Origin: Candidatus Entotheonellaceae bacterium
GTDB taxonomy: Bacteria; Tectomicrobia; Entotheonellia; Entotheonellales; Entotheonellaceae
Length of the DNA stretch: 64,000 nt
Direction: 5' to 3'
Assembly: GCA_965238075.1 (NCBI GenBank)
Contig: OZ250173.1
Location: 1,632,001-1,696,000 of the forward strand
Below, piece after piece: positions 1-64,000 of this stretch; the stretch's first letter is position 1; each line of letters begins with the position of its first letter. The position numbers and the translations under genes are program-made. Below the pieces are notes generated by a model that was given only the letters and a program-made list of their open reading frames with translations, was not told the origin of the DNA and ran no database searches.

Positions 1-603
1 AATTCCTGGAATTGTTGGACAAAGGCGGCACGACGTTGCGGGTCGGCCTTCTTGAGCACTTTTTGGCATTTCTTCCAACTCAGTCTTTGAGCCCGCAGGA
101 CTCGGTGCAAGGTCGTGCGGCTGCATGCGTAGCCGATGACCTGTTCAAGCCAACGTCGCAACTTTTTCAAGGTCCAGGCATGGCCTGGCAGGCCATGGTC
201 GAGCGGGTCGGTCTCGACGACCGTGCGGACGAGTTGATCGAGTTGCTCTTGGCCAAAAGGGGGTGGCGGCCTCCGGTGTGACGATAGATGACGCCCGCGA
301 GGCCGGCCAAATTGTAACGATGCACCCAACTCAGGACGGTCTCCTTGGTATGTCCGATGTGGGCTGCCCAGGTAGTCGCATTGGTTTGCTGAGAGGCGAT
401 CATGTAGAGGGCCAGGAGACGCTCGCGACTGCGTGGATGCTGGGCGTTGACCGCGAGGCGTCGCAAATCAGCCAAGCTGTGACCCCAGGTGTTCAAATCG
501 GGTCGAACCATCGTTTCCTCCGTTTTCGGTGGGGAGAGAGATACGCTTATAGATGGTTCTATCACACAGGGCCTGTCCATAGCCAAAATTCTTGGTCTCA
601 ATA
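1..603 (-). mobile_element. IS630-family element, left part; the transposase is split by a -1 frameshift and runs off the window start
   Basis: HTH ORF from ATG 511 (MVRPDL...RERLLALY...WVHRYN..G..G). The -1 frame continues as a winged HTH (DHGLPGHAWTLKKLRRWL...LHRVLRAQRLSWKK). CCCCCTTTT lies at the junction (263-255), and a TA dinucleotide sits at the putative end (602-603). Confidence 0.8.
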
Positions 604-981
604 GGGATCTACATTAGGTTACGTCAGCATGGACCCGGCGACGTGCTCTCGCCTCAGGCCGCCATTCGGGACCACCAGGCAAACATGCGTGCCATCGCCG
701 ATCGCCTGTGCCGCGTCATGGTGTTGACGCCGGTCGCTCGCCGGGTGCTCGAGAACGACGATGCCCGTCTGACCGTGGAGCTCGACCGATATGTGATCTC
801 GTCCCTGAAGCCTTAGATGAGCTCAGTGGAATGCCCCCTGTATGTGGTCCGGGGTCTATTGGGCTCAGCTCAGGACGACGTGTACTTGCCCCCAACGTTG
901 GACCGGCCTGATGCGGAACTTCCAGTCTTCTCAGGCCATCGGGCAATTGGGTTTGCCCGATGGCTTTCATCAACTCCATCG

Positions 982-1045
982 GGGATTGTTGCCGGTGGCG
1001 CTATGCGGCCGTTCTTCATTGTATTCCCTCCGGCAAGCTTCACAG
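982..1045 (-). mobile_element. IS3-family integrase C-terminal remnant
   Basis: EACRREYNEERPHSATGNNP resembles the IS3 transposase tail motif W..(D/E)YN..RPHS..G..P. Confidence 0.6.
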
Positions 1046-1091
1046 GTAGGTGCCGCGGATCGGGTAGATGCCCGTCCGCAGGCGTAGGGTA

Positions 1092-2006
1092 GCGAGATAT
1101 ACGGGCAAGGTTCGGATGGCCGGGGGGATTGCAAGGGAGCATCGCGGTCCTGCGGTCGAGAAGGCACCCGCTGCCTTCCGTCGGCCTCCTCATCAGGAGA
1201 CGGAACTGGTTGGGCCACCAGCGGTAGCAGCTGGTGCGGTCGGCAAACAGGCCGAGCTTGTTGTTCCTTGATGCGGTTTTCCAGCTCGCCTCGGGCACAA
1301 TAGAGCCGGTCATAGAGGCGTTTCGCCCTGCCGGGCAGGTTCGTCACGAGGTAGCGCGGGTTGGCCCCCTTGGCGGTGTACTTGGCTTTGACGATGATGC
1401 GTCGTTTGCGGTTCCAGCTCGCCGCGGCGTAGAGGAACTCGCCGAACAAGCGCTGCTTGTTCGCAGTGTGCTCAAAGCACCGTCGAGCCTCATCGAGCCG
1501 GGCATTGCGCGCGATGCCAACAATGTAGCCCGCGTCGTGGCGCTCACATCAGCTCAGCATCGGCCTGCGGCAAAACCCGCTGTCAGCGGGAAACACAATG
1601 CGCACCTTCGGCCACCTCTGGCGAAGCCGCTTGACCAGCAGCGCAAGAATCGCCCACGCGTGCTTTGCCCCATCCATCTTGCTCGGCCTGAGGTAACTCA
1701 TCAGCAGTTGGCCTCGACAAAAGACATACAGCGGCAAGAAACAGTAGTGGTCGTAGTATCCATGAAAGAACCGCCCCTACCGCTGGCCGTGTACCCGGTC
1801 ATGCCCGCATCGAAGTCCAGCACCAGCCGCCGTGGGGCACGGGTGATGTTACCACCTTCGAAACTCACCTCGACTCGTCGTCCTTTGCAGCCTGGAAAAG
1901 CCAATCGTTTCTGGATACAGTTTGTCATGGGCAAAGCCTTGTTCGAGTTCAGCCTAAGTAACTCAAACAATCAGGGCTTTGCCCTCTTCTTTCGTGCAAT
2001 ATCCGG
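1092..2006 (-). mobile_element. Degenerate IS1380-family element (transposase pseudogene)
   Basis: Fragments across several frames from ATG 1928: RRVEVSFEGGNIT, LVLDFDA, FFHGYYDHYCFLPLYVF, ADSGF, NPRYLVTNL, YCARGELENRIKEQQ, LFADRTSC..WWPNQFRLL. It carries deletions, stops and frameshifts. The terminal CCGGATATTGCA is at 2006-1995; the lower boundary is approximate. Confidence 0.85.
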
Positions 2007-4682
2007 TTAGGCGTCGGGGGCGCGCGGCAGGCTGACGAGGTTGGCCAGCAGGCGGTAGGCGCCGGGAACGCCGGCGGGAAGTTGGCGGAACAGGGCATAG
2101 GCGCAATAGACGTAGTGGCCGCGACCCAGCCGGGCACGCAGCAACCCGCCGCGCCGGGGCGGCTCGCCGGGGTCGGCGCTTTCCAGCAGGGGCGTCATGT
2201 GCGGCGGCCATTCAGCGAGGAAATAGAGGCCGCGCTCCTGTTGCCAGCCGCTGAAGTCTTCAGTGCCCAGTCGATTCGGAAAGCTCAGGAGCGGGTCGTC
2301 CGCTGCCAGCAGGCGGACCGGCGCGGCGGCTTGGCTCACCCTCGGGGCCGGGCGCGGCAGGCTGACGCCGTCGAAGGGCACGAAGCGGCCCGGGCCATCC
2401 TCGCGCGGCTTGTGATATTGCACCACCACCGTGCCGCCGCCGCCCGCGTAGTCCCACAGCCGGCGGCGATGCGCAGCCAGAGAAGGGCTCGTTTCGAGGG
2501 CCCGCACGCCGACGACAATCGTATCGAATTCCGCCAGACTTCCATTCTGCAAATCATCTTCATCGATCGTTTGGACGCTGACGCCAAGCGCGCTCAGCGC
2601 CTCCGCAACGCCGTCGCCGGTACCCGGCAGATAGCCAACCCGCAAACCGGGCGCCACCTCGACGGGAACGATGCTGACGCACACCTCGGCCGGCGCCAGC
2701 ACGTACCCCGGCTCAAGGTGCGGATAACGCACGTCCTGCCACGATCTGAGCCGTGAGGCGGCCTCGGCGCCCGCCGCCGGAGTGATCTGCTCCTGCCATT
2801 CCACCCCAAACACCCGCTTGCCGGATGCGCCGGAACCGATGGGCAGCGTTTGCTGAACGGTGCGCTGCTCGCCGGCTTGCAGGCTGAGCGCGGCGGATGC
2901 GTGCGCTTCCGGCTGGCCACCGTCGCAGGTGCGCAGAACCAATCGGCCTCGACCGGCGGCATGGGCGTGCAGTTGCACGTCTACCGTCGGCACTGCCGCG
3001 CTGGATGCCGGTATGACAATGAGGCTCGGCGAAACGCTGATGGTGACGGTCGGGCGTACCCGCAGTGGGTGTCGCAGCTCACCGCGGGCGGGGTCCAGTT
3101 CGCGCCACGCAATGGGCGCCGACAGCGGAATGTCCAAGGCCTGCCCTGAACCCCGGATCAGGTCCGGGGCAAGCTTTGATTCAGCGTCACCGGCGTTCAG
3201 CATCGCCCGAACCCGTAGCGGCGGCAACGCGGCGGGCGCCAGGCACGGCAGCTCCTCATCAAAGCGATACAGGTCGGCCTCGGGCGGCAGGCGCAGCCAC
3301 GGCGGCAAGGTGGCCGCCACCGCGGTTGCCTCATCCTGCGGCGCCGTGAGGCGGAAACGCGCCGTAACGCTCCCACCGCCGCACACCTTCAACGGCAGCG
3401 CCGGGCCTTCGAGACACTCGACCTGCCAGCCCGGTTGCGCGTGCGCTTGCAGGGACGACAGGGTGACGTCGCTGTTGCCGCGCAGGAACAGTTCCGCTTC
3501 GACGTCTACGATGCCGCCGGCAATCACGTCGGGCTTCGCCGCCAGCACTTCGAGGGCAAGGCCGTGGGTCTGCAGCCAAGCCGCTTCAATGCGCCGCTGG
3601 CATTCCCGCAAGCGGTCGTGTAGGACCGTGGGCTCGCCGTCGAGCATCCGAATGGCATTCGTGAGCGCGCCAAGCCCGGCGGCGAGCGTGGGAGCCGTCC
3701 GTTCAGGCCGTTGCGGGTGGTAGCTCTCCCAAGCCGCGTCCAGGTGCTGCACGGCGGATTCAATGGCCGCGACGACGTCCGGGCGGTTCAAGGCTTGCCG
3801 GCCAGAGGCCGCCCGCGCCCACGCCTCCAGCCGCACGGGCAGACCCTCCAGCGGGTTGGCGTCCTGGCCGCCGGGTGGCGGCGGGCCCGCCGCCACCCGG
3901 TAGACAACGTGCTGGGCGCCCTTCAGCAGTAGTGCGCCCATGTTCTGCGAGCGGTGCAGGCTGCGGCCCTGCATGGCGATCTCAAAACACGAGCGCCCGA
4001 GGAGCGGATCGAAGCGCCCAACGTGGATGTGCAGATCGTCTGCCGCCTGGTGCGCGGCGTCCCGCACCCGCACCAGGAGGCGCTTCGGCCACCAGGGAGA
4101 CAGCCCGGCCCGGATCTGTTCCGGGAACGCCGCCGCATCGCCGGCCCGTTCGAACGCCTCGCGGGTTGCGGCGCCGCACGCCCGATGATGGCCATGCCCA
4201 TCGATCGGCGTGCCGGTCCATATCGAGATCACCACGTCGGGCTGCAGCGCCCGGATGGCCTGCACGATGCTGCCCACCACACGCTCGCGCGGCCAGTGCG
4301 CAAAGGCATCCTCAGCGCGTTTGGCGTAGCCGAAATCGATGCACGGCGAGAACAGTTGCTCGGCGCCGTCGTAGCGCCGGGAGGCCAGCAATTCGCCGGC
4401 GCGCAACACCCCGAAGGCAGCGCCGGATTCGGGGCCCAGGCAGTTCTGTCCGCCCTCGCCGCGGGTGAGCGACAGGTACGCGGTGCGGACGCCGTGACGC
4501 AGGGTCAACTCGGCGAGCAGGGCGCTGTCCTCGTCGTCCGGATGCGCCCCGACCATCAGGGCGCGCGCCGCCACCGGCAGGCCGCGCAGTGACAGAGGAA
4601 GGGAAACGGCGGTATGGGTCAATGCTGTGTGTTCGGTCACGGTGTTGCCTATGCGTGGGGTGTGAGTTACGAGCGCGGCCAT
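2007..4682 (-). CDS. Large PIG-L/LmbE-family deacetylase with central Ig-like (NEW3-type) domains and a C-terminal glutamine-amidotransferase-like domain
   Basis: Motifs AHPDDED, SLTRGEGGQN, DFGYAK, HGHHRA, RSLHRSQNMG. The C-terminus has VGYLPGTGD...GGTVVVQY...GWQQERGLYF...LFRQLPAGVPGAYRLLANL. Confidence 0.9.
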   Translation of the reverse strand: MAALVTHTPRIGNTVTEHTALTHTAVSLPLSLRGLPVAARALMVGAHPDDEDSALLAELTLRHGVRTAYLSLTRGEGGQNCLGPESGAAFGVLRAGELLASRRYDGAEQLFSPCIDFGYAKRAEDAFAHWPRERVVGSIVQAIRALQPDVVISIWTGTPIDGHGHHRACGAATREAFERAGDAAAFPEQIRAGLSPWWPKRLLVRVRDAAHQAADDLHIHVGRFDPLLGRSCFEIAMQGRSLHRSQNMGALLLKGAQHVVYRVAAGPPPPGGQDANPLEGLPVRLEAWARAASGRQALNRPDVVAAIESAVQHLDAAWESYHPQRPERTAPTLAAGLGALTNAIRMLDGEPTVLHDRLRECQRRIEAAWLQTHGLALEVLAAKPDVIAGGIVDVEAELFLRGNSDVTLSSLQAHAQPGWQVECLEGPALPLKVCGGGSVTARFRLTAPQDEATAVAATLPPWLRLPPEADLYRFDEELPCLAPAALPPLRVRAMLNAGDAESKLAPDLIRGSGQALDIPLSAPIAWRELDPARGELRHPLRVRPTVTISVSPSLIVIPASSAAVPTVDVQLHAHAAGRGRLVLRTCDGGQPEAHASAALSLQAGEQRTVQQTLPIGSGASGKRVFGVEWQEQITPAAGAEAASRLRSWQDVRYPHLEPGYVLAPAEVCVSIVPVEVAPGLRVGYLPGTGDGVAEALSALGVSVQTIDEDDLQNGSLAEFDTIVVGVRALETSPSLAAHRRRLWDYAGGGGTVVVQYHKPREDGPGRFVPFDGVSLPRPAPRVSQAAAPVRLLAADDPLLSFPNRLGTEDFSGWQQERGLYFLAEWPPHMTPLLESADPGEPPRRGGLLRARLGRGHYVYCAYALFRQLPAGVPGAYRLLANLVSLPRAPDA
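3139..3174. repeat. REP-like palindrome inserted in frame in the PIG-L gene
   Basis: Hairpin CCCCGGATCAGGTCCGGGG at 3151-3169, translated as LAPDLIRGSGQA. Confidence 0.65.
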
Positions 4683-4708
4683 TATAACGCCTCAGCGCCG
4701 TGTGGACA

Positions 4709-4750
4709 GGGGTTTGGGAGGTCGGGAGGTTTGGGAGGTCGGGAGGTTTG
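4709..4750 (+). repeat. 17-bp tandem G-rich repeat in a divergent intergenic region
   Basis: (GGTTTGGGAGGTCGGGA)x2 followed by GGTTTG; five GGG tracts. Confidence 0.85.
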
Positions 4751-4871
4751 TGTTATACAAGGAAAGACGCGGGGGCAGTCGGTTTGCTTCGCCAATCCGG
4801 CCTGCGTGTATGCCTGCACAAGTCTGCGATTGACAATGATTCCAACCCACGGGACAAACGACCGGATTCTC

Positions 4872-6026
4872 ATGCGACAACTGAAGGATTTAATGGCCTG
4901 CGGCGAGGGCGTGGCGTTCCTGGCTGAGCGGGATATGTTTGTTTGCGAGGCGGAATTCGCGGCGCGGCTGCAGGCGCCCGCGAACGGGGCGCTGGCGGCC
5001 TATTTTGAGGCTCCGCAAGGCAAGCCAGTATACGCGCTGCAGCAACTCTACACCGATTGTACGCCCTCGATGCTGGACCGCATGGCTCTGCTGCGCGATC
5101 TCGAACAGCGTCCGGCCTGCTTGCCCTTCTTTCTGTGGATCGACACCGACCTGGCCGGCAGCGACCCGCTCATGCTGCGAATGCTGTGGACGGTGTTCGG
5201 CAAGCAGGTTTCGCTGCGCCTTTGCCCCGCCGCCAATGACGTCCGCGAGTTGCGCTTCATCCCCGTTGATTCCGCCGCCGTGCGGGACGCCCTCGCCAAG
5301 CTTGAGGTCTACGTCAGCCAGTCCATTACCGGGCGCAAAAAGGTGGCGCGCGCCCGCATCCGGGAGCGACTGGACACGCTGCGGGATGTCCTCCTGCCGG
5401 ACCCGCCCGCCGCGCACAGTGACCTGAATCACCGATTGAGCTGTTTCCTGCTGAACCACCAGGCTGCGTTGAATCCGCATTCTGTCCGGGTATCCGAACT
5501 CCTCGCCCGCGGATTGCTCACGGCGTCAGCCAACGAATTCATCAACCGCCTCGACGACGCCATCCGCGTTTTCAACGCCGCTGCCGAAACCTTGAGAACC
5601 CAAGGCATCGAGCCGCACGTCAAGCCATTGGCGCCCGACTACCTGCCGCTGCACGTATCGTGCCGCGACTGCCGCCGCCGTTTGCGCCTGCGCCGCGAAA
5701 CGCAGGGCGTCGATCAAGTCGCCGCTGCTCGGTGCCGATGCGGCGAGGCGTACCGTTTTCATCTGGGCGGCAAGCGTTTATCCATCGATGCCATTACCGA
5801 CGCCGCCGACTGGAGTCCCGACGTGTCGCTGACGCTGTTTCTGAACGATTTGGTAAGCGGCTACGTCGCCGGCGCCAGTTCCGGCGCGTACTATGGCCTG
5901 GTGATGGCGGAGGTGCTGCAACAGGTGTTCGGCAAGCGCCGCGTACCCATCCTGCTACCGCGGCTCGACGGCGCCGGAGCCAGCGGCGGCTTGCTGTACC
6001 GTTATCTCATGGAAGGCACGGGATAA
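4872..6026 (+). CDS. Divergent BshC-like protein (putative amide/cysteine ligase)
   Basis: Colinear degenerate BshC motifs: PVYALQQ, LPFFLWIDTD, LRTQGIEPHV, WSPDVSL...YVAGASSGAYY...VPILLPR. It sits 4 bp upstream of bshB1. Confidence 0.6.
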   Translation: MRQLKDLMACGEGVAFLAERDMFVCEAEFAARLQAPANGALAAYFEAPQGKPVYALQQLYTDCTPSMLDRMALLRDLEQRPACLPFFLWIDTDLAGSDPLMLRMLWTVFGKQVSLRLCPAANDVRELRFIPVDSAAVRDALAKLEVYVSQSITGRKKVARARIRERLDTLRDVLLPDPPAAHSDLNHRLSCFLLNHQAALNPHSVRVSELLARGLLTASANEFINRLDDAIRVFNAAAETLRTQGIEPHVKPLAPDYLPLHVSCRDCRRRLRLRRETQGVDQVAAARCRCGEAYRFHLGGKRLSIDAITDAADWSPDVSLTLFLNDLVSGYVAGASSGAYYGLVMAEVLQQVFGKRRVPILLPRLDGAGASGGLLYRYLMEGTG

Positions 6027-6030
6027 GGTT

Positions 6031-6756
6031 ATGGAAGAGGCGTTGGACATCTTGGCATTTGCCCCGCACCCGGACGACGCCGAACTGGGCTGCGGGGGCA
6101 GCCTGATTGCGGCGGCGGACAAGGGCTGGCGGGTTGCGGTGGCAGACCTGACGGCGGGGGAGTCATCCAGCCGCGGCACCCTCGAGCAGCGAGAGCGCGA
6201 AACCCAATGCGCCACGGCCTTGCTTGGTCTGACGGCACGTTTCTCCTTGGGCCTGCCGGACGGCGGCATCGGCACCCACCCGGACCACCGCCTGCCGATC
6301 ATCGAGGTGGTCCGCCAAACGCGCCCGCGTATCGTCCTGGCGCCCTACTGGGAGGACCGTCATCCTGATCACTCGCGGGCCAGCAATCTGGTGCGCGAAG
6401 CCTGCTTCTTCGCCGGTGTCGGCAAAATCGGCGACGGCGAGCCGTATCGCCCGCCACTGCTCTACTACTACCTGCTGCACACGCCTTTTTCGCCGTCGTT
6501 TATTATGGATGTGTCGTCCGTGTGGGAGCGCCGCATGGCCGCGGTGCGGGCATATGAGAGCCAGTTCATGGCGGGCGAGAAGACCGCTACGACGGCCTTG
6601 AGCCGGCCCGGCTTCCTGCGCGCCCTGGAAGCGCGGGCGGTGTGGTTCGGTTGGATGATCGGCGCAAGCCACGGCGAGCCCTTTCTGAGCGCCACGCCGA
6701 TGGCCGTCGGCAGCATGCCGGGTCTGCCGCCGCAAGCCGGTTTTCCCCCGGCTTAG
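6031..6756 (+). CDS. bshB1: Bacillithiol biosynthesis deacetylase BshB1
   Basis: LDILAFAPHPDDAELGCGG, DLTAGESSSRGTLEQRERE, DRHPDH, AYESQF, GWMIGASHGEPF. Confidence 0.85.
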   Translation: MEEALDILAFAPHPDDAELGCGGSLIAAADKGWRVAVADLTAGESSSRGTLEQRERETQCATALLGLTARFSLGLPDGGIGTHPDHRLPIIEVVRQTRPRIVLAPYWEDRHPDHSRASNLVREACFFAGVGKIGDGEPYRPPLLYYYLLHTPFSPSFIMDVSSVWERRMAAVRAYESQFMAGEKTATTALSRPGFLRALEARAVWFGWMIGASHGEPFLSATPMAVGSMPGLPPQAGFPPA

Positions 6757-6885
6757 AGCGGTCTCTGGCGGGTAAACTTCAACTTATCGAAGCGTTTATT
6801 TCGTAGGACATCGAACCAGCGTTTTCGTTCCGCGAGGGTTGGGTTTTTTGCGGTTTTGGCACGCGTTTTCGGTCAAGGATTTGTT

Positions 6886-6970
6886 GTAGGGGATGTAACC
6901 CCCCTTGCCCCCCTGACAAGGGGGGTTGGGGGGTTGCACCAACGCAGTAGCCCCGCCACTCGTGGGCACC
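6886..6970. repeat. GTAG-type REP-like hairpin cluster between convergent genes
   Basis: Nested stem TGTAACCCCCC..CCCCCCT-GACA-AGGGGGG..GGGGGGTTGCA (6894-6938) preceded by GTAG. A second GTAG-led imperfect hairpin starts at about 6947. Confidence 0.6.
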
Positions 6971-7120
6971 TCTTTGTCCAAAGCCTCACGCACCGTCCCA
7001 CATGCTGGCTCTCCGGCGCGGCCGTCCTGCCCATGAGCCTGAACCTATCGCATCGGATGCTCAGGGTTGGTTCGCCCATTGTGGATGCGTGCTGCCTACG
7101 ACTTGCCACCGGCAGCCCGT

Positions 7121-7777
7121 CTAGCGTTTATAGTTCTTCGCATACGCCGGAAGCGCGATACCGGCTCGGAGCTGCGGATCGGCAACCGGCAGTTGTGATA
7201 CCAGGCGTAGCGGCACCTCACCCGCCCAGCAGTCGAGTTGGTAATCGTCCTCATCATCCACTGGCGGCCCGGAGCGAATCTTTGCCGACACCTCTTCCAA
7301 GGGCACCCGTATCACGCTCGTGGCCTTCAGTTCCTGAGCGGACGGTTCGCGGACGTCCTCCCATCGTCCAACCATGACGTGATCGACGATGGCTTTGAGG
7401 GCGGCCATCTTTTCGTCAGAGTCGGTGACCTCCCTCGCCTGGCCGAGAACCACGACGGAGCGGTAATTCATCGAATGATGAAACCCCGAACGCGCCAGCA
7501 CCAGACCGTCCAGCAAGGTGACCGTGACGCAAACCGGCATCCTCCCCCCAATCGCGCCCAGCATCCGGCTCGCAGCAGAACCGTGAAGATACAGATGATC
7601 CTCGATACGAGCGTAGATCGTCGGGATGACATACGGCTGACCGTCAACACTGAAGCCGACGTGGCAGAACAAGCCTTCCGCCAAAATGGCCTCAACAACC
7701 GCGACGTCATACGAAGCCCGCTTCGGCATGCGTCGTATGCGGATGCGCTCGGTTTTCTCGTACTGCGGCATGGACAT
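7121..7777 (-). CDS. Pyridoxamine 5'-phosphate oxidase-like flavin-binding protein (NimA-like)
   Basis: RASYD, CHVGF...QPYVIPT, LYLHGS..SRM, LDGLVLARSGFHHSMNYRSVV, SAKIRSGPP. Confidence 0.9.
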   Translation of the reverse strand: MSMPQYEKTERIRIRRMPKRASYDVAVVEAILAEGLFCHVGFSVDGQPYVIPTIYARIEDHLYLHGSAASRMLGAIGGRMPVCVTVTLLDGLVLARSGFHHSMNYRSVVVLGQAREVTDSDEKMAALKAIVDHVMVGRWEDVREPSAQELKATSVIRVPLEEVSAKIRSGPPVDDEDDYQLDCWAGEVPLRLVSQLPVADPQLRAGIALPAYAKNYKR

Positions 7778-7821
7778 TAACCCTTTTTTCCTTGTGCCTG
7801 CGTGTTCCCGTCTACCCTACT

Positions 7822-8946
7822 TTACGGCTGGTAAAGCGCCTCGTAGGCACGCACGCCCTGTTCGACCCCGAAGCCGCTGGCGTGTCGGATGGCCGCCTGC
7901 CGCATGGCTTCGTGCTGCGCCGGATCTGTCAACAGGCCCACGGCCAGATCAATTGCCTCGGCGTTGTCGCCAAGCGGAAAAAACAGCCCGGTACGGCCCC
8001 GCATCACCACCTCCGGCAGCCCGCCCACGCGCGTCGCGAGCACCGGCACGCCGCACGCCATGGCTTCCAGGGCCACCATGCAGAAACTTTCGTACAGGCT
8101 GGTCACGAGCAGCAGGTCGGCGCCGCGCAGGAAGGGCGCCACGTCGCGCTGCAGGCCCAGATAGCGCACGTCGTCCGCGTAGCAGCTGCGCTCCAGCAGC
8201 GCCCGCACGGCGGGTAGATCCTCGCCGCTGCCCACGAGCCACAACTCGGCGTCCAAACGCTCGCGAATGCCCAGGAAAATGCGCGCCACGCTGGGGGTGT
8301 CCTTGATCGGTCTGAAATTGGAGACATGCACGATACGGAGCGGTCGCGCCGGGTGGGAGGGCGGGGATGTTAGTAGGCATGGTTTGAAGCGCGCCAGGTC
8401 GATGAAATTACTGACCACGCGCGGGCGAGAAGACAGGTTGAACGCCGCGGCAGCCAATTTCGCGTGGCTGAAGGAAACGGTGCTCAGCACGTCGTTGCAG
8501 CGCAAAGCGGCGGCCAGTTTCGGCGCCACCGCGGGGTCCTTGCCAGAATGTGTCACGTCGGTGCCATGCAGCGTGCCGATCAGCCGGGGCGCCGCGTCGC
8601 CCAGGCAGCGGTGCACGTTCTGCGCCACAAAGGCGAACGGCACGGCATAGTGGAAATGCAGCACGTCCAGGCGCTCGGCGGCAATGACCCGCAAAATGTC
8701 CTCGGTGTAGCGCTGCAGATCGCCCTCCGACCAGTCGGTATGCAGGGTTGCCGGGTGCTGGGTATCGGCGGCGTCCGGCAACAGGGTGTGCAGCACCACC
8801 CCATTCGACCGGTCCCAGCCGACCAGCGGCGTCGTGCGGGTGAACAGGTGTACCCGATGCCCACGCCTGGCCAGAGCAATGGCCAATTCGATGCCAATGC
8901 GGGCGCTGCCGCCGAAACTGGCGTGACACATCATGCCAATTCGCAT
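7822..8946 (-). CDS. bshA: BshA-like GT4 glycosyltransferase (N-acetyl-alpha-D-glucosaminyl L-malate synthase family)
   Basis: MRIGMMCHASFGGS, LHFHYAVPFA, TLHGTDVT, HVSNFRPIK, ESFCMVALEAMACGVPV. Confidence 0.75.
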   Translation of the reverse strand: MRIGMMCHASFGGSARIGIELAIALARRGHRVHLFTRTTPLVGWDRSNGVVLHTLLPDAADTQHPATLHTDWSEGDLQRYTEDILRVIAAERLDVLHFHYAVPFAFVAQNVHRCLGDAAPRLIGTLHGTDVTHSGKDPAVAPKLAAALRCNDVLSTVSFSHAKLAAAAFNLSSRPRVVSNFIDLARFKPCLLTSPPSHPARPLRIVHVSNFRPIKDTPSVARIFLGIRERLDAELWLVGSGEDLPAVRALLERSCYADDVRYLGLQRDVAPFLRGADLLLVTSLYESFCMVALEAMACGVPVLATRVGGLPEVVMRGRTGLFFPLGDNAEAIDLAVGLLTDPAQHEAMRQAAIRHASGFGVEQGVRAYEALYQP

Positions 8947-8968
8947 GCCTCACTCCTCTTGTTTTGAA

Positions 8969-9000
8969 TTTGGATGCTGCCCATTTTAGATGCTGCCCAT
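8969..9000. repeat. 16-bp direct repeat just upstream of bshA
   Basis: TTTGGATGCTGCCCAT followed by TTTAGATGCTGCCCAT. Confidence 0.85.
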
Positions 9001-9005
9001 CCGAT

Positions 9006-10475
9006 TTACAAACCATCGAATTCCGGCCGGTACGCCACGACGCCGCGAATGCCGTGCAGTGCGCCCCGCTTCAACGCCTGAACCATGAAGGCGTCCGGCG
9101 GCCCGGCGTGTTCCCAGTTGATGCCCAAGGGCTTGGCCGGCTTGAAACCGAAGCGCCCATAAAACTGCGGGGCGCCGAGCACGAAGACGATGCCGTACGG
9201 CGTTGTGCCGCAGGCCGCCAGCCCCGCCCGTACGAGCCGCGAGCCGATGCCGCGGCGCTGCCATCCCGGCAACACCGCCATCGGCGCCAGCCCTAGGGCG
9301 CTGAGGGTGCTTGTATCGTCCCGAATGACCACCGGGCTGAAGGCGATATGTCCGACGACCGTGCCGCCCTCGACGGCCACCAATCCAATACGCAACGCGC
9401 CGGCGGCCCGCAGGGCATCGACTAGGTTGGCCTCATCCGGCCGCCCAAACGCCTCGGCGTGCACTCGGCGGATGGCGGCGATATCGCCGCCGGCCTCAGG
9501 CCGAATGCCGCTCATGGGAGCCGTCCCTTCCGCTTGCTGCCTAACACGCAACAGCGCCAGCAGCCCCTCGTCGCGGCGCGCCGCGAGTGCCTGTCCTTGT
9601 TCCGGCGTGTACGTATAGAAACCGCTGCCGCTCTTGACCCCGAGCCGCCCTTCGGCCACCCGTCGATGCAGAACCGACGGCACCTCGGCGGCGCTGTTCA
9701 GGTCCTGAAACAGATAGCCGGCGATGGCGTCGAACACGTCCAGGCCGCCGAGATCGGCGATCTCCAGCGGGCCGAAGAGCGCCCAGCGCAGGCCGATGCC
9801 GTGCTTGATCGCCGCGTCCACGTCGGCAGCCGACGCCACACCGGCTTCGATGAGGTGCAGCGCTTCGCGCATGAGCGCAAATTGCAGCCGGTTGGCGATG
9901 AATCCCGGCACCTCGCGCCGCACGAGCACCGGGCGTTTGCCCAGGCGCCGCGCCAGGGCCGTCAGCACTTCGCAGGTGGCAGCGGACGTTTCTTCTCCTT
10001 TGATGATTTCGACGATGGGAATGATATGGGGCGGATTGGCGTAGTGTAACCCCACAAAACGCCCCGGCTGCGACACCGCTTCGGCGATGCGCGAGATGGA
10101 CAGGCCCGAGGTGTTGGTGGTGAAAAGCGTCGCGCCGCCGCATAACCTGTCGAGCGCCTTGAACAACGCCTGCTTGGCCGGCAAGTCTTCGGCAATGGAT
10201 TCCGACACCAACTGCACGCCGGCCAAGTCGGCCAACACCTCGGTCGGATACAGCCGTGCCAGCGCCACCTCCGCTTGACCTGCCGTCAGCACCCCGTGAC
10301 GGATCAGCAGGCTCTGGTTGTCCCGGATGCGCGACAAGCCGCGCTGCAGCCCCGCCGCCGAGCGGTTGTACCACCGCACCGCGTATCCGGCCTGCGCGAA
10401 TACCTGGGCGATCCCCGCGCCCATGGTACCGGCCCCCACTACGCCCACGTCCGTGATGTCTCCGAGTTCCATCAA
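9006..10475 (-). CDS. 3-hydroxyacyl-CoA dehydrogenase family protein, in frame with a C-terminal GNAT (YhbS-like) acetyltransferase
   Basis: Dehydrogenase motifs VVGAGTMGAGIA, ESIAEDL, TNTSGL, HYANPP, PGFIANRLQ, LGVKSGSGFY. The GNAT part begins at ATG 9515: VGHIAFSPV, LAPMAVLPGWQRRGIGS, VLGAPQFYGRFGF. Confidence 0.85.
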   Translation of the reverse strand: MMELGDITDVGVVGAGTMGAGIAQVFAQAGYAVRWYNRSAAGLQRGLSRIRDNQSLLIRHGVLTAGQAEVALARLYPTEVLADLAGVQLVSESIAEDLPAKQALFKALDRLCGGATLFTTNTSGLSISRIAEAVSQPGRFVGLHYANPPHIIPIVEIIKGEETSAATCEVLTALARRLGKRPVLVRREVPGFIANRLQFALMREALHLIEAGVASAADVDAAIKHGIGLRWALFGPLEIADLGGLDVFDAIAGYLFQDLNSAAEVPSVLHRRVAEGRLGVKSGSGFYTYTPEQGQALAARRDEGLLALLRVRQQAEGTAPMSGIRPEAGGDIAAIRRVHAEAFGRPDEANLVDALRAAGALRIGLVAVEGGTVVGHIAFSPVVIRDDTSTLSALGLAPMAVLPGWQRRGIGSRLVRAGLAACGTTPYGIVFVLGAPQFYGRFGFKPAKPLGINWEHAGPPDAFMVQALKRGALHGIRGVVAYRPEFDGL

Positions 10476-10601
10476 TCCTCTCCCCTTGCGGCGCCGTGAC
10501 GCCCGTCGCCAGACAACGACCTTGCCCCTGTGCTGTGAATCCCATCATAATACGTCACCTTACGAATCCCGGCGCCCGGCGCCGAAACAAGGAGGCACGA
10601 C

Positions 10602-11810
10602 ATGTACGATCTGTTGCTGACAGGAGGCACGGTTGTCGACCCGTCCGTCGGGTTGAGCGGGCGGCACGACATCGCCGTTCAGGACGGCAAGATTGCCCAC
10701 ATTGCACCCCTCATCGCGGGCGACGAGGCGACGCGGGTTATCGACGTGTCCGGCCGGACGGTCACGCCGGGCCTCATCGACCTGCACGCCCACGTCTTCG
10801 ACGGCGTCATCAGCAACGGCGTGCATCCCGACCTTGGCGGGGTGCATTCGGGCGTCACCACGGTGGTCGATGCCGGCAGCGCCGGGTGCGCCACCTTCAG
10901 CGCCTTTCCCCGCTACATCATGCCGCAGTGCCATACCGAGATCATTCCCTTCCTGCACATCTGCCAGACCGGCTTGGCCACCATGCCCGACATCATGGCG
11001 GAAAGCAGCATCGACCTCGACGGCACGCTGCAGACGGTGGACCAAAATCGCGGGCTGATCCACGGCATCAAGGCCCGCATGGTGTCGCCGGCGCTGGAGA
11101 TCTTCGGCATGGAGATGCCCCGCTTGGCGCGTCGCGCGGCGCGCGAAAGCGGCACCCGGCTGATGGTCCACATCGGCGATACCGAGAAGCGCTATGACCC
11201 CAACGTCATCCGCGAGCTGCTGCCGCTGCTGGACGACGGCGACATCCTCACCCACTACTTCACCGCCAACCCCGGCGGCGTGCTCGACGCCAACGGCAAG
11301 CTGGTGCCCGAGGCGCGCGAGGCGGCCAATCGCGGCGTCTGGCTCGACACCGCCCACGGGCGCATGAATTTCAGCTTCGACGTGGGCCGCCGCATTATCG
11401 ACCAGGGCCTGCTGCCGCATTGCATCAGCACCGACCTCACGGTGCCGGGGCGCCGCATCACCGTCCACAGCATGACGGAGATGATGAGCCGCTTTCTCGC
11501 CCTCGGCTTCACCCTGGAGCAAGTTGTGACCATGTGCACCGAGAACCCGGCCAAGGCCATCGGCGCCGAACACCGTCTGGGCAGCCTAGGCGTGGGGCGC
11601 CAGGCCGATATTTCCGTGCTGGATATCCGGGAGGGCGAGTGGGTGGTGTACGACGTGCTGGGCGCCAGCCTGCCGGTGCAGCGGGCCTTCGTGCCGGTGC
11701 TGACGGTCAAACGGGGGCAGGTCTTCGAGCCGGACTGGGGGCCGCGGCCCTGGGGCTGGGAGCCGGACCGGGCGCCGCTGGCGGGCGCAACCTTCAATGG
11801 CTGCTGCTGA
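10602..11810 (+). CDS. Amidohydrolase/deacetylase-family metallohydrolase (dihydroorotase-like)
   Basis: PGLIDLHAH, GVTTVVDAGSAG, GIKAR, LMVHIG, GDILTH, DTAHG, ISTDL. Confidence 0.9.
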   Translation: MYDLLLTGGTVVDPSVGLSGRHDIAVQDGKIAHIAPLIAGDEATRVIDVSGRTVTPGLIDLHAHVFDGVISNGVHPDLGGVHSGVTTVVDAGSAGCATFSAFPRYIMPQCHTEIIPFLHICQTGLATMPDIMAESSIDLDGTLQTVDQNRGLIHGIKARMVSPALEIFGMEMPRLARRAARESGTRLMVHIGDTEKRYDPNVIRELLPLLDDGDILTHYFTANPGGVLDANGKLVPEAREAANRGVWLDTAHGRMNFSFDVGRRIIDQGLLPHCISTDLTVPGRRITVHSMTEMMSRFLALGFTLEQVVTMCTENPAKAIGAEHRLGSLGVGRQADISVLDIREGEWVVYDVLGASLPVQRAFVPVLTVKRGQVFEPDWGPRPWGWEPDRAPLAGATFNGCC

Positions 11811-11816
11811 GCGCTT

Positions 11817-12521
11817 ATGAACAACTCCGTGCAACTGATCCCGATCGCCCAGCTAGCGCTCGTTTTTCTGCCGGTGGCAGTCGTGGTGGTGCTGCTGTAT
11901 CGCTGGTCGCTGGGCGTCGGCACAACGCTGTACGCCATGGCGCGCATGCTGGTGCAATTGCTGCTGGTCGGCTACGTCCTGACGTACATCTTCGAGACCC
12001 GGCACGCCGGCCTCGTCATCCTGGTGCTGGCCGTCATGCTGATCGCCGCCAGCTGGATCGCCCTGCGCCCCCTGCCGGGGGACCGGCGTCGGCGCTATGC
12101 CAGGGCGCTGGGCTCCATGGCGCTCGGCGGCGGGCTGACGCTGGCTCTGGTCAGCCAGGGCGTCCTGGCGCTCAATCCCTGGTTCGAGCCTCGCTACATG
12201 GTGCCCCTCGGCGGTATGATCTTCTCCAACGCCATGAACACCGTAAGTCTGGCGGCGGAGCGTTTCGAGGCGGAAACCGCCAATCAAGTGCCGTACGAGC
12301 AGGCGCGTAATACCGCCCTGCAGACGGCGCTCATCCCGCTGATCAACTCGCTCTTCGCCGTCGGCTTGGTGGCCCTGCCGGGCATGATGACCGGCCAGAT
12401 CCTGTCGGGCGTGTCGCCGCTGATCGCGGTACGCTACCAGATCATGGTGATGTGCATGACGTTCGGCTCGGCGGGCATTTCAGCGGTGTGCTACCTGATG
12501 CTTGTGAAGCCGCGTGGGTGA
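11817..12521 (+). CDS. fetB: FetB/YbbM (UPF0014) ABC permease
   Basis: RMLVQLLLVGYVL, PRYMVPLGGMIFSNAMN, VGLVALPGMMTGQILSGVSPLIAVRYQIMVM. Confidence 0.85.
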   Translation: MNNSVQLIPIAQLALVFLPVAVVVVLLYRWSLGVGTTLYAMARMLVQLLLVGYVLTYIFETRHAGLVILVLAVMLIAASWIALRPLPGDRRRRYARALGSMALGGGLTLALVSQGVLALNPWFEPRYMVPLGGMIFSNAMNTVSLAAERFEAETANQVPYEQARNTALQTALIPLINSLFAVGLVALPGMMTGQILSGVSPLIAVRYQIMVMCMTFGSAGISAVCYLMLVKPRG

Positions 12522-12689
12522 CCATGTAGGATGATCAATTGGGCAGCTACGCAGGTGACCTGCTAGAGTCTGGCTCAAATTAAGTTGAGCGATTGCAGTG
12601 ACTTGTAATTCACTGAACGGCTGGGTCCGCAACCGGCAAACCGCAAAAAAAATTCGAGCCGAAGGCCGTCACCTCTCAAGACATCCGCG

Positions 12690-13461
12690 ATGCTTCTATA
12701 CAAGTACACCTCACTCGCTGCCGCCCGGCAGATTCTCACTTCCGAGCGAATTGGATTCTCACGACCCACCTTCTTTAATGATCCTTTCGATAAGCCGGTT
12801 GCGATGCCGTATCCGACTGAAGATCCGATCAGCGGCATGTTCGCCAACCTTCGCGCACAGATCAAAAGTCAGATATGGGTGCAAGAAACAGGCATTCTGT
12901 CACTAACACGCTCGGCGACCAATGCGTTGATGTGGGCACATTATGCAGACGGTCACCGCGGTGCCGTGCTCGAGATCAACGCCGACACCGCGGGCTTCAT
13001 GGATGAGAAGAGAAACATGATCCCTGCTCAATTCGGCAGCGTCATCTATTCTCGTGGTCGGCCGATTGGCCCGTACTTCTCTACCTTCACGGAAGGTATC
13101 GTCGTCGGTGCAACCCATCGTTTTGTCCTCAGCCACTATGAAAAGTGGCAACGATTTATTTCTGACTAAGCCACTGGAACGGGCCTATGAAGAGGAAGTA
13201 AGGGTTGCCAAATGCTTGAATGGACTTGATTCCGCCGGGAGTTCGTCTAACGAGAGTGGAAATTGCACAATCATCGAGATCCACGAAAGACCGTTACACT
13301 GCTTTGAATTCCCCAAGAGTGCTATCGGCAGAGTATATGTTGGAGCACGGGCAGACGAGACTACTGTCGCAGAGTTGGTGGCGAAGTGCCCGCATATTCC
13401 GATGCACCGCGCAGTGCTTAGGGAAACAAGCTTCGATATCGACTTCGAACCTCTACCCTAA
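12690..13461 (+). pseudogene. DUF2971-like protein, frameshifted
   Basis: LYKY, FNDPFD, ILSLT...NALMWAHYADGHRG, then LFLTKPLERAYEEEVR in another frame. The shift is at about 13155 (T run). GC is lower than the flanks. Confidence 0.75.
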
Positions 13462-13569
13462 ATTACGGAGGGATTGCCCACTGCGACACTACTGACTTGA
13501 GAGTTTGGCTGCAGCAGACATTGATGGGTCAAACGGCCTCTGAAAATCTGACAGGTCGTTAAGAAACCG

Positions 13570-15327
13570 CTAAGCGGCAGCTTCCAAGAACAACAACGGC
13601 TCTCCCGCATTGACGACCCTCCCCTCGTCCACGGCGACACGACGCACGACGCCGTCCACCTCGGCGTGAACCTCGTGCTCCATCTTCATGGATTCCACCA
13701 CGACCAGCAGTTGTCCGGTCCGTACCGTGCCGCCCTCGCGCACCTCGACGCTGACGATGGTGCCTTGCAGGGGCGACGCGACGGGAACGGTGTCGTGCGG
13801 CTTGTCGATCTGGCGCGGCGGCGGTGCAGCGGGTTCCGGCTCGGGGGGGTCGGCTGGCGGTGGAGGGAGTTCGCTTGCGGCGGCGGTCTCGGGCGGTGCG
13901 CTCGGGGGCTCGGAAACAGTCGGGGCATGCTCATCCGGGACGACGAGCTCGGCAAGGTGATCGTCGATGAAGCGGGTGTGGAAAGCGGCGTTCCGGAACG
14001 CCGGGTGCCGCAGCAGGCGCTGCAGAAAGGAGATGTTCACCGCCACGCCGGCGACGCGGAATTCCGCCAGGGCGCGTTGCAGGCGGCTGACGGCGTATTC
14101 GAAGCGGCCCGAGGCGTGGCTGACGATGAGCTTCGCCAATAAGGCGTCGAAGCGCCCGCTGGGCGTGTAGCCGGCGTAGCCGAACGTATCGACCCGAATG
14201 CCCGGCCCGCAGGTGGGGACAAAGGCGCTCAGGGTGCCGCCGGACGGCCGCGTGGTGCCGTCCGCCTGCATCGTCTCCATGTTGATGCGCGCCTGGATGG
14301 CGACGCCGCGCGGCGCCGGCACGCCGACCTGCAGCAGCCCCAGGTCGGCGAGGCTGCGGCCGCCCGCCAGCTCAAGCTGGATGGCCACCAGATCGACCCC
14401 ATACACCTCCTCGGTCACCGTGTGCTCCGCCTGCAAACGCGGATTCGCCTCAATGAAGGCGAACGGCGATTCGGCGCTCAGCGCGCTGGCATCGACCAGA
14501 AACTCGAAGGTGCCGATGTTGTCATAGCGCACCGACGCGGCCAGGGTGGTGGCCGCGGTTACGAGACGCTGGCGCAGGCCGTCGGGCAAGCCGGGCGCTG
14601 GGGCGATTTCGACGAGCTTCTGATGGCGGCGCTGGATGCTGCAATCGCGCTCGCCCAAGTGGCTGACGGCCCCCGAGCCGTCGCCGACGATCTGCACCTC
14701 GATATGCCGGGCGCGCGGCAGGAGTTGTTCGACATACACGTCGCCGTTGCCGAACGCCGCCCGCGCCTCGGATTGACAGCGCGCGTAGGCGTCCTCCAGT
14801 TCCTCGCGGCGCCGCACCACGCGCATGCCGCGCCCGCCGCCACCGCCGATGGCCTTGATGAGCATGGCGCCGGTGGCAGGCAGAGCGTCGAAGAAATCGA
14901 CGGCCTCGGAAAGGCTGGTGGGTTCGGAGGTACCGGACAGGATGGGCACGCCGAGCCGTTCGGCCGTGGCACGGGCGTGGGCTTTGTTGCCGAACAACGC
15001 CAGCACTTCGGGGCGCGGCCCGACAAAGGTGAGGTTGGCTCCGGCGCAGCGGCGGGCGAACTCGGCGTTCTCGCTCAGAAAGCCGTAGCCGGGATGGATG
15101 GCGTCGCAGCCGGTATCCTTGGCCACCCGCAGGATGGCGTCGATGTCCAGATAGGCGGCGGCCCCGGCCCTCGCCAGGGGGCGCGACTCGTCCGCCAGGC
15201 GCCGGTGCAGTGATTCGACGTCGTCCTGCGAAAATACCGCCACCGTGCGCATGCCGAGTTCCGCGGCAGCGCGCAGGATGCGGACGGCAATCTCGCCGCG
15301 GTTGGCAATTAGCAGCTTGGCGGGCAT
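13570..15327 (-). CDS. Acyl-CoA carboxylase: biotin carboxylase plus biotin carrier, no carboxyltransferase domain
   Basis: LLIANRGEIA, IHPGYGFLSENA, GGGGRGMR, ERDCSIQRRHQK, EANPRLQ, and the biotin motif ESMKME. Confidence 0.9.
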   Translation of the reverse strand: MPAKLLIANRGEIAVRILRAAAELGMRTVAVFSQDDVESLHRRLADESRPLARAGAAAYLDIDAILRVAKDTGCDAIHPGYGFLSENAEFARRCAGANLTFVGPRPEVLALFGNKAHARATAERLGVPILSGTSEPTSLSEAVDFFDALPATGAMLIKAIGGGGGRGMRVVRRREELEDAYARCQSEARAAFGNGDVYVEQLLPRARHIEVQIVGDGSGAVSHLGERDCSIQRRHQKLVEIAPAPGLPDGLRQRLVTAATTLAASVRYDNIGTFEFLVDASALSAESPFAFIEANPRLQAEHTVTEEVYGVDLVAIQLELAGGRSLADLGLLQVGVPAPRGVAIQARINMETMQADGTTRPSGGTLSAFVPTCGPGIRVDTFGYAGYTPSGRFDALLAKLIVSHASGRFEYAVSRLQRALAEFRVAGVAVNISFLQRLLRHPAFRNAAFHTRFIDDHLAELVVPDEHAPTVSEPPSAPPETAAASELPPPPADPPEPEPAAPPPRQIDKPHDTVPVASPLQGTIVSVEVREGGTVRTGQLLVVVESMKMEHEVHAEVDGVVRRVAVDEGRVVNAGEPLLFLEAAA

Positions 15328-15362
15328 CGTGAGCTTCGGGGATTAGGGGTTAGCGGGGCGCC

Positions 15363-16397
15363 TTAAGCGGCTTTTTCCATGTGCTCGGCGTACTTGCCGT
15401 AACGCGCCGCGCCGTTGCATCGGGCGCGCTGCTGGAAGAACTTCTGGGCGGCGGGCACGTTGGCCGCCTGCCCCTGCCAGGCCTCCAGAACCGGCCCTTG
15501 CAGCGCCCGTCCGTAGGAAAAGCTGAGCTCCCAGGGCTGGCCGCCGCGCGCGTTCATGGCGTTGAGGTGCTCGGTGGCCCGAACGGCGCTCTGGCCGCCG
15601 GAGAGGAACACGATGCCCGGCACGGCCGCCGGGATGGTCTGCCGGAAGCAGGCCAGCGTCGCCGTCGCCACCTCATCCACGCCGGCCTGTTGCGGGCAGT
15701 CCTTGCCCGACAGCACCATGTTGGGCTTCAGCAGGATGCCCTCCAGCCGCACGCGGTGCTCGTGCAACTCGTTGAACACCCGCCGCAGGGTCGCCAGGGT
15801 AACCGCGGCGCAGCGTTCGATGGTGTGATCGCCGTCCATCAGCACCTCGGGTTCGACGATCGGCAGCAGGCCGGCCTGCTGCGACAGCGCCGCGTAGCGC
15901 GCCAGGGCGTGCGCGTTGGCCGCGACGTCGTAGGGCGTCGGACAGCCGGGGCCGATGGTGATCACCGCCCGCCACTTGGCGAACCGGGCGCCGATCTCGC
16001 GGTACTCGTCCAGCCGCTTGGCGAGGCCGTCGAGGCCTTCGGTGATCTTCTCGCCCGGAAAGCCCGCCAAGTCCGAGGTGCCGGTATCCACCTTGATGCC
16101 CGGCATGATGCCGCGCCCGGCCAGCAGCGCCGGAAAGGGGGTGCCGTCGCTGCTTTCCTGCCGAATCGTCTCGTCGTACAGGATGACGCCGCTGATGTAC
16201 GCCTCTACCTCCGGCGTGGTGAACAGCAGCTCGCGATAGGCGCGCCGGTTGTCCGCCGTCGAGGCGACGTTGATGGTGTCGAGTCGCCGCGTGATCGTTC
16301 CGGTGCTCTCGTCGGCGGCCAGAATGCCTTTGCCCTCGGCGACCAGGGCGCGGGCCACGGCGGCGAGTTCGCCTCTTGCTAGCAAGCTTTGAGTCAT
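15363..16397 (-). CDS. Fructose-bisphosphate aldolase class I
   Basis: GKGILAADES, GIKVD, AKWRAV, PIVEPEVL, LLKPNMV, FLSGGQS, SFSYGRALQ. Confidence 0.95.
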   Translation of the reverse strand: MTQSLLARGELAAVARALVAEGKGILAADESTGTITRRLDTINVASTADNRRAYRELLFTTPEVEAYISGVILYDETIRQESSDGTPFPALLAGRGIMPGIKVDTGTSDLAGFPGEKITEGLDGLAKRLDEYREIGARFAKWRAVITIGPGCPTPYDVAANAHALARYAALSQQAGLLPIVEPEVLMDGDHTIERCAAVTLATLRRVFNELHEHRVRLEGILLKPNMVLSGKDCPQQAGVDEVATATLACFRQTIPAAVPGIVFLSGGQSAVRATEHLNAMNARGGQPWELSFSYGRALQGPVLEAWQGQAANVPAAQKFFQQRARCNGAARYGKYAEHMEKAA

Positions 16398-16615
16398 GGG
16401 GGATCCTTCCTCGATGCGTATCGCGTTCTGTGGTTTGTCTCAGCGGCGCGCTGGGTGTGTTCGGACGGGTTGGGCATTGTGCGCATTTTCCCCTGCAAAG
16501 GCAAGATTCCGCATCGTCCACAGGGCGCCGTCATTGGGCATGCGGGCGGATTTTCTGCTAGACTTGGCGCTTCCGAAGCGACAGAAACGACAATGGACAT
16601 ACGCAAGGAGTCGTC

Positions 16616-17629
16616 ATGGATCGCAAGGGCATGACGCTATCTCAAGACCTGAAAGAATCCCGCTTGGGCAGAGACGGCGACCTGGCCGGCCTGCTCACCA
16701 CACTGGCCTCGGCTGCGCAACGCATTTCCCACGAGGTCAACCGCGCCGGGCTGATCGACATTCTCGGTTTCACCGGCGAGCATAACGTGCAGGGCGAGGC
16801 AGTGCGCAAGCTCGACGTGCTGGCGCACGACATGCTGATCGACGCCCTGCGGCCCAGCGGTCACGTCTGCGCCCTGGCCTCCGAGGAGGCCGAGCACCCT
16901 CTGTTCCTGGCACCGAACGAACCGCGCGGACCGTACGTGGTACTTTTCGACCCCCTGGACGGCTCCTCCAACATCGACGCGGGAATCACCATCGGCACCA
17001 TCTTCTCCATCTACCGCGCCCGGAGCGCTGATGCCACCCTGTCGGACCTACTGCAAACCGGCAGCCGTCAAGTGGCCGCCGGCTATGCGCTGTACGGCTC
17101 CAGCACGCTGTTCGTGTACACCGCCGGCGCCGGGGTGCACAGCTATACGCTCGATGCCGGTGTCGGCGAATTCCGCCTGACGCACGAAAACCTGCGCATG
17201 CCCGAGCGCGGCACGATCTACAGCGCCAACGAGGCCAATTACCCGCGCTGGTGCACCGGCGTGCAGCGCTATATCGATGCCCTCAAGGACCCCGACGGAC
17301 CATCCACCTACAGCGCCCGCTACGTCGGCTCGCTGGTGGCGGATTTTCACCGCACGCTGCTGTATGGCGGGCTGTTTCTGTACCCTGCAGACCCCCGCGA
17401 CGCGCCCAACGGCAAGCTGCGACTGCTCTACGAAGCGGCCCCGCTGGCCCGCATCGCCGAGGCGGCGGGCGGACGCGCCAGCACCGGCAGCGAGGACGTG
17501 CTGGCAGTGCAACCGACCGCCCTGCACCAGCGCGTACCACTGTTCATCGGTAGCACCGAGGACGTCAGCGCAGTGGAAGCCTCCATCCGCCAGTGCGCCG
17601 AGCCGAAGCCGGTAGCGTTAGGACGATAA
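16616..17629 (+). CDS. fbp: Fructose-1,6-bisphosphatase class 1
   Basis: NVQGEAVRKLDV, ASEE, FDPLDGSSNID, RYVGSLVADFHRTLLYGG, GKLRLLYEAAP. Confidence 0.95.
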   Translation: MDRKGMTLSQDLKESRLGRDGDLAGLLTTLASAAQRISHEVNRAGLIDILGFTGEHNVQGEAVRKLDVLAHDMLIDALRPSGHVCALASEEAEHPLFLAPNEPRGPYVVLFDPLDGSSNIDAGITIGTIFSIYRARSADATLSDLLQTGSRQVAAGYALYGSSTLFVYTAGAGVHSYTLDAGVGEFRLTHENLRMPERGTIYSANEANYPRWCTGVQRYIDALKDPDGPSTYSARYVGSLVADFHRTLLYGGLFLYPADPRDAPNGKLRLLYEAAPLARIAEAAGGRASTGSEDVLAVQPTALHQRVPLFIGSTEDVSAVEASIRQCAEPKPVALGR

Positions 17630-17653
17630 CCCCGACGAGGAGAGACGGAACGC

Positions 17654-18094
17654 ATGTTGACGTTCGACACCAGCTGGATCGGCAAGGAATTCGACCGCTA
17701 TGCCTTCGAGGTCACGCAGGAAGACATCGCCGAGTTCGCCGCCTCGGTGGGCGAGACGAACCCAGTGCATTGCGATGCAGCCTACGCCAAGACAACGCCG
17801 TATGGCGGCATCGTGGCGCCCGCGACGTTTTGCATCGTGTTTCGCAGCAACGCGGCGCTGCCCGATCTCAAGCTCAGCTACGGCGCACGCGCCTTTGACG
17901 GCGGCAAGGAATGCGTTTTCCACGCCCCGATTCGCCCGGGCGACATCATCACCGGCGTGGACCGCATCGCCGAGGTGTACGAGAAGACCGGGCGCAGCGG
18001 CAACATGATCTTCGTCGTACGCGAGAGCGAGTTGACCAATCAACACGGCGAGAAGGCGGCCGTGCTGCGCCAGATCCTGATCCAGCGCGACTGA
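17654..18094 (+). CDS. MaoC-like (hotdog) dehydratase, N-terminal type
   Basis: IAEFAASVGETNPVH.D..YA, GIVAPATF, PIRPGD, KTGRSGNM. Confidence 0.85.
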   Translation: MLTFDTSWIGKEFDRYAFEVTQEDIAEFAASVGETNPVHCDAAYAKTTPYGGIVAPATFCIVFRSNAALPDLKLSYGARAFDGGKECVFHAPIRPGDIITGVDRIAEVYEKTGRSGNMIFVVRESELTNQHGEKAAVLRQILIQRD

Positions 18095-18114
18095 GCCGGG
18101 GAGGACTTTCAAAG

Positions 18115-18561
18115 GTGGGTGAGCGCATTCATTTTTATGAAGATATTGAAGTGGGCGATGAGATCGAGGAACTGGAAATCTGCCCGACCACGGCGGACGT
18201 GGTGCGCTACGCCGAGGTGGCGCGCATGCAGAGCGGGCGGTTCACCGACGACGCTTACGCCCGCAACGAGGGGCTGCCGGGCGCCATCATTCCGGGCAAC
18301 ATGAGCCTGGGCTTTTTGTCCCGCATGGTGACCGAATTCTTCCCCAGCGGAGCGCTGCGCAACCTGACGGCGAACTTTCGCGCTACCGTGCCCCACAACA
18401 CACCGCTGATCTGCAGCGGGGTCGTCACCGAGAAACAGGAAGAGCAGAGCCGGCACCTGGTGTTTTGCGACATCCTGATGAGCAACGAGGCGGGCGACCG
18501 CTACGTGCAGGGCACGGCGCAGGTGGCGCTGCCGACGCGCCAATCCGGCGGCGGCTGCTAA
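18115..18561 (+). CDS. MaoC-like dehydratase partner subunit
   Basis: FYEDIEVGDEI, DDAYARNEGLPGAIIPG; paired with the preceding hotdog gene. Confidence 0.8.
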   Translation: MGERIHFYEDIEVGDEIEELEICPTTADVVRYAEVARMQSGRFTDDAYARNEGLPGAIIPGNMSLGFLSRMVTEFFPSGALRNLTANFRATVPHNTPLICSGVVTEKQEEQSRHLVFCDILMSNEAGDRYVQGTAQVALPTRQSGGGC

Positions 18562-18575
18562 GGACGCGTGATTCC

Positions 18576-18860
18576 ATGATGCGGATACCGTGGCTCGCCT
18601 GGAGCTTCATTCCCGGCTTGAACTGGGCGGCCTGGCTGCACGCCGCCATTTTGACGCGGGTGCCGATGTACGGTGCCCTCGCCGTGGCCTACGCGGTGCC
18701 CTACGTGTTCATGCTCTGGACCCGCGCGCTGTCGTGGCGCATCCTCCTGCTCACCTGGGGGCTGGGCATCCTGCATACGCAACTGCTGAAGAGAGAGATC
18801 AACCAGCGTCTGGCGGCTTTGTCGGGCGCTTCCAACAGTGAGACCGATCATGCGCATTAG
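18576..18860 (+). CDS. Small membrane protein
   Basis: Hydrophobic ORF within the operon; host-like codon usage. Confidence 0.6.
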   Translation: MMRIPWLAWSFIPGLNWAAWLHAAILTRVPMYGALAVAYAVPYVFMLWTRALSWRILLLTWGLGILHTQLLKREINQRLAALSGASNSETDHAH

Positions 18861-19242
18861 GATCACGGTCGGAGAAGTGGCTCTGGAGGCCGAACTCAAC
18901 GACACGGCAACCGCGGCGAAAATCGGCGAGGCACTGCCGATTCGCACGCCGTTCAACACCTGGGGCGACGAAATCTACTTTTCCATCCCGGTCGACGCGG
19001 AACTGGACGGCAGTTCCCAGGAAGTGGTAGAGATCGGCGACCTGGGCTACTGGCCGCCGGGCAATGCGTTCTGCATCTTTTTCGGGCTGACGCCGGTCAG
19101 CGAACCCGGCAAGATCATGCCCGCCAGCGCCGTCAACGTCATCGGCAAGGTGGCGGGCGACGCCACGCTGTTCAAGCAGGCCATGCATGCGGGCGCGCGA
19201 GGTCGTGCTGGAAGCCCACAGCGAACGCCAGTGAGCGTATAA
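18850..19242 (+). CDS. Cyclophilin-like fold protein (DUF369/TM1367 type)
   Basis: LNDTATA..I.EALP, NTWGDEIYF, VEIGDLGYWPPGNAFCIFFGLTP. Confidence 0.85.
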   Translation: MRIRITVGEVALEAELNDTATAAKIGEALPIRTPFNTWGDEIYFSIPVDAELDGSSQEVVEIGDLGYWPPGNAFCIFFGLTPVSEPGKIMPASAVNVIGKVAGDATLFKQAMHAGARGRAGSPQRTPVSV

Positions 19243-19306
19243 GATGGAACAGCACGAGCGAAGCGAGTGATGAGTCGCGCGCACCGATGTTGAGAAAGAA
19301 CCCCCC

Positions 19307-20497
19307 ATGCTGGCCCGCCTGCTGCCCCGACATGCCAACACCCCGATAGCCGATGAACTGGCCCGCATGGGGCATTCGGCCCCTGGCAACGTACCCGCCC
19401 CATCCGTCGGACATTTCGCCTGCAAGTTGATCGACGTTCCCCGAGACATCGCCGTCGCTCTGGGTACTTGGCTGCGTCAAGTGCCAAGCGGCTGGTGCGT
19501 CGACGCGCCACACAACGACGCGGTAGATGTCCTGTGGGGCGGCGCGGAGGAATTGCCCGGCTCGTTGCGCGAGGCCGCCAACGATCAGCCGGCGTTGCTG
19601 CCCGTGGCGGCTGCGTTGGAACAGGCGCGCTGCCTGCAAGCGGGCGGCCCGCATGCCTTGGTACTGGGGCAGACGGCGTGGCCGCTGCCGCACCGCACCC
19701 GCGTAATGGGAATTTTGAACGTGACGCCGGATTCGTTTTCCGACGGCGGCCTGTACTGCGAGCCCGAACGCGCGCTGGCGCGTGCCGAGGCCATGCTGGC
19801 AGAGGGCGCCGACCTGATCGACGTCGGCGGCCAGTCATCGCGTCCGGGTTCGGAGCCGGTACCGGCAGCGGTGGAGCAGGCGCGCGTGGTGCCGGTGGTG
19901 CGGGAGATCGTCAAACGCCACAACGCGCCGGTATCAGTGGACACCTACCGGGCCGTCGCCGCCGCCGCTGCCCTGGATGCCGGCGCGGTCATGGTCAACG
20001 ACATCAGCGCCCTGCGCTTCGATCCTGACATGGCGCCGCTGCTCGCCCAACGCGGCGCAGCGGTGGTCCTGATGCACATGCAGGGGACGCCCCGGACTAT
20101 GCAGCAGGCGCCGGCGTATCGCCACGTGGTCGACGATGTCTACGGGTTTTTGCGTGAACGGCTGTACGAAGCCGTGCAGGCCGGCATCGAGCGGCAGCGC
20201 ATCGTGCTGGATCCCGGTTTCGGTTTTGGCAAGACGGTGGCGCACAACCTGGACCTGCTGCGCGGCCTGGACCATCTGGGTGCCCTGGGGCAGCCGCTGC
20301 TGGTCGGCACGTCGCGCAAATCGTTCCTGGGACACGTGCTGCATCGCCCGGTCGACGACCGGCTTGCGGGCAGCGTCGCCAGCGCCCTGTGGGCGGCGCA
20401 GCGGGGCGCGGCTTTGGTCCGCGTGCACGACGTGGGCGCCACCGTGCAGGCGCTGGCTCTGCTCGAAGCCTTGGATAAGCCCTCCGCCGGATCATAA
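19307..20497 (+). CDS. folP: Dihydropteroate synthase with N-terminal extension
   Basis: MGILNVTPDSFSDGG, DVGGQSSRPG, SVDTY, LMHMQG, DPGFGFGK, GTSRKSF, RVHDV. Confidence 0.95.
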   Translation: MLARLLPRHANTPIADELARMGHSAPGNVPAPSVGHFACKLIDVPRDIAVALGTWLRQVPSGWCVDAPHNDAVDVLWGGAEELPGSLREAANDQPALLPVAAALEQARCLQAGGPHALVLGQTAWPLPHRTRVMGILNVTPDSFSDGGLYCEPERALARAEAMLAEGADLIDVGGQSSRPGSEPVPAAVEQARVVPVVREIVKRHNAPVSVDTYRAVAAAAALDAGAVMVNDISALRFDPDMAPLLAQRGAAVVLMHMQGTPRTMQQAPAYRHVVDDVYGFLRERLYEAVQAGIERQRIVLDPGFGFGKTVAHNLDLLRGLDHLGALGQPLLVGTSRKSFLGHVLHRPVDDRLAGSVASALWAAQRGAALVRVHDVGATVQALALLEALDKPSAGS

Positions 20498-20509
20498 GGA
20501 CATCCCGCC

Positions 20510-21895
20510 ATGCCGCCATCGCTAACCGTCTGGAAGGGCTGCCGGGTGACCGTCATGGGCCTCGGCTCATTCGGCGGCGGGATCGGTTTGGCCCGCTATC
20601 TCGCCGAGCAAGGTGCCTCGGTCACGGTGACCGATTTGAAAGACGCCACCGCCTTGCCAGACGCCCTGGAGGCGCTACAGGGCCTGCCCATCCGGTTCGT
20701 ACTGGGCGAGCACCGCGACGGAGATTTCATCGACACCGACCGCGTGTTCGTCAATCCCGCCGTGCCGCTCACCTCGCCGTATCTGCAACTGGCACGGTCG
20801 CGTGGGGTGCCACTGGACAGCGAGCTGAACCTGTTCGTGCGCCAGTGCGCCGGGCGCATCATCGGCATCACCGGCAGCGTCGGTAAAACCACCACCACGT
20901 CGCTGCTGGGCAGCATTCTGCAAACCCACGACGCCCGCACCCTGGTCGGCGGCAACATCGGCGGCTCACTGCTGTCCCGCCTCCCCGACATCGAGCCCGA
21001 CACCCCGGTGGTGCTGGAAATATCCAGCTTCCAACTGGAGCACCTCGACTGGCTTGGCTACAGTCCGCCCTTGGCCGTTGTGCTCAATCTGGCCCCCAAT
21101 CATCTCGACCGCCACGGCACCATGGCGGCTTACCAGGCGGCCAAGGAGGTCATCCTGGCGCACCAGACGCCGGACGACGTGGCGGTCCTCAACTGGGATG
21201 ACCTAACAGTTCGGGACATGGCGGCACGCGGCCGCGGTCGCCGCTTGTTTTACAGCGTCCAGGAGCCTCTGGAAGCCGGTGTCTACCGCGACGGCAGCGC
21301 CTTGATGCTGGCCTCGGGGTGCGAACGCCGCGTGCTCTGTCACGATTCCGACCTGCGTCTACGCGGCCTGCACAACCTCGGCAACGCCGCCGCTGCTGCC
21401 ACTGCCGCCACCACTCTGGGCGTGCCGCCAGCCACCATTGCCGGCGGCCTGCAAACCTTCACCGGCCTGCCGCACCGGCTGGAATGGATCGCCGACAAGG
21501 GCGGCGTCGCCTATTACAACGACTCCAAAGCCACCACGCCGTTTTCCACCCAGTGCGCTCTGCAGGCCTTTGAACAGCCCGTTGTGCTGCTCGCCGGCGG
21601 TTACGACAAAGGCACCCCGTTCGACGACCTCGCGCACGTCATGCAGTCCTGCGTCCGGGTCGCGCTGCTGTACGGCAACACCGCCCCCAAACTCGCCGCC
21701 GCCCTCGAGCGGGTGCCCACACCCCCCGAAATCGTCCAACTCCCCACCCTGGACGCCGCCCTGCACCGCGCCGCTGCCCTCGCCCGGCCCGGCGACGTCG
21801 TTCTCCTCTCCCCCGCCTGCGCGAGCTACGACCAATTTCCCCACTATGAAGCCCGCGGCGACCATTTCCGTGCCCTGGTCGGTAATTTGCCTTAG
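20510..21895 (+). CDS. murD: UDP-N-acetylmuramoyl-L-alanine--D-glutamate ligase
   Basis: GITGSVGKTTTT, GGNIG, LEISSFQL, NHLDRH, PHRLE, NDSKATT, LSPACASYDQF. Confidence 0.95.
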   Translation: MPPSLTVWKGCRVTVMGLGSFGGGIGLARYLAEQGASVTVTDLKDATALPDALEALQGLPIRFVLGEHRDGDFIDTDRVFVNPAVPLTSPYLQLARSRGVPLDSELNLFVRQCAGRIIGITGSVGKTTTTSLLGSILQTHDARTLVGGNIGGSLLSRLPDIEPDTPVVLEISSFQLEHLDWLGYSPPLAVVLNLAPNHLDRHGTMAAYQAAKEVILAHQTPDDVAVLNWDDLTVRDMAARGRGRRLFYSVQEPLEAGVYRDGSALMLASGCERRVLCHDSDLRLRGLHNLGNAAAAATAATTLGVPPATIAGGLQTFTGLPHRLEWIADKGGVAYYNDSKATTPFSTQCALQAFEQPVVLLAGGYDKGTPFDDLAHVMQSCVRVALLYGNTAPKLAAALERVPTPPEIVQLPTLDAALHRAAALARPGDVVLLSPACASYDQFPHYEARGDHFRALVGNLP

Positions 21896-21942
21896 GCATC
21901 CCGGCTTGCCGTTGAGAGGGATTTATGAGTGGTGTTTAAGGG

Positions 21943-21972
21943 TTGACAGTGCCGTCAGGGCTGCTCTACATT
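21943..21972 (+). promoter_or_regulatory. Putative sigma70 promoter of the fdh operon
   Basis: TTGACA-N18-TACATT, about 90 bp upstream of 22061. Confidence 0.5.
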
Positions 21973-22060
21973 GGCGCTCTTCTCAAGGGTGCCGCCGTAT
22001 TTAATGCAACGCTTTTTCAAACAATCGGCGGTGGTATGAGAGCGGTGCGAGGGACACGAC

Positions 22061-23998
22061 ATGACGGCAAAGTGGGGCATATTCCTCTGTAACTGCCGAC
22101 ACACGCTGGCGCTTGACCCCGAACGGTTCGACCTTCCTACACCACACGTTCAGTTCGCCACCCATCCCGACGACGACTTGCAGGATTTCGTGGACCTCGC
22201 TAACCGTGAGCGCTGCACACACGCCATGATCGCCTGCTGCGATTCACCTGCCCGCTTCGAAGATGCCCTCCGGCCTGACATTGGCCCGAGTTTCAAGACT
22301 CACTTCGTCGATCTCAAGGAATCCTGTTTCGCGGTTCACGCCGACCCGCAGGAAGCACATGACAAGGCCAGCCGTTTGCTGCGCGCGGCGCTGCAGGCGG
22401 CGGAAGTGCAGACAGAACCCCGCTACCTTCCTCTTCGGAGCGATGGACGCGTTCTCATCGTTGCCGACGAGCCGTTGGCCGGGGACCTCGCACGGCGGTT
22501 GGGCAATGCTATCCGACCGATTCTTGTGCAGAGTCCGCACGCGGCTGCCGTCGAGCCGCTGCCTTCCTGGCGGATTTACCGAGGCGAGTTGCTGGAGGTG
22601 TCCGGCCGGCTGGGGGATTTCCGCGCCGTCGTCGGCTTGGCGGGCGGCGAGCAACAGGAACTCGTGGTCGATCAGGTGGTGACATTCGCCTCCGACCCGT
22701 CGGCGGGTCCTACGCGCACCGGTTATCACGTCCTCAGCAGCGCTGATAAGGCTGACCTCAGCCAGCTTGCCACACGCATCGGTGATCTGACCGGCGACTT
22801 CCTGAAGACCGTGCACGTGGCGTACGATGCCGATATCTGCGCCGGCGGCGCGGCCGGCCGACAAGCCTGCGGGGCGTGCATCCCGGCCTGTCCGTACGAG
22901 GCGATCCGGCGTGACCCGACAAACCCGCTGCGCATTGAGGTGGACCATCTGGCCTGCGAGGGATGCGGTGCCTGCAGTTCGGCTTGCCCGACATCGGCCT
23001 TGCGGTTCACGGAGCCGTCGCCGCAGGCGTTGTACGCGCAACTCGCGGCGCTGCTGGCGCCGAACAACGGCAACGCGGATCAGGTGGTGCTCTTTCATTG
23101 CAGCGAACAGGGCAAGCGGCTCATTGAGGAAGCGGGACGACAACCGTTGCCATACCCGGCCAAGGTACTCGGCGTGCAGGTGCCGTGTCTGCGGCACGTC
23201 TCCACCGCCGCCATCCTGGGCGCCTTGCGGCTCGGCGCCGCGGGGGTGGGATTGCTCGGCTGCGCCACATGCCCGCACGGCGAGCGCGCCCTGTTGGACC
23301 GCACACTCGAATTCTGCCGCCTGACACTCGAGGCATTTGAATTAGGCCCGGAGCGACTGCGGCTGTTCGTGACCACGGACGGCGACGAGGCCGAGACCGT
23401 TGCCGACCTGACACGTTTCGCCGAATCTCTGCCCCCGGCGCCCATCCACTGGAACGGCAAGCCCTGGCGTGTCAGCGGCAATCGGCAGGCGCTGACGGAG
23501 ATCGTCGGCACGTTCATTGAACAACGCCAGCGCGAGCCCGGTCGGCAGCCCGTTGACGCCGCGCTGCCGTTCGCCACGGCCGAGGTGGAAGCGGAAGGCT
23601 GCACGCTGTGCCGCTCGTGCGTCAACGTTTGCCCGACACACGCCTTCCGGCTCGATGAGCCGACGTTCTCCCTGCAATTCAACCACATTGCCTGCGTGGC
23701 CTGCGGGCTTTGCGAGACGCTGTGCCCGGAGCACGTCATCAGCCTGCAACACGAGGTGGTACTTTCACGCGAGGCGCTCGACTACCGCACCGTTGTGCGC
23801 GACGAGATGGTGGCCTGCTTGCAATGCAACAAGCCTTTCGTCAACCGGAAATCCCTGGACGCCATTCTGGCGAAGGTGCTGCAACTCGGACCGCTCATGG
23901 ACGCATTCGACGGCGAGCGCCAGAATCTGCTGAGGATGTGTCCCGACTGCCGGGCGGTGGCCGCCATGCGGGAAGTCGAACAAGGTTGGGAGCCGTAA
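22061..23998 (+). CDS. FDH-associated polyferredoxin with HdrA-like N-terminus and MvhD/FlpD-like domain
   Basis: GIFLCNC; four ferredoxin-type Cys motifs (CxxCxxxCP); central LFHC...VPC...LLGCATCPHG; C-terminal CxxC...CPDC. Confidence 0.8.
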   Translation: MTAKWGIFLCNCRHTLALDPERFDLPTPHVQFATHPDDDLQDFVDLANRERCTHAMIACCDSPARFEDALRPDIGPSFKTHFVDLKESCFAVHADPQEAHDKASRLLRAALQAAEVQTEPRYLPLRSDGRVLIVADEPLAGDLARRLGNAIRPILVQSPHAAAVEPLPSWRIYRGELLEVSGRLGDFRAVVGLAGGEQQELVVDQVVTFASDPSAGPTRTGYHVLSSADKADLSQLATRIGDLTGDFLKTVHVAYDADICAGGAAGRQACGACIPACPYEAIRRDPTNPLRIEVDHLACEGCGACSSACPTSALRFTEPSPQALYAQLAALLAPNNGNADQVVLFHCSEQGKRLIEEAGRQPLPYPAKVLGVQVPCLRHVSTAAILGALRLGAAGVGLLGCATCPHGERALLDRTLEFCRLTLEAFELGPERLRLFVTTDGDEAETVADLTRFAESLPPAPIHWNGKPWRVSGNRQALTEIVGTFIEQRQREPGRQPVDAALPFATAEVEAEGCTLCRSCVNVCPTHAFRLDEPTFSLQFNHIACVACGLCETLCPEHVISLQHEVVLSREALDYRTVVRDEMVACLQCNKPFVNRKSLDAILAKVLQLGPLMDAFDGERQNLLRMCPDCRAVAAMREVEQGWEP

Positions 23999-24798
23999 TG
24001 CCGTACGTCTACCGCTACGAAAACGGCGTTTTCGCACAGTTCGAAAAGCCGGTGGTGCGCGAGCAGCCACTCACCATCACCGTCAACGGCGTCGAATTGG
24101 CGACCTTCCTGTGCACGCCGATGAAGCTGGATTATCTGGTGATCGGGTTCCTGTGCTTCGAGGGCATCATCAGCGGTTTGGACGATATCCGCGCCTTGGA
24201 CGTCGACGCCGACAACGGTGCGGTGGCGGTCGAATTGGGCACCGCCCTGGTACAGCCAAAGAAACGGGTCTTCACGTCCGGTTGCGGCATGGGATTGACG
24301 TTCAGCATCGAGACGTCGCACTACCCGCCGCTGCTCAGCGATTTGAGCTTGGCGCCGGAGGAGGTCTTTCCCCTCATGCGGCAGTTGTTCGACGGCGCCG
24401 ACATGTACCGGGCGTCGCGCGGTATTCACGCCGCGGCCCTGAGCGACGGCGACCAGATTTTACTGCTGGCGGAGGACGTGGGGCGGCACAACGCCCTCGA
24501 CAAGATTCTCGGCGAGGCGTTGACGCTGGGCATCCCCACGCAGGGCCGGATTCTCCTGACCACCGGGCGCATCTCGTCGGAAATGCTGCGCAAGGGCGCC
24601 CATATGGGAACGCCGTTTCTGATCTCGCGCACCTCGCCGACGACGTTGTCCATCGAGGCCGCCAAGCGGCTCGGCGTTACAGTCATCGGCTACGTGCGGC
24701 GCAACAGTTTCAACGTCTACACGCACCCCGAGCGCCTGCTGCACCAGCCATCTGCCGCGAGGGTGGAAACGGAAGCCGTTGCGGTGTCGGGGGACTGA
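23998..24798 (+). CDS. fdhD: Formate dehydrogenase accessory sulfurtransferase FdhD
   Basis: EQPLTITVNG, TSGCG, HAAAL, EDVGRHNALDKILG, TGRISSEMLRK. Confidence 0.95.
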   Translation: MPYVYRYENGVFAQFEKPVVREQPLTITVNGVELATFLCTPMKLDYLVIGFLCFEGIISGLDDIRALDVDADNGAVAVELGTALVQPKKRVFTSGCGMGLTFSIETSHYPPLLSDLSLAPEEVFPLMRQLFDGADMYRASRGIHAAALSDGDQILLLAEDVGRHNALDKILGEALTLGIPTQGRILLTTGRISSEMLRKGAHMGTPFLISRTSPTTLSIEAAKRLGVTVIGYVRRNSFNVYTHPERLLHQPSAARVETEAVAVSGD

Positions 24799-24801
24799 CG
24801 C

Positions 24802-25227
24802 ATGCGCGACAGGAAAAAACGCGGGCGCGGCAGAAAGCAGGGCAAGGAGTTCATGGACGCCGCCCTCGACGCTTACAAGCGCCACTTGGCGCTGCACAAA
24901 TGGCGGCAGGTGATGGACGTGCAGGCGTCCGTCAACATAGCGCCGGAGCAAGCCGTCCGCGAGGCGGGGCGGTTCCCGGGTCTGGGACCTTACCAGGACG
25001 TTTGGGAGCGCTGGTGGGACGCACAGGTGGTCGCTACCGCTGTCTCCGAGGCGCCGTTATTCGAACGCATCGAGGCAGCCGTGGGTGGGGCGCTCAACGA
25101 GGAGATCACCGCCCGGCGGCAGCGCGGTGACGCGCCGCTTGAGGATAGTTTGTCCTACAAGATGTTTGTGGATCAGGCGTTGGATCGTCTGTTTGAGGAA
25201 GAGTCCGGCAGTCTGGAAGAACTGTGA
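24802..25227 (+). CDS. Hypothetical protein in the fdh operon
   Basis: Tightly packed in the operon; no recognised motif. Confidence 0.7.
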   Translation: MRDRKKRGRGRKQGKEFMDAALDAYKRHLALHKWRQVMDVQASVNIAPEQAVREAGRFPGLGPYQDVWERWWDAQVVATAVSEAPLFERIEAAVGGALNEEITARRQRGDAPLEDSLSYKMFVDQALDRLFEEESGSLEEL

Positions 25228-25239
25228 GCGGAGGTGGGC

Positions 25240-25962
25240 ATGCTTCAGGACCACGACTTCATACAGTTTCGACAGACGTATTACCGCCTGTTCGTGCAAC
25301 TGTTGTGGAAGGAGCCGGAGACGGGTTTTGTGGCGGCCCTGCGCGACGACATGCACCCGCGCACCGAAGCCGCGGCGGCGGTGCATCCCCTGATGGGCAG
25401 CGGCTGGCGAATCATTGACGACTACCTTGCCGACCACCCGCCTGGTGGGGTGGCGATGGAATTCAGCCAGCTGTTTCTGGAACCGTTCGCCCGGGTGGTT
25501 CGGCCCTACGCCTCGTATTACCTGACCGGGCAATTCTTCACAGAGCCCCTGAAAACGTGGCGCGGTTTCCTCAAGCAGTTGGGCATTGAGAAACCGCAGG
25601 GCTTTACCGATCCCGAAGACGTGCTGGCGTTCGAGTTGGACGTCATGCGGTGGCTGATCGACAAACAGGCGGCGGCGCCCGATGACGCAGACCGCTGGTT
25701 GCGCCTGCAAGTCTCGTGTCTCAAGGAACATTTGCTGGTCTGGGCGCCGAATTGCGCGGCCGATATCGAACAGGCCCCGCAGGCGGCCTTTTATCGCGGC
25801 GCGGCGCAGTTGTTGCGCGGCTTTCTGAAAGTCGAGCAAAGCCTGTTCCGCGACTGGGGTCTGGACAAGGTGGCCACGCTTGCCGAAGCCCGCGCCCAAT
25901 ACGGCGCCGGGCCGGAGTGGCGCGGGCCGTTGTTCGACGTGGCGGACGAAGAGGTTGAGTGA
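25240..25962 (+). CDS. TorD/DmsD-family molybdoenzyme chaperone
   Basis: EFSQLF, PYASYYLTG, DPEDVLAFELDVM, EHLLVW, FY. Confidence 0.85.
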   Translation: MLQDHDFIQFRQTYYRLFVQLLWKEPETGFVAALRDDMHPRTEAAAAVHPLMGSGWRIIDDYLADHPPGGVAMEFSQLFLEPFARVVRPYASYYLTGQFFTEPLKTWRGFLKQLGIEKPQGFTDPEDVLAFELDVMRWLIDKQAAAPDDADRWLRLQVSCLKEHLLVWAPNCAADIEQAPQAAFYRGAAQLLRGFLKVEQSLFRDWGLDKVATLAEARAQYGAGPEWRGPLFDVADEEVE

Positions 25963-25999
25963 GCGTGTGCAAACCGGCATCCGATAAGGAGGTGAGCAG

Positions 26000-26248
26000 G
26001 TGATCGCAGGACGCATCAAGGCACTGGACGTTGCCAATCGCAAAGGCATCATTACCACGCACGAGGGCGAAGACGTCACCATCACGTTTCCCGACGCCGC
26101 GGTGATCGAGGTGGCCGAGCCCGAAACCATGGGCACGATGGGGGGCGACCTGGGCGACTTGCAGGAAGGCTTCGAGGTGGAGGTCGAAGTCGCCGAGCGC
26201 GGCGCCGATGGCGATTTCCCCTGCGCCTCATTGCTGTGTGTCAGCTAG
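26000..26248 (+). CDS. Small acidic hypothetical protein (possible OB-like fold)
   Basis: Strong RBS (AGGAGG); GRIKALD...DLQEGFEVEV pattern. Confidence 0.65.
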   Translation: MIAGRIKALDVANRKGIITTHEGEDVTITFPDAAVIEVAEPETMGTMGGDLGDLQEGFEVEVEVAERGADGDFPCASLLCVS

Positions 26249-26272
26249 CGGCCATAGACAAAGGAGACAGGC

Positions 26273-26482
26273 ATGTCACGAGATGGTGAATCCCAAGCAG
26301 GACAGGCGCGGCGTACGTTTCTCGCCAGAATGCTGACGGGCCTGGGCGCAGCGGCGGCGTTGCTTTCCCGCCCCCGGCGCGGGCGCGCGGCGGCGCAGCC
26401 CGAATCTGTGTCGGCCAAAGGGCCGATCTTGTATCGCCGTACCGCGGAGACCGAGCGTTATTACCGAACCTTGTATCAATGA
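26273..26482 (+). CDS. Small twin-arginine protein typical of fdh operons
   Basis: ARRTFL signal and a Y..T.....YY..L C-terminus, directly before fdhA. Confidence 0.8.
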   Translation: MSRDGESQAGQARRTFLARMLTGLGAAAALLSRPRRGRAAAQPESVSAKGPILYRRTAETERYYRTLYQ

Positions 26483-26520
26483 TAAGGCTTGCTATCCATC
26501 GTTATTAAGGAGAACAGACG

Positions 26521-29355
26521 ATGAAACTCATCCGCCGGCAGGACCACGGCGACCCGGCGTTAAAGCCGGGATGGCCGCAAGCCCTGAACCCGCGCCTCGA
26601 CCGGCGTCATTTTCTGCGCGCCGCCGGCCTCGGCGGCCTGGCCGCCTCGATGACGGCGGGCTTGGTCAAGGAAACAGAAGCCGCCCAGGACCCGGAGGCA
26701 TTGAATCTCCCGCAGTTGGAACAAGTCAAAACAATCTGCGGCAACTGTGCCGTCGGCTGCGGCTTCGTGGGCGAGGTGCAGAACGGGGTTTGGGTAGGCC
26801 AGGAGCCGTGGTTCGAGCACCCCATCAACCTCGGCAGCCTGTGCTCCAAGGGCGCTGCGGCGCGCGAGCACGTCATCAGCGAGAAGCGCCTGCGCTATCC
26901 CATGAAGCGCGTCAACGGGCAGTGGCAGCGGCTGTCGTGGGATCAGGCCATGAGCGAGATCGTGGCCAAGCTCCAGGAAATCCGCGAGGAGCACGGGCCA
27001 GACGCCCTCATGCTCCTCGGCTCGGCGCACCACAACAACGAAACCGCCTACGCGCTGCGCAAGTTCGCCGCCTTCTGGGGTTCCAACAACATCGACCACC
27101 AGGCACGCATCTGCCACTCCACCACCGTCGCCGGACTGGCCAATGTGTGGGGCTACGGCGCCATGACCAACTCGATGAACGACATCCGCCACAGCCGCAG
27201 CATCATGATCATCGGCGAGAACGTCTGCACCTCGCACCCCATCGCCATGCAGCACATCCTGACGGCAAAGGAGGTGAACCGGGCGCAGGTGATCGTCGTC
27301 GACCCGCGCTTCAGCAAGACGGCGGCGTTCGCCAACCAGTACGTCCGCCTCCGCTCCGGCACCGACGTGGCGTTCATTTACGGCCTGATTTACATCATTC
27401 TGAAGAACGGCTGGGAAGACAAGCGCATGCTGAACGAGCGCACCTACGGCCTGCAGGCGCTGGTGGACGAGGTGGGTAAGTTCGATCCGGATACGGTGGA
27501 GAACATCACCGGCGTGTCGCCGGCCGAGTTGGAGCGCATTGCCAGAACCATGGCGGACAATCGGCCGGGCACGGTCATCTGGGCGATGGGCGGCACGCAG
27601 CACACCAATGGCACGTCGATCACCCGCTCCTACTGCGCCCTGCAGCTGGTGCTCGGCAACATGGGCGTGCCGGGCGGCGGCACCAACGTCTTCCGCGGCC
27701 ACGACAACGTGCAAGGCGCCACCGACCTCGGGGTGCTCTCCAACACCCTGCCCGGCTACTACGGCTTGGGCGCCGGGGCATGGAATCACTGGGCGAACGT
27801 CTGGGGCACCGACGCGGAGGAGCTGAAGGCGCGCTTCACCAACGAGAAGATGATGCAGAAAGTGGGCTTTACGGTGGCCCGCTGGTACGAGGGCGTGCTG
27901 CTCGACGCCGAGGAACTGGGGCAGGACGTGAACGTCCACGCCGCCTTTTACTGGGGGCACTCGACGAACTGCCAGTCGCAGCTCGACCGCATCAAGCGCG
28001 CCCTGGAAAAGGTGGACCTGCTGGTCGACATCGATCCGTTCGTCACCACCACCTCGATTCTGCCGGACCGCCCGGATGGCGTCTACATCCTGCCGGCGGC
28101 GACGGTCTACGAGCAGTACGGCTCGGTGACCAACTCCAACCGCGACATCCAGTGGCGCAACCGCGTGGTCGCGCCGGTGTGGGAATCGCGCTCCGACTTG
28201 GCCATTCTTCTCGACTTGGCCGAACGCCTGGGATTCAAGGACGGCCTGACCCGCAACACGCAGGCCGCCTGGGAGGGCGTGCCGGAGAGCATGCAGGACG
28301 TGAAGGAACTGCCGGAGGAGACCTACGCGTCGATCATCCGGGAATGGAACCTCGGCATGCGCACCATTGGCATGACCGGACAGACGTACGAGCGCATCAA
28401 ACGCCAGCAGGAATGGGCGCACGCCTTCGACATCAAGACGAAAAAGGCCATCGGTGGGCCGGTGGACGGCGAGCAGTGGGGCCTGCCGTGGCCGTGCTGG
28501 ACCGAGCAGCACCCGGGCACCCACATCCTGTACCGCACCGACATTCCGGTGTCGCAGGGCGGCTTGGGTTTCCGGGCGCGTTGGGGGACGCAGGCGCCGG
28601 ACGGCGACACGCTGCTGGCGGCGAACGGTTCCGCCCCGGCGAGGAGTTCGATCAACGGCGGCTACGCGGAGTTGAAGGACTGGAAGACGGACCTGACGGG
28701 TCAGGTATTCGCGGACGCCATGGCCAAGGAGTTGGCGCCGTTCGGCAATGGCCGCGCGCGGTTCAATTCGTGGAACATTCCCGATCCCGTGCCGGCGCAC
28801 CGCGAGCCGATTCACAGCCCGCGGCCCGACCTGATCGAGCAATGGCCGACGTATGACGACGTGAAGGACCATTACCGCGTGCCAACCCTGTTCAAGAGTC
28901 TGCAAAAGCTGGACTGGGTAAAGGACTACCCGATCATCCTGAGCAGCGGCCGGCAGGTGGAATTCGAGGGCGGCGGCAACAGCGAGCGTGCCTGCTGGTG
29001 GCTGGTGGAGCTACAACCGGAAATGTACGTGGAAATTCACCCCAAGCTGGCAAACGACCATCGCATCAGGCACGGCGACTGGGTATGGATTGAGAGTCCC
29101 GAAGACCAGGACGGCAAGCCGAGCCGCATCAAGGTGAAGGCCAAGGTCACCAAGCGAGTGAACCCCGACATGGTCTATCTACCCTTTCACTGGGGCGGCA
29201 TGCTGGAGGGCGAATCCCTGGCCAGCAAGTACCCCGCGGGTTACGTCCCGTACGGCTTGGGCGAATCTGCCAACATCGTGACCAATTATGGCTATGACCG
29301 GGTGACCCAGATGCAGGAAACCAAGACCGGCCTGTGCCGCATCAGCAAAGCCTGA
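26521..29355 (+). CDS. fdhA: Periplasmic formate dehydrogenase alpha subunit (Mo/W-bisPGD, Cys ligand)
   Basis: Tat motif DRRHFL, CGNCAVGC, LCSKG, DHQARICHSTT, RGHDNVQGATD, MQETKTGLC. Confidence 0.93.
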   Translation: MKLIRRQDHGDPALKPGWPQALNPRLDRRHFLRAAGLGGLAASMTAGLVKETEAAQDPEALNLPQLEQVKTICGNCAVGCGFVGEVQNGVWVGQEPWFEHPINLGSLCSKGAAAREHVISEKRLRYPMKRVNGQWQRLSWDQAMSEIVAKLQEIREEHGPDALMLLGSAHHNNETAYALRKFAAFWGSNNIDHQARICHSTTVAGLANVWGYGAMTNSMNDIRHSRSIMIIGENVCTSHPIAMQHILTAKEVNRAQVIVVDPRFSKTAAFANQYVRLRSGTDVAFIYGLIYIILKNGWEDKRMLNERTYGLQALVDEVGKFDPDTVENITGVSPAELERIARTMADNRPGTVIWAMGGTQHTNGTSITRSYCALQLVLGNMGVPGGGTNVFRGHDNVQGATDLGVLSNTLPGYYGLGAGAWNHWANVWGTDAEELKARFTNEKMMQKVGFTVARWYEGVLLDAEELGQDVNVHAAFYWGHSTNCQSQLDRIKRALEKVDLLVDIDPFVTTTSILPDRPDGVYILPAATVYEQYGSVTNSNRDIQWRNRVVAPVWESRSDLAILLDLAERLGFKDGLTRNTQAAWEGVPESMQDVKELPEETYASIIREWNLGMRTIGMTGQTYERIKRQQEWAHAFDIKTKKAIGGPVDGEQWGLPWPCWTEQHPGTHILYRTDIPVSQGGLGFRARWGTQAPDGDTLLAANGSAPARSSINGGYAELKDWKTDLTGQVFADAMAKELAPFGNGRARFNSWNIPDPVPAHREPIHSPRPDLIEQWPTYDDVKDHYRVPTLFKSLQKLDWVKDYPIILSSGRQVEFEGGGNSERACWWLVELQPEMYVEIHPKLANDHRIRHGDWVWIESPEDQDGKPSRIKVKAKVTKRVNPDMVYLPFHWGGMLEGESLASKYPAGYVPYGLGESANIVTNYGYDRVTQMQETKTGLCRISKA

Positions 29356-29389
29356 GCAGGCGCATACCGCCAAAAAAGGAGCCGAGAGC

Positions 29390-30043
29390 ATGGCACAGAC
29401 GCAAGTAACCATCCCGTTTCGTGAGTCGGAGGGACCCCAGGCAAAGCACGCCCCGGCGCGCTTGAAGTTCTACGTGGACGTGAAACGCTGCATCGAGTGC
29501 GGCGGCTGTGAGGTGGCCTGCAAGAACGAAAACAACGTGCCCGAAGGCATCGCGCGCATCCGCGTCGTGACGGTGAATGAGGGCGAGGCCGGCGAGTCCA
29601 ACGTGGCGGTGCCGTGCATGCACTGCTCCAAGGCGCCGTGCGTGGCGGTGTGTCCGGTGGACGCGTTGTATCACCGCGAAGACGGCATCGTGCAGGTAAA
29701 CAAAGAGACGTGCATCGGTTGCGGGTACTGCCTGTACGCCTGCCCGTTCGGGGCGCCACAGTTTCCCAAATCGTCGCCGTTTGGCGCGCGCGGCGTCATG
29801 GACAAGTGCACGTATTGTGCAGGCGGCCCCGAAGAACCGTTCTCGGACCGTGAGCGTCGGCTGTACGGCTCCAACCGCATCGCCGAGGGCAAGCTGCCCA
29901 TGTGCGCGTCGATCTGTTCGACCAAGGCGCTGGTTGCCGGTGACGGTGAGGAAGTGGCCAACGTGGTGCGTCAGCGTATGGCGGCGCGCGGTTCTGGCGC
30001 TGGCGGCTGGGCCTGGGGGACGGCTTACCCGGAGAGCAAGTAG
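29390..30043 (+). CDS. fdhB: Formate dehydrogenase Fe-S beta subunit (FDH3 type)
   Basis: CIECGGCEVAC, CMHCSKAPC, CIGCGYCLYACPFGAPQFP, MDKCTYCAGGP, NRIAEGKLP. Confidence 0.93.
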   Translation: MAQTQVTIPFRESEGPQAKHAPARLKFYVDVKRCIECGGCEVACKNENNVPEGIARIRVVTVNEGEAGESNVAVPCMHCSKAPCVAVCPVDALYHREDGIVQVNKETCIGCGYCLYACPFGAPQFPKSSPFGARGVMDKCTYCAGGPEEPFSDRERRLYGSNRIAEGKLPMCASICSTKALVAGDGEEVANVVRQRMAARGSGAGGWAWGTAYPESK

Positions 30044-30109
30044 GTCGGAGCAGGGCAGCGGAATCCGATATTTCATCCAGGGCGCCGCGACCGGCCCCGG
30101 AGAGGCAGC

Positions 30110-31120
30110 GTGGAACCGATCATCCTGTGGCAAACGAAATGGAGCTACAGCCTGCACGTACCGCTGTACCTGTTTTTCGGCGGGTTGACGTCGGGGATAT
30201 TTCTGGCTGCCGTGGTCACGGATCTGCTGGAACGCAAGTGGCAGGGCGCTGCATTGGTGTCGAAGGTGTCATCGTATAGTGCCATCGTGACCCTCGCCCT
30301 GGCCGGATTCTTTCTCACCGTGCACCTCGGCAAGCCGGAGCGCGGCCTGGCGTTTCCCCTGTTCTTCACCAACTATGACTCTTGGATGACGCGCGGCGGC
30401 TGGATCGTCGGGGCCGGCACCCTGCTGGTGCTGCTCTACGCCGCCCTATGGTATCGCGGCGGCGCGGCTTGGGTGCGCCGCCTTGTGGGGCTCGTGGGTC
30501 TGCCGGTTCTCCTCATGCTTGCCGTCTACACCGGCTTGCTGCTCAGCAGCGGCACCTTCGTGCCGCTGTGGTCGAGCAAGTACCTGCCTTTCCTGTTCCT
30601 CAATTCCGGCGTCACCACCGGCTTGGCGGCAAGCGGCTTGGTGGGCCTCGTGGCGTTGTGGTTTCGCGGCCCACAGCCGCAGACCGTGCACAGCGTCGTG
30701 CGTTGGATCAGCATGGCCGTGGCGCTGTTCATCCTCTTGGAGTTGTTCGAGATCTACAACTTCATGACCTACCTTGCCGGCTCCGGCCAACACGCCCCCA
30801 CCGGCGAATTTGTGGCTCCCAAAGGCGGCGCGCATGCCTTCCAATACGTCACCCGCGGCGCCTTGGCCCCCTGGTTCTGGTGGGGCGTCATCGGCCTTGG
30901 CCTCACCGTCCCCCTACTCCTCACCCTTGTCGAATTCCTTCTCGACTGCCTCACCCGACCCCTCGGATGGCACAGGGTCCTGTTCACCGCCCCGAAATTC
31001 GCCCTCGTCCTCCTCGGCGGCATCCTTCTGCGCTGCGTCATCGTCTGGGGCGGCGACCTCAGCGCACCGCTTGACTTCCCGCCCTCCGTATGGCCCATCC
31101 CGCCCATTTCCGGCGGGTGA
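30110..31120 (+). CDS. NrfD/PsrC-family membrane anchor
   Basis: YLFFGGL, HLGKPER, SWMTRGGW, YTGLLLS, PLWS, FWWGVI; multiple transmembrane segments. Confidence 0.9.
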   Translation: MEPIILWQTKWSYSLHVPLYLFFGGLTSGIFLAAVVTDLLERKWQGAALVSKVSSYSAIVTLALAGFFLTVHLGKPERGLAFPLFFTNYDSWMTRGGWIVGAGTLLVLLYAALWYRGGAAWVRRLVGLVGLPVLLMLAVYTGLLLSSGTFVPLWSSKYLPFLFLNSGVTTGLAASGLVGLVALWFRGPQPQTVHSVVRWISMAVALFILLELFEIYNFMTYLAGSGQHAPTGEFVAPKGGAHAFQYVTRGALAPWFWWGVIGLGLTVPLLLTLVEFLLDCLTRPLGWHRVLFTAPKFALVLLGGILLRCVIVWGGDLSAPLDFPPSVWPIPPISGG

Positions 31121-31206
31121 TACGGTGCTTCTCCAGCGCAGCACCGTTTTCTTCCGCAACCTGCGTGGCGCGATGGGATGTCGGATGACCTTCGCCCATC
31201 CAACCC

Positions 31207-33024
31207 CTACACAACCTGAAAATATGCTTCCAGATCCGGCAGCGAGACGCCGCTAAGGGCGAGAGGGAGGACGGTGTTCAGGTCCGAATTGTCGCGGAGG
31301 ATGAGGACGGGTTCGAGCCCGAGGTCAGGGATGAGGACGGTCGTTCGGGGACCGCGTTTTTCGACGACAACGCCGACGCCACGCCAATCGGGGTGGGCAA
31401 GCAGGTAAACGAGCGTCCAGTGTCGGCGAGTGAGGCGTTCTGCTTGGTGACGGTTGTAGGTAACGGACTCGGCGGCGCCGACGCGCTCGAGAATCTGTTG
31501 GCTGTCCAGCAGCGGGTCGCCGCGCAAATATGCCCGTAGTTGCTGGTGCACGACCAGGTCCAGGTAGCGTCGCAGGGGACTGGTGGCGCGGACATAAGCG
31601 GCGAGGCCGAGGCCGGCGTGCGGTGCCGGTTCGCCCGTCTGCACGCTGCGCTTCAGGGTGCGCCGCAGGGCAAACATGCCCGCCAGCCCCTCAACCGCCT
31701 GGGGCGCCTCGGGCACGGCCTGGGTAGTAAACGGTAAGGGGATGTTCTGCGCCAAGGCAAACTGTGCCACGGCCTCGCCGGCCCGGAGCATTGCCTCCGC
31801 CACCAGATCCCGGCTTTTCAGGGGCGCCAGCGGCTGCAAGCTGACTTGGCCGTTTTTCACCTGAATCTTCAACTCCGGCAACTCGATGAACACCGCGTCT
31901 TGGGCACGCCGCCGGGCTTGCGACAGCTCAGCCAGACGCATCAGTTCCTTGAACGGCGATTCCTCAAGGCGAGCTTCCACTTCTCCGTAAGTCAACCGCG
32001 TGACACGCACCCAACTCGGCACCATCTCGGTCTTCACGACGCCACCGTCGGCGTTCAACTCCAAGCCGAACGACAGCGCCGGCGATATCTCCTGCAGTCC
32101 CAGCCCCAGCGTGTGGGTGGCCGCGGGCGGCAACATCGGAATGGTGCCCTCCGGCAGGTAGAGATTACAGCCGCGGGCGCGTGCTTCCAGATCCACGTCG
32201 CTGTCCGGCGGCGCCAGAGCAGCCACGTCGGCGACGTGCACCCACAGGCGGTTGTCGTGCCAGCTCAGGGCGTCGTCGGGGTCCTTGCTGCCCTCGTCGT
32301 CGATGGCGAAAGCGTCGAGATGGGTGAGATCAAGCCGCGTCTCATCCGGCAAATCCGGCAGGGCGGCCTGGGGAACGCGGGTGTCCACCTCCAGGCGTTG
32401 CGGATAGGGATTGACAGTAACGTCCCAGTGGCCCAACTCGCACAGTAGGGCGTGGGCGCGCTCGGGGCTCTGCGTCCGGCCCAACTCACGCAGCGCGCGG
32501 CTGCTGGTGCGCTTGTCCAGGGCCAAGGCCTCGACCTCGCCGAGATGTCGGCGGTCTTTGGCCACCAGTTTCCCGGCTCGCAGCCGTCCCATGAAATCGG
32601 ACCAGGCGTGTTCCGCGGCGGCCTTGGCCTCGCGTGCGGCGCGTTTCCGAGCCACTTCCTCTGCCGTGTGCGCAATGATCTCCACCACGGTGCCGCCAAA
32701 GTACAGACCCTCGGCGACGAGCTGCCAGGCCCGCCACGCCGTTGGCGGCGTGTAGGCGCCATAAACCAGCTCGGCCAATTCGGCCAGCGTCGTATTGCCA
32801 CCTGCCAATAGCTCCCATGCCGTCTCCACTTCGCCGTCCTCGGCCCGCAGATCTGCCAGAGCGTGCAGCGGGCCGGGGTGCAGCAGCGCGACGTCCTTGG
32901 GCCGCACTTTCAGCATCTTGCCGTTTTCGAGCTCGATTTCTAAGCTGTCGCCGGCCTGCAGCACGCGGGCCGGACGGTTCTTGAACAGTACCAGACTGTC
33001 GGGCTGAAGGGCGGCGGTGTTCAT
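31207..33024 (-). CDS. RNB-domain exoribonuclease (RNase II family)
   Basis: FAIDDEGSKDPDDALS, VHVADVA, YLPEGTIPMLP, HAGLGL..Y..ATSPLRRYLDL. Confidence 0.92.
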   Translation of the reverse strand: MNTAALQPDSLVLFKNRPARVLQAGDSLEIELENGKMLKVRPKDVALLHPGPLHALADLRAEDGEVETAWELLAGGNTTLAELAELVYGAYTPPTAWRAWQLVAEGLYFGGTVVEIIAHTAEEVARKRAAREAKAAAEHAWSDFMGRLRAGKLVAKDRRHLGEVEALALDKRTSSRALRELGRTQSPERAHALLCELGHWDVTVNPYPQRLEVDTRVPQAALPDLPDETRLDLTHLDAFAIDDEGSKDPDDALSWHDNRLWVHVADVAALAPPDSDVDLEARARGCNLYLPEGTIPMLPPAATHTLGLGLQEISPALSFGLELNADGGVVKTEMVPSWVRVTRLTYGEVEARLEESPFKELMRLAELSQARRRAQDAVFIELPELKIQVKNGQVSLQPLAPLKSRDLVAEAMLRAGEAVAQFALAQNIPLPFTTQAVPEAPQAVEGLAGMFALRRTLKRSVQTGEPAPHAGLGLAAYVRATSPLRRYLDLVVHQQLRAYLRGDPLLDSQQILERVGAAESVTYNRHQAERLTRRHWTLVYLLAHPDWRGVGVVVEKRGPRTTVLIPDLGLEPVLILRDNSDLNTVLPLALSGVSLPDLEAYFQVV

Positions 33025-33065
33025 GGGGGAATTCCTGTGAAAGCGGCGTAACGTGCCGCACCTGT

Positions 33066-34079
33066 TCAGATGAAGCGGTGCAACGTGATGTTCAGGTGGC
33101 GCACGCCGTTCGGGGCCGGGTGGTATTGGACCAGAATCGGACTTTGGTAGGTGCCGTGGAGAATGTGGTTGGACCCGGCCTCCGCACTGTCGGAGACCAG
33201 TAATCGGATGTGGCGCTTGAGGCGCAGGATGCGCTTGGCCGGTGTCGAGAGGGCCGCAAAAATGCGGTCGATCATCGAGCGCCCCACCGGAACTTGATCC
33301 ATCAGGTAGTTGTAGAGCTGCACAACGTCATTGCCGCGCTGGAGCGCGAAGCGCAACGGGTCGATAAGGGCCTGGGGCAAATCGTTGCGCATCAACAGGG
33401 TCTCGTACTCGTTGACGGTCATGCCGACGTGCTTTTCTTCGGGTGCCAGGCGGATGTCGATATAGCCCTTTTCGACGCCGTGTTGCCGTGACCAATCCGC
33501 GACCTGTGAGAAAAGGCCGTAGCGGGGGTCCTTAAGATTAAAGGCCTCGATCGCCCGGCCTTCGCTGACCGGAATCTCCACCCGGCCGCGATGCACCACT
33601 TCCGTGTCGGAATACGCCATGACCGTGGTGCGGCGCTGGCGCAGGTGGTGCTTGTAGATGCCGTCGAGCTCGATGAAATAAACCGGCTCATCGGGGTGAT
33701 GGAGATAAATGACGCAGTTGTTGAGACCGGCGCTGATAAAGGTCAGGTGCGAATCGCCGTTGATCGGCTCCTTTTCCTTTTGGCTCTCGCTGAGCTCGTC
33801 GCGCAGTTGCATGCGGTCGTGAAAATAGCCGGCGTTGTGGGGGAAGATTTTCTGCACGGCGCGGATAAGGGGGGCAAGCTGTTTGGGACTATAGCCCAGG
33901 CGCGCACAGACAGCCTGCTCCAGGTAGCCGGCCGTGGTGTGAAACGAGCAGTATACTGCCTTGCGGTACTGGTTCAGCTCCTCGCCGACTTGGACGCGAA
34001 TCAGGGACGCAACGTCGACGATCTCAAAGCGTCCCTTGGGGCGGATGGCCAAATTAAACTCTACGGGTTGAACGGCCAT
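33066..34079 (-). CDS. Protein with two tandem YjbQ (UPF0047)-like domains
   Basis: Domain 1: HTTAG...P.NAGY.HD...NGDSHL. Domain 2: HVGMTVNE...DL...HGTYQSPILV. Confidence 0.6.
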   Translation of the reverse strand: MAVQPVEFNLAIRPKGRFEIVDVASLIRVQVGEELNQYRKAVYCSFHTTAGYLEQAVCARLGYSPKQLAPLIRAVQKIFPHNAGYFHDRMQLRDELSESQKEKEPINGDSHLTFISAGLNNCVIYLHHPDEPVYFIELDGIYKHHLRQRRTTVMAYSDTEVVHRGRVEIPVSEGRAIEAFNLKDPRYGLFSQVADWSRQHGVEKGYIDIRLAPEEKHVGMTVNEYETLLMRNDLPQALIDPLRFALQRGNDVVQLYNYLMDQVPVGRSMIDRIFAALSTPAKRILRLKRHIRLLVSDSAEAGSNHILHGTYQSPILVQYHPAPNGVRHLNITLHRFI

Positions 34080-34287
34080 GGGATGACTCCTGTCCTGAGG
34101 TAGGACGCTGGGCTCCAGACACCGCTAAAATACACCAGTATCCACCAATTACAAGAAGGAAAGGAAGGCTTGTATTCCCGTCTCTGCTGTGATGGCAGGC
34201 GCGTTAAGGATGTCTCAATAAGCGGTGGAAGGTCAGGTTGGCAAAGTGTAATTTGACATTCCACTAAAGCTTGCGAAAGGTGCCGCC

Positions 34288-35797
34288 ATGGAGCGCACAA
34301 CCTCGAGCAATTTGCGCGGGCCAGATTCGGGGCGGGACAGCCACTTGGCGCGTTTGCTCTTTGAACGCTATGAAACCGATACCCGTTTTTTCGATGAGAC
34401 CTTTGAATCCGCAGAGCAGCCGCGCGCCCACTATCGGATGCTCATCAACGAAATGTGCGGGATGCCGCAGGAAGAGGTAGAGCGGCTGCAGGACCGCGTA
34501 ACCCGTTCATTTCTCCACGAGGGCATTACCTTCACCGTCTATGGCGACGAGGCGTCCATCGAACGGGCTTTCCCCATCGACTTGCGTTCCCCGCCTTTTA
34601 CTCGCCCGGGAATGGGCGCACATTGAGCGTGGCCTTATCCAGCGCGTCCAGGCACTGAACCTCTTTTTGTCGGATGTTTACGATAAGGGACACCTTCTGC
34701 GCGACGGCTCGGTACCGCGCGATCTCGTGTACGGCTGTCCAAACTACCGCCCCGAAATGGAGGGCGTGAACGTTCCGCTCGGGGCCTACGTGTCGGTATG
34801 TGGCAGCGACATCGTGCGGACCGGGGACGGCTTCATGGTGCTGGAGGACAATCTCCGGGTGCCGTCGGGGGTCTCATACATGCTGGCGTGCCGGGATGCG
34901 ATCCGCCGCGCCTTTCCCCAGATCTTCCGGCGCTATCGCGTGCGACCGGTTGAGCACTACGGACAGGAACTCCTGCGGGTGCTTCGCGCCTTGGCGCCCC
35001 GGCAGGGGGAAGAACCGACGATTGCCTTGCTGACGCCCGGCGTTTATAACTCGGCCTACTACGAACACGCCTTCCTCGCCCGGGAAATGGGCATTGAACT
35101 CGTCAAGGGCGACGACCAGCTCGTGCACGGCGGACGGTTGTGCATGCGCACGGTGCTCGGGTTGCATCCTGTGGACGTCCTTTACCGGCGCATCGACGAC
35201 GATTTCATCGACCCGCAAGCCTTCCGTCCCGATTCCCGCCTCGGGGTGCCCGGCCTATTCGAGGTCTATCGTTCCGGTCATGTCGCACTCGCCAACGCGC
35301 CCGGCACCGGCGTGGCAGACGACAAGGCGGTATACGCCTATGTGCCTCGCATGATCCGCTATTACCTCGACCAGGACCCTATCCTCGACAACGTGGAAAC
35401 ACACCTGTGCCGGGAACCCGAAGGGCTGGCCTACACGCTCGAAAACCTCGAGCATCTGGCCGTGAAAGCGGTGGGTGAATCGGGCGGTTACGGCATGCTG
35501 GTGGGCCCCCACGCGAGCCGCGAGGAGCGGGAGGCATTTGCGGACAAACTCTGCGCCAAGCCCGAGAACTACATTTCCCAGCCTACGCTCGCCTTATCGC
35601 GCGCGCCCTGTCTCGTCGAGGGTCGGCTCGAGGCGCGCCACGTGGACCTCAGACCGTTCGTGCTGCACGGGGAAGACACCCGGGTGGTGCCAGGCGGGCT
35701 TTGCCGCGTGGCTCTGCGCAAGGGCAGCCTCGTGGTAATCTCGAGCCAAGGCGGCGGCGCCAAGGACGCCTGGATCCTCGAAGGGGATAAGCCATGA
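34288..35797 (+). pseudogene. Circularly permuted type 2 ATP-grasp protein, frameshifted near 34582
   Basis: GITFTVY...ERAFPID|CVPR, LEDNLRVPSGVSYML, LTPGVYNSAYYEHAFLA, YRRIDDDF, NAPGTGVADDK, ESGGYGM, RHVDLRPF, SSQGGGAKD. Confidence 0.88.
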
Positions 35798-36777
35798 TGC
35801 TTGCGCGGGTGGCTGATTCGTTTTACTGGATGAACCGCTACCTGGAGCGCGTCGAATACATTGCCCGCCTCATCGGGTTGCAGTTGGAGCGCCTCCCTGC
35901 GAGCCCGGCCCGGGACATTGCGGAAGGCTGGCGGCGGCTTTTCCGCAGTCTCGGCACCCAGCCCCCGGGTGCGGATACCTACAGCGGCGCGGCAGACGAG
36001 GACGACTTTCTGTTCGCTGATGGCTATACCTTGACAGACTATCTCACCTTCGAGGCGGCCAATCCCAACTCCATCATGTTCTGCCTGACCGCGGCTCGGG
36101 AAAACGCCCGGCAAGTACGCGACGCCATCAGCAGTGCGATCTGGTCGAGCCTCAACCGCGAGTACCTGCGCTTGCAGGAAATCGCGCTCGTCGACGTCTG
36201 GAGGCGCGACCCCGCCATGCTGTATCGGGACGTCATCCAAGCCGTGCAACTCTTCGACGGCATTTGCGCAGGCTCTATGCGTCAGGACACAGGATGGCAC
36301 TTCATGCGCCTCGGGCGTTTCATCGAGCGCGTCCAGCTCGTTGGCTCTCTTCTCGAAGCGCATTGTGCCGCTACTAAAGATCCTTCCGAGGGAAAAGGCG
36401 ACTGGGTTGGCCTTCTGTGGGCCTGCGATGCTTTTGAAGCCTATTGTCAATTGCACGGTGCCCAGATCAGGGAAGAAAAGGTGTTGGACTTTCTGGTATA
36501 TGATGCCGGGCTGCCCCATGCGTTGTGTTTTGCAGTAAACGGAATTCGGGGCAGTTTGGAAGCAATCGACCCGCCGGCTGCGGGGCGAATTTCCGCGGCG
36601 CCCCATGAGATGGCCGGTCGTCTGGCCTCGATTCTCTCCCGTCAGACAACGAGCCTGGCGGTTGGTGAGAAAGGGAGGAATACCCTCAATGATCTGGTCA
36701 CTTTGTGTCGGGTATGTCATGAGACCCTGGAACGAACTTACATGTCCTGCCCGACGGAATTCGCGTCCGTTCCTTAA
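35794..36777 (+). CDS. Alpha-E domain protein (DUF403)
   Basis: MLARVADSFYWMNRYLER, NPNSI...ARENARQVR, FMRLGRFIER; overlaps the ATP-grasp stop codon. Confidence 0.9.
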   Translation: MMLARVADSFYWMNRYLERVEYIARLIGLQLERLPASPARDIAEGWRRLFRSLGTQPPGADTYSGAADEDDFLFADGYTLTDYLTFEAANPNSIMFCLTAARENARQVRDAISSAIWSSLNREYLRLQEIALVDVWRRDPAMLYRDVIQAVQLFDGICAGSMRQDTGWHFMRLGRFIERVQLVGSLLEAHCAATKDPSEGKGDWVGLLWACDAFEAYCQLHGAQIREEKVLDFLVYDAGLPHALCFAVNGIRGSLEAIDPPAAGRISAAPHEMAGRLASILSRQTTSLAVGEKGRNTLNDLVTLCRVCHETLERTYMSCPTEFASVP

Positions 36778-36806
36778 GCATTGACGAACGCCCACGGGAG
36801 AGACTG

Positions 36807-37259
36807 ATGCAGCCTTGCGAACCTTCACCGGACAGCAAAACGGTCGAGATTGCCCTTGCCCCGGACCTTTCCGCCCTTGCGGCGCTCGCGGGCATCATCC
36901 AGGAATTCGGGGCCGCCCACGCGTTGAGCGACGCGGTCCAGAGCCACCTGAACCTCATGCTGGACGAACTCATTACAAATAGCATAACCTATGGTTTACC
37001 TAAAGTTCCTGAACCCGAGCTTCGGTTGCGTCTCCTTGTTGACAAAGGCGCCGTGGTGGCTCAACTCGAGGATAACGCCGATGCGTTCAACCCTTTCGAG
37101 GAGGCCCCGGAGCCGGACCCGACCCTAGGGCTTGAAGAGCGGCCCATCGGAGGGCTCGGGGTTTTCCTGGTCAAGCAATTCGCCAACAGCACAGCCTACG
37201 AACGCGTCGATGGGCGCAATCGCATCACAGTGAGACATTTGATTGAAGGAGAAAGCTAG
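36807..37259 (+). CDS. RsbW-like anti-sigma factor Ser/Thr kinase
   Basis: LDELITNSITYG, FNP, ERPIGGLGVFLVK, N.I. Confidence 0.88.
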   Translation: MQPCEPSPDSKTVEIALAPDLSALAALAGIIQEFGAAHALSDAVQSHLNLMLDELITNSITYGLPKVPEPELRLRLLVDKGAVVAQLEDNADAFNPFEEAPEPDPTLGLEERPIGGLGVFLVKQFANSTAYERVDGRNRITVRHLIEGES

Positions 37260-37609
37260 TGGCGGACGAGAGCACACTGTCGATTCAAACCGAGCGCGTT
37301 GAAAAAGCCGTTGTCGTCTCTCCGCAGGGGCGGGTGGACGGAAGCAACGCGGCTGTCCTGGAAAGTGCCATCCGGGAGCAGCTTGAGGCGGGCGAAAAGG
37401 TCCTGGTCTTCAATTTCAAGGACCTGAACTACATCAGCAGCGCCGGCCTGCGGGTGTTCCTGATGACGGCTCGCCGCCTGCAGGGAGAAGGGGGGAAGAC
37501 GCTGTTTTTTGGGCTCAGCGACCCCATCGCCCACATCTTCGAGATTAGCGGTTTCAGTGCCATTCTCTCGATTTACGACAGTCGCGACGACACCCTAGCG
37601 GCGCTGTGA
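37259..37609 (+). CDS. STAS anti-anti-sigma factor
   Basis: GRVD, LNYISSAGLRV, FEISGF. Confidence 0.9.
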   Translation: MADESTLSIQTERVEKAVVVSPQGRVDGSNAAVLESAIREQLEAGEKVLVFNFKDLNYISSAGLRVFLMTARRLQGEGGKTLFFGLSDPIAHIFEISGFSAILSIYDSRDDTLAAL

Positions 37610-37637
37610 AGACGGCACTGGAAGGAGGACTTGGGCC

Positions 37638-38810
37638 TTGAGTAAATCACCCACCCGACTTCTCGTGGTAGATGACGAGGAAGATCTGGAACTACTTATC
37701 CGCCAGAGATTCCGTCGGCTCATTCGACAAGGCGAGATCGATTTCGTTTTCGCACACAACGGCAAGGAAGCCCTCGAAAAACTTGCCGAACACCCTGAAA
37801 TCCGCCTCGTGCTGTCGGATATCAACATGCCGGTCATGGACGGCCTCACGCTGTTGAGCCAACTCGAGGACATCTGCCCTGAAATACGTGCTGTCATCGT
37901 CTCTGCCTATGGCGACATGGAAAACATCCGCACTGCCATGAACCGGGGTGCGTTCGACTTCGTCACCAAACCCATCGACTTCAATGATCTCGAAATCACG
38001 ATCCGAAAGACCCTCAAACATATCGAAACGATGCAAAATGCGCTTGAATCGAGGGACCGGTTGGTTGCCATCACGCGCGAACTCGAAGTGGCAACCCAGG
38101 TTCAGATGTCAATCCTGCCGCACGATCGCTCACACAGCGAAACCCACGAAATCCAGGCCATGATGATCCCGGCCCGGGAAATCGGCGGGGACTTCTACAA
38201 CTATTTCAGCCTCGACGATGCGCTGATTGGATTGATCATCGCCGACGTCTCCGGCAAGGGTATTCCCGCTGCCCTGTTCACCATGGTGACGCAGACGCTC
38301 CTCAAGGGCGCGGTGAGAAATTTCGCGTCTCCCGCTCGTTGCCTGAGCGAAGTGAACGAGTTGCTGGCCGAGGACAACGAGTCCTGCGTGTTCGTCACCG
38401 TTTTCTATGGCATTCTCGACCTGCGAGACGGCAGCTTCCGCTATTGCAACGGCGGGCACAATCCGCCTCGCTTGGTCCGCGGCGATTCCGGGGTCGAAAT
38501 GCTTCCGACGACCGGGAACGTCGTGTTGGGCGTGTTTCCCGGTCACGGCTATGTCGATGGCGAAGTCCAGCTCAACCCTGGCGACACGCTCTTCCTCTAC
38601 ACCGACGGCATCAGCGAAGCCCAGAACGCCCGTAACGAGGAGTTCGGAGAAGAGCGCCTCGACGAGAAATTGACGAGTCTCAAGCAGGCGACCGCCCGCG
38701 ATGTCGTGAATGAGGTGGTCGATGCCGTGCATCTCTTTGTCGAAGACACGCCGCAATCGGACGATATTACCTGCATCGCGTTGCGCTTCAACGCCATACT
38801 TTCTGCTTAG
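37638..38810 (+). CDS. Response regulator receiver fused to SpoIIE/PP2C phosphatase (RsbU-like)
   Basis: LVVDDE, SDINMPVMDG, FDFVTKP; GGDFY, IADVSGKG, LYTDGISEA, DDIT. Confidence 0.92.
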   Translation: MSKSPTRLLVVDDEEDLELLIRQRFRRLIRQGEIDFVFAHNGKEALEKLAEHPEIRLVLSDINMPVMDGLTLLSQLEDICPEIRAVIVSAYGDMENIRTAMNRGAFDFVTKPIDFNDLEITIRKTLKHIETMQNALESRDRLVAITRELEVATQVQMSILPHDRSHSETHEIQAMMIPAREIGGDFYNYFSLDDALIGLIIADVSGKGIPAALFTMVTQTLLKGAVRNFASPARCLSEVNELLAEDNESCVFVTVFYGILDLRDGSFRYCNGGHNPPRLVRGDSGVEMLPTTGNVVLGVFPGHGYVDGEVQLNPGDTLFLYTDGISEAQNARNEEFGEERLDEKLTSLKQATARDVVNEVVDAVHLFVEDTPQSDDITCIALRFNAILSA

Positions 38811-38854
38811 CCGCTATCGGACAATCCTACCTAACTCAGTGAGGAAACAAGGAA

Positions 38855-40039
38855 GTGTGGAAGGCGGGTTACAATCCGTGCCTTGTTTCTCGGGTGCTCT
38901 TGTTCCTTGTGGTCCTGGCCGGCACAGCGCCAGATGACAGCTTGGCGAAGATGCTTTCCGCCAAACAGATCGTCTTCGGCCAATCCGCCGCCCTGACAGG
39001 ACCGGCGCGCCTATTGGGCCAAGGCATGCGTCTCGGCCTGTTTTCGGCCTTCAGGGAGGCTAACCGAACGGGTGGCGTGCACAATTATCGCCTCATCCTC
39101 GAATCCCTCGACGATGCCTATGAGCCCGAGGCGGCAATCACCAACGCCCGCGAGTTCATTGACCAGCGCAACGTTTTTGCGCTGATCGGCGCTGTGGGTA
39201 CCCCCGCGTCCGCGGCGGCCCAGCCTATCGCCACCGAGCGCGGTGTTCCCTACATCGCGCCCCTCACCGGGGCCGAGTTCCTGCGCGTCGCGCAGTTGCG
39301 CTCCAACGTCGTCAACGTGCGGGCGTCGTACTACCAGGAAACGGAAGAGATGGTGGTTCGCCTCACTGAGGACTTGGGCGTCCAGCGCCTCGGTGTCCTC
39401 TACCAAAACGATTCTTTCGGACGCGCCGGACTCAGCGGATTGCGCCGCGCCGTCGCCCGCCACGGGCTTTCACTTGTCGGCGAGGCGGACTATCCACGCA
39501 ACACCGAGGCGATCAAAATCGCCCTGCTCGACCTGCGGCGCTCCCGTCCCGAGGCCATTGTCATCATCGGCACCTACAAGCCTGCGGCCGCTCTGATCCG
39601 CTGGTCGCGGCGGCTCAACTTCAATCCCTACTTCGTCAACATTTCCGTCGTGGGGAGTTCCGCCCTTGCCAAGGAACTCGGTGCCGATGGCGCCGGGGTG
39701 TACATTACCCAGGTCGTACCTTTCCCCCTGGACAGCAGCATCCCGGTGGTCGATCAGTATCGGCACGCCCTGGCTATGGTGGACCCTGAGAGCGAGCCGG
39801 ACTTTGTGTCGCTGGAAGGCTACCTCGCCGGCCGACTGGTGCTGGAGGGTCTGCGTCTGGCCGGTCCGAGACCGACCCGACAGGGCTTTTTGCAAGCCCT
39901 GCAGGCGGCTGAAACCATTGACCTTGGCGGTTTCCTGCTGCGATACGGTGATGCTGACAATCAGGGTTCCGACCGTGTCTACCTGACGGTCATTGACGAG
40001 CAGGGACATGTCCAGCCCGTCTCCAGAATGGTGCCGTGA
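38855..40039 (+). CDS. Periplasmic ligand-binding protein (LivJ-like)
   Basis: Signal peptide, GQSAALTGP, LDDAYEP, VGTP, NVRASYYQE, YQNDSFG, EGYLAG. Confidence 0.88.
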   Translation: MWKAGYNPCLVSRVLLFLVVLAGTAPDDSLAKMLSAKQIVFGQSAALTGPARLLGQGMRLGLFSAFREANRTGGVHNYRLILESLDDAYEPEAAITNAREFIDQRNVFALIGAVGTPASAAAQPIATERGVPYIAPLTGAEFLRVAQLRSNVVNVRASYYQETEEMVVRLTEDLGVQRLGVLYQNDSFGRAGLSGLRRAVARHGLSLVGEADYPRNTEAIKIALLDLRRSRPEAIVIIGTYKPAAALIRWSRRLNFNPYFVNISVVGSSALAKELGADGAGVYITQVVPFPLDSSIPVVDQYRHALAMVDPESEPDFVSLEGYLAGRLVLEGLRLAGPRPTRQGFLQALQAAETIDLGGFLLRYGDADNQGSDRVYLTVIDEQGHVQPVSRMVP

Positions 40040-42356
40040 TGAATAACCATCCCGCCCCTGATCCTGTCGGAACGCTCACCCCGCAATCTTCTGCGGCCAC
40101 GAATGGAGCGAAGCCGAACAGACGCAGTTGGCTGCACCTCAGGATTGGGCAGCAGTTCTTTTTGTGCCTTCTGGTCAGCGTTCTCCTGACGTTGAGCGCC
40201 AGCCTTGTGGCTTACTATTCCTTCCATGAGATCCTCCAACACGGCTCCCGACTTGCGGAATCCGGCATCCCCAATCTGAGCAGTGCCGTGGGTGTAACGC
40301 GCCAAAGCGGCATTGTGGTCAACGGAGCGCTCCATCTCATCGCGGCGGCGTCTCTGGAGGAGCACCGGACGGTGACCGAAGAGCTGGCCGAGGAGCGGTC
40401 CCTGCTTGGCGACCTGATCTATGAGCTTGAATCCCGTGCGTACGAGCTCGAAACCCGCGAGTTTGAATCCCGTTCCATCTCCATCCTCGGCGGGCAGACT
40501 CGGATGGACGATAGCGTGCACCTCGCCGATATCGGGCTGCACCTTGCCGATATCGAGGGGCAGCTTGCCGATATTGATCTCTACCTGGGAGAGATACAGG
40601 AATCGGCCGCCCAGCGTCTTGCCATCGCCAGCGCCCTGGAACGGCTCAAGGAAGAACTCGCCGAGACGAATCGACTCATTGAGCGCCACCTCGTTGTCGC
40701 CACCGACGACCAGGGCTTTTATCTGGTAGAAGGGTTACGCCGCTTGGAAGACCAGCCAAGCCCGATTGAGGAGCGGGCCTCCGAAGCCGAGCTTGCGTAT
40801 TACCAAGACTTGGTGACCGTGAATCACCAGGCCAATCTCGCGGCGCTGCTGCTGGGGGACGCGTTGTTTCTTTCCGACCCAGCCATCTGCCGATCCTGCA
40901 GGGTCGTTTCCGCAGCGCCGTGCAGAACTTTCAACGGGCCTATGCGAGGCTGTCGGCCCGGGTGCCGGACAGCGTCCTCGGTGAAAATCTGAAGCGCCTG
41001 GCGCAATTGGGAGAATCCGGCGAGGGAATCATCACGCTGCGTCGGGAAGTCCTGCGTCGGCTCGAACAGGAGCAGGAAGCGCTCGCGAGAGGGCGCGAGG
41101 CCTCCGTCTTGCTTCTCGCCGCGGTGAACAGCCTGGTGACGGATGTTAACGACGAGGCCGTGAGTGTAAGCAACGCCTCGCAAGCCGCTGTTCGGACCGG
41201 GCGGCTGCTCCTCACCCTGGTCAACATTCTGAGCATCTCTGCTGCTCTCCTCATCGGCTGGTTGTTCGTGGGACGTTACCTGATCCGTCGCCTCGTCGGG
41301 CTCGCAACGGCGATGCGCTCCATGGCGGGTGGCGACCTGGAGGTGCCTGTCGAGGTGCGGGGCCATGATGAGGTGGCCGACATGGCCAACGCCCTGGAGG
41401 TGTTCCGGCGCCACGCCCTTGAAGTGCAGCGGCTGAATCTGGTCGAGAAGCTGGCCCACGAGTTGGACGCGAAGAACCGCACGCTGGAAGAGGCGCTGGA
41501 AAATCTCCAGAAGATGCAGGAGCAGATGGTCGCTGAGCAAAAGCTCGCATCGCTCGGTCAACTCGCGGCCGGCGTCGCCCATGAAATCAAGAACCCGCTC
41601 AACTTTGTAATCAACTTTTCCGATGTCTCCGTCGAGCTGATTGATGAGATTGGCGAGGTGATGACGGAAATCAAGGACCGGGAGGAAGGCGATCTTGCCA
41701 GCGAGATCGAGCCCATTCTTTCGGACCTCCGGCTGAATCTTCAGAAGGTCAAGGAACATGGCGAACACGCCGATGGCATCGTACGCAGCATGCTCGAACA
41801 TTCCCGCTCCGCGCCGGGGGACTGGCGAGAGACGGACTTGAATGCCTTGTTGAAGCAATACGTTGATCTCGCCTATCACTCGATGCGTGCCCATGGCCAG
41901 GGGTTCAACGCGACGCTCAGCCAGGACCTCGACCCGGAAATCGGCATGGTTGAAGTGGTCCCCCAGGAGATCAGCCGGGCATTCCTCAACCTCATCACAA
42001 ACGCCTACCAGGCCCTTGATGAAAAACGCCGCACGTCGAACGACCCGGACTATGAGCCGGAATTGCGTGTCACCACCCGCCGATTGGAGGAGCAAGCGGA
42101 GATCTGCATTCGCGACAACGGCCCCGGCATTTCACAGGCGCTGCGCGAACGGATTTTCGAGCCCTTCGTCACCACAAAGGCCCCAGGTGAAGGAACGGGG
42201 CTCGGCCTTTCGCTCACCATGGACATCCTCACCCGCCACGGAGGCACCATCCACCTCGACACCGAGGAGGGCGCCTTCACCGAGATGCGAATCGTCCTTC
42301 CTCTCAAGCGCCCTCTGGAAGCAGCCGAAGCAGTAACCCAGGGGGAAGAGAAGTGA
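40036..42356 (+). pseudogene. Sensor histidine kinase (TorS-like helical periplasmic domain, HAMP, HisKA, HATPase), frameshift at about 40878
   Basis: TM1 near 40150 and TM2 near 41210; HAMP GDL...DEVADMA; AGVAHEIKNPLN; DNGPG; GTGLGL. One extra C in GACCC would restore a continuous frame. Confidence 0.8.
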
Positions 42357-42433
42357 CTTTTTCCTCAGGCTCAGGACTCATAACCAGAAGATGACTGCGG
42401 CGGCGATGCAGATGGCACTGTAGAAGGTTAAGA

Positions 42434-42600
42434 GGTTCCTCACACGAATGTATGCACGGTCTGAGGTAGAGGCAGGTTGCCCAGACAGTGGTAGAGATTA
42501 CGGATGTAGTTCTTGGCGGTGCGGAATCCGTACGCCTTGTGAATGACGAGCTTCGCCTTGTTGTTGAGCCCTTCGACCGTACCGTTGTCGATCTGCACGC
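42434..42600 (-). mobile_element. ISL3-family transposase 3' remnant with right end
   Basis: NGTVEGLNNKAKLVIHKAYGFRT, followed by terminal GTGAGGAACC. Confidence 0.8.
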
Positions 42601-42701
42601 CATGAAAAAGGCCACTGAACAAGCCGCTTCAGCCAAGTTGCGCTCTTGATAACTCAGATGCCATTGCGCCTATCCAGGTTGCTAACGAGGCACCGCTGGC
42701 A

Positions 42702-43346
42702 TTGAACGCACCAAACCGGACGGGCACGATTAAAGCCAGACGCTATGAACCGGGGATGCCGGACACGCCAGCCACGTTGCAGCGTTGCTTTGATACCGCA
42801 CGCACGCCTGCGGTTGCCGTGCAGGGTGACCTCGCCTTACTTGACGGCGTCCTGACCGGCTTCTTCTGCTCGGTGCGTTGTCCGGGCGACATCATTCTGA
42901 AGACCTACGACCTCGCCAAGACCCTTCGGGGAGTGGAGATAACGCTCATCGGCGGGTTTCAGTCCCCGATGGAGAAGGAGTTTCTGGACGTGCTGCTATG
43001 GGGGCGGGTCCGCCTTGCTATCTGTCCGGCGCGGGGCCTCGGCAATATGCGCGTTCCGAAAAACTGGCGTGCTCCTTTGGCGGATGGGCGTTTGCTGCTC
43101 CTCTCCTTTGTCGACGACAACATTCGTCGTCCGACCGCGGCTATCGTGGCTAGACGAAACCCTTATGTTGCTGCCGTTTCCAACCGCATCCTCGCGGCCC
43201 ACGCCCAACAAAACAGCAAGACTGAGGCATTGTGCAAGTATGCCCTGACAAGCCGCAAGCTGGTTCTCACCCTGGACTCGCCGCACAATGCCCATCTCAT
43301 GGCGCTCGGCGCTTCGCGCTTTTCGGCGGGCAGCCTGCCTCTCTGA
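42702..43346 (+). CDS. DprA-like (SLOG superfamily) protein
   Basis: GDLALL...GFFCSVRCPG, IGGFQSPMEK, ICPARG, LLLS, RRN..VAA. Confidence 0.7.
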   Translation: MNAPNRTGTIKARRYEPGMPDTPATLQRCFDTARTPAVAVQGDLALLDGVLTGFFCSVRCPGDIILKTYDLAKTLRGVEITLIGGFQSPMEKEFLDVLLWGRVRLAICPARGLGNMRVPKNWRAPLADGRLLLLSFVDDNIRRPTAAIVARRNPYVAAVSNRILAAHAQQNSKTEALCKYALTSRKLVLTLDSPHNAHLMALGASRFSAGSLPL

Positions 43347-43378
43347 ACGTGCAGACATGATCCCACGTACGAATTGGA

Positions 43379-43393
43379 TATGGGTTTACCATA
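43379..43393. promoter_or_regulatory. Inverted repeat, putative antitoxin operator
   Basis: TATGG-GTTTA-CCATA, 26 bp before the antitoxin ATG. Confidence 0.45.
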
Positions 43394-43419
43394 CAGGACA
43401 GGATTGCTAGCATGGCGCC

Positions 43420-43689
43420 ATGAAAACAACCATCGACATCCATGACGAGCTACTTGGACGTGCGAAACAACACGCCCAGGACACAGGCCAACCGCTTCAT
43501 GCCGTGATAGAGGAGGGGCTTCGTCAGGTCCTCGCCGGCGCATTGTCCCGTCGTCCTTACAAGCTTCCCGATTTACGGGTTGGCAATCCCGCAGCGTACG
43601 ATCCGCTGGAGTGGTTCCCCTGGCCCGAATTGCGCGAAGCGATATACAAGGACACGACCGGCATAGTCAATTCCAGGATACGAACATAG
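43420..43689 (+). CDS. VapB-like RHH antitoxin (orphan)
   Basis: MKTTIDIHDELL.RAK..A...G..L..VIEEGLR. Confidence 0.75.
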   Translation: MKTTIDIHDELLGRAKQHAQDTGQPLHAVIEEGLRQVLAGALSRRPYKLPDLRVGNPAAYDPLEWFPWPELREAIYKDTTGIVNSRIRT

Positions 43690-43710
43690 CGGGTGAACAG
43701 CGGAGGAGCC

Positions 43711-45621
43711 ATGTCAGACAGCCAGCAGAAACGATCGATGCAGTACGGCCTGTGGCCAAGCCCTGTTGCGCCGCAGAGTCTGGCGGAAGGGTTGCGGCTG
43801 TCGGATGTGGCGTGGGACAGCGACGGGGAGACCGTGGTGTGGCTGGAAGGGCGCTCGGACCGCGGGGTGCTGGTGTGCTTGCCGGCGGGAGAGGATGCGC
43901 CGCGGGATTTGACGACGACGCTGTCGGTGCGGGCGCGGGTCGGCTACGGGGGCGCGGATTTTGGCGTAGCGAGTGGCTGGGTCTATTTCAGTGAAGCCGG
44001 TGGACGGCTGTACCGGCAAGCCCTGGCCGGCGGACCTACCGAGCCGTTGACGCCAGCATTCGGTTACGCCGCGGCGCCCGCAGTGTCGCCGGACCGGCGC
44101 TGGATGGTCTTCGTGCATACGTATGAGGACGTGGATTGTCTGGCGATTGTGGATACCGGCGGGCAGGCATGGCCGCAGAAATTGGCGACCGGCGCGGATT
44201 TCTACATGCAGCCGTGCTGGCACCCGCAGGGAGACCGAATCGCCTGGGTGGAGTGGAACCATCCGCGGATGCCGTGGGACGGCTCGCTGCTGAAGATGGG
44301 CACGGTGCAATCCGGCAGCGACGGCGTTCCCCGTCTGGCTGACGTGCGAACACTGGCCGGGGACGAAACGACGGCTGTCTTTCAACCCACGTTTTCGCCG
44401 GATGGCCGCAATCTGGCCTATGTGTCCAATGCGACGGGCTGGAGCAATCTCTACCTGTACGACCTGCAGGATGACCGTCACCGCATGCTGACAGCCGATG
44501 GCGCCGACGTGGGGCAACCGGCCTGGCAACAGGGCACCCGCACGTACGGCTTTGCGCCCGACAGCAGCGCCCTGTACTACGTGCGCAACGAGGCGGGCTT
44601 CCGGCGGCTTTGGCGCTACGACCTGCAACGCGACACGGCTGCCGACCATCATGCCGGCCTGGAGACCTACACGTATCTCGAACAACCGGCCTTGTCTCCG
44701 ACCCGAGATATGCTGGCGTGTATCGCCTCGTCCAGTACGCTACCGGCGCGGATCATTACCCTGCCCCTCGACAATCCCCAAGCCGCCCGCGTACGCAAAC
44801 GCAGTGCCTCGGAAAGCGTGCCTGAACAGGAATTCTCGCGACCACAGGCGGTGTCGTGGCCGACGACCGGCGGCACAACGGTTCACGGCCTCTTCTACCC
44901 GCCGAGCAGCACCCGCTTTCAGGGCATCGGCCTGCCACCCGCGATTGTCTCTATTCACGGCGGCCCCACCTCGCAAGCCGTGGCAAGCTTTCACCCGGCA
45001 ACGCAGTTTTTCACCACGCGGGGCTATGCCGTGCTACAGGTCAATTACCGCGGCAGCACGGGCTATGGCCGGGATTACACCGACGCGCTGCGCGGCACCT
45101 GGGGCGTTTACGACATCGAAGACGCGGTTAGCGGGGCAGGCTATCTCGTCGAGCAGGGATGGGTGGACGACGGCAAGCTGGTCATCATGGGCAGCAGCGC
45201 CGGGGGTTATACGGTTTTGCAGGCGTTGGTGAGCCGTGCCGGTTTCTTCAAAGCCGGCATCAGCATGTACGGCATCTCAGACCTGTTTGCCCTGGCGGCC
45301 ACCACCCATAAATTCGAGGCGTATTACCTCGACCAGTTGATCGGCCCGCTGCCGCAAGCAGCCAGCCTGTACCGCGAACGCTCGCCCTTGTTCGCCACCG
45401 ACGCCATTTGTGACCCCGTGGCGGTGTTTCAGGGCGAGATCGACCAAGTGGTGCCCAAGGCGCAAGCCGACGCCATCGTCGCCTCCCTGGTGAGCCGCGG
45501 CGTGCCGCACGTTTACCATGTCTACGCCGGCGAGGGGCACGGCTGGCGCAAGACCGAGACCATCGCGCATTTCTACGGGGCGGTGGATGCCTTTCTCCGC
45601 CAGCACGTTCTGTTCACATGA
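43711..45621 (+). CDS. S9-family peptidase (acylaminoacyl/dipeptidyl peptidase-like)
   Basis: YGLWPSP, WNHPRMPWD, HGGPT, NYRGSTGYG, GSSAGG, THKFE, QGEIDQVVP, EGHGW. Confidence 0.92.
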   Translation: MSDSQQKRSMQYGLWPSPVAPQSLAEGLRLSDVAWDSDGETVVWLEGRSDRGVLVCLPAGEDAPRDLTTTLSVRARVGYGGADFGVASGWVYFSEAGGRLYRQALAGGPTEPLTPAFGYAAAPAVSPDRRWMVFVHTYEDVDCLAIVDTGGQAWPQKLATGADFYMQPCWHPQGDRIAWVEWNHPRMPWDGSLLKMGTVQSGSDGVPRLADVRTLAGDETTAVFQPTFSPDGRNLAYVSNATGWSNLYLYDLQDDRHRMLTADGADVGQPAWQQGTRTYGFAPDSSALYYVRNEAGFRRLWRYDLQRDTAADHHAGLETYTYLEQPALSPTRDMLACIASSSTLPARIITLPLDNPQAARVRKRSASESVPEQEFSRPQAVSWPTTGGTTVHGLFYPPSSTRFQGIGLPPAIVSIHGGPTSQAVASFHPATQFFTTRGYAVLQVNYRGSTGYGRDYTDALRGTWGVYDIEDAVSGAGYLVEQGWVDDGKLVIMGSSAGGYTVLQALVSRAGFFKAGISMYGISDLFALAATTHKFEAYYLDQLIGPLPQAASLYRERSPLFATDAICDPVAVFQGEIDQVVPKAQADAIVASLVSRGVPHVYHVYAGEGHGWRKTETIAHFYGAVDAFLRQHVLFT

Positions 45622-45691
45622 GTCGCAGCGCGGCCGGGAACTCCCCCTTATGCACGGCAACATCCATCATTCCCAAGAAGATTCGGTAACC

Positions 45692-46459
45692 ATGCCCCTG
45701 CAGGGCAAACGCATCTTGGTGACGCGGGCGCAGGCGCAGGCGCACGATCTTGAAGCGCGCCTCCAGGCATTGGGGGCGGTGCCGCTGGCGTTTCCAACCA
45801 TTCACATCATCCCACCGAAAGACGGCTATGCGGCGTTGGACGCAGCCCTGCGCGAGTTGGCGACATTCGACTGGGTGGTGTTCACCAGCGTCAACGGCGT
45901 CGACCACGTCTGGAAGCGCCTGGCCGTGCTTGGGTTGGACGGTCGCGTTTTCACACGTCTGCAGCTGGCCGCCATCGGTCCTGCAACCGCTGCCGAACTG
46001 GCCGCACGAGATTTGAAAAGCGTTGTGGTGCCAAAGCGGTTCGTTGCTGAGGCACTGCTGGAAGTGATTCCAAAACCGGCCGGCAAGCGCTTCTTGCTGC
46101 CGCGCGCGGCCCTGGCCCGAGAAACGCTGCGCACCGGCTTGCAACACGCCGGCGCCCAGGTGGTCGAGGTGCCCGCGTACGATACCGTCCTGCCCGAACC
46201 TTCCTCCGAAACCCTCGCCGAAATTGAGGCCGGCGTCGACGTTCTCACCTTCACGGCGAGTAGTACGGTACGCAACTTCGTTGCCCAACTGGGCCAAGCC
46301 CGCGCCCGTTCGCTGGCAGATCGGGCACAGGTTGCCGTCATCGGCCCGATAACGGCTGAGACCGCCCGCAATTTGGGGCTACGCGTCGATGTGGTGGCTT
46401 CCGAATACACGATTGGCGGCTTGGTCGCGGCACTAGTCGACGCTTACGGGCCGCGTTAG
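45692..46459 (+). CDS. hemD: Uroporphyrinogen-III synthase
   Basis: ILVTRA, FTSVNGV, AIGPATA, AYDT, FTASSTV, IGPITA. Confidence 0.92.
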   Translation: MPLQGKRILVTRAQAQAHDLEARLQALGAVPLAFPTIHIIPPKDGYAALDAALRELATFDWVVFTSVNGVDHVWKRLAVLGLDGRVFTRLQLAAIGPATAAELAARDLKSVVVPKRFVAEALLEVIPKPAGKRFLLPRAALARETLRTGLQHAGAQVVEVPAYDTVLPEPSSETLAEIEAGVDVLTFTASSTVRNFVAQLGQARARSLADRAQVAVIGPITAETARNLGLRVDVVASEYTIGGLVAALVDAYGPR

Positions 46460-46542
46460 GAACGGCTGTGGTGGGCGAAGCGGCCCTCGCATGAGAACCG
46501 CTTCTGGAAGGGGATGAATGGGTGCCGGTCGTCAGGCCCGCC

Positions 46543-47637
46543 TTAATCGTCGGGCAGATGGACGACCGAGCGCAGCGTCTCGCCCCGCTCCATGGCCTCA
46601 AAGGCGGGCTCCGTCTCGTCGAGCGTGATGACCCGCGTGACGACCCGGTCGAGGTCGAGGTCGCCGCGCCGGTACCAATCCGCCAGCATGGGGAAATCGC
46701 GCGACGGTAGGCAATCGCCGTACCAACTCACCCGCAGGGCGCCACCCAAGCCGAAGAACTGCTGGATCGGCAGGTCCAGGCGCATCGTTGGGTCCGGCAC
46801 GCCGATGAGCACACACGTGCCGGCAAGGTCGCGTGCCCACAGGGCCTGCAGCAAGGTTTCGGGTCGGCCAATCGCCTCGAATGAAAAATCGACACCGTTA
46901 CCGCCCGTCAGTTCCTTGATAGCCGCCACCGGATCACCATCGCGGGCGTTTACCAAGTCTGTGGCGCCAAACTCGCGGGCCCAATTGAGCTTGTTCTCGG
47001 CGATGTCAACGGCGATGATCTTAGAAGCGTGGGCAATCCTGGCGCCCTGAATGACGCTGGCGCCAACGCCGCCGCAGCCGAAAACGGCAACGGTGCTGCC
47101 GCGCCGCACGGATGCTGTGTAGAGCACAGCGCCGATGCCGGTCATGACGCCGCAACCAATCAGACAGGCTTGCACTGGCGGGCATTCGGTCGACACGGGC
47201 ACGGCCTGCCGAGCGGCCACGACGGTGTGCGTGCAGAACGTCCCGATGCCCAGCGCCGGGCTGAGGGTGGTGCCGTCTGCCGTCCGCATGCGCGGCTCGG
47301 CGTTGAGGCTGGCGGCGCAGAGATGCGGCTGGCCGATGGCGCAGAAGCGGCAATTGCCGCATGGCGCACGCCAAGCCAGGATGACGTAATCGCCCACTGC
47401 CGGGGCGGTGACGCCCTCACCCACGGCCTCGACGATGCCGGCGCCCTCGTGGCCGAGCAGGTACGGAAAATCGTTGCCGACGCTGCCCAGCTTGTAATGC
47501 AAATCGGTGTGGCACACGCCGCTGGCCTGCACGCGAACCAACACTTCGCCCGGACCCGGCGGATCAATGAGAATTTCTTCCACGTGTGCCGGTTCTCCGG
47601 CGCGACGCGCCACGACGCCTCGTCCTGTGATGGTCAT
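46543..47637 (-). CDS. Zn-dependent dehydrogenase resembling S-(hydroxymethyl)mycothiol dehydrogenase (MscR/AdhE2)
   Basis: GVCHTDLHY, FPYLLGHEG, WRAPCGNCRFC, LSPALGIGTF, GCGVMTG, SWYGDCLPSRDFPML. Confidence 0.8.
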   Translation of the reverse strand: MTITGRGVVARRAGEPAHVEEILIDPPGPGEVLVRVQASGVCHTDLHYKLGSVGNDFPYLLGHEGAGIVEAVGEGVTAPAVGDYVILAWRAPCGNCRFCAIGQPHLCAASLNAEPRMRTADGTTLSPALGIGTFCTHTVVAARQAVPVSTECPPVQACLIGCGVMTGIGAVLYTASVRRGSTVAVFGCGGVGASVIQGARIAHASKIIAVDIAENKLNWAREFGATDLVNARDGDPVAAIKELTGGNGVDFSFEAIGRPETLLQALWARDLAGTCVLIGVPDPTMRLDLPIQQFFGLGGALRVSWYGDCLPSRDFPMLADWYRRGDLDLDRVVTRVITLDETEPAFEAMERGETLRSVVHLPDD

Positions 47638-47916
47638 CCCTGATTCCCTCTCGCTGTTCACTCCCGAAGCGCGGCTAGTGTGGGTTGCCGAGGCGTTCGA
47701 TGGAGCAAGGGTTACTGACTGCGACTCACGTTGTTGGGGCGCGTAGAATATCACACGGCGCACGGGCCGATGAAGCGCAAAAACGCCGTTGACAGGTTCC
47801 GGCGTGTCTGATTAAAGTCTGGCACTCAATGCCGAGCATCGAGAGATTTGAACAGCTAAATGAGGCGCCTGAACGACCCTGGCGGAGTCGCGCGAGCCGG
47901 CGCCGAGGAGACGATC

Positions 47917-48471
47917 ATGTCCGCCGAGAAGTATGCCCTGTTAGAGGCAAGGATTCGCCAGACAGCAAGCCTGGTGGCGCGGCTGCGGGAGGAGAATCAG
48001 CTGTTGGTGCAGGAGAATGAACAGTTGTGCGCGCGCATCGCAGAGCTTGAAGAGGAACTCCAGCGTGCGCGGCGCCCTGGGGCAGAGTCGACGCCCGATC
48101 TCGATCATTTGCTTGAACAGCTCGATACGTTGCACCAGGCGGACTCGCCCCCGACAGTTGAGAAGGTGGAAGCGTACGAGCCGGAACCGGCGGCGGACGA
48201 CGTGCCTGCCGAAGAGCCAGAAGCCGAGGAACCGCGAACGGAAGAGGATTACTTTCAGCTCGGCACGACGTATGAGCGGCGCGGGCAGTTCGAGTCGGCC
48301 ATTCAGATCTACCAGCAACTGTTGGAGGCGGATGACAACAATCTGGAAGTGGCGCAGCGCCTCGCGTTCCTGCTCGAAAAGCTCAACCGCGACGAGGAGG
48401 CCGCTCCGTTATGGGACAGGATCTGGACCATGCGAGCAGGCCGGTCCAACCGGCAGCGCCGGTCCCGCTGA
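47917..48471 (+). CDS. Coiled-coil plus TPR hypothetical protein
   Basis: N-terminal heptads (LREENQLLVQENEQL) and a C-terminal TPR (YFQLG..Y...GQFESAI..Y). Confidence 0.7.
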   Translation: MSAEKYALLEARIRQTASLVARLREENQLLVQENEQLCARIAELEEELQRARRPGAESTPDLDHLLEQLDTLHQADSPPTVEKVEAYEPEPAADDVPAEEPEAEEPRTEEDYFQLGTTYERRGQFESAIQIYQQLLEADDNNLEVAQRLAFLLEKLNRDEEAAPLWDRIWTMRAGRSNRQRRSR

Positions 48472-48608
48472 CCGCTGCCCCGTCCTTGCTTTTGCCACAC
48501 TAATTCATTTGTTTTCCAGCACGATACCATCCCAAGCACAGCCTTCAAGCGGTGCCGCCTCGAGGCCCCATCCCTTGTAAATCCACTGCACGACTATGGG
48601 AGAACACG

Positions 48609-49346
48609 ATGTCAGTATGCGTACGTCTTGTGTTGAGCGTTATTGTGTCGGTCTGGGTGTTGTCCGATTCAGCCCCTGCAGCACTGGCCGGAATGATCGG
48701 GTACCCCGCCGCCCGCCAGGAACGGCTGCTGCAGGTGCGTCTTGAATTGGCTGGCGACAGTTTCAGGGAAGGCGTGGAATCGAAAGGCCCCATTTCGGCG
48801 GGTGAGGAATTCAAGGCTGGAACTGGACGCGGACTGGTGACTGTCGTCGCGGGGCTGACCGACTGGAGTGAGATATACGCCCGCTTTGGCGGCGGTGAAT
48901 TCGATGTCGTCGGGACAGGATTCAATGGTTCATTCGGCTCGGCCTATGGCGCCGGTCTGCGGTTGCGTCTGTTGCGATTTGGTTGGGGTGTTGTCGGGGT
49001 TACGGGGCAGTATCTGCGTTTTTCGAGTGATGACGATGATGCAGGGGGTGCCGAGGTTGAAGGCTTATGGGAGGAATTCGACGCCGCCTTGGGCATCGGC
49101 ACACGGCGGTTTGAGACGTTTCAGTTATACGGCGGTGTGGCCTATCACCAGTCAACAATAACATTGTCGGGCGGTGAAGGCGTGCTGGAGTCGGATTTTG
49201 AATCGGCCGTTCCGGTGCGGGGGTTTGCCGGGGTGAACTTCTATCCCTTGGTCGATTTCCCGGCCGGGCATTTTGTGGTCAACGTGGAAGCCCGCTTCAT
49301 CGGCGAGACCCCGCAATTCACCTTGGGGCTGCAATACTCGTTTTAG
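48609..49346 (+). CDS. Putative outer-membrane beta-barrel protein
   Basis: Signal peptide, amphipathic strands, C-terminal LGLQYSF. Confidence 0.7.
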   Translation: MSVCVRLVLSVIVSVWVLSDSAPAALAGMIGYPAARQERLLQVRLELAGDSFREGVESKGPISAGEEFKAGTGRGLVTVVAGLTDWSEIYARFGGGEFDVVGTGFNGSFGSAYGAGLRLRLLRFGWGVVGVTGQYLRFSSDDDDAGGAEVEGLWEEFDAALGIGTRRFETFQLYGGVAYHQSTITLSGGEGVLESDFESAVPVRGFAGVNFYPLVDFPAGHFVVNVEARFIGETPQFTLGLQYSF

Positions 49347-50338
49347 ATATTGTGGCAGGCGACGTAATGCTCACTGCCGCGGTCGACCAATTCCGGCGAC
49401 ACCTCGCCGCAGATGTCGGTGGCGATGGGACATCTGCCGTACAGACGGCAGCCCGGCGGCGGATCGACGGGGGTGGCCAGTTCGCCCTGCAGCGTCAGGC
49501 GGGGCGGCGGCTTGAGCGGATCGGCATGGGGCACGGCCATGAGCAGGGCGTGCGTGTAGGGGTGCTTGGGGTTCTCAAAGATAGTTTCCACCGTACCGGT
49601 TTCGACGATCTTGCCAACGTACATGACCGCGACCCGGTCGCTGATGTGACGGATGACACTGAGGTCATGGGCGATGAACAGATAAGTCAGGTTGAACTCC
49701 TGCTGCAACTCCCGGAACAAATTGAGAATCTGCGCCTGAATGGAGACGTCCAGGGCTGAGACAGGTTCGTCGCCGATGATCAACTGAGGGCTTACGGCCA
49801 AGGCTCTGGCGATGGCGATGCGCTGACGCTGGCCGCCGCTGAATTCGTGCGGATAGCGGTCGGCGTGTTCGACGCCCAGGCCTACCAGGCGCAACAAATG
49901 CAGCACGTGGCGGCGCTTGGCCGTCCAACCCTTGGCGAGATTGTGGACTTCCAGGGGGCGGCTGAGTATCTGCATGATGGTTTTGCGCGGGTTCAGGGAA
50001 CCGTACGGGTCCTGAAAGACCAGTTGAACGGTCTTCCTCACGTCCAGCATGCGTTCGGGTGGAAGCGACAGCAGATCGTCGTCTTTCAGGTAGATGGAGC
50101 CGCTACTCGGCTCAATCAAGCGAGTAATCAGGCGCGCCGTGGTAGATTTGCCGCAACCGCTTTCCCCCACCAATCCAAGCGTTTCACCGGGCTTGATGAA
50201 GAAGCTGATATCATCCACGGCCTTCAGGGTGCGGGTCTTACCGCCGAGGCGGGAGATCAGGTCGTTATTCAACGGGAAATGCTTGGTGAGATTCTTGACT
50301 TCCAGAAAATAGTCACTCATTGGCGTCCCGTTTCCCAT
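49343..50338 (-). CDS. Oligopeptide/dipeptide ABC ATPase (OppF/DppF)
   Basis: GESGCGKST, FQDPYGSLNPR, YPHEFSGGQRQR, HPYT, C-terminal Cys motif. Confidence 0.92.
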   Translation of the reverse strand: MGNGTPMSDYFLEVKNLTKHFPLNNDLISRLGGKTRTLKAVDDISFFIKPGETLGLVGESGCGKSTTARLITRLIEPSSGSIYLKDDDLLSLPPERMLDVRKTVQLVFQDPYGSLNPRKTIMQILSRPLEVHNLAKGWTAKRRHVLHLLRLVGLGVEHADRYPHEFSGGQRQRIAIARALAVSPQLIIGDEPVSALDVSIQAQILNLFRELQQEFNLTYLFIAHDLSVIRHISDRVAVMYVGKIVETGTVETIFENPKHPYTHALLMAVPHADPLKPPPRLTLQGELATPVDPPPGCRLYGRCPIATDICGEVSPELVDRGSEHYVACHNI

Positions 50339-50344
50339 GCCGGC

Positions 50345-51313
50345 TCATGGATGCAGATGACAGGCTACGAAGTGCCCGGGAGCAACCTCTTTGAGCGGCG
50401 GCACTTCCTGGCTGCAAATGTCCATGGCGTGCTCACAACGCGGGTTGAATTTGCAGCCCTGCGGCGGTTCCAGCATGTTGCACACCAAACCCTTGATCGG
50501 CGTCAGGAATTTCGTCTGCGTGTCGAGGCGCGGAATGGAGTTCAGCAGACCCTGCGTGTAGGGGTGCAGCGGATTGGCGAAAATCTCGTTCTTGGTGCCG
50601 ATCTCGACGAGGTGCGAGGCGTACATGACGCCGATGGTGTCGCAGGTGTGGGCGACGACGCCCAGGTTGTGCGTGATGAAAATCAGCGACATGTGAAAGC
50701 GTTCGGTCATGCTCCGGATGAGCTCGAGGATGGTGGCCTGAATGGTCACGTCGAGGGCGGTGGTGGGTTCGTCGGCAATCAAGAAAGAAGGATTGCAACT
50801 GAGGGCCATGGCCAGCATGACGCGCTGTCGCATGCCGCCGCTGAATTCGTGTACGTAATTGCCGTGGCGCGATTCGGGCGACGGGATGCCAACCAGGTTC
50901 AGGAGTTCGATGACGCGCTCCCTGGCTTCCTTCCTGCTCATACCGAGGTTGGTTCGCAGGGCGTCGGAAATCTGGTTGCCAACGGTGAAGACGGGGTTCA
51001 GGGCGCTCATCGGCTCCTGAAAGACCATGGCGATTTTCCTGCCGCGCAGCTCACGCATTTCGGCTTTCGACTTGTCCAGCACGTTCTCGCCGTCGAACAG
51101 GATGCGGCCCTGAGAAATCTCGCCGGGGGGGATGGGAACGAGACGCATGACGGCGCGTGCCGTGACCGTCTTGCCGGAGCCGGATTCGCCGACCAGTCCG
51201 AAGGTCTCGCTGCGGTTCACCGTCAAGGAGACACGGTCGACAGCCGTCAGCCTGCCGCGCTTGAGGTGAAAGCGAACGCTGAGGTCTTCGATCTGCAGGA
51301 CGGGATCAGCCAT
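50345..51313 (-). CDS. Oligopeptide/dipeptide ABC ATPase (OppD/DppD)
   Basis: [39 protein letters not shown]. Confidence 0.92.
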
Positions 51314-51545
51314 GCTGTTGCTATCCGGATGCGGTAGGTTTGGCGCTATGATGGGTCACGAGCGAAGCGTCCACCACGGCAAAGGGAGGCGACCTTATGC
51401 GCAATAGGTGTGGGTGTCAAGCACAAAGGACGCCGCGAAAAGCTTGTTTGCCTGTCCCGTAACGGCAATTGAGAATTGCCCCTCCCTGGTCTACAATGCG
51501 TGCCGATTTCGGGCCATAAACCATGTGACGGAACGGGGGAGCGCC

Positions 51546-52364
51546 ATGCAAGGGCGGTGGCCGTCAGGCAAGCGGTGCGCGGTGGGATTGAGCTTCGATT
51601 TCGACGCCGAGACGATCTGGTTCCGGACCCTCCGTCAGCCCTTTCTCGGCCAGATGTCGCGCGGCGAGTACGGTGCCCGGGAGGGTGTGCCCCGCATTCT
51701 GGAATTGCTGCGCAGATACGACCTGAAGGCCACGTTCTTCGTGCCAGGGTGGACGGCTGACAAGTATCCGCATTTGGTCGAGCAAATGTACGCCGCAGGC
51801 CACGAAATCGGTCATCACGGTTACGAACACGAATACGTGATCAACAAGGGCCACGAGGTCGAGCTGGAGGTGTTGAGCAAGGGCATCGAGAGCCTGCAAC
51901 GCATTACCGGCGCTGTTCCGAAAGGCTACCGCGCTCCGGCGGGCAACGCCGGTCCCCATACCCTGGAGCTATTGTTGGATCACGGCTTCACGTATGACAG
52001 CAGTCTAGTCGGCGGCGATGAACCCTACTGGATCCAGACACCCGAGACCGGCCGGCCCCTCCTGGAAGTGCCATTCAGTTGGGAAATGACCGATACCTCA
52101 CACTTTCTCTTCAACTACCATCCCTATTACACCGGGATGTCGAGTCAGAACAAGGTCTACGAAATCTGGCAAGCCGAGTGTGACGGTGCCTTTGATGACG
52201 GCGGCTTTCTCAGCATCGTCATGCACCCGCAAGTGATTGGGCGACGTTCCCGCATGGCGATGTTGGAGCGGCTTATCCGCCATTTGCGAGGGCGCGAGGA
52301 GGTGTGGTTCGCCACGCATCTTGAGGTGGCGGAGGCGTGGCTGGCGCAGGAGTCTGTCTCGTGA
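51546..52364 (+). CDS. Polysaccharide deacetylase family (PuuE/HpPgdA-like)
   Basis: SFDFDAE, YGAREGVPRIL, TFFVPG, HEIGHHGYEH, GYRAP, MHPQVIGR. Confidence 0.88.
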   Translation: MQGRWPSGKRCAVGLSFDFDAETIWFRTLRQPFLGQMSRGEYGAREGVPRILELLRRYDLKATFFVPGWTADKYPHLVEQMYAAGHEIGHHGYEHEYVINKGHEVELEVLSKGIESLQRITGAVPKGYRAPAGNAGPHTLELLLDHGFTYDSSLVGGDEPYWIQTPETGRPLLEVPFSWEMTDTSHFLFNYHPYYTGMSSQNKVYEIWQAECDGAFDDGGFLSIVMHPQVIGRRSRMAMLERLIRHLRGREEVWFATHLEVAEAWLAQESVS

Positions 52365-52373
52365 GGGGAATCC

Positions 52374-53165
52374 ATGGATGCACAAACGATTGAAACGCTC
52401 GCCGACCGGTTGATCGCCGCGGAAGAAAGCCGCGAGCCGGTTGAGGTACTGACGATTGACCATCCGGACCTGACGGTTGAAGACGGCTATCGGGTGCAAT
52501 TCGCCATTGCCAACAAAAAAGTAGCGCGCGGAGACCGGGTGGTCGGCAAGAAGATCGGCCTCACCAGTCGGGCGAATCAGGAAGTCTTTGGCGTACACGA
52601 ACCGGTTTGCGGGCAGCTCATGGGCCAAGGCGTTTACCTGGAAGCGACGCCGGTCGACACGGCGTCGCTGATTCAACCGATTATTGAATGCGAAATCACC
52701 TTTGTGATGAACCGGCGTATTGAAGGGCCCGGGGCTACGGTGCCGCAGGTGCTGCGCAGCACGGAGGGCATCATGCCGTCGCTGGAACTCGGGGATTCGC
52801 GCATGCGTGACTGGATCGGCCGCGCCAAGGTGGCTGACATTCTGGCCGATAGCTGCGGCACCGCCGGTATCATCGTAGGCGGCGAGCTTCATTCGGTCAG
52901 GAATTTCGACATGCGCTACACGGGGATGGTGGTCGAGAAGAACGGCGACATCATTGCGACCGGCGCAGCGGGGGCAGTGATGGGCAATCCCGCGCAAGCG
53001 GTCGCCTGGCTGGCCAACAAACTCGCCGAGTTTGATTTGGCGATCGAGGAGGGCGACATGGTGCTCGCCGGCGCCCTGACCGGGGCGGTGCGCATGGCGT
53101 CCGGCGATGTGCTGAAGGCAACGTTCGGCGGCGGCTTGGGACCGGTCGGCGTGAGTTTTGCGTAG
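52374..53165 (+). CDS. 2-keto-4-pentenoate hydratase-like (FAH family)
   Basis: GKKIGLTS, IECEI, ELGDSR, AVMGNP..AVAWLAN. Confidence 0.88.
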   Translation: MDAQTIETLADRLIAAEESREPVEVLTIDHPDLTVEDGYRVQFAIANKKVARGDRVVGKKIGLTSRANQEVFGVHEPVCGQLMGQGVYLEATPVDTASLIQPIIECEITFVMNRRIEGPGATVPQVLRSTEGIMPSLELGDSRMRDWIGRAKVADILADSCGTAGIIVGGELHSVRNFDMRYTGMVVEKNGDIIATGAAGAVMGNPAQAVAWLANKLAEFDLAIEEGDMVLAGALTGAVRMASGDVLKATFGGGLGPVGVSFA

Positions 53166-53195
53166 GCGGTTTCGGTCGGAACAGGGAAACGCGTC

Positions 53196-53660
53196 ATGGC
53201 GGCATCAAGCAATCTTGTCGCATTGCTGAAAACGCACCGCTTCGGCCACCTGGCGACGGCCGACAAGCTCGGTGCCCCGCACATGGTGCCGATATGCTTC
53301 GCCTATGACGGACAGGCCGTTTATTCCGCCATCGACCACAAACCCAAGCGCCGTGCCGGTTACAGTATGAAACGCATACGCAACATTGTTGAGAATCCGC
53401 GCGTGGCGTTTCTAGTGCACCATTATGAGGAAGACTGGCAACAGCTTTATTACGTGATGATGCGCGGCCCGGCGACGATATTGGAGGAGGGAACCGAGCG
53501 CGCTCACGCGTTCACGCTTCTTGAGAAAAAATACGCCCAGTATCGCGATCGCCACCTGAGTAACAGTGACGGGTTGGTGATCAAAATCGCGCCGGACCGC
53601 ATCACCCAATGGGGCGAATCCCTGGCACAGTCCGCGGGCGGCAGCCCTGAAAATTCATGA
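53196..53660 (+). CDS. PPOX-class putative F420-dependent oxidoreductase
   Basis: LATAD..G.PH.VPICFA, AIDHKPK, RIRNI.ENPRV..LV.HY.EDW, KYAQY. Confidence 0.8.
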   Translation: MAASSNLVALLKTHRFGHLATADKLGAPHMVPICFAYDGQAVYSAIDHKPKRRAGYSMKRIRNIVENPRVAFLVHHYEEDWQQLYYVMMRGPATILEEGTERAHAFTLLEKKYAQYRDRHLSNSDGLVIKIAPDRITQWGESLAQSAGGSPENS

Positions 53661-53678
53661 CACGGAAGGTTATAGCGG

Positions 53679-54845
53679 ATGGATTTCGAGCTATCGGAGC
53701 AGCAGCAACTGATTCGCACCGAAGTGCGGAACTTAGCGCGGAAATTTGACTGGGGCTACTGGCGCGACCTGGATCGCACCGCGGAATACCCGCACGCATT
53801 CTTCAACGAATTTGCCGCCAATGGGTGGCTGGGCACGGTCATTCCCACCGAATACGGCGGCAGCGGTCTGGGCGTGACCGAGGCCGCCATCGTCCTGCTG
53901 GAAATCTGCGCGTCGGGTGCAGGGACATCCGGCGCCTCGCCCATTCACTTCTCGATGTTCCCGCCCATGCCGATCATTCTGCATGGCAGCGACGAGATGA
54001 AGCGGCGGTATCTGCCCCCCATCGCGCGGGGCGAGATGAAGCTGGCGTTTTCGGTGACCGAGCCCAACGTGGGCAGCGACACCACACAATTGCAGACGAC
54101 GGCGGTGCGGGACGGCGACGAGTGGGCCATCAATGGACGCAAGATCTGGTGTACGAACGCCCAAAACGCAGACCGCGTTCTCATCTTGACACGCACGACA
54201 CCGGCGGATCAGGTGGCGAAAAGGTCCAAAGGCATGTCCCTGTTCTTCGCCGAGATGGACCGTTCCGCTATTTCGGTGCGGCTGATCGAGAAAATGGGCC
54301 GCCATGCGGTCGATTCCAACGAATTGTTCATCGACGATCTGCGGGTGCCGCATGCTGATCTCGTGGGCGAGGAAGGCGAGGGCTTCTCCCATATCATGAC
54401 CGGCCTGAACCCGGAACGCATCGTGATCGCGGCGGAAGCGGTGGGCATCGGCAGAGCCGCGCTCGACAAGGCCGTGGACTATGCCAAGGATCGGGTTGTC
54501 TTTGGCCGCCCCATTGGCAGAAATCAGGGTGTGCAGTTCCCTCTGGCGGAGGCCTATGCCCACCTGGAGGCAGCCGAGTTGATGACGCTCAAGGCGGCGT
54601 GGCTTTACGACAACGGGTTGCCTTGCGGCAAGGAGGCAAATATCGCGAAGTTGTTAGCGGCCGAGGCGGGGTGTGACGCAGTTGATCACGCTGTGCAGAC
54701 ACATGGCGGGTTTGGTTACGCGCGAGAGTTTGATGTCGAGCGGCTTTATCGTGAAATCCGTCTTTACAAAATTGCGCCGATTTCTCAGCAGATGGTATTG
54801 AATTACCTAGGTGAGCACGTACTGGGCATGCCGCGGTCGTATTGA
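53679..54845 (+). CDS. Acyl-CoA dehydrogenase
   Basis: PTEYGGSG, FSVTEPNVGSD, NGRKIW, LNPERI, RVVFGRPIG, QTHGGFGY. Confidence 0.93.
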   Translation: MDFELSEQQQLIRTEVRNLARKFDWGYWRDLDRTAEYPHAFFNEFAANGWLGTVIPTEYGGSGLGVTEAAIVLLEICASGAGTSGASPIHFSMFPPMPIILHGSDEMKRRYLPPIARGEMKLAFSVTEPNVGSDTTQLQTTAVRDGDEWAINGRKIWCTNAQNADRVLILTRTTPADQVAKRSKGMSLFFAEMDRSAISVRLIEKMGRHAVDSNELFIDDLRVPHADLVGEEGEGFSHIMTGLNPERIVIAAEAVGIGRAALDKAVDYAKDRVVFGRPIGRNQGVQFPLAEAYAHLEAAELMTLKAAWLYDNGLPCGKEANIAKLLAAEAGCDAVDHAVQTHGGFGYAREFDVERLYREIRLYKIAPISQQMVLNYLGEHVLGMPRSY

Positions 54846-54897
54846 GGACTAAGGCTTAACAAAGAGCATGCCCAGACGTTTCGGCCTGCAAACAATC

Positions 54898-55089
54898 TCA
54901 CCCACAATTGAGGCAGCGGATTTCGGCGAAGATGTCCTCTTGTGCCGTCTCCACCTCGCGGGCGTAGTTGACCATACAGCGCATTGTTTTTGAAACGTCC
55001 GGCAAGTTATACTTCGCCGTCATTTCTTCGATAAACACCATCATGTCTTTCTCAAGCTCAAACGAATAGAGAGCTTTATCCTTCGGCAT
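54898..55089 (-). CDS. Small hypothetical protein with C-terminal CxxC
   Basis: RBS GAGGAG; 63 aa ending RCLNCG. Confidence 0.65.
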   Translation of the reverse strand: MPKDKALYSFELEKDMMVFIEEMTAKYNLPDVSKTMRCMVNYAREVETAQEDIFAEIRCLNCG

Positions 55090-55186
55090 CTTTCACTCCT
55101 CATTGAAACATAGTGGACAGCGTGTCACAGCTTGCTTGGAAGTGCGCCATTATAGCCATAACCCATAGGCGAGGGAAGGGTGCTGA

Positions 55187-55972
55187 ATGAGGCTCTACCG
55201 GCACTGGATAAGCCTTTTGGGCTTCGGTCTGATCCTGGTTTTGAGTGGTGGGAACGTCTCTTCTACCTGGGCACAGAGGTCTGTTGCCGCGGACCCAGCG
55301 GCTCCCCGCCGAGTAGCGGGTGTTGTCTTCGCACAAGGCGGCCTGTCGGTGGACGTGCAAGATGAGGACTTCGGTGCGATTTTCCGGGACATCGCCTCGC
55401 AATCACAGATCGAAGTCAGTAACCTGGGTGGGCTACCTAATCGCCGCATTTCAACACAGTTCACCGACTTGTCTCTCATAGAAGGGCTCAAACGTCTGCT
55501 GCGTGTCGCCGGCGTGCCAGGGTATGCGCTCATTACTGCCCAGACGGAAGACGGCGTGAAGGTCGAACGCATTCTGTTTCTGGATACCAATGCGAGCACA
55601 GGTGCCCAACCGCGTGCTGCTGCCTCATCGCAAATGGCCACGCGCCGGGCCCGTCGGGAGCCCGCTCGGTCGAAACGCGCTCGTTCGCGTGTGGCGGCAC
55701 GTAGTCCGGGGGAAAAAGATAGCGCTTCCAAGTCGGTTTTTGAGGACCTGAAAGCGAACCCGGAAACCGAGCGACTGCTTAACCAGGTTGTGCATCCGAA
55801 CGAACAGGTGCGTGAGCGGGCAATCGAGGGTCTCATGCGGCTGGCAAGCGATACGGACAGGCAGCGGGACCTGATCGAAGCTCTTGAACCCTATATGGAT
55901 GACCTGAGACAAGGGGACGAAGAAGCCCGCGAGGAAGCGCGGGAAGACATTCGTTCCATGCTGAGACGCTGA
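55187..55972 (+). CDS. Exported hypothetical protein (secretin-N-like domain plus HEAT-like tail)
   Basis: Signal peptide; LSVDVQD...I...IA...IS..F..L.L.EGLKRLL; VRERAIEGL. Confidence 0.6.
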   Translation: MRLYRHWISLLGFGLILVLSGGNVSSTWAQRSVAADPAAPRRVAGVVFAQGGLSVDVQDEDFGAIFRDIASQSQIEVSNLGGLPNRRISTQFTDLSLIEGLKRLLRVAGVPGYALITAQTEDGVKVERILFLDTNASTGAQPRAAASSQMATRRARREPARSKRARSRVAARSPGEKDSASKSVFEDLKANPETERLLNQVVHPNEQVRERAIEGLMRLASDTDRQRDLIEALEPYMDDLRQGDEEAREEAREDIRSMLRR

Positions 55973-56006
55973 TTCCAATAGTCACGTTGGGCAGGAAGGC
56001 GATGCC

Positions 56007-56294
56007 ATGCCGCCAGGTATTGAGGAAAACACCGAGGGTTCCGTGGGAATAGAAGCTACCTCGGGTCTCCCAAGGAGATTTTACCGCATATCCCGCATTG
56101 CCTTGGGCATTGCGCTATTGATCGTCGGGTTGGCGGGGCTGGTATTGCCCGTTCTGCAAGGCGTGATACTGATCGTGGCCGCGCTGGCCATCCTCCGCAA
56201 GGATATTCCTTTTGTGGCGACGAATTGGGATCGCTTCGTTGTTCCCATGCAGCAACGGTATCGGCGTTGGCGCGACGCCCGGCGCTACCGTTAG
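56007..56294 (+). CDS. Small membrane protein (PGPGW-like)
   Basis: GIALLIVGLAGLVLPVLQG hairpin. Confidence 0.65.
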   Translation: MPPGIEENTEGSVGIEATSGLPRRFYRISRIALGIALLIVGLAGLVLPVLQGVILIVAALAILRKDIPFVATNWDRFVVPMQQRYRRWRDARRYR

Positions 56295-56335
56295 GTAAAG
56301 CGGCGGCAAGCCTGGCCCCCAAACTCCGGGAGTGC

Positions 56336-57100
56336 ATGGTGCAAGCAACACCCTCTTTCATCCAGGTATCGGATACCCATCTCGTCGCCGACACCAGCTT
56401 GGAATCATACGGAGTTAACCCCTACAAAAACCTCGAACGTATCATCGCCCATATTTCTCACCTTGGTCCACCGCCTGCCTTTGTCATATTTACCGGTGAT
56501 CTGATTAGTGACGACGACCCGCAATCCTACCGCCATCTTAAGCTGCTGACCGATCGTTTGCCGAGCCCGGTGTATTTCACTATGGGCAACCATGACCTGC
56601 GACGGGTATTCCGTCACGTCGTCCTGGGGGAGGAATCACCCGGTTCCGAGCCGTATTACTATGCGTTTGACGCTGTCGGGCATCGTTTCGTCGTTCTCGA
56701 TTCCCTAGTCGAAGGGGAGGTGGCGGGAGCGTTGGACACGGCTCAGCTGGCTTGGCTGGATGACATGCTGACGGACGGTTCACAGCAACCAACGGTGGTA
56801 TTTATGCACCATCCACCCGTTGCCACGGGGGTGGATTGGTTGGACGCCTATGCATTTGGAAACGGGGACGATCTTGTGGACATCCTGGCCAAGCACCGGC
56901 AGGTGCAACGGGTGTTCTTCGGACACGTTCACATGCCGATACAGATCACCGAGCGAGGTGTGCAGTTTACCAGCGTGCCATCCAGTGCCTATCAGTTTGG
57001 GGATACGGTCACCGCCCCAAAGGTTTGGCCCGGCTCCCCTGGCTACGGGATCGTGCACCTCTTTGAGGGGCAGTTGAGCAGCCGTGTGATTTATCTGTAG
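56336..57100 (+). CDS. CpdA/Icc-like metallophosphoesterase
   Basis: SDTH, TGDL, GNHD, HHPP, GHVH. Confidence 0.9.
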   Translation: MVQATPSFIQVSDTHLVADTSLESYGVNPYKNLERIIAHISHLGPPPAFVIFTGDLISDDDPQSYRHLKLLTDRLPSPVYFTMGNHDLRRVFRHVVLGEESPGSEPYYYAFDAVGHRFVVLDSLVEGEVAGALDTAQLAWLDDMLTDGSQQPTVVFMHHPPVATGVDWLDAYAFGNGDDLVDILAKHRQVQRVFFGHVHMPIQITERGVQFTSVPSSAYQFGDTVTAPKVWPGSPGYGIVHLFEGQLSSRVIYL

Positions 57101-57857
57101 ACCCCAATCCTTCCCCGCAATTCCCATCAAGCAGCGTCCGGGCGGTGGCAAATACTTGGTGAAACATGACGCGCGTCAGGCGTCCCGTTTGCGTGTTCTG
57201 CTGGCTTGGGTGATACGAGGGCAAAAAAGCATGGCCAGTTGGCAAGCGCGTGAGTGTTCCATGCTCGAAGCGCGGGCGCGGCTTTGGCAGGGTATTACCG
57301 ATCTGTTGGTAGGCGCGCAGATATGCGTCGAAAGCAAGCCGTCCCAGCGGGATAACCGCCTGTACGTTTTTTAGCAACCGCAACTCGTCCAGAAAATAGG
57401 ACTGGCAGTTTGCGATTTCCTGACGATCAGGCCTATTGCCGGGCGGAGCGCAGCGGATCACCTGCATGATGAAGCAATCGTGAAGAGTGAGACCGTCTTG
57501 ACGATGGAAAGAATCCGGTTGGTTTGCGAAGCCGAAGCAGTGTAATGCCTCATACAACCAATCACCACTGCGGTCGCCTGTGAAGGCGCGCCCCGTGCGG
57601 TTGGCGCCATGGGCTGCCGGGGCCAGCCCGACAATCAAGAGTCGAGCAAGCGGGTCGCCGAAGCTGGGAACGGGCTTGCCCCAATAAGATTCGCTCCGAA
57701 ACCGGCGCACCTTTTGGTCTGCCGTGTGCTGGCGGTGCGCCACGAGCCGGGCACAGCAGACGCAGTTGATAATGCGTTCCTGAATCTCCGACAGTGTGAA
57801 TACATCTGCAGTTTGAACAACCGCCCGTTCACTGCCGATTCGTTGCTGCCCCATCAC
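57009..57857 (-). CDS. Uracil-DNA glycosylase family 5 (UdgB-like)
   Basis: CxxCxRL, YWGKPVP, GLAPAAHGANRTGR.FTGD, CAPP, YHPSQQNT. Confidence 0.9.
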   Translation of the reverse strand: MMGQQRIGSERAVVQTADVFTLSEIQERIINCVCCARLVAHRQHTADQKVRRFRSESYWGKPVPSFGDPLARLLIVGLAPAAHGANRTGRAFTGDRSGDWLYEALHCFGFANQPDSFHRQDGLTLHDCFIMQVIRCAPPGNRPDRQEIANCQSYFLDELRLLKNVQAVIPLGRLAFDAYLRAYQQIGNTLPKPRPRFEHGTLTRLPTGHAFLPSYHPSQQNTQTGRLTRVMFHQVFATARTLLDGNCGEGLGSTDKSHGCSTAPQRGARSRSQGSRAKPLGR

Positions 57858-57863
57858 AGACTC

Positions 57864-58604
57864 TCAAAGTGACATCCCACCATCGACGACATAGACCGCC
57901 CCTGTTACATAAGCGGCCTGCGAGGCCAGAAATGTGACGACCTCCGCCACCTCTTCAGGTTGGCCGGCACGGCTCAAGGGTATCCGTGACACCATCAACT
58001 CCTTACTGCGAGGTGTTAATGCGGACGTCATATCCGTGTCGATATACCCAGGCATGACGACGTTCGCCGTGATGCCGTGTGGTGCGACTTCTTTGGCCAG
58101 CGAACGGGTAAAGCCAACGAGACCGGCTTTGGCGGTCCCGTAGGCTGTATCGCCAGGCCAGCCAATGCGACCCATGATGGAAGAAATATTAATGATGCGG
58201 CCACTTTGCCGAGCCGTCATGTGCGGGACAACCAGCTGACAGCAATGGAAAGCCCCTCTCAGACAGGAATCCATCACGCTCTCCCAATCGCTTTCCGGCA
58301 GGCGATGCACCTTACCTCCTCTGTACAACGTAGCGTTATTCACTAGGATATCGATCCGCCCGAAATGCTCGAAGACGTGCGAAATCATCCGCTCTACGTC
58401 TTGTTTGGCTGCCACATCGGCCCGCACCAGCAAGCTCTCCTGCCCCAGCACTTGGATTTCCTTTTTGACCGCCATTGCGGCATCACGGCGGTTCACGAAA
58501 TTGACGGCCACTTGAGCGCCGGTTGCGGCGAGGGCAAGGGCCACCGCGCGTCCGATACCGCGTGACGCGCCAGTGACCAAAGCAACTTTACCTTTCAGTG
58601 ACAT
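57864..58604 (-). CDS. fabG: SDR, 3-oxoacyl-ACP reductase-like
   Basis: TGASRGIG, LVNNA, ISS, YGTAKAG, PGYIDTDMT. Confidence 0.8.
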   Translation of the reverse strand: MSLKGKVALVTGASRGIGRAVALALAATGAQVAVNFVNRRDAAMAVKKEIQVLGQESLLVRADVAAKQDVERMISHVFEHFGRIDILVNNATLYRGGKVHRLPESDWESVMDSCLRGAFHCCQLVVPHMTARQSGRIINISSIMGRIGWPGDTAYGTAKAGLVGFTRSLAKEVAPHGITANVVMPGYIDTDMTSALTPRSKELMVSRIPLSRAGQPEEVAEVVTFLASQAAYVTGAVYVVDGGMSL

Positions 58605-58692
58605 GGGGCTTCCTTCGTTGTGTGAGGGTCCGGGTGACCGCATAATAGGCACTCACATCCAACCGGAGCAAGAGAGGACTGGCGGAATCGTT

Positions 58693-59559
58693 ATGAACGA
58701 CAACACGCCAACATACAGATTGCTCGATAGTGGCCACGGCAGGAAGCTGGAGCAAGTCGGCCCCTATCGTCTAGTGCGTCCGGCCTCACAAGCCCTGTGG
58801 CCTCCTTCGCATCCCGCTGGATTTTGGGAAACGGCGGAAGCGCATTACCAACGCGGACCATCCGGGTCAGGTAACTGGCACCGCAAGAAACACGACTTGC
58901 CCGCCATGTGGACATTGACCTATTGCGGACTGCCTTTGCGCGTCAAATTGACCGATTTTGGCCACTTGGGTTTCTTCCCCGAGCACGGACCACACTGGCA
59001 ATGGTTGCGGGAGCAGATCGCCGTTGCTAGGCGGCCAGTGAGGGTTCTCAATGCCTTCGCGTACACAGGAAGCAGTACGCTCGCTGCCGCTGCCGGAGGT
59101 GCTCAGGTGGTGCATTTGGATGCTGCCGAGGGCATTGTGGCGTGGGCGCGGGAGAATGCCCAGCTCGCCGGGCTGGCCGATGCGCGTATCCGTTGGATCG
59201 TCGAGGACGTCACCAAATTTCTCAGTCGTGAAGTGCGCCGCGGCAATCGGTACGATGCAATCATACTCGATCCGCCCTCATTTGGGAGAGGCCCCAAGGG
59301 AGAGGTATGGAAACTCACCCACGACCTGCCACCGCTGCTCGACTTATGTCGGCAGATACTCAGTGACTCACCGCTGGCGGTCGTGCTGAGCACCCACACC
59401 CCCGGCATTACGCCGTTAGTCTTGGAAAACATGCTGGCCGCCGTAGTAGGTTTGGAGCAAAGTCAACTGTGCAGCATGGAGATGTTCATTCCACAGTGTG
59501 ACAGCCCTCATGGATTACCCAGTGGGGCTTTGGTGCGATGGCGCAACGACACATACTGA
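58693..59559 (+). CDS. Class I SAM-dependent methyltransferase (RlmI-like)
   Basis: LLDSG.GRKLE, HLGFFPE, VLNAFAYTG, ILDPPSFGRG. Confidence 0.85.
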   Translation: MNDNTPTYRLLDSGHGRKLEQVGPYRLVRPASQALWPPSHPAGFWETAEAHYQRGPSGSGNWHRKKHDLPAMWTLTYCGLPLRVKLTDFGHLGFFPEHGPHWQWLREQIAVARRPVRVLNAFAYTGSSTLAAAAGGAQVVHLDAAEGIVAWARENAQLAGLADARIRWIVEDVTKFLSREVRRGNRYDAIILDPPSFGRGPKGEVWKLTHDLPPLLDLCRQILSDSPLAVVLSTHTPGITPLVLENMLAAVVGLEQSQLCSMEMFIPQCDSPHGLPSGALVRWRNDTY

Positions 59560-60371
59560 TGAAAGCTCCGATTACAAGTTTAAGCAATCCTACCGTTAAG
59601 AACCTGGTGAAACTGCGTCAGCACAGAGAACGCGCGAAGCAGGGAATGCTACTCATCGACGGTGCCCGTGCGCTGCTCATGGCTCTCCGCAATGACTTTT
59701 CCGTTTCGGCGGTCTATTTCTCACAAGCCGTGGCTGATAAACAGGCCGATCTCCTCCGGAATGTTCAAGACGCTGGTGGACATTTGCAACCGGTCACCCC
59801 TATGGTGTTCAGAAAAATAGGCTACGGCGAGCACCCAGATGGGCTGCTCGGCGTCGCTTCCTGCCCGTACGTCACCCTTGCCGACCTTCCCATAACCAGC
59901 AAACCCTTATACCTTGTGGCTGAGGGACTGGAAAAGCCCGGCAACCTGGGCGCCATGATGCGGTCTGCTGATGCTGCGGGCGCCACGGCACTCGTGCTTT
60001 GCGACGGCCGCACGGATCTCTGGAACCCCAATGTCATTCGCGCCAGTCAAGGGGCGTGTTTTTCGGTACCCGTTGCGGTGGCAACCACTAAGGACGTTTT
60101 GCTATGGTTACGCCGTGGCGCGGTCCAGATCATTGCCGCTGCGCCGCTGGTGCCTCGGTCGTACTATGAGATTGATCTGCGACTACCAAGCGCACTGGTG
60201 TTGGGAGCCGAACATGACGGGCTGACATCCGCGTGGCGCGGCGAAACCCGCGTGTGTATCCCGATGGCAGGGCAATTGGACTCCTTGAACGTTGCGCAGA
60301 CGGCTTCCATTTTGTTGTTTGAGGCGGTGAGACAACGAGTTAACAGTGACCCAGATCGCCTAGCGCCTTGA
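59559..60371 (+). CDS. TrmH/SpoU-family RNA methyltransferase
   Basis: ITSLSNP.VK, EKPGNLGA..RSA, LGAEHDGL, IPM.GQLDSLNVA. Confidence 0.92.
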   Translation: MKAPITSLSNPTVKNLVKLRQHRERAKQGMLLIDGARALLMALRNDFSVSAVYFSQAVADKQADLLRNVQDAGGHLQPVTPMVFRKIGYGEHPDGLLGVASCPYVTLADLPITSKPLYLVAEGLEKPGNLGAMMRSADAAGATALVLCDGRTDLWNPNVIRASQGACFSVPVAVATTKDVLLWLRRGAVQIIAAAPLVPRSYYEIDLRLPSALVLGAEHDGLTSAWRGETRVCIPMAGQLDSLNVAQTASILLFEAVRQRVNSDPDRLAP

Positions 60372-60457
60372 GCGTGGCGAACAGACCGAACACAACGGAG
60401 ATTTCGCAACAGGGGAATCGACCCTCCTCCGCATACCAGAATTTTTCATGGCAGGGG

Positions 60458-60486
60458 TTGACAGAGCTAAGGAAAGGCGGTATTTT
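60458..60486 (+). promoter_or_regulatory. rRNA operon promoter
   Basis: TTGACA-N17-TATTTT. Confidence 0.7.
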
Positions 60487-60510
60487 TACCGTCACCTTCA
60501 ATACGAAGGC

Positions 60511-60522
60511 TGTTCTTTGAAA
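60511..60522 (+). promoter_or_regulatory. boxA antitermination element (leader)
   Basis: TGTTCTTTGAAA; a second boxA, TGCTCTTTGACA, lies in the ITS at 62267-62278. Confidence 0.75.
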
Positions 60523-60616
60523 TCGTACGATGATTCGCGTTTGTGAGTAAGAGGCCAGAACTAAATATGATCCAGAAGCCCCTCCTAGGGGCATAAACTG
60601 GACCATATACTCGTTT

Positions 60617-62180
<1,564 letters not shown>

Positions 62181-62319
62181 TAAGGAGTCTTAGCTTTCCT
62201 GTACATGCAGAAAGCGAAGGCTGAAAGTTTGTCTTACTCTCGAATGCGAATCTCGTACGATTTCTATGCTCTTTGACAATGACATGATGCGACATCAAGT
62301 CTGTTTGTAGTGTTATAAG

Positions 62320-64000
<1,681 letters not shown>

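Follow-up and report, generated by a model that had tools for sequence, protein, structure and literature searches.

The locus studied here raises the question of how a bacillithiol-type pathway could be completed by a protein that sequence searches do not recognize as BshC. It lies in an assembled contig of a Candidatus Entotheonellaceae bacterium, within a 64,000-nucleotide stretch (the window), and encodes a BshA-type glycosyltransferase, a BshB1 deacetylase and a small protein that we call mini-BshC. The data presented below indicate that a low-molecular-weight thiol is probably made here by a variant bacillithiol-type pathway, with mini-BshC as its last enzyme in place of BshC. As judged from family membership, BshA, which belongs to a distinct clade, would join UDP-GlcNAc and L-malate, or a very similar hydroxy-acid, BshB1 would then take off the acetyl group, and mini-BshC would add cysteine onto the free amine; homology, domain content, clustering and mutual exclusion with canonical BshC are observed here, whereas substrates and product are inferred. 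Such a pathway would provide an uncultured Entotheonella-type bacterium with a small set of genes for making a protective thiol akin to bacillithiol.

Gene organization and conservation of the cluster

The initial annotation had placed four genes in this region, encoding a PIG-L protein, an open reading frame (ORF) starting at 4872, BshB1 and BshA, and all four were found at the positions that it gave. The mechanically called ORF spans positions 4614 to 6026; since all 35 aligned homologues start at the Met encoded at position 4872, we define mini-bshC as positions 4872 to 6026 of the forward strand, encoding 384 amino acids. The start of bshB1 (6031 to 6756, forward strand; 241 amino acids) lies 4 nt past the mini-bshC stop codon. 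It is followed on the reverse strand by a gene for a PNPOx-like/Nim-like Pyridox_ox_2 protein (7121 to 7777; PF12900, 158.7 bits) and by bshA (7822 to 8946), which encodes a GT4 protein of 374 amino acids. Also on the reverse strand, a gene for a multidomain PIG-L/LmbE-family protein of 891 amino acids (2007 to 4682) is transcribed divergently from mini-bshC, as had been claimed, across a 189-bp spacer (4683 to 4871). This spacer contains a 17-bp unit, present in 2.4 copies at positions 4711 to 4750, and a conserved TTGTGTTATACAAGGA stretch. The extra 17-bp copy is missing from five aligned congeneric loci, and contigs of RNA libraries X8 and X9 likewise do not contain the 17 bases at position 4711. 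RNA libraries of two studies yielded contigs over this locus, among them one of 5272 nt that spans positions 3745 to 6912; these contigs come from relatives of approximately 96% identity, in libraries of a type in which DNA can be present.

The clustering of these genes is not due to chance, since the same genes sit together in loci of the Tectimicrobiota, Chloroflexota and Zixibacteria. The synteny search suggested in the initial annotation thus recovered the gene set in other genomes, and the lack of co-occurrence elsewhere that would have spoken against the initial reading was not seen. Among 15 related loci, BshB1 is encoded no more than approximately 2.5 kb from mini-bshC in 14 and BshA within approximately 5.2 kb in 13, with bshB1 directly downstream of mini-bshC in 10; the one locus without a nearby bshB1, L019, lies on a contig of 3.6 kb. 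The order of the cluster genes varies between phyla. The Pyridox_ox_2 gene between bshB1 and bshA is found in the window's own genus only (L013 to L017), is absent from the clusters of other genera and phyla, and lies outside the conserved module.

mini-BshC and its relationship to BshC

The window copy of mini-BshC gave no sequence match in Pfam, NCBIfam or the PDB, and none of the 36 family members matched PF10079 (BshC), even at an E value of ≤10, or reached the BshC model of NCBIfam. The predicted structure (pLDDT, 93.2; pTM, 0.90), however, had B. subtilis BshC (YllA; PDB 4WBD) as its best Foldseek match (E value, 2.8e-11), and 350 of the 384 residues were aligned with 4WBD by VIA (Z, 27.7; rmsd, 3.0; 12% identity). 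The runners-up were class I lysyl-tRNA synthetase (LysRS; Z, 19.9) and, more distantly, cysteinyl-tRNA synthetase (CysRS) and the mycothiol cysteine ligase MshC (Z, ~10.6). A profile-profile comparison by hhalign of the mini-BshC family with 20 canonical BshC proteins gave a match of 91.6% (E value, 8.4e-7; 273 columns) between family columns 58 to 376 and BshC columns 88 to 384 of 548, a region that in canonical BshC comprises the Rossmann-like part only, and aligned the motifs QQ, P-F-x-W-x-D, (W/F)SP(D/N) and G...Y. In addition, the mini-BshC profile matched two long BshC-like proteins, P0252 (551 amino acids; E value, 3.1e-9), which itself contains PF10079 at 60.9 bits, and P0258 (609 amino acids; E value, 1.8e-7), providing a bridge at the sequence level. 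Both carry CxxC...CxxC hairpins whose cysteine pairs are placed where the mini-BshC hairpin described below sits, and P0258, unlike mini-BshC, has a Lys/Glu-rich C-terminal region. By predicted fold and profile comparison, mini-BshC is a genuine homologue of BshC, although a very remote one. This bears out the cryptic BshC-like gene proposed in the initial annotation, for which a lack of structural similarity to BshC had been named as the contrary outcome.

mini-BshC shares with BshC, which consists of PF10079 and PF24850, the Rossmann-like core derived from class I aminoacyl-tRNA synthetases (aaRSs), and is made up of this domain alone (384 versus ~540 amino acids). The PF24850 coiled coil, which was present in 118 of the 120 canonical homologues listed (P0348 and P0365 contain PF10079 alone), has no counterpart in mini-BshC; the protein has kept the class-I-aaRS-like Rossmann domain and lost the coiled-coil dimerization domain. 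Within the aligned core, hhalign indicated the loss of several residues that are invariant in BshC, namely, the seven residues of the PGLxTGP loop, including G101, as well as K108 and E355, the last of which is replaced by Ser. Conversely, mini-BshC has an extra three-cysteine, zinc-ribbon-like beta hairpin in which C264, C288 and C290 are invariant and C267 is variable, and which may bind zinc. In MshC and CysRS, which have class I aaRS-type cores and add or activate cysteine, the thiol of the cysteine is held by zinc; while they resemble mini-BshC only distantly in structure, they are functional analogues for the final step of a Cys-GlcN-X thiol.

The absence of several invariant residues and of an entire domain could also mean that the 4872 to 6026 ORF is the remnant of a gene in decay or encodes an accessory protein without enzymatic activity, and that the clustered genes do not form a functional pathway. 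Yet the family is uniform in length, has 36 invariant columns in 36 sequences of 34 to 89% identity from three phyla, and comprises 170 representatives at 50% clustering (E value, ≤1e-3), 99 of them at an E value of ≤1e-30. Furthermore, no stop codons were seen in any of the nine Tectimicrobiota matches, the structural model is a confident one, and the clustering persists although gene order changes. Such a remnant is already unlikely on these grounds, and we give the idea hardly any credence.

A second alternative is that mini-BshC is an enzyme that does not add cysteine, in which case the product would be a non-thiol of the GlcN-malate type, or the protein would catalyze another ATP-dependent or aminoacyl-type reaction, with BshA and BshB providing an amino-sugar for a different end product. 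This would agree with the position of mini-BshC outside the BshC families at the sequence level and with class I LysRS as the second-best fold (PDB 1irx; 271 residues aligned; 14% identity; Foldseek E value, 6e-8), whose Pfam model is weakly touched by 2 of the 36 family members (E value, 0.15). The structural lead of BshC over LysRS and all further matches speaks against it, however. The 1irx match covers the catalytic core only and does not extend to the anticodon-binding domain; apart from its catalytic core, mini-BshC contains no domain for binding the anticodon or any other part of a tRNA, and all 384 amino acids align to the BshC core. Moreover, class I LysRS functions in translation, whereas the genomic context of mini-BshC is thiol biosynthesis. 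It is of note that the chemistry of canonical BshC is itself unknown and that, according to a review, the enzyme has never been reconstituted in vitro (PMC5790435). Cysteine addition by mini-BshC is hence an inference from an inference. As a shorter protein, mini-BshC would offer another way to approach this unreconstituted reaction.

Distribution of mini-BshC and of other thiol genes

Among 17 Tectimicrobiota genomes, 9 encode mini-BshC, 3 encode canonical BshC (PF10079), none encodes both, and 5 have neither form and no BshA; BshA scored above its cut-off in exactly the 12 genomes with one of the two forms, at 280 to 310 bits beside mini-BshC and 491 to 493 bits beside canonical BshC. Similarly, 3 of 201 sampled Anaerolineae genomes had mini-BshC, 12 had PF10079, and none had both. 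The 14 genomes in this sample with BshA above the cut-off were the 3 with mini-BshC (307 to 324 bits) and 11 with canonical BshC (484 to 508 bits in ten and a partial match of 291 bits in one). PF10079 was also absent from all five further mini-BshC genomes searched. While genomes within a genus are kin and such counts overstate independence, this strictly complementary distribution in two phyla, with BshA and BshB1 kept, is what functional replacement predicts, and in genomes with mini-BshC, this protein takes the place of canonical BshC. Canonical BshC and mini-BshC are thus alike in being clustered and codistributed with BshA and BshB.

The window's own genome was searched for a separate canonical bshC or mshC, as the initial annotation had advised, and neither was found: PF10079 gave no match, and the MshC model recovered only a CysRS-like gene (247.6 bits; cut-off, 485). 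PF04262 (E. coli-type GshA) likewise had no match, and the best match to the GshB model reached 21.6 bits (cut-off, 299). In light of these absences, the cluster is the only recognized thiol pathway among those searched. The bacillithiol-using redox proteins were not found in this genome either (YpdA/Bdr, best match of 42.8 bits against a cut-off of 339.9; DUF1094 bacilliredoxin and YtxJ, not found), which could be taken to favor an end product other than a thiol. The absence of YpdA does not discriminate, however, because YpdA was below the cut-off in all 17 Tectimicrobiota genomes, including the three with canonical BshC. With the complementary distribution also against it, we consider a mini-BshC that does not add cysteine to be improbable, and continue with the cysteine-adding role.

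BshA, BshB1 and the giant PIG-L protein

The window BshA, a presumed N-acetylglucosaminyl-malate synthase, barely passed the cut-off of the BshA model TIGR03999 (279.9 bits; cut-off, 273.7) and matched B. anthracis BshA (2jjm/3mbo; E value, 7e-55) and 5d00 (E value, 2e-45). In agreement with the divergent bshA noted in the initial annotation, alignment and tree placed it in a separate clade: 10 variant and 11 canonical sequences were split with a support of 100/100 by a long branch of 1.18 plus 1.12 changes per column. Fixed or near-fixed differences include V16R, which adjoins the GGS loop, T124G, which precedes LHGTD, P282T, an insertion of approximately 10 residues in the N-terminal domain, and a change of ESFG to ESFC or ESFS. 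V16R, T124G and the insertion all fall in the N-terminal (acceptor) half, and the Gly of ESFG, invariant in canonical BshA, is Cys or Ser in all 10 variants. According to PMC10361700, the ESFG motif of S. aureus BshA forms hydrogen bonds to GlcNAc, and the residue at this Gly position sets the preference for UDP-Gal or UDP-Glc in a related GT4 enzyme.

These fixed changes argue for a difference in product. It is conceivable that the same architecture makes a bacillithiol analogue, with BshA using another hydroxy-acid or UDP-sugar and/or mini-BshC, with its Ser in place of E355, using another or differently activated amino acid. However, every variant BshA still scores above the equivalog cut-off, and the GGS, HYAxP, LHGTD, NF(I/V)D, SNFRxxK and LEAMAxG motifs are retained. 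Furthermore, BshB1 is well conserved in the variant clusters: the window protein scored 270.9 bits with TIGR04001 (cut-off, 182.5) and 89.6 bits with PIG-L, and BshB1 proteins of variant clusters scored 250 to 279 bits on the equivalog model, above the 191 to 196 bits of relatives from the same phylum with canonical BshC. This argues in turn for an unchanged GlcNAc-malate intermediate. The analogue put forward in the initial annotation hence stands as far as the departure of BshA and mini-BshC from consensus is concerned and is opposed by BshB1, and we regard it as a possible but tentative reading beside the preferred one of a variant bacillithiol-type pathway.

The 891-amino-acid PIG-L protein counts as an accessory component. 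Loci of Entotheonella, Anaerolineales and Zixibacteria have its gene next to mini-bshC, of which it is a frequent but not an obligatory neighbor: it was not found in three of the four non-Tectimicrobiota mini-BshC genomes searched, namely, those of a 3.2-Mb Dehalococcoidia, an Anaerolineales and a Chloroflexota bacterium, the last with only an 84-bit N-terminal-type match. The family is very large and widespread (>5161 matches) and belongs to an uncharacterized "PIG-L family deacetylase" group common in the Acidobacteriota and Bacteroidota. The recycling amidase that had been proposed is therefore backed by recurrence beside thiol genes and weakened by these absences and this spread. From neighborhood and co-occurrence, the protein would most plausibly be a second deacetylase or a conjugate amidase acting on the GlcN-malate scaffold, like BshB2/Bca or Mca. 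The predicted model (pLDDT, 85.7; pTM, 0.89) contains an LmbE deacetylase/amidase domain (residues ~36 to 270; Pfam PIG-L, 58.1 bits), a helical bundle (~285 to 373), beta-sandwich domains (~375 to 650) and a C-terminal ThuA-like/GATase1-like domain without an invariant Cys (~678 to 891). VIA matched it to LnmX (5bmo; Z, 21.3; 204 aligned; rmsd, 2.6), MshB (1q7t; Z, 21.3; 236 aligned; rmsd, 3.1), BC1534 (Z, 18.8) and, over residues 678 to 891, ThuA-like 1t0b (Z, 16.5; 195 aligned; rmsd, 3.1). The additional domains set it apart from BshB2/Bca and Mca/MshB, and it scored far below the cut-offs of the Mca model TIGR03446 (31.5 bits; cut-off, 277) and the BshB1 model (23.2 bits; cut-off, 182.5). 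With BshB2/Bca and Mca/MshB it shares the LmbE fold, a thiol-gene neighborhood and the HPDDE and H-x-x-H motifs, which are invariant as H47-P-D-D-E51 and H163/H166 in 24 homologues.

The locus and its neighbourhood

The locus at positions 2007 to 9000 is a real, conserved and unannotated variant of the bacillithiol pathway, in which a minimal BshC, here referred to as mini-BshC, is combined with a co-inherited clade of BshA and often with a giant PIG-L protein. It lies in a genome assembled as a single contig of 3.35 Mb (93% complete), whose nearest named relatives are Tectimicrobiota MAGs labelled "uncultured Candidatus Entotheonella sp." Two genes diverge from a 189-bp spacer (4683 to 4871): on the minus strand the gene for an 891-aa protein with an N-terminal PIG-L domain (2007 to 4682; PF02585, 58.1 bits), and on the plus strand mini-bshC (4872 to 6026), whose 384-aa product has no Pfam or NCBIfam match and for which the start at 4872 was adopted because all homologues begin at the Met encoded there. 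The bshB1 gene (6031 to 6756, plus strand) starts 4 nt 3' of the mini-bshC stop codon, and its product scores 270.9 bits on TIGR04001 against a cut-off of 182.5. The bshA gene (7822 to 8946, minus strand) encodes a GT4 glycosyltransferase that just passes the equivalog cut-off of TIGR03999 (279.9 versus 273.7 bits) and matches the solved BshA structures of Bacillus anthracis (E = 7e-55) and Bacillus subtilis (E = 2e-45). The ORF list and the family scans thus bear out every item of the four-gene locus proposed in the initial annotation, including the divergent arrangement over the spacer.

Several other genes are found beside these four. A Pyridox_ox_2 gene of the Nim-like flavin reductase family (7121 to 7777, minus strand) is wedged between bshB1 and bshA, a position confined to the window's genus. 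Directly upstream of bshA lies a gene (9006 to 10475, minus strand) for a 3-hydroxyacyl-CoA dehydrogenase with a GNAT domain at its C-terminal end (3HCDH_N, 182 bits; 3HCDH, 84 bits; Acetyltransf_9, 43 bits). The GNAT part adjoins bshA in all six genomes of the genus, including one (G009) in which bshA has moved away from mini-bshC, and in G009 and a second congener (G010) it is a stand-alone frame of 177 to 218 aa. We considered this GNAT half as an MshD-like acylase of the pathway and rejected it: its homologues are also present where bsh genes are missing altogether (genomes G003 and G012), and the GNAT neighbour is therefore excluded from the module. Further along, an amidohydrolase gene (PRK09237, 377.5 bits, just above the cut-off of 371) is followed by a gene for a UPF0014/FetB-like permease (together 10602 to 12521, plus strand), and both are kept beside the cluster within the genus. 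In one congeneric MAG (locus L016, 11755 to 13749), the dehydrogenase-GNAT gene is matched as two overlapping pieces and the amidohydrolase at its two ends alone (residues 1 to 36 and 298 to 402), which suggests a frameshift plus an internal deletion, or assembly errors. Entotheonella sp. TSY1 (locus L018) has an extra small PIG-L paralogue after bshA (9810 to 10706, minus strand) that shares 31% identity with BshB1 and matches no NCBIfam model at an E value of ≤1e-30.

The initial annotation had raised the question of a separate canonical bshC or mshC, and there is none in the window's genome: a genome-wide six-frame search detected no PF10079, the Rossmann-like domain of canonical BshC, and the MshC model matched only a CysRS-like gene. 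In the same genome, the GshB model reached 21.6 bits against a cut-off of 299, and neither an E. coli-type GshA nor YpdA/Bdr, a DUF1094 bacilliredoxin or YtxJ was found. YpdA was below the cut-off in all 17 Tectimicrobiota genomes surveyed, canonical-BshC relatives included, and hence a missing YpdA is no guide to which of the two pathway types is present.

The gene set was also expected to recur in other genomes, and it does. A search with a 16-row sub-alignment, followed by tblastn with the window proteins, gave 15 genome loci; since this sub-alignment reaches closer relatives only, the taxonomic range is a lower bound. In 14 of the 15 loci, bshB1 lies within about 2.5 kb of mini-bshC, the exception (L019) being a 3.6-kb contig, and in 13 bshA lies within about 5.2 kb, with L019 too short to tell and L017 having bshA elsewhere in the genome. 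In Entotheonella, the Dehalococcoidia and another Chloroflexota MAG, mini-bshC is followed by bshB1, with bshA on the opposite strand. Of four Anaerolineales loci, three read mini-bshC, bshA, bshB1 and one (L026) bshA, mini-bshC, bshB1, and a Zixibacteria contig has mini-bshC, the PIG-L gene, bshA and bshB1. The clustering is kept despite these group-specific gene orders, which argues that it is maintained rather than merely inherited.

A short relative of BshC

Homologues of mini-BshC, 111 of which were present in a set of 5.8 billion proteins, are nearly all 380 to 395 aa long, and every named one is called "hypothetical." In a representative set of 1.84 billion sequences, the family profile matched 170 clusters at an E value of ≤1e-3, including 99 at ≤1e-30. 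None of 36 family members matches PF10079 even at an E value of ≤10, and searches against solved structures with the single protein or the profile returned nothing relevant, the best matches being U1A (E = 0.62) and UvrB (E = 0.045). The kinship with BshC is visible to fold and profile-profile methods only. An AlphaFold model built from a 36-row alignment (pLDDT, 93.2; pTM, 0.90) has the BshC-type Rossmann-like fold, and among PDB entries it is most similar to B. subtilis BshC (4WBD; Foldseek E = 2.8e-11). With VIA, 350 of the 384 residues align to this structure (Z = 27.7; rmsd, 3.0 Å), followed by class I LysRS (Z = 19.9) and by CysRS and MshC (Z of about 10.6). Consistent with this, hhalign against 20 canonical BshC proteins detected remote homology (91.6% probability, E = 8.4e-7, 273 columns) that places columns 58 to 376 of mini-BshC onto columns 88 to 384 of the 548 of BshC, that is, onto the Rossmann-like domain alone. 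The likeness to BshC that had been suspected for the ORF starting at 4872 is therefore upheld by both approaches. Furthermore, the mini-BshC profile matches P0252, a 551-aa protein with PF10079 at 60.9 bits, at an E value of 3.1e-9, and thereby provides a sequence bridge to BshC.

Mini-BshC differs from its canonical counterpart in several respects. Among 120 listed homologues of canonical BshC, 118 contain both PF10079 and the coiled-coil domain PF24850 and the other two (P0348 and P0365) PF10079 alone, whereas mini-BshC ends opposite about column 384 of BshC and has no coiled-coil domain. The canonical-invariant sites that we compared, by alignment position, were GQQ, G101, K108, P129/F131/D137, S330, G352, E355 and Y358. 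According to the hhalign columns, mini-BshC keeps the QQ of GQQ, P-F-x-W-x-D, (F/W)SP(N/D) and G...Y; the PGLxTGP loop with G101 is deleted, and K108 and E355 are aligned with Thr and Ser, respectively. At the first position of GQQ, the window protein has Leu, whereas some other family members have the Gly. In place of the plain hairpin of BshC, mini-BshC has a longer four-strand ribbon with invariant C264, C288 and C290. Many members have Cys or Asp at a fourth site, which varies further in others. A zinc-ribbon Pfam model matches 10 of the 36 members weakly (best E = 0.0042), and this Cys3 ribbon may bind zinc.

Cys pairs at the position of this ribbon were also observed in two long BshC-like proteins that the mini-BshC profile matches, P0252 (C...CxxC) and P0258 (609 aa; CxxC...CxxC), of which the former passes PF10079 and the latter has no Pfam match. 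The ribbon is thus not unique to the short form, and it may have arisen before the coiled coil was lost. In addition, seven proteins of 416 to 495 aa (P0233, P0236, P0238, P0243, P0245, P0254 and P0257) make up another short BshC-like branch that lacks annotation. They have the motifs GQQPY, RWSPDVF and VSGRGSxRYS and no Pfam match, and they align to canonical BshC over 310 columns (hhalign, 93.8%, E = 1.8e-7).

A 2018 review (PMC5790435) states that BshC dimerises via its coiled coil, that its reaction has yet to be reconstituted and that the source of activated cysteine is not known. A natural 384-aa form that is predicted to consist of the catalytic core alone would make the coiled coil dispensable for the job of this enzyme, whatever that is, and mini-BshC is a simpler protein for the biochemistry of the unsolved BshC reaction.

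Distribution, the paired BshA clade and the product

Among 17 Tectimicrobiota species genomes, mini-BshC was found in nine (all six of the window's genus and all three of a second genus) and canonical BshC in three others; the remaining five have no mini-BshC, PF10079 or BshA. BshA is over the cut-off in exactly the 12 genomes with either form, at 280 to 310 bits with the mini form and at 491 to 493 bits with canonical BshC. In an independent sample of 201 Anaerolineae genomes, which shows the pattern again, three have mini-BshC, 12 have PF10079 and none has both. BshA is over the cut-off in 14 of them: the three mini-BshC genomes, at 307 to 324 bits, and 11 genomes with canonical BshC, of which ten score 484 to 508 bits and one has a partial match of 291 bits. 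No BshA was detected at an E value of ≤1e-70 in one PF10079-positive genome (G051). PF10079 is also absent from five further mini-BshC genomes of the Chloroflexota and Zixibacteria. In these surveys, in which congeneric genomes are kin, many genomes are incomplete and the Anaerolineae are a sample, mini-BshC stands in for canonical BshC in its genomes and co-occurs and clusters with bshA and bshB.

The BshA proteins encoded with mini-BshC form a clade of their own. Seven from other mini-BshC loci score 294 to 324 bits on TIGR03999 and, like the window protein, pass its cut-off. We aligned ten BshA proteins encoded at mini-BshC loci with 11 from genomes of the same two phyla in which BshC is canonical. 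Six columns have different fixed residues in variant versus canonical BshA (V16R, T124G, T144L, I148L, P282T and M331A), and the variant has an insertion of about 10 residues in the N-terminal domain. The canonical ESFG motif reads ESFC in the window protein; its G position is occupied by C or S in all ten variant proteins and by G in all 11 canonical ones. A maximum-likelihood tree, which is unrooted (no outgroup) and has long branches converging on its central split, separates the two types by a long branch at 100/100 support. Within the variant type, the copies of the Dehalococcoidia/Chloroflexota group with Entotheonella (99/99) and not with those of the Anaerolineales, which belong to the same phylum. 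This grouping departs from the phylogeny of the species and suggests that the module has been transferred, its genes moving between phyla together.

The product of the variant pathway may differ chemically from bacillithiol. In S. aureus BshA, the ESFG motif hydrogen-bonds GlcNAc, and in a related enzyme the residue at the position of its G sets the preference for UDP-Gal versus UDP-Glc (PMC10361700); with this role in the handling of the sugar, the C or S in place of the canonical G in all ten variant BshA proteins keeps the idea alive, as does the strict pairing of the mini-BshC lineage with its own BshA clade in a module that appears to move between phyla as a unit. However, all variant BshA proteins still pass the BshA cut-off and retain the main BshA motifs, and BshB1 from the variant clusters scores higher on its equivalog model (250 to 279 bits) than does BshB1 from same-phylum genomes with canonical BshC (191 to 196 bits). 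We consider bacillithiol, or an analogue close to it, the probable product.

A literature search that covered main texts and a minority of subscription journals found no work joining bacillithiol with Entotheonella or the set of bshA, bshB and bshC with the Chloroflexi, nor any use of the term "BshC-like." InterPro-detectable BshA and BshC in Asgard archaea are described in a 2020 archaeal review, and these BshC proteins, unlike mini-BshC, are detected by family models. Surveys of bacillithiol genes search with BshC family models or with canonical BshC as a BLAST query; Hiras et al. (2018), for example, asked for an identity of 30% or more and a comparable length (PMC6282198). Such surveys would miss the pathway in genomes that have the mini form. 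The hidden carriers seen here are one Zixibacteria genome, the Entotheonella-type Tectimicrobiota and some of the Anaerolineales and Dehalococcoidia.

The giant PIG-L protein and the divergent spacer

The model of the 891-aa PIG-L protein (pLDDT, 85.7; pTM, 0.89) has four parts: an LmbE domain, a helical bundle, beta-sandwich domains and a C-terminal ThuA-like/GATase1-like domain (residues 678 to 891; 1t0b, VIA Z = 16.5). The LmbE domain resembles LnmX and MshB (Z = 21.3 each) and BC1534 (Z = 18.8), with an E value of 4.7e-10 for MshB in Foldseek. The HPDD/HxxH residues (H47, P48, D49, D50, E51, H163 and H166), which we take from MshB to be the metal ligands, are invariant in 24 sequences; no cysteine is invariant in the 24 aligned homologues. 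The protein falls short of the S-conjugate amidase models, with 31.5 bits against 277.15 on TIGR03446 (Mca) and no match to TIGR04000 (BshB2), and scores 23.2 bits on the BshB1 model against a cut-off of 182.5. More than 5,161 matches were obtained at an E value of ≤1e-10; they are named "PIG-L/LmbE family deacetylase" and are common in the Acidobacteriota and Bacteroidota. The 891-aa protein is a new member of a known, uncharacterised kind.

Every Entotheonella locus, three Anaerolineales loci and the Zixibacteria contig have the PIG-L gene next to mini-bshC. Full-length or near-full-length copies are present in all nine mini-BshC genomes of the Tectimicrobiota, in two of the three with canonical BshC and in none of the five without bsh genes. 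Among the 201 Anaerolineae genomes, with four candidates scored per genome, it was detected in exactly the three that have mini-BshC, and beside that gene. A 3.2-Mb Dehalococcoidia genome and an Anaerolineales genome have the other three genes and yielded no match to the PIG-L protein, and a Chloroflexota mini-BshC genome (G021) has only an N-terminal-type match of 84 bits. The PIG-L partner is frequent, not obligatory, and its recurrence provides a functional lead for a very large family. It may plausibly serve as a second deacetylase or a conjugate amidase for the same scaffold.

In its most far-reaching form, the proposal would be that the module is a separate, horizontally mobile pathway with a product other than plain bacillithiol, in which mini-BshC is a self-sufficient zinc-dependent ligase and the PIG-L protein a dedicated scaffold-recycling amidase; we regard this as rather unlikely. 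In such a ligase, the Cys3 site would bind the thiol of cysteine, as happens in CysRS and MshC, and neither a coiled coil nor a further partner would be needed. If this were true, the reaction could be reconstituted in vitro, and the chemistry that has long been missing for the BshC step would come to light.

The spacer between the PIG-L gene and mini-bshC, a divergent promoter region, contains 2.4 copies of a 17-bp unit, GGTTTGGGAGGTCGGGA, at 4711 to 4750. The extra copy of this unit is absent from the five aligned congeneric loci, and contigs from two RNA-library runs (X8 and X9) are 17 bases short at the repeat; it is a recent duplication. Just 3' of the repeat, a TTGTGTTATACAAGGA stretch is kept in four of the five congeners. 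Metatranscriptome contigs from two studies cover the locus in 30 of 30 bins in runs X7 to X9 and in 28 of 30 in run X17, and a single contig of 5,272 nt spans positions 3745 to 6912 at about 96% identity. These contigs are a record of presence only and say nothing on transcript ends, strand or level; DNA can occur in such libraries. Contigs of all four runs diverge from the window at about 6907 to 6947, just downstream of bshB1, with unlike sequence beyond, which fits a strain-level rearrangement as in loci L014 and L017.
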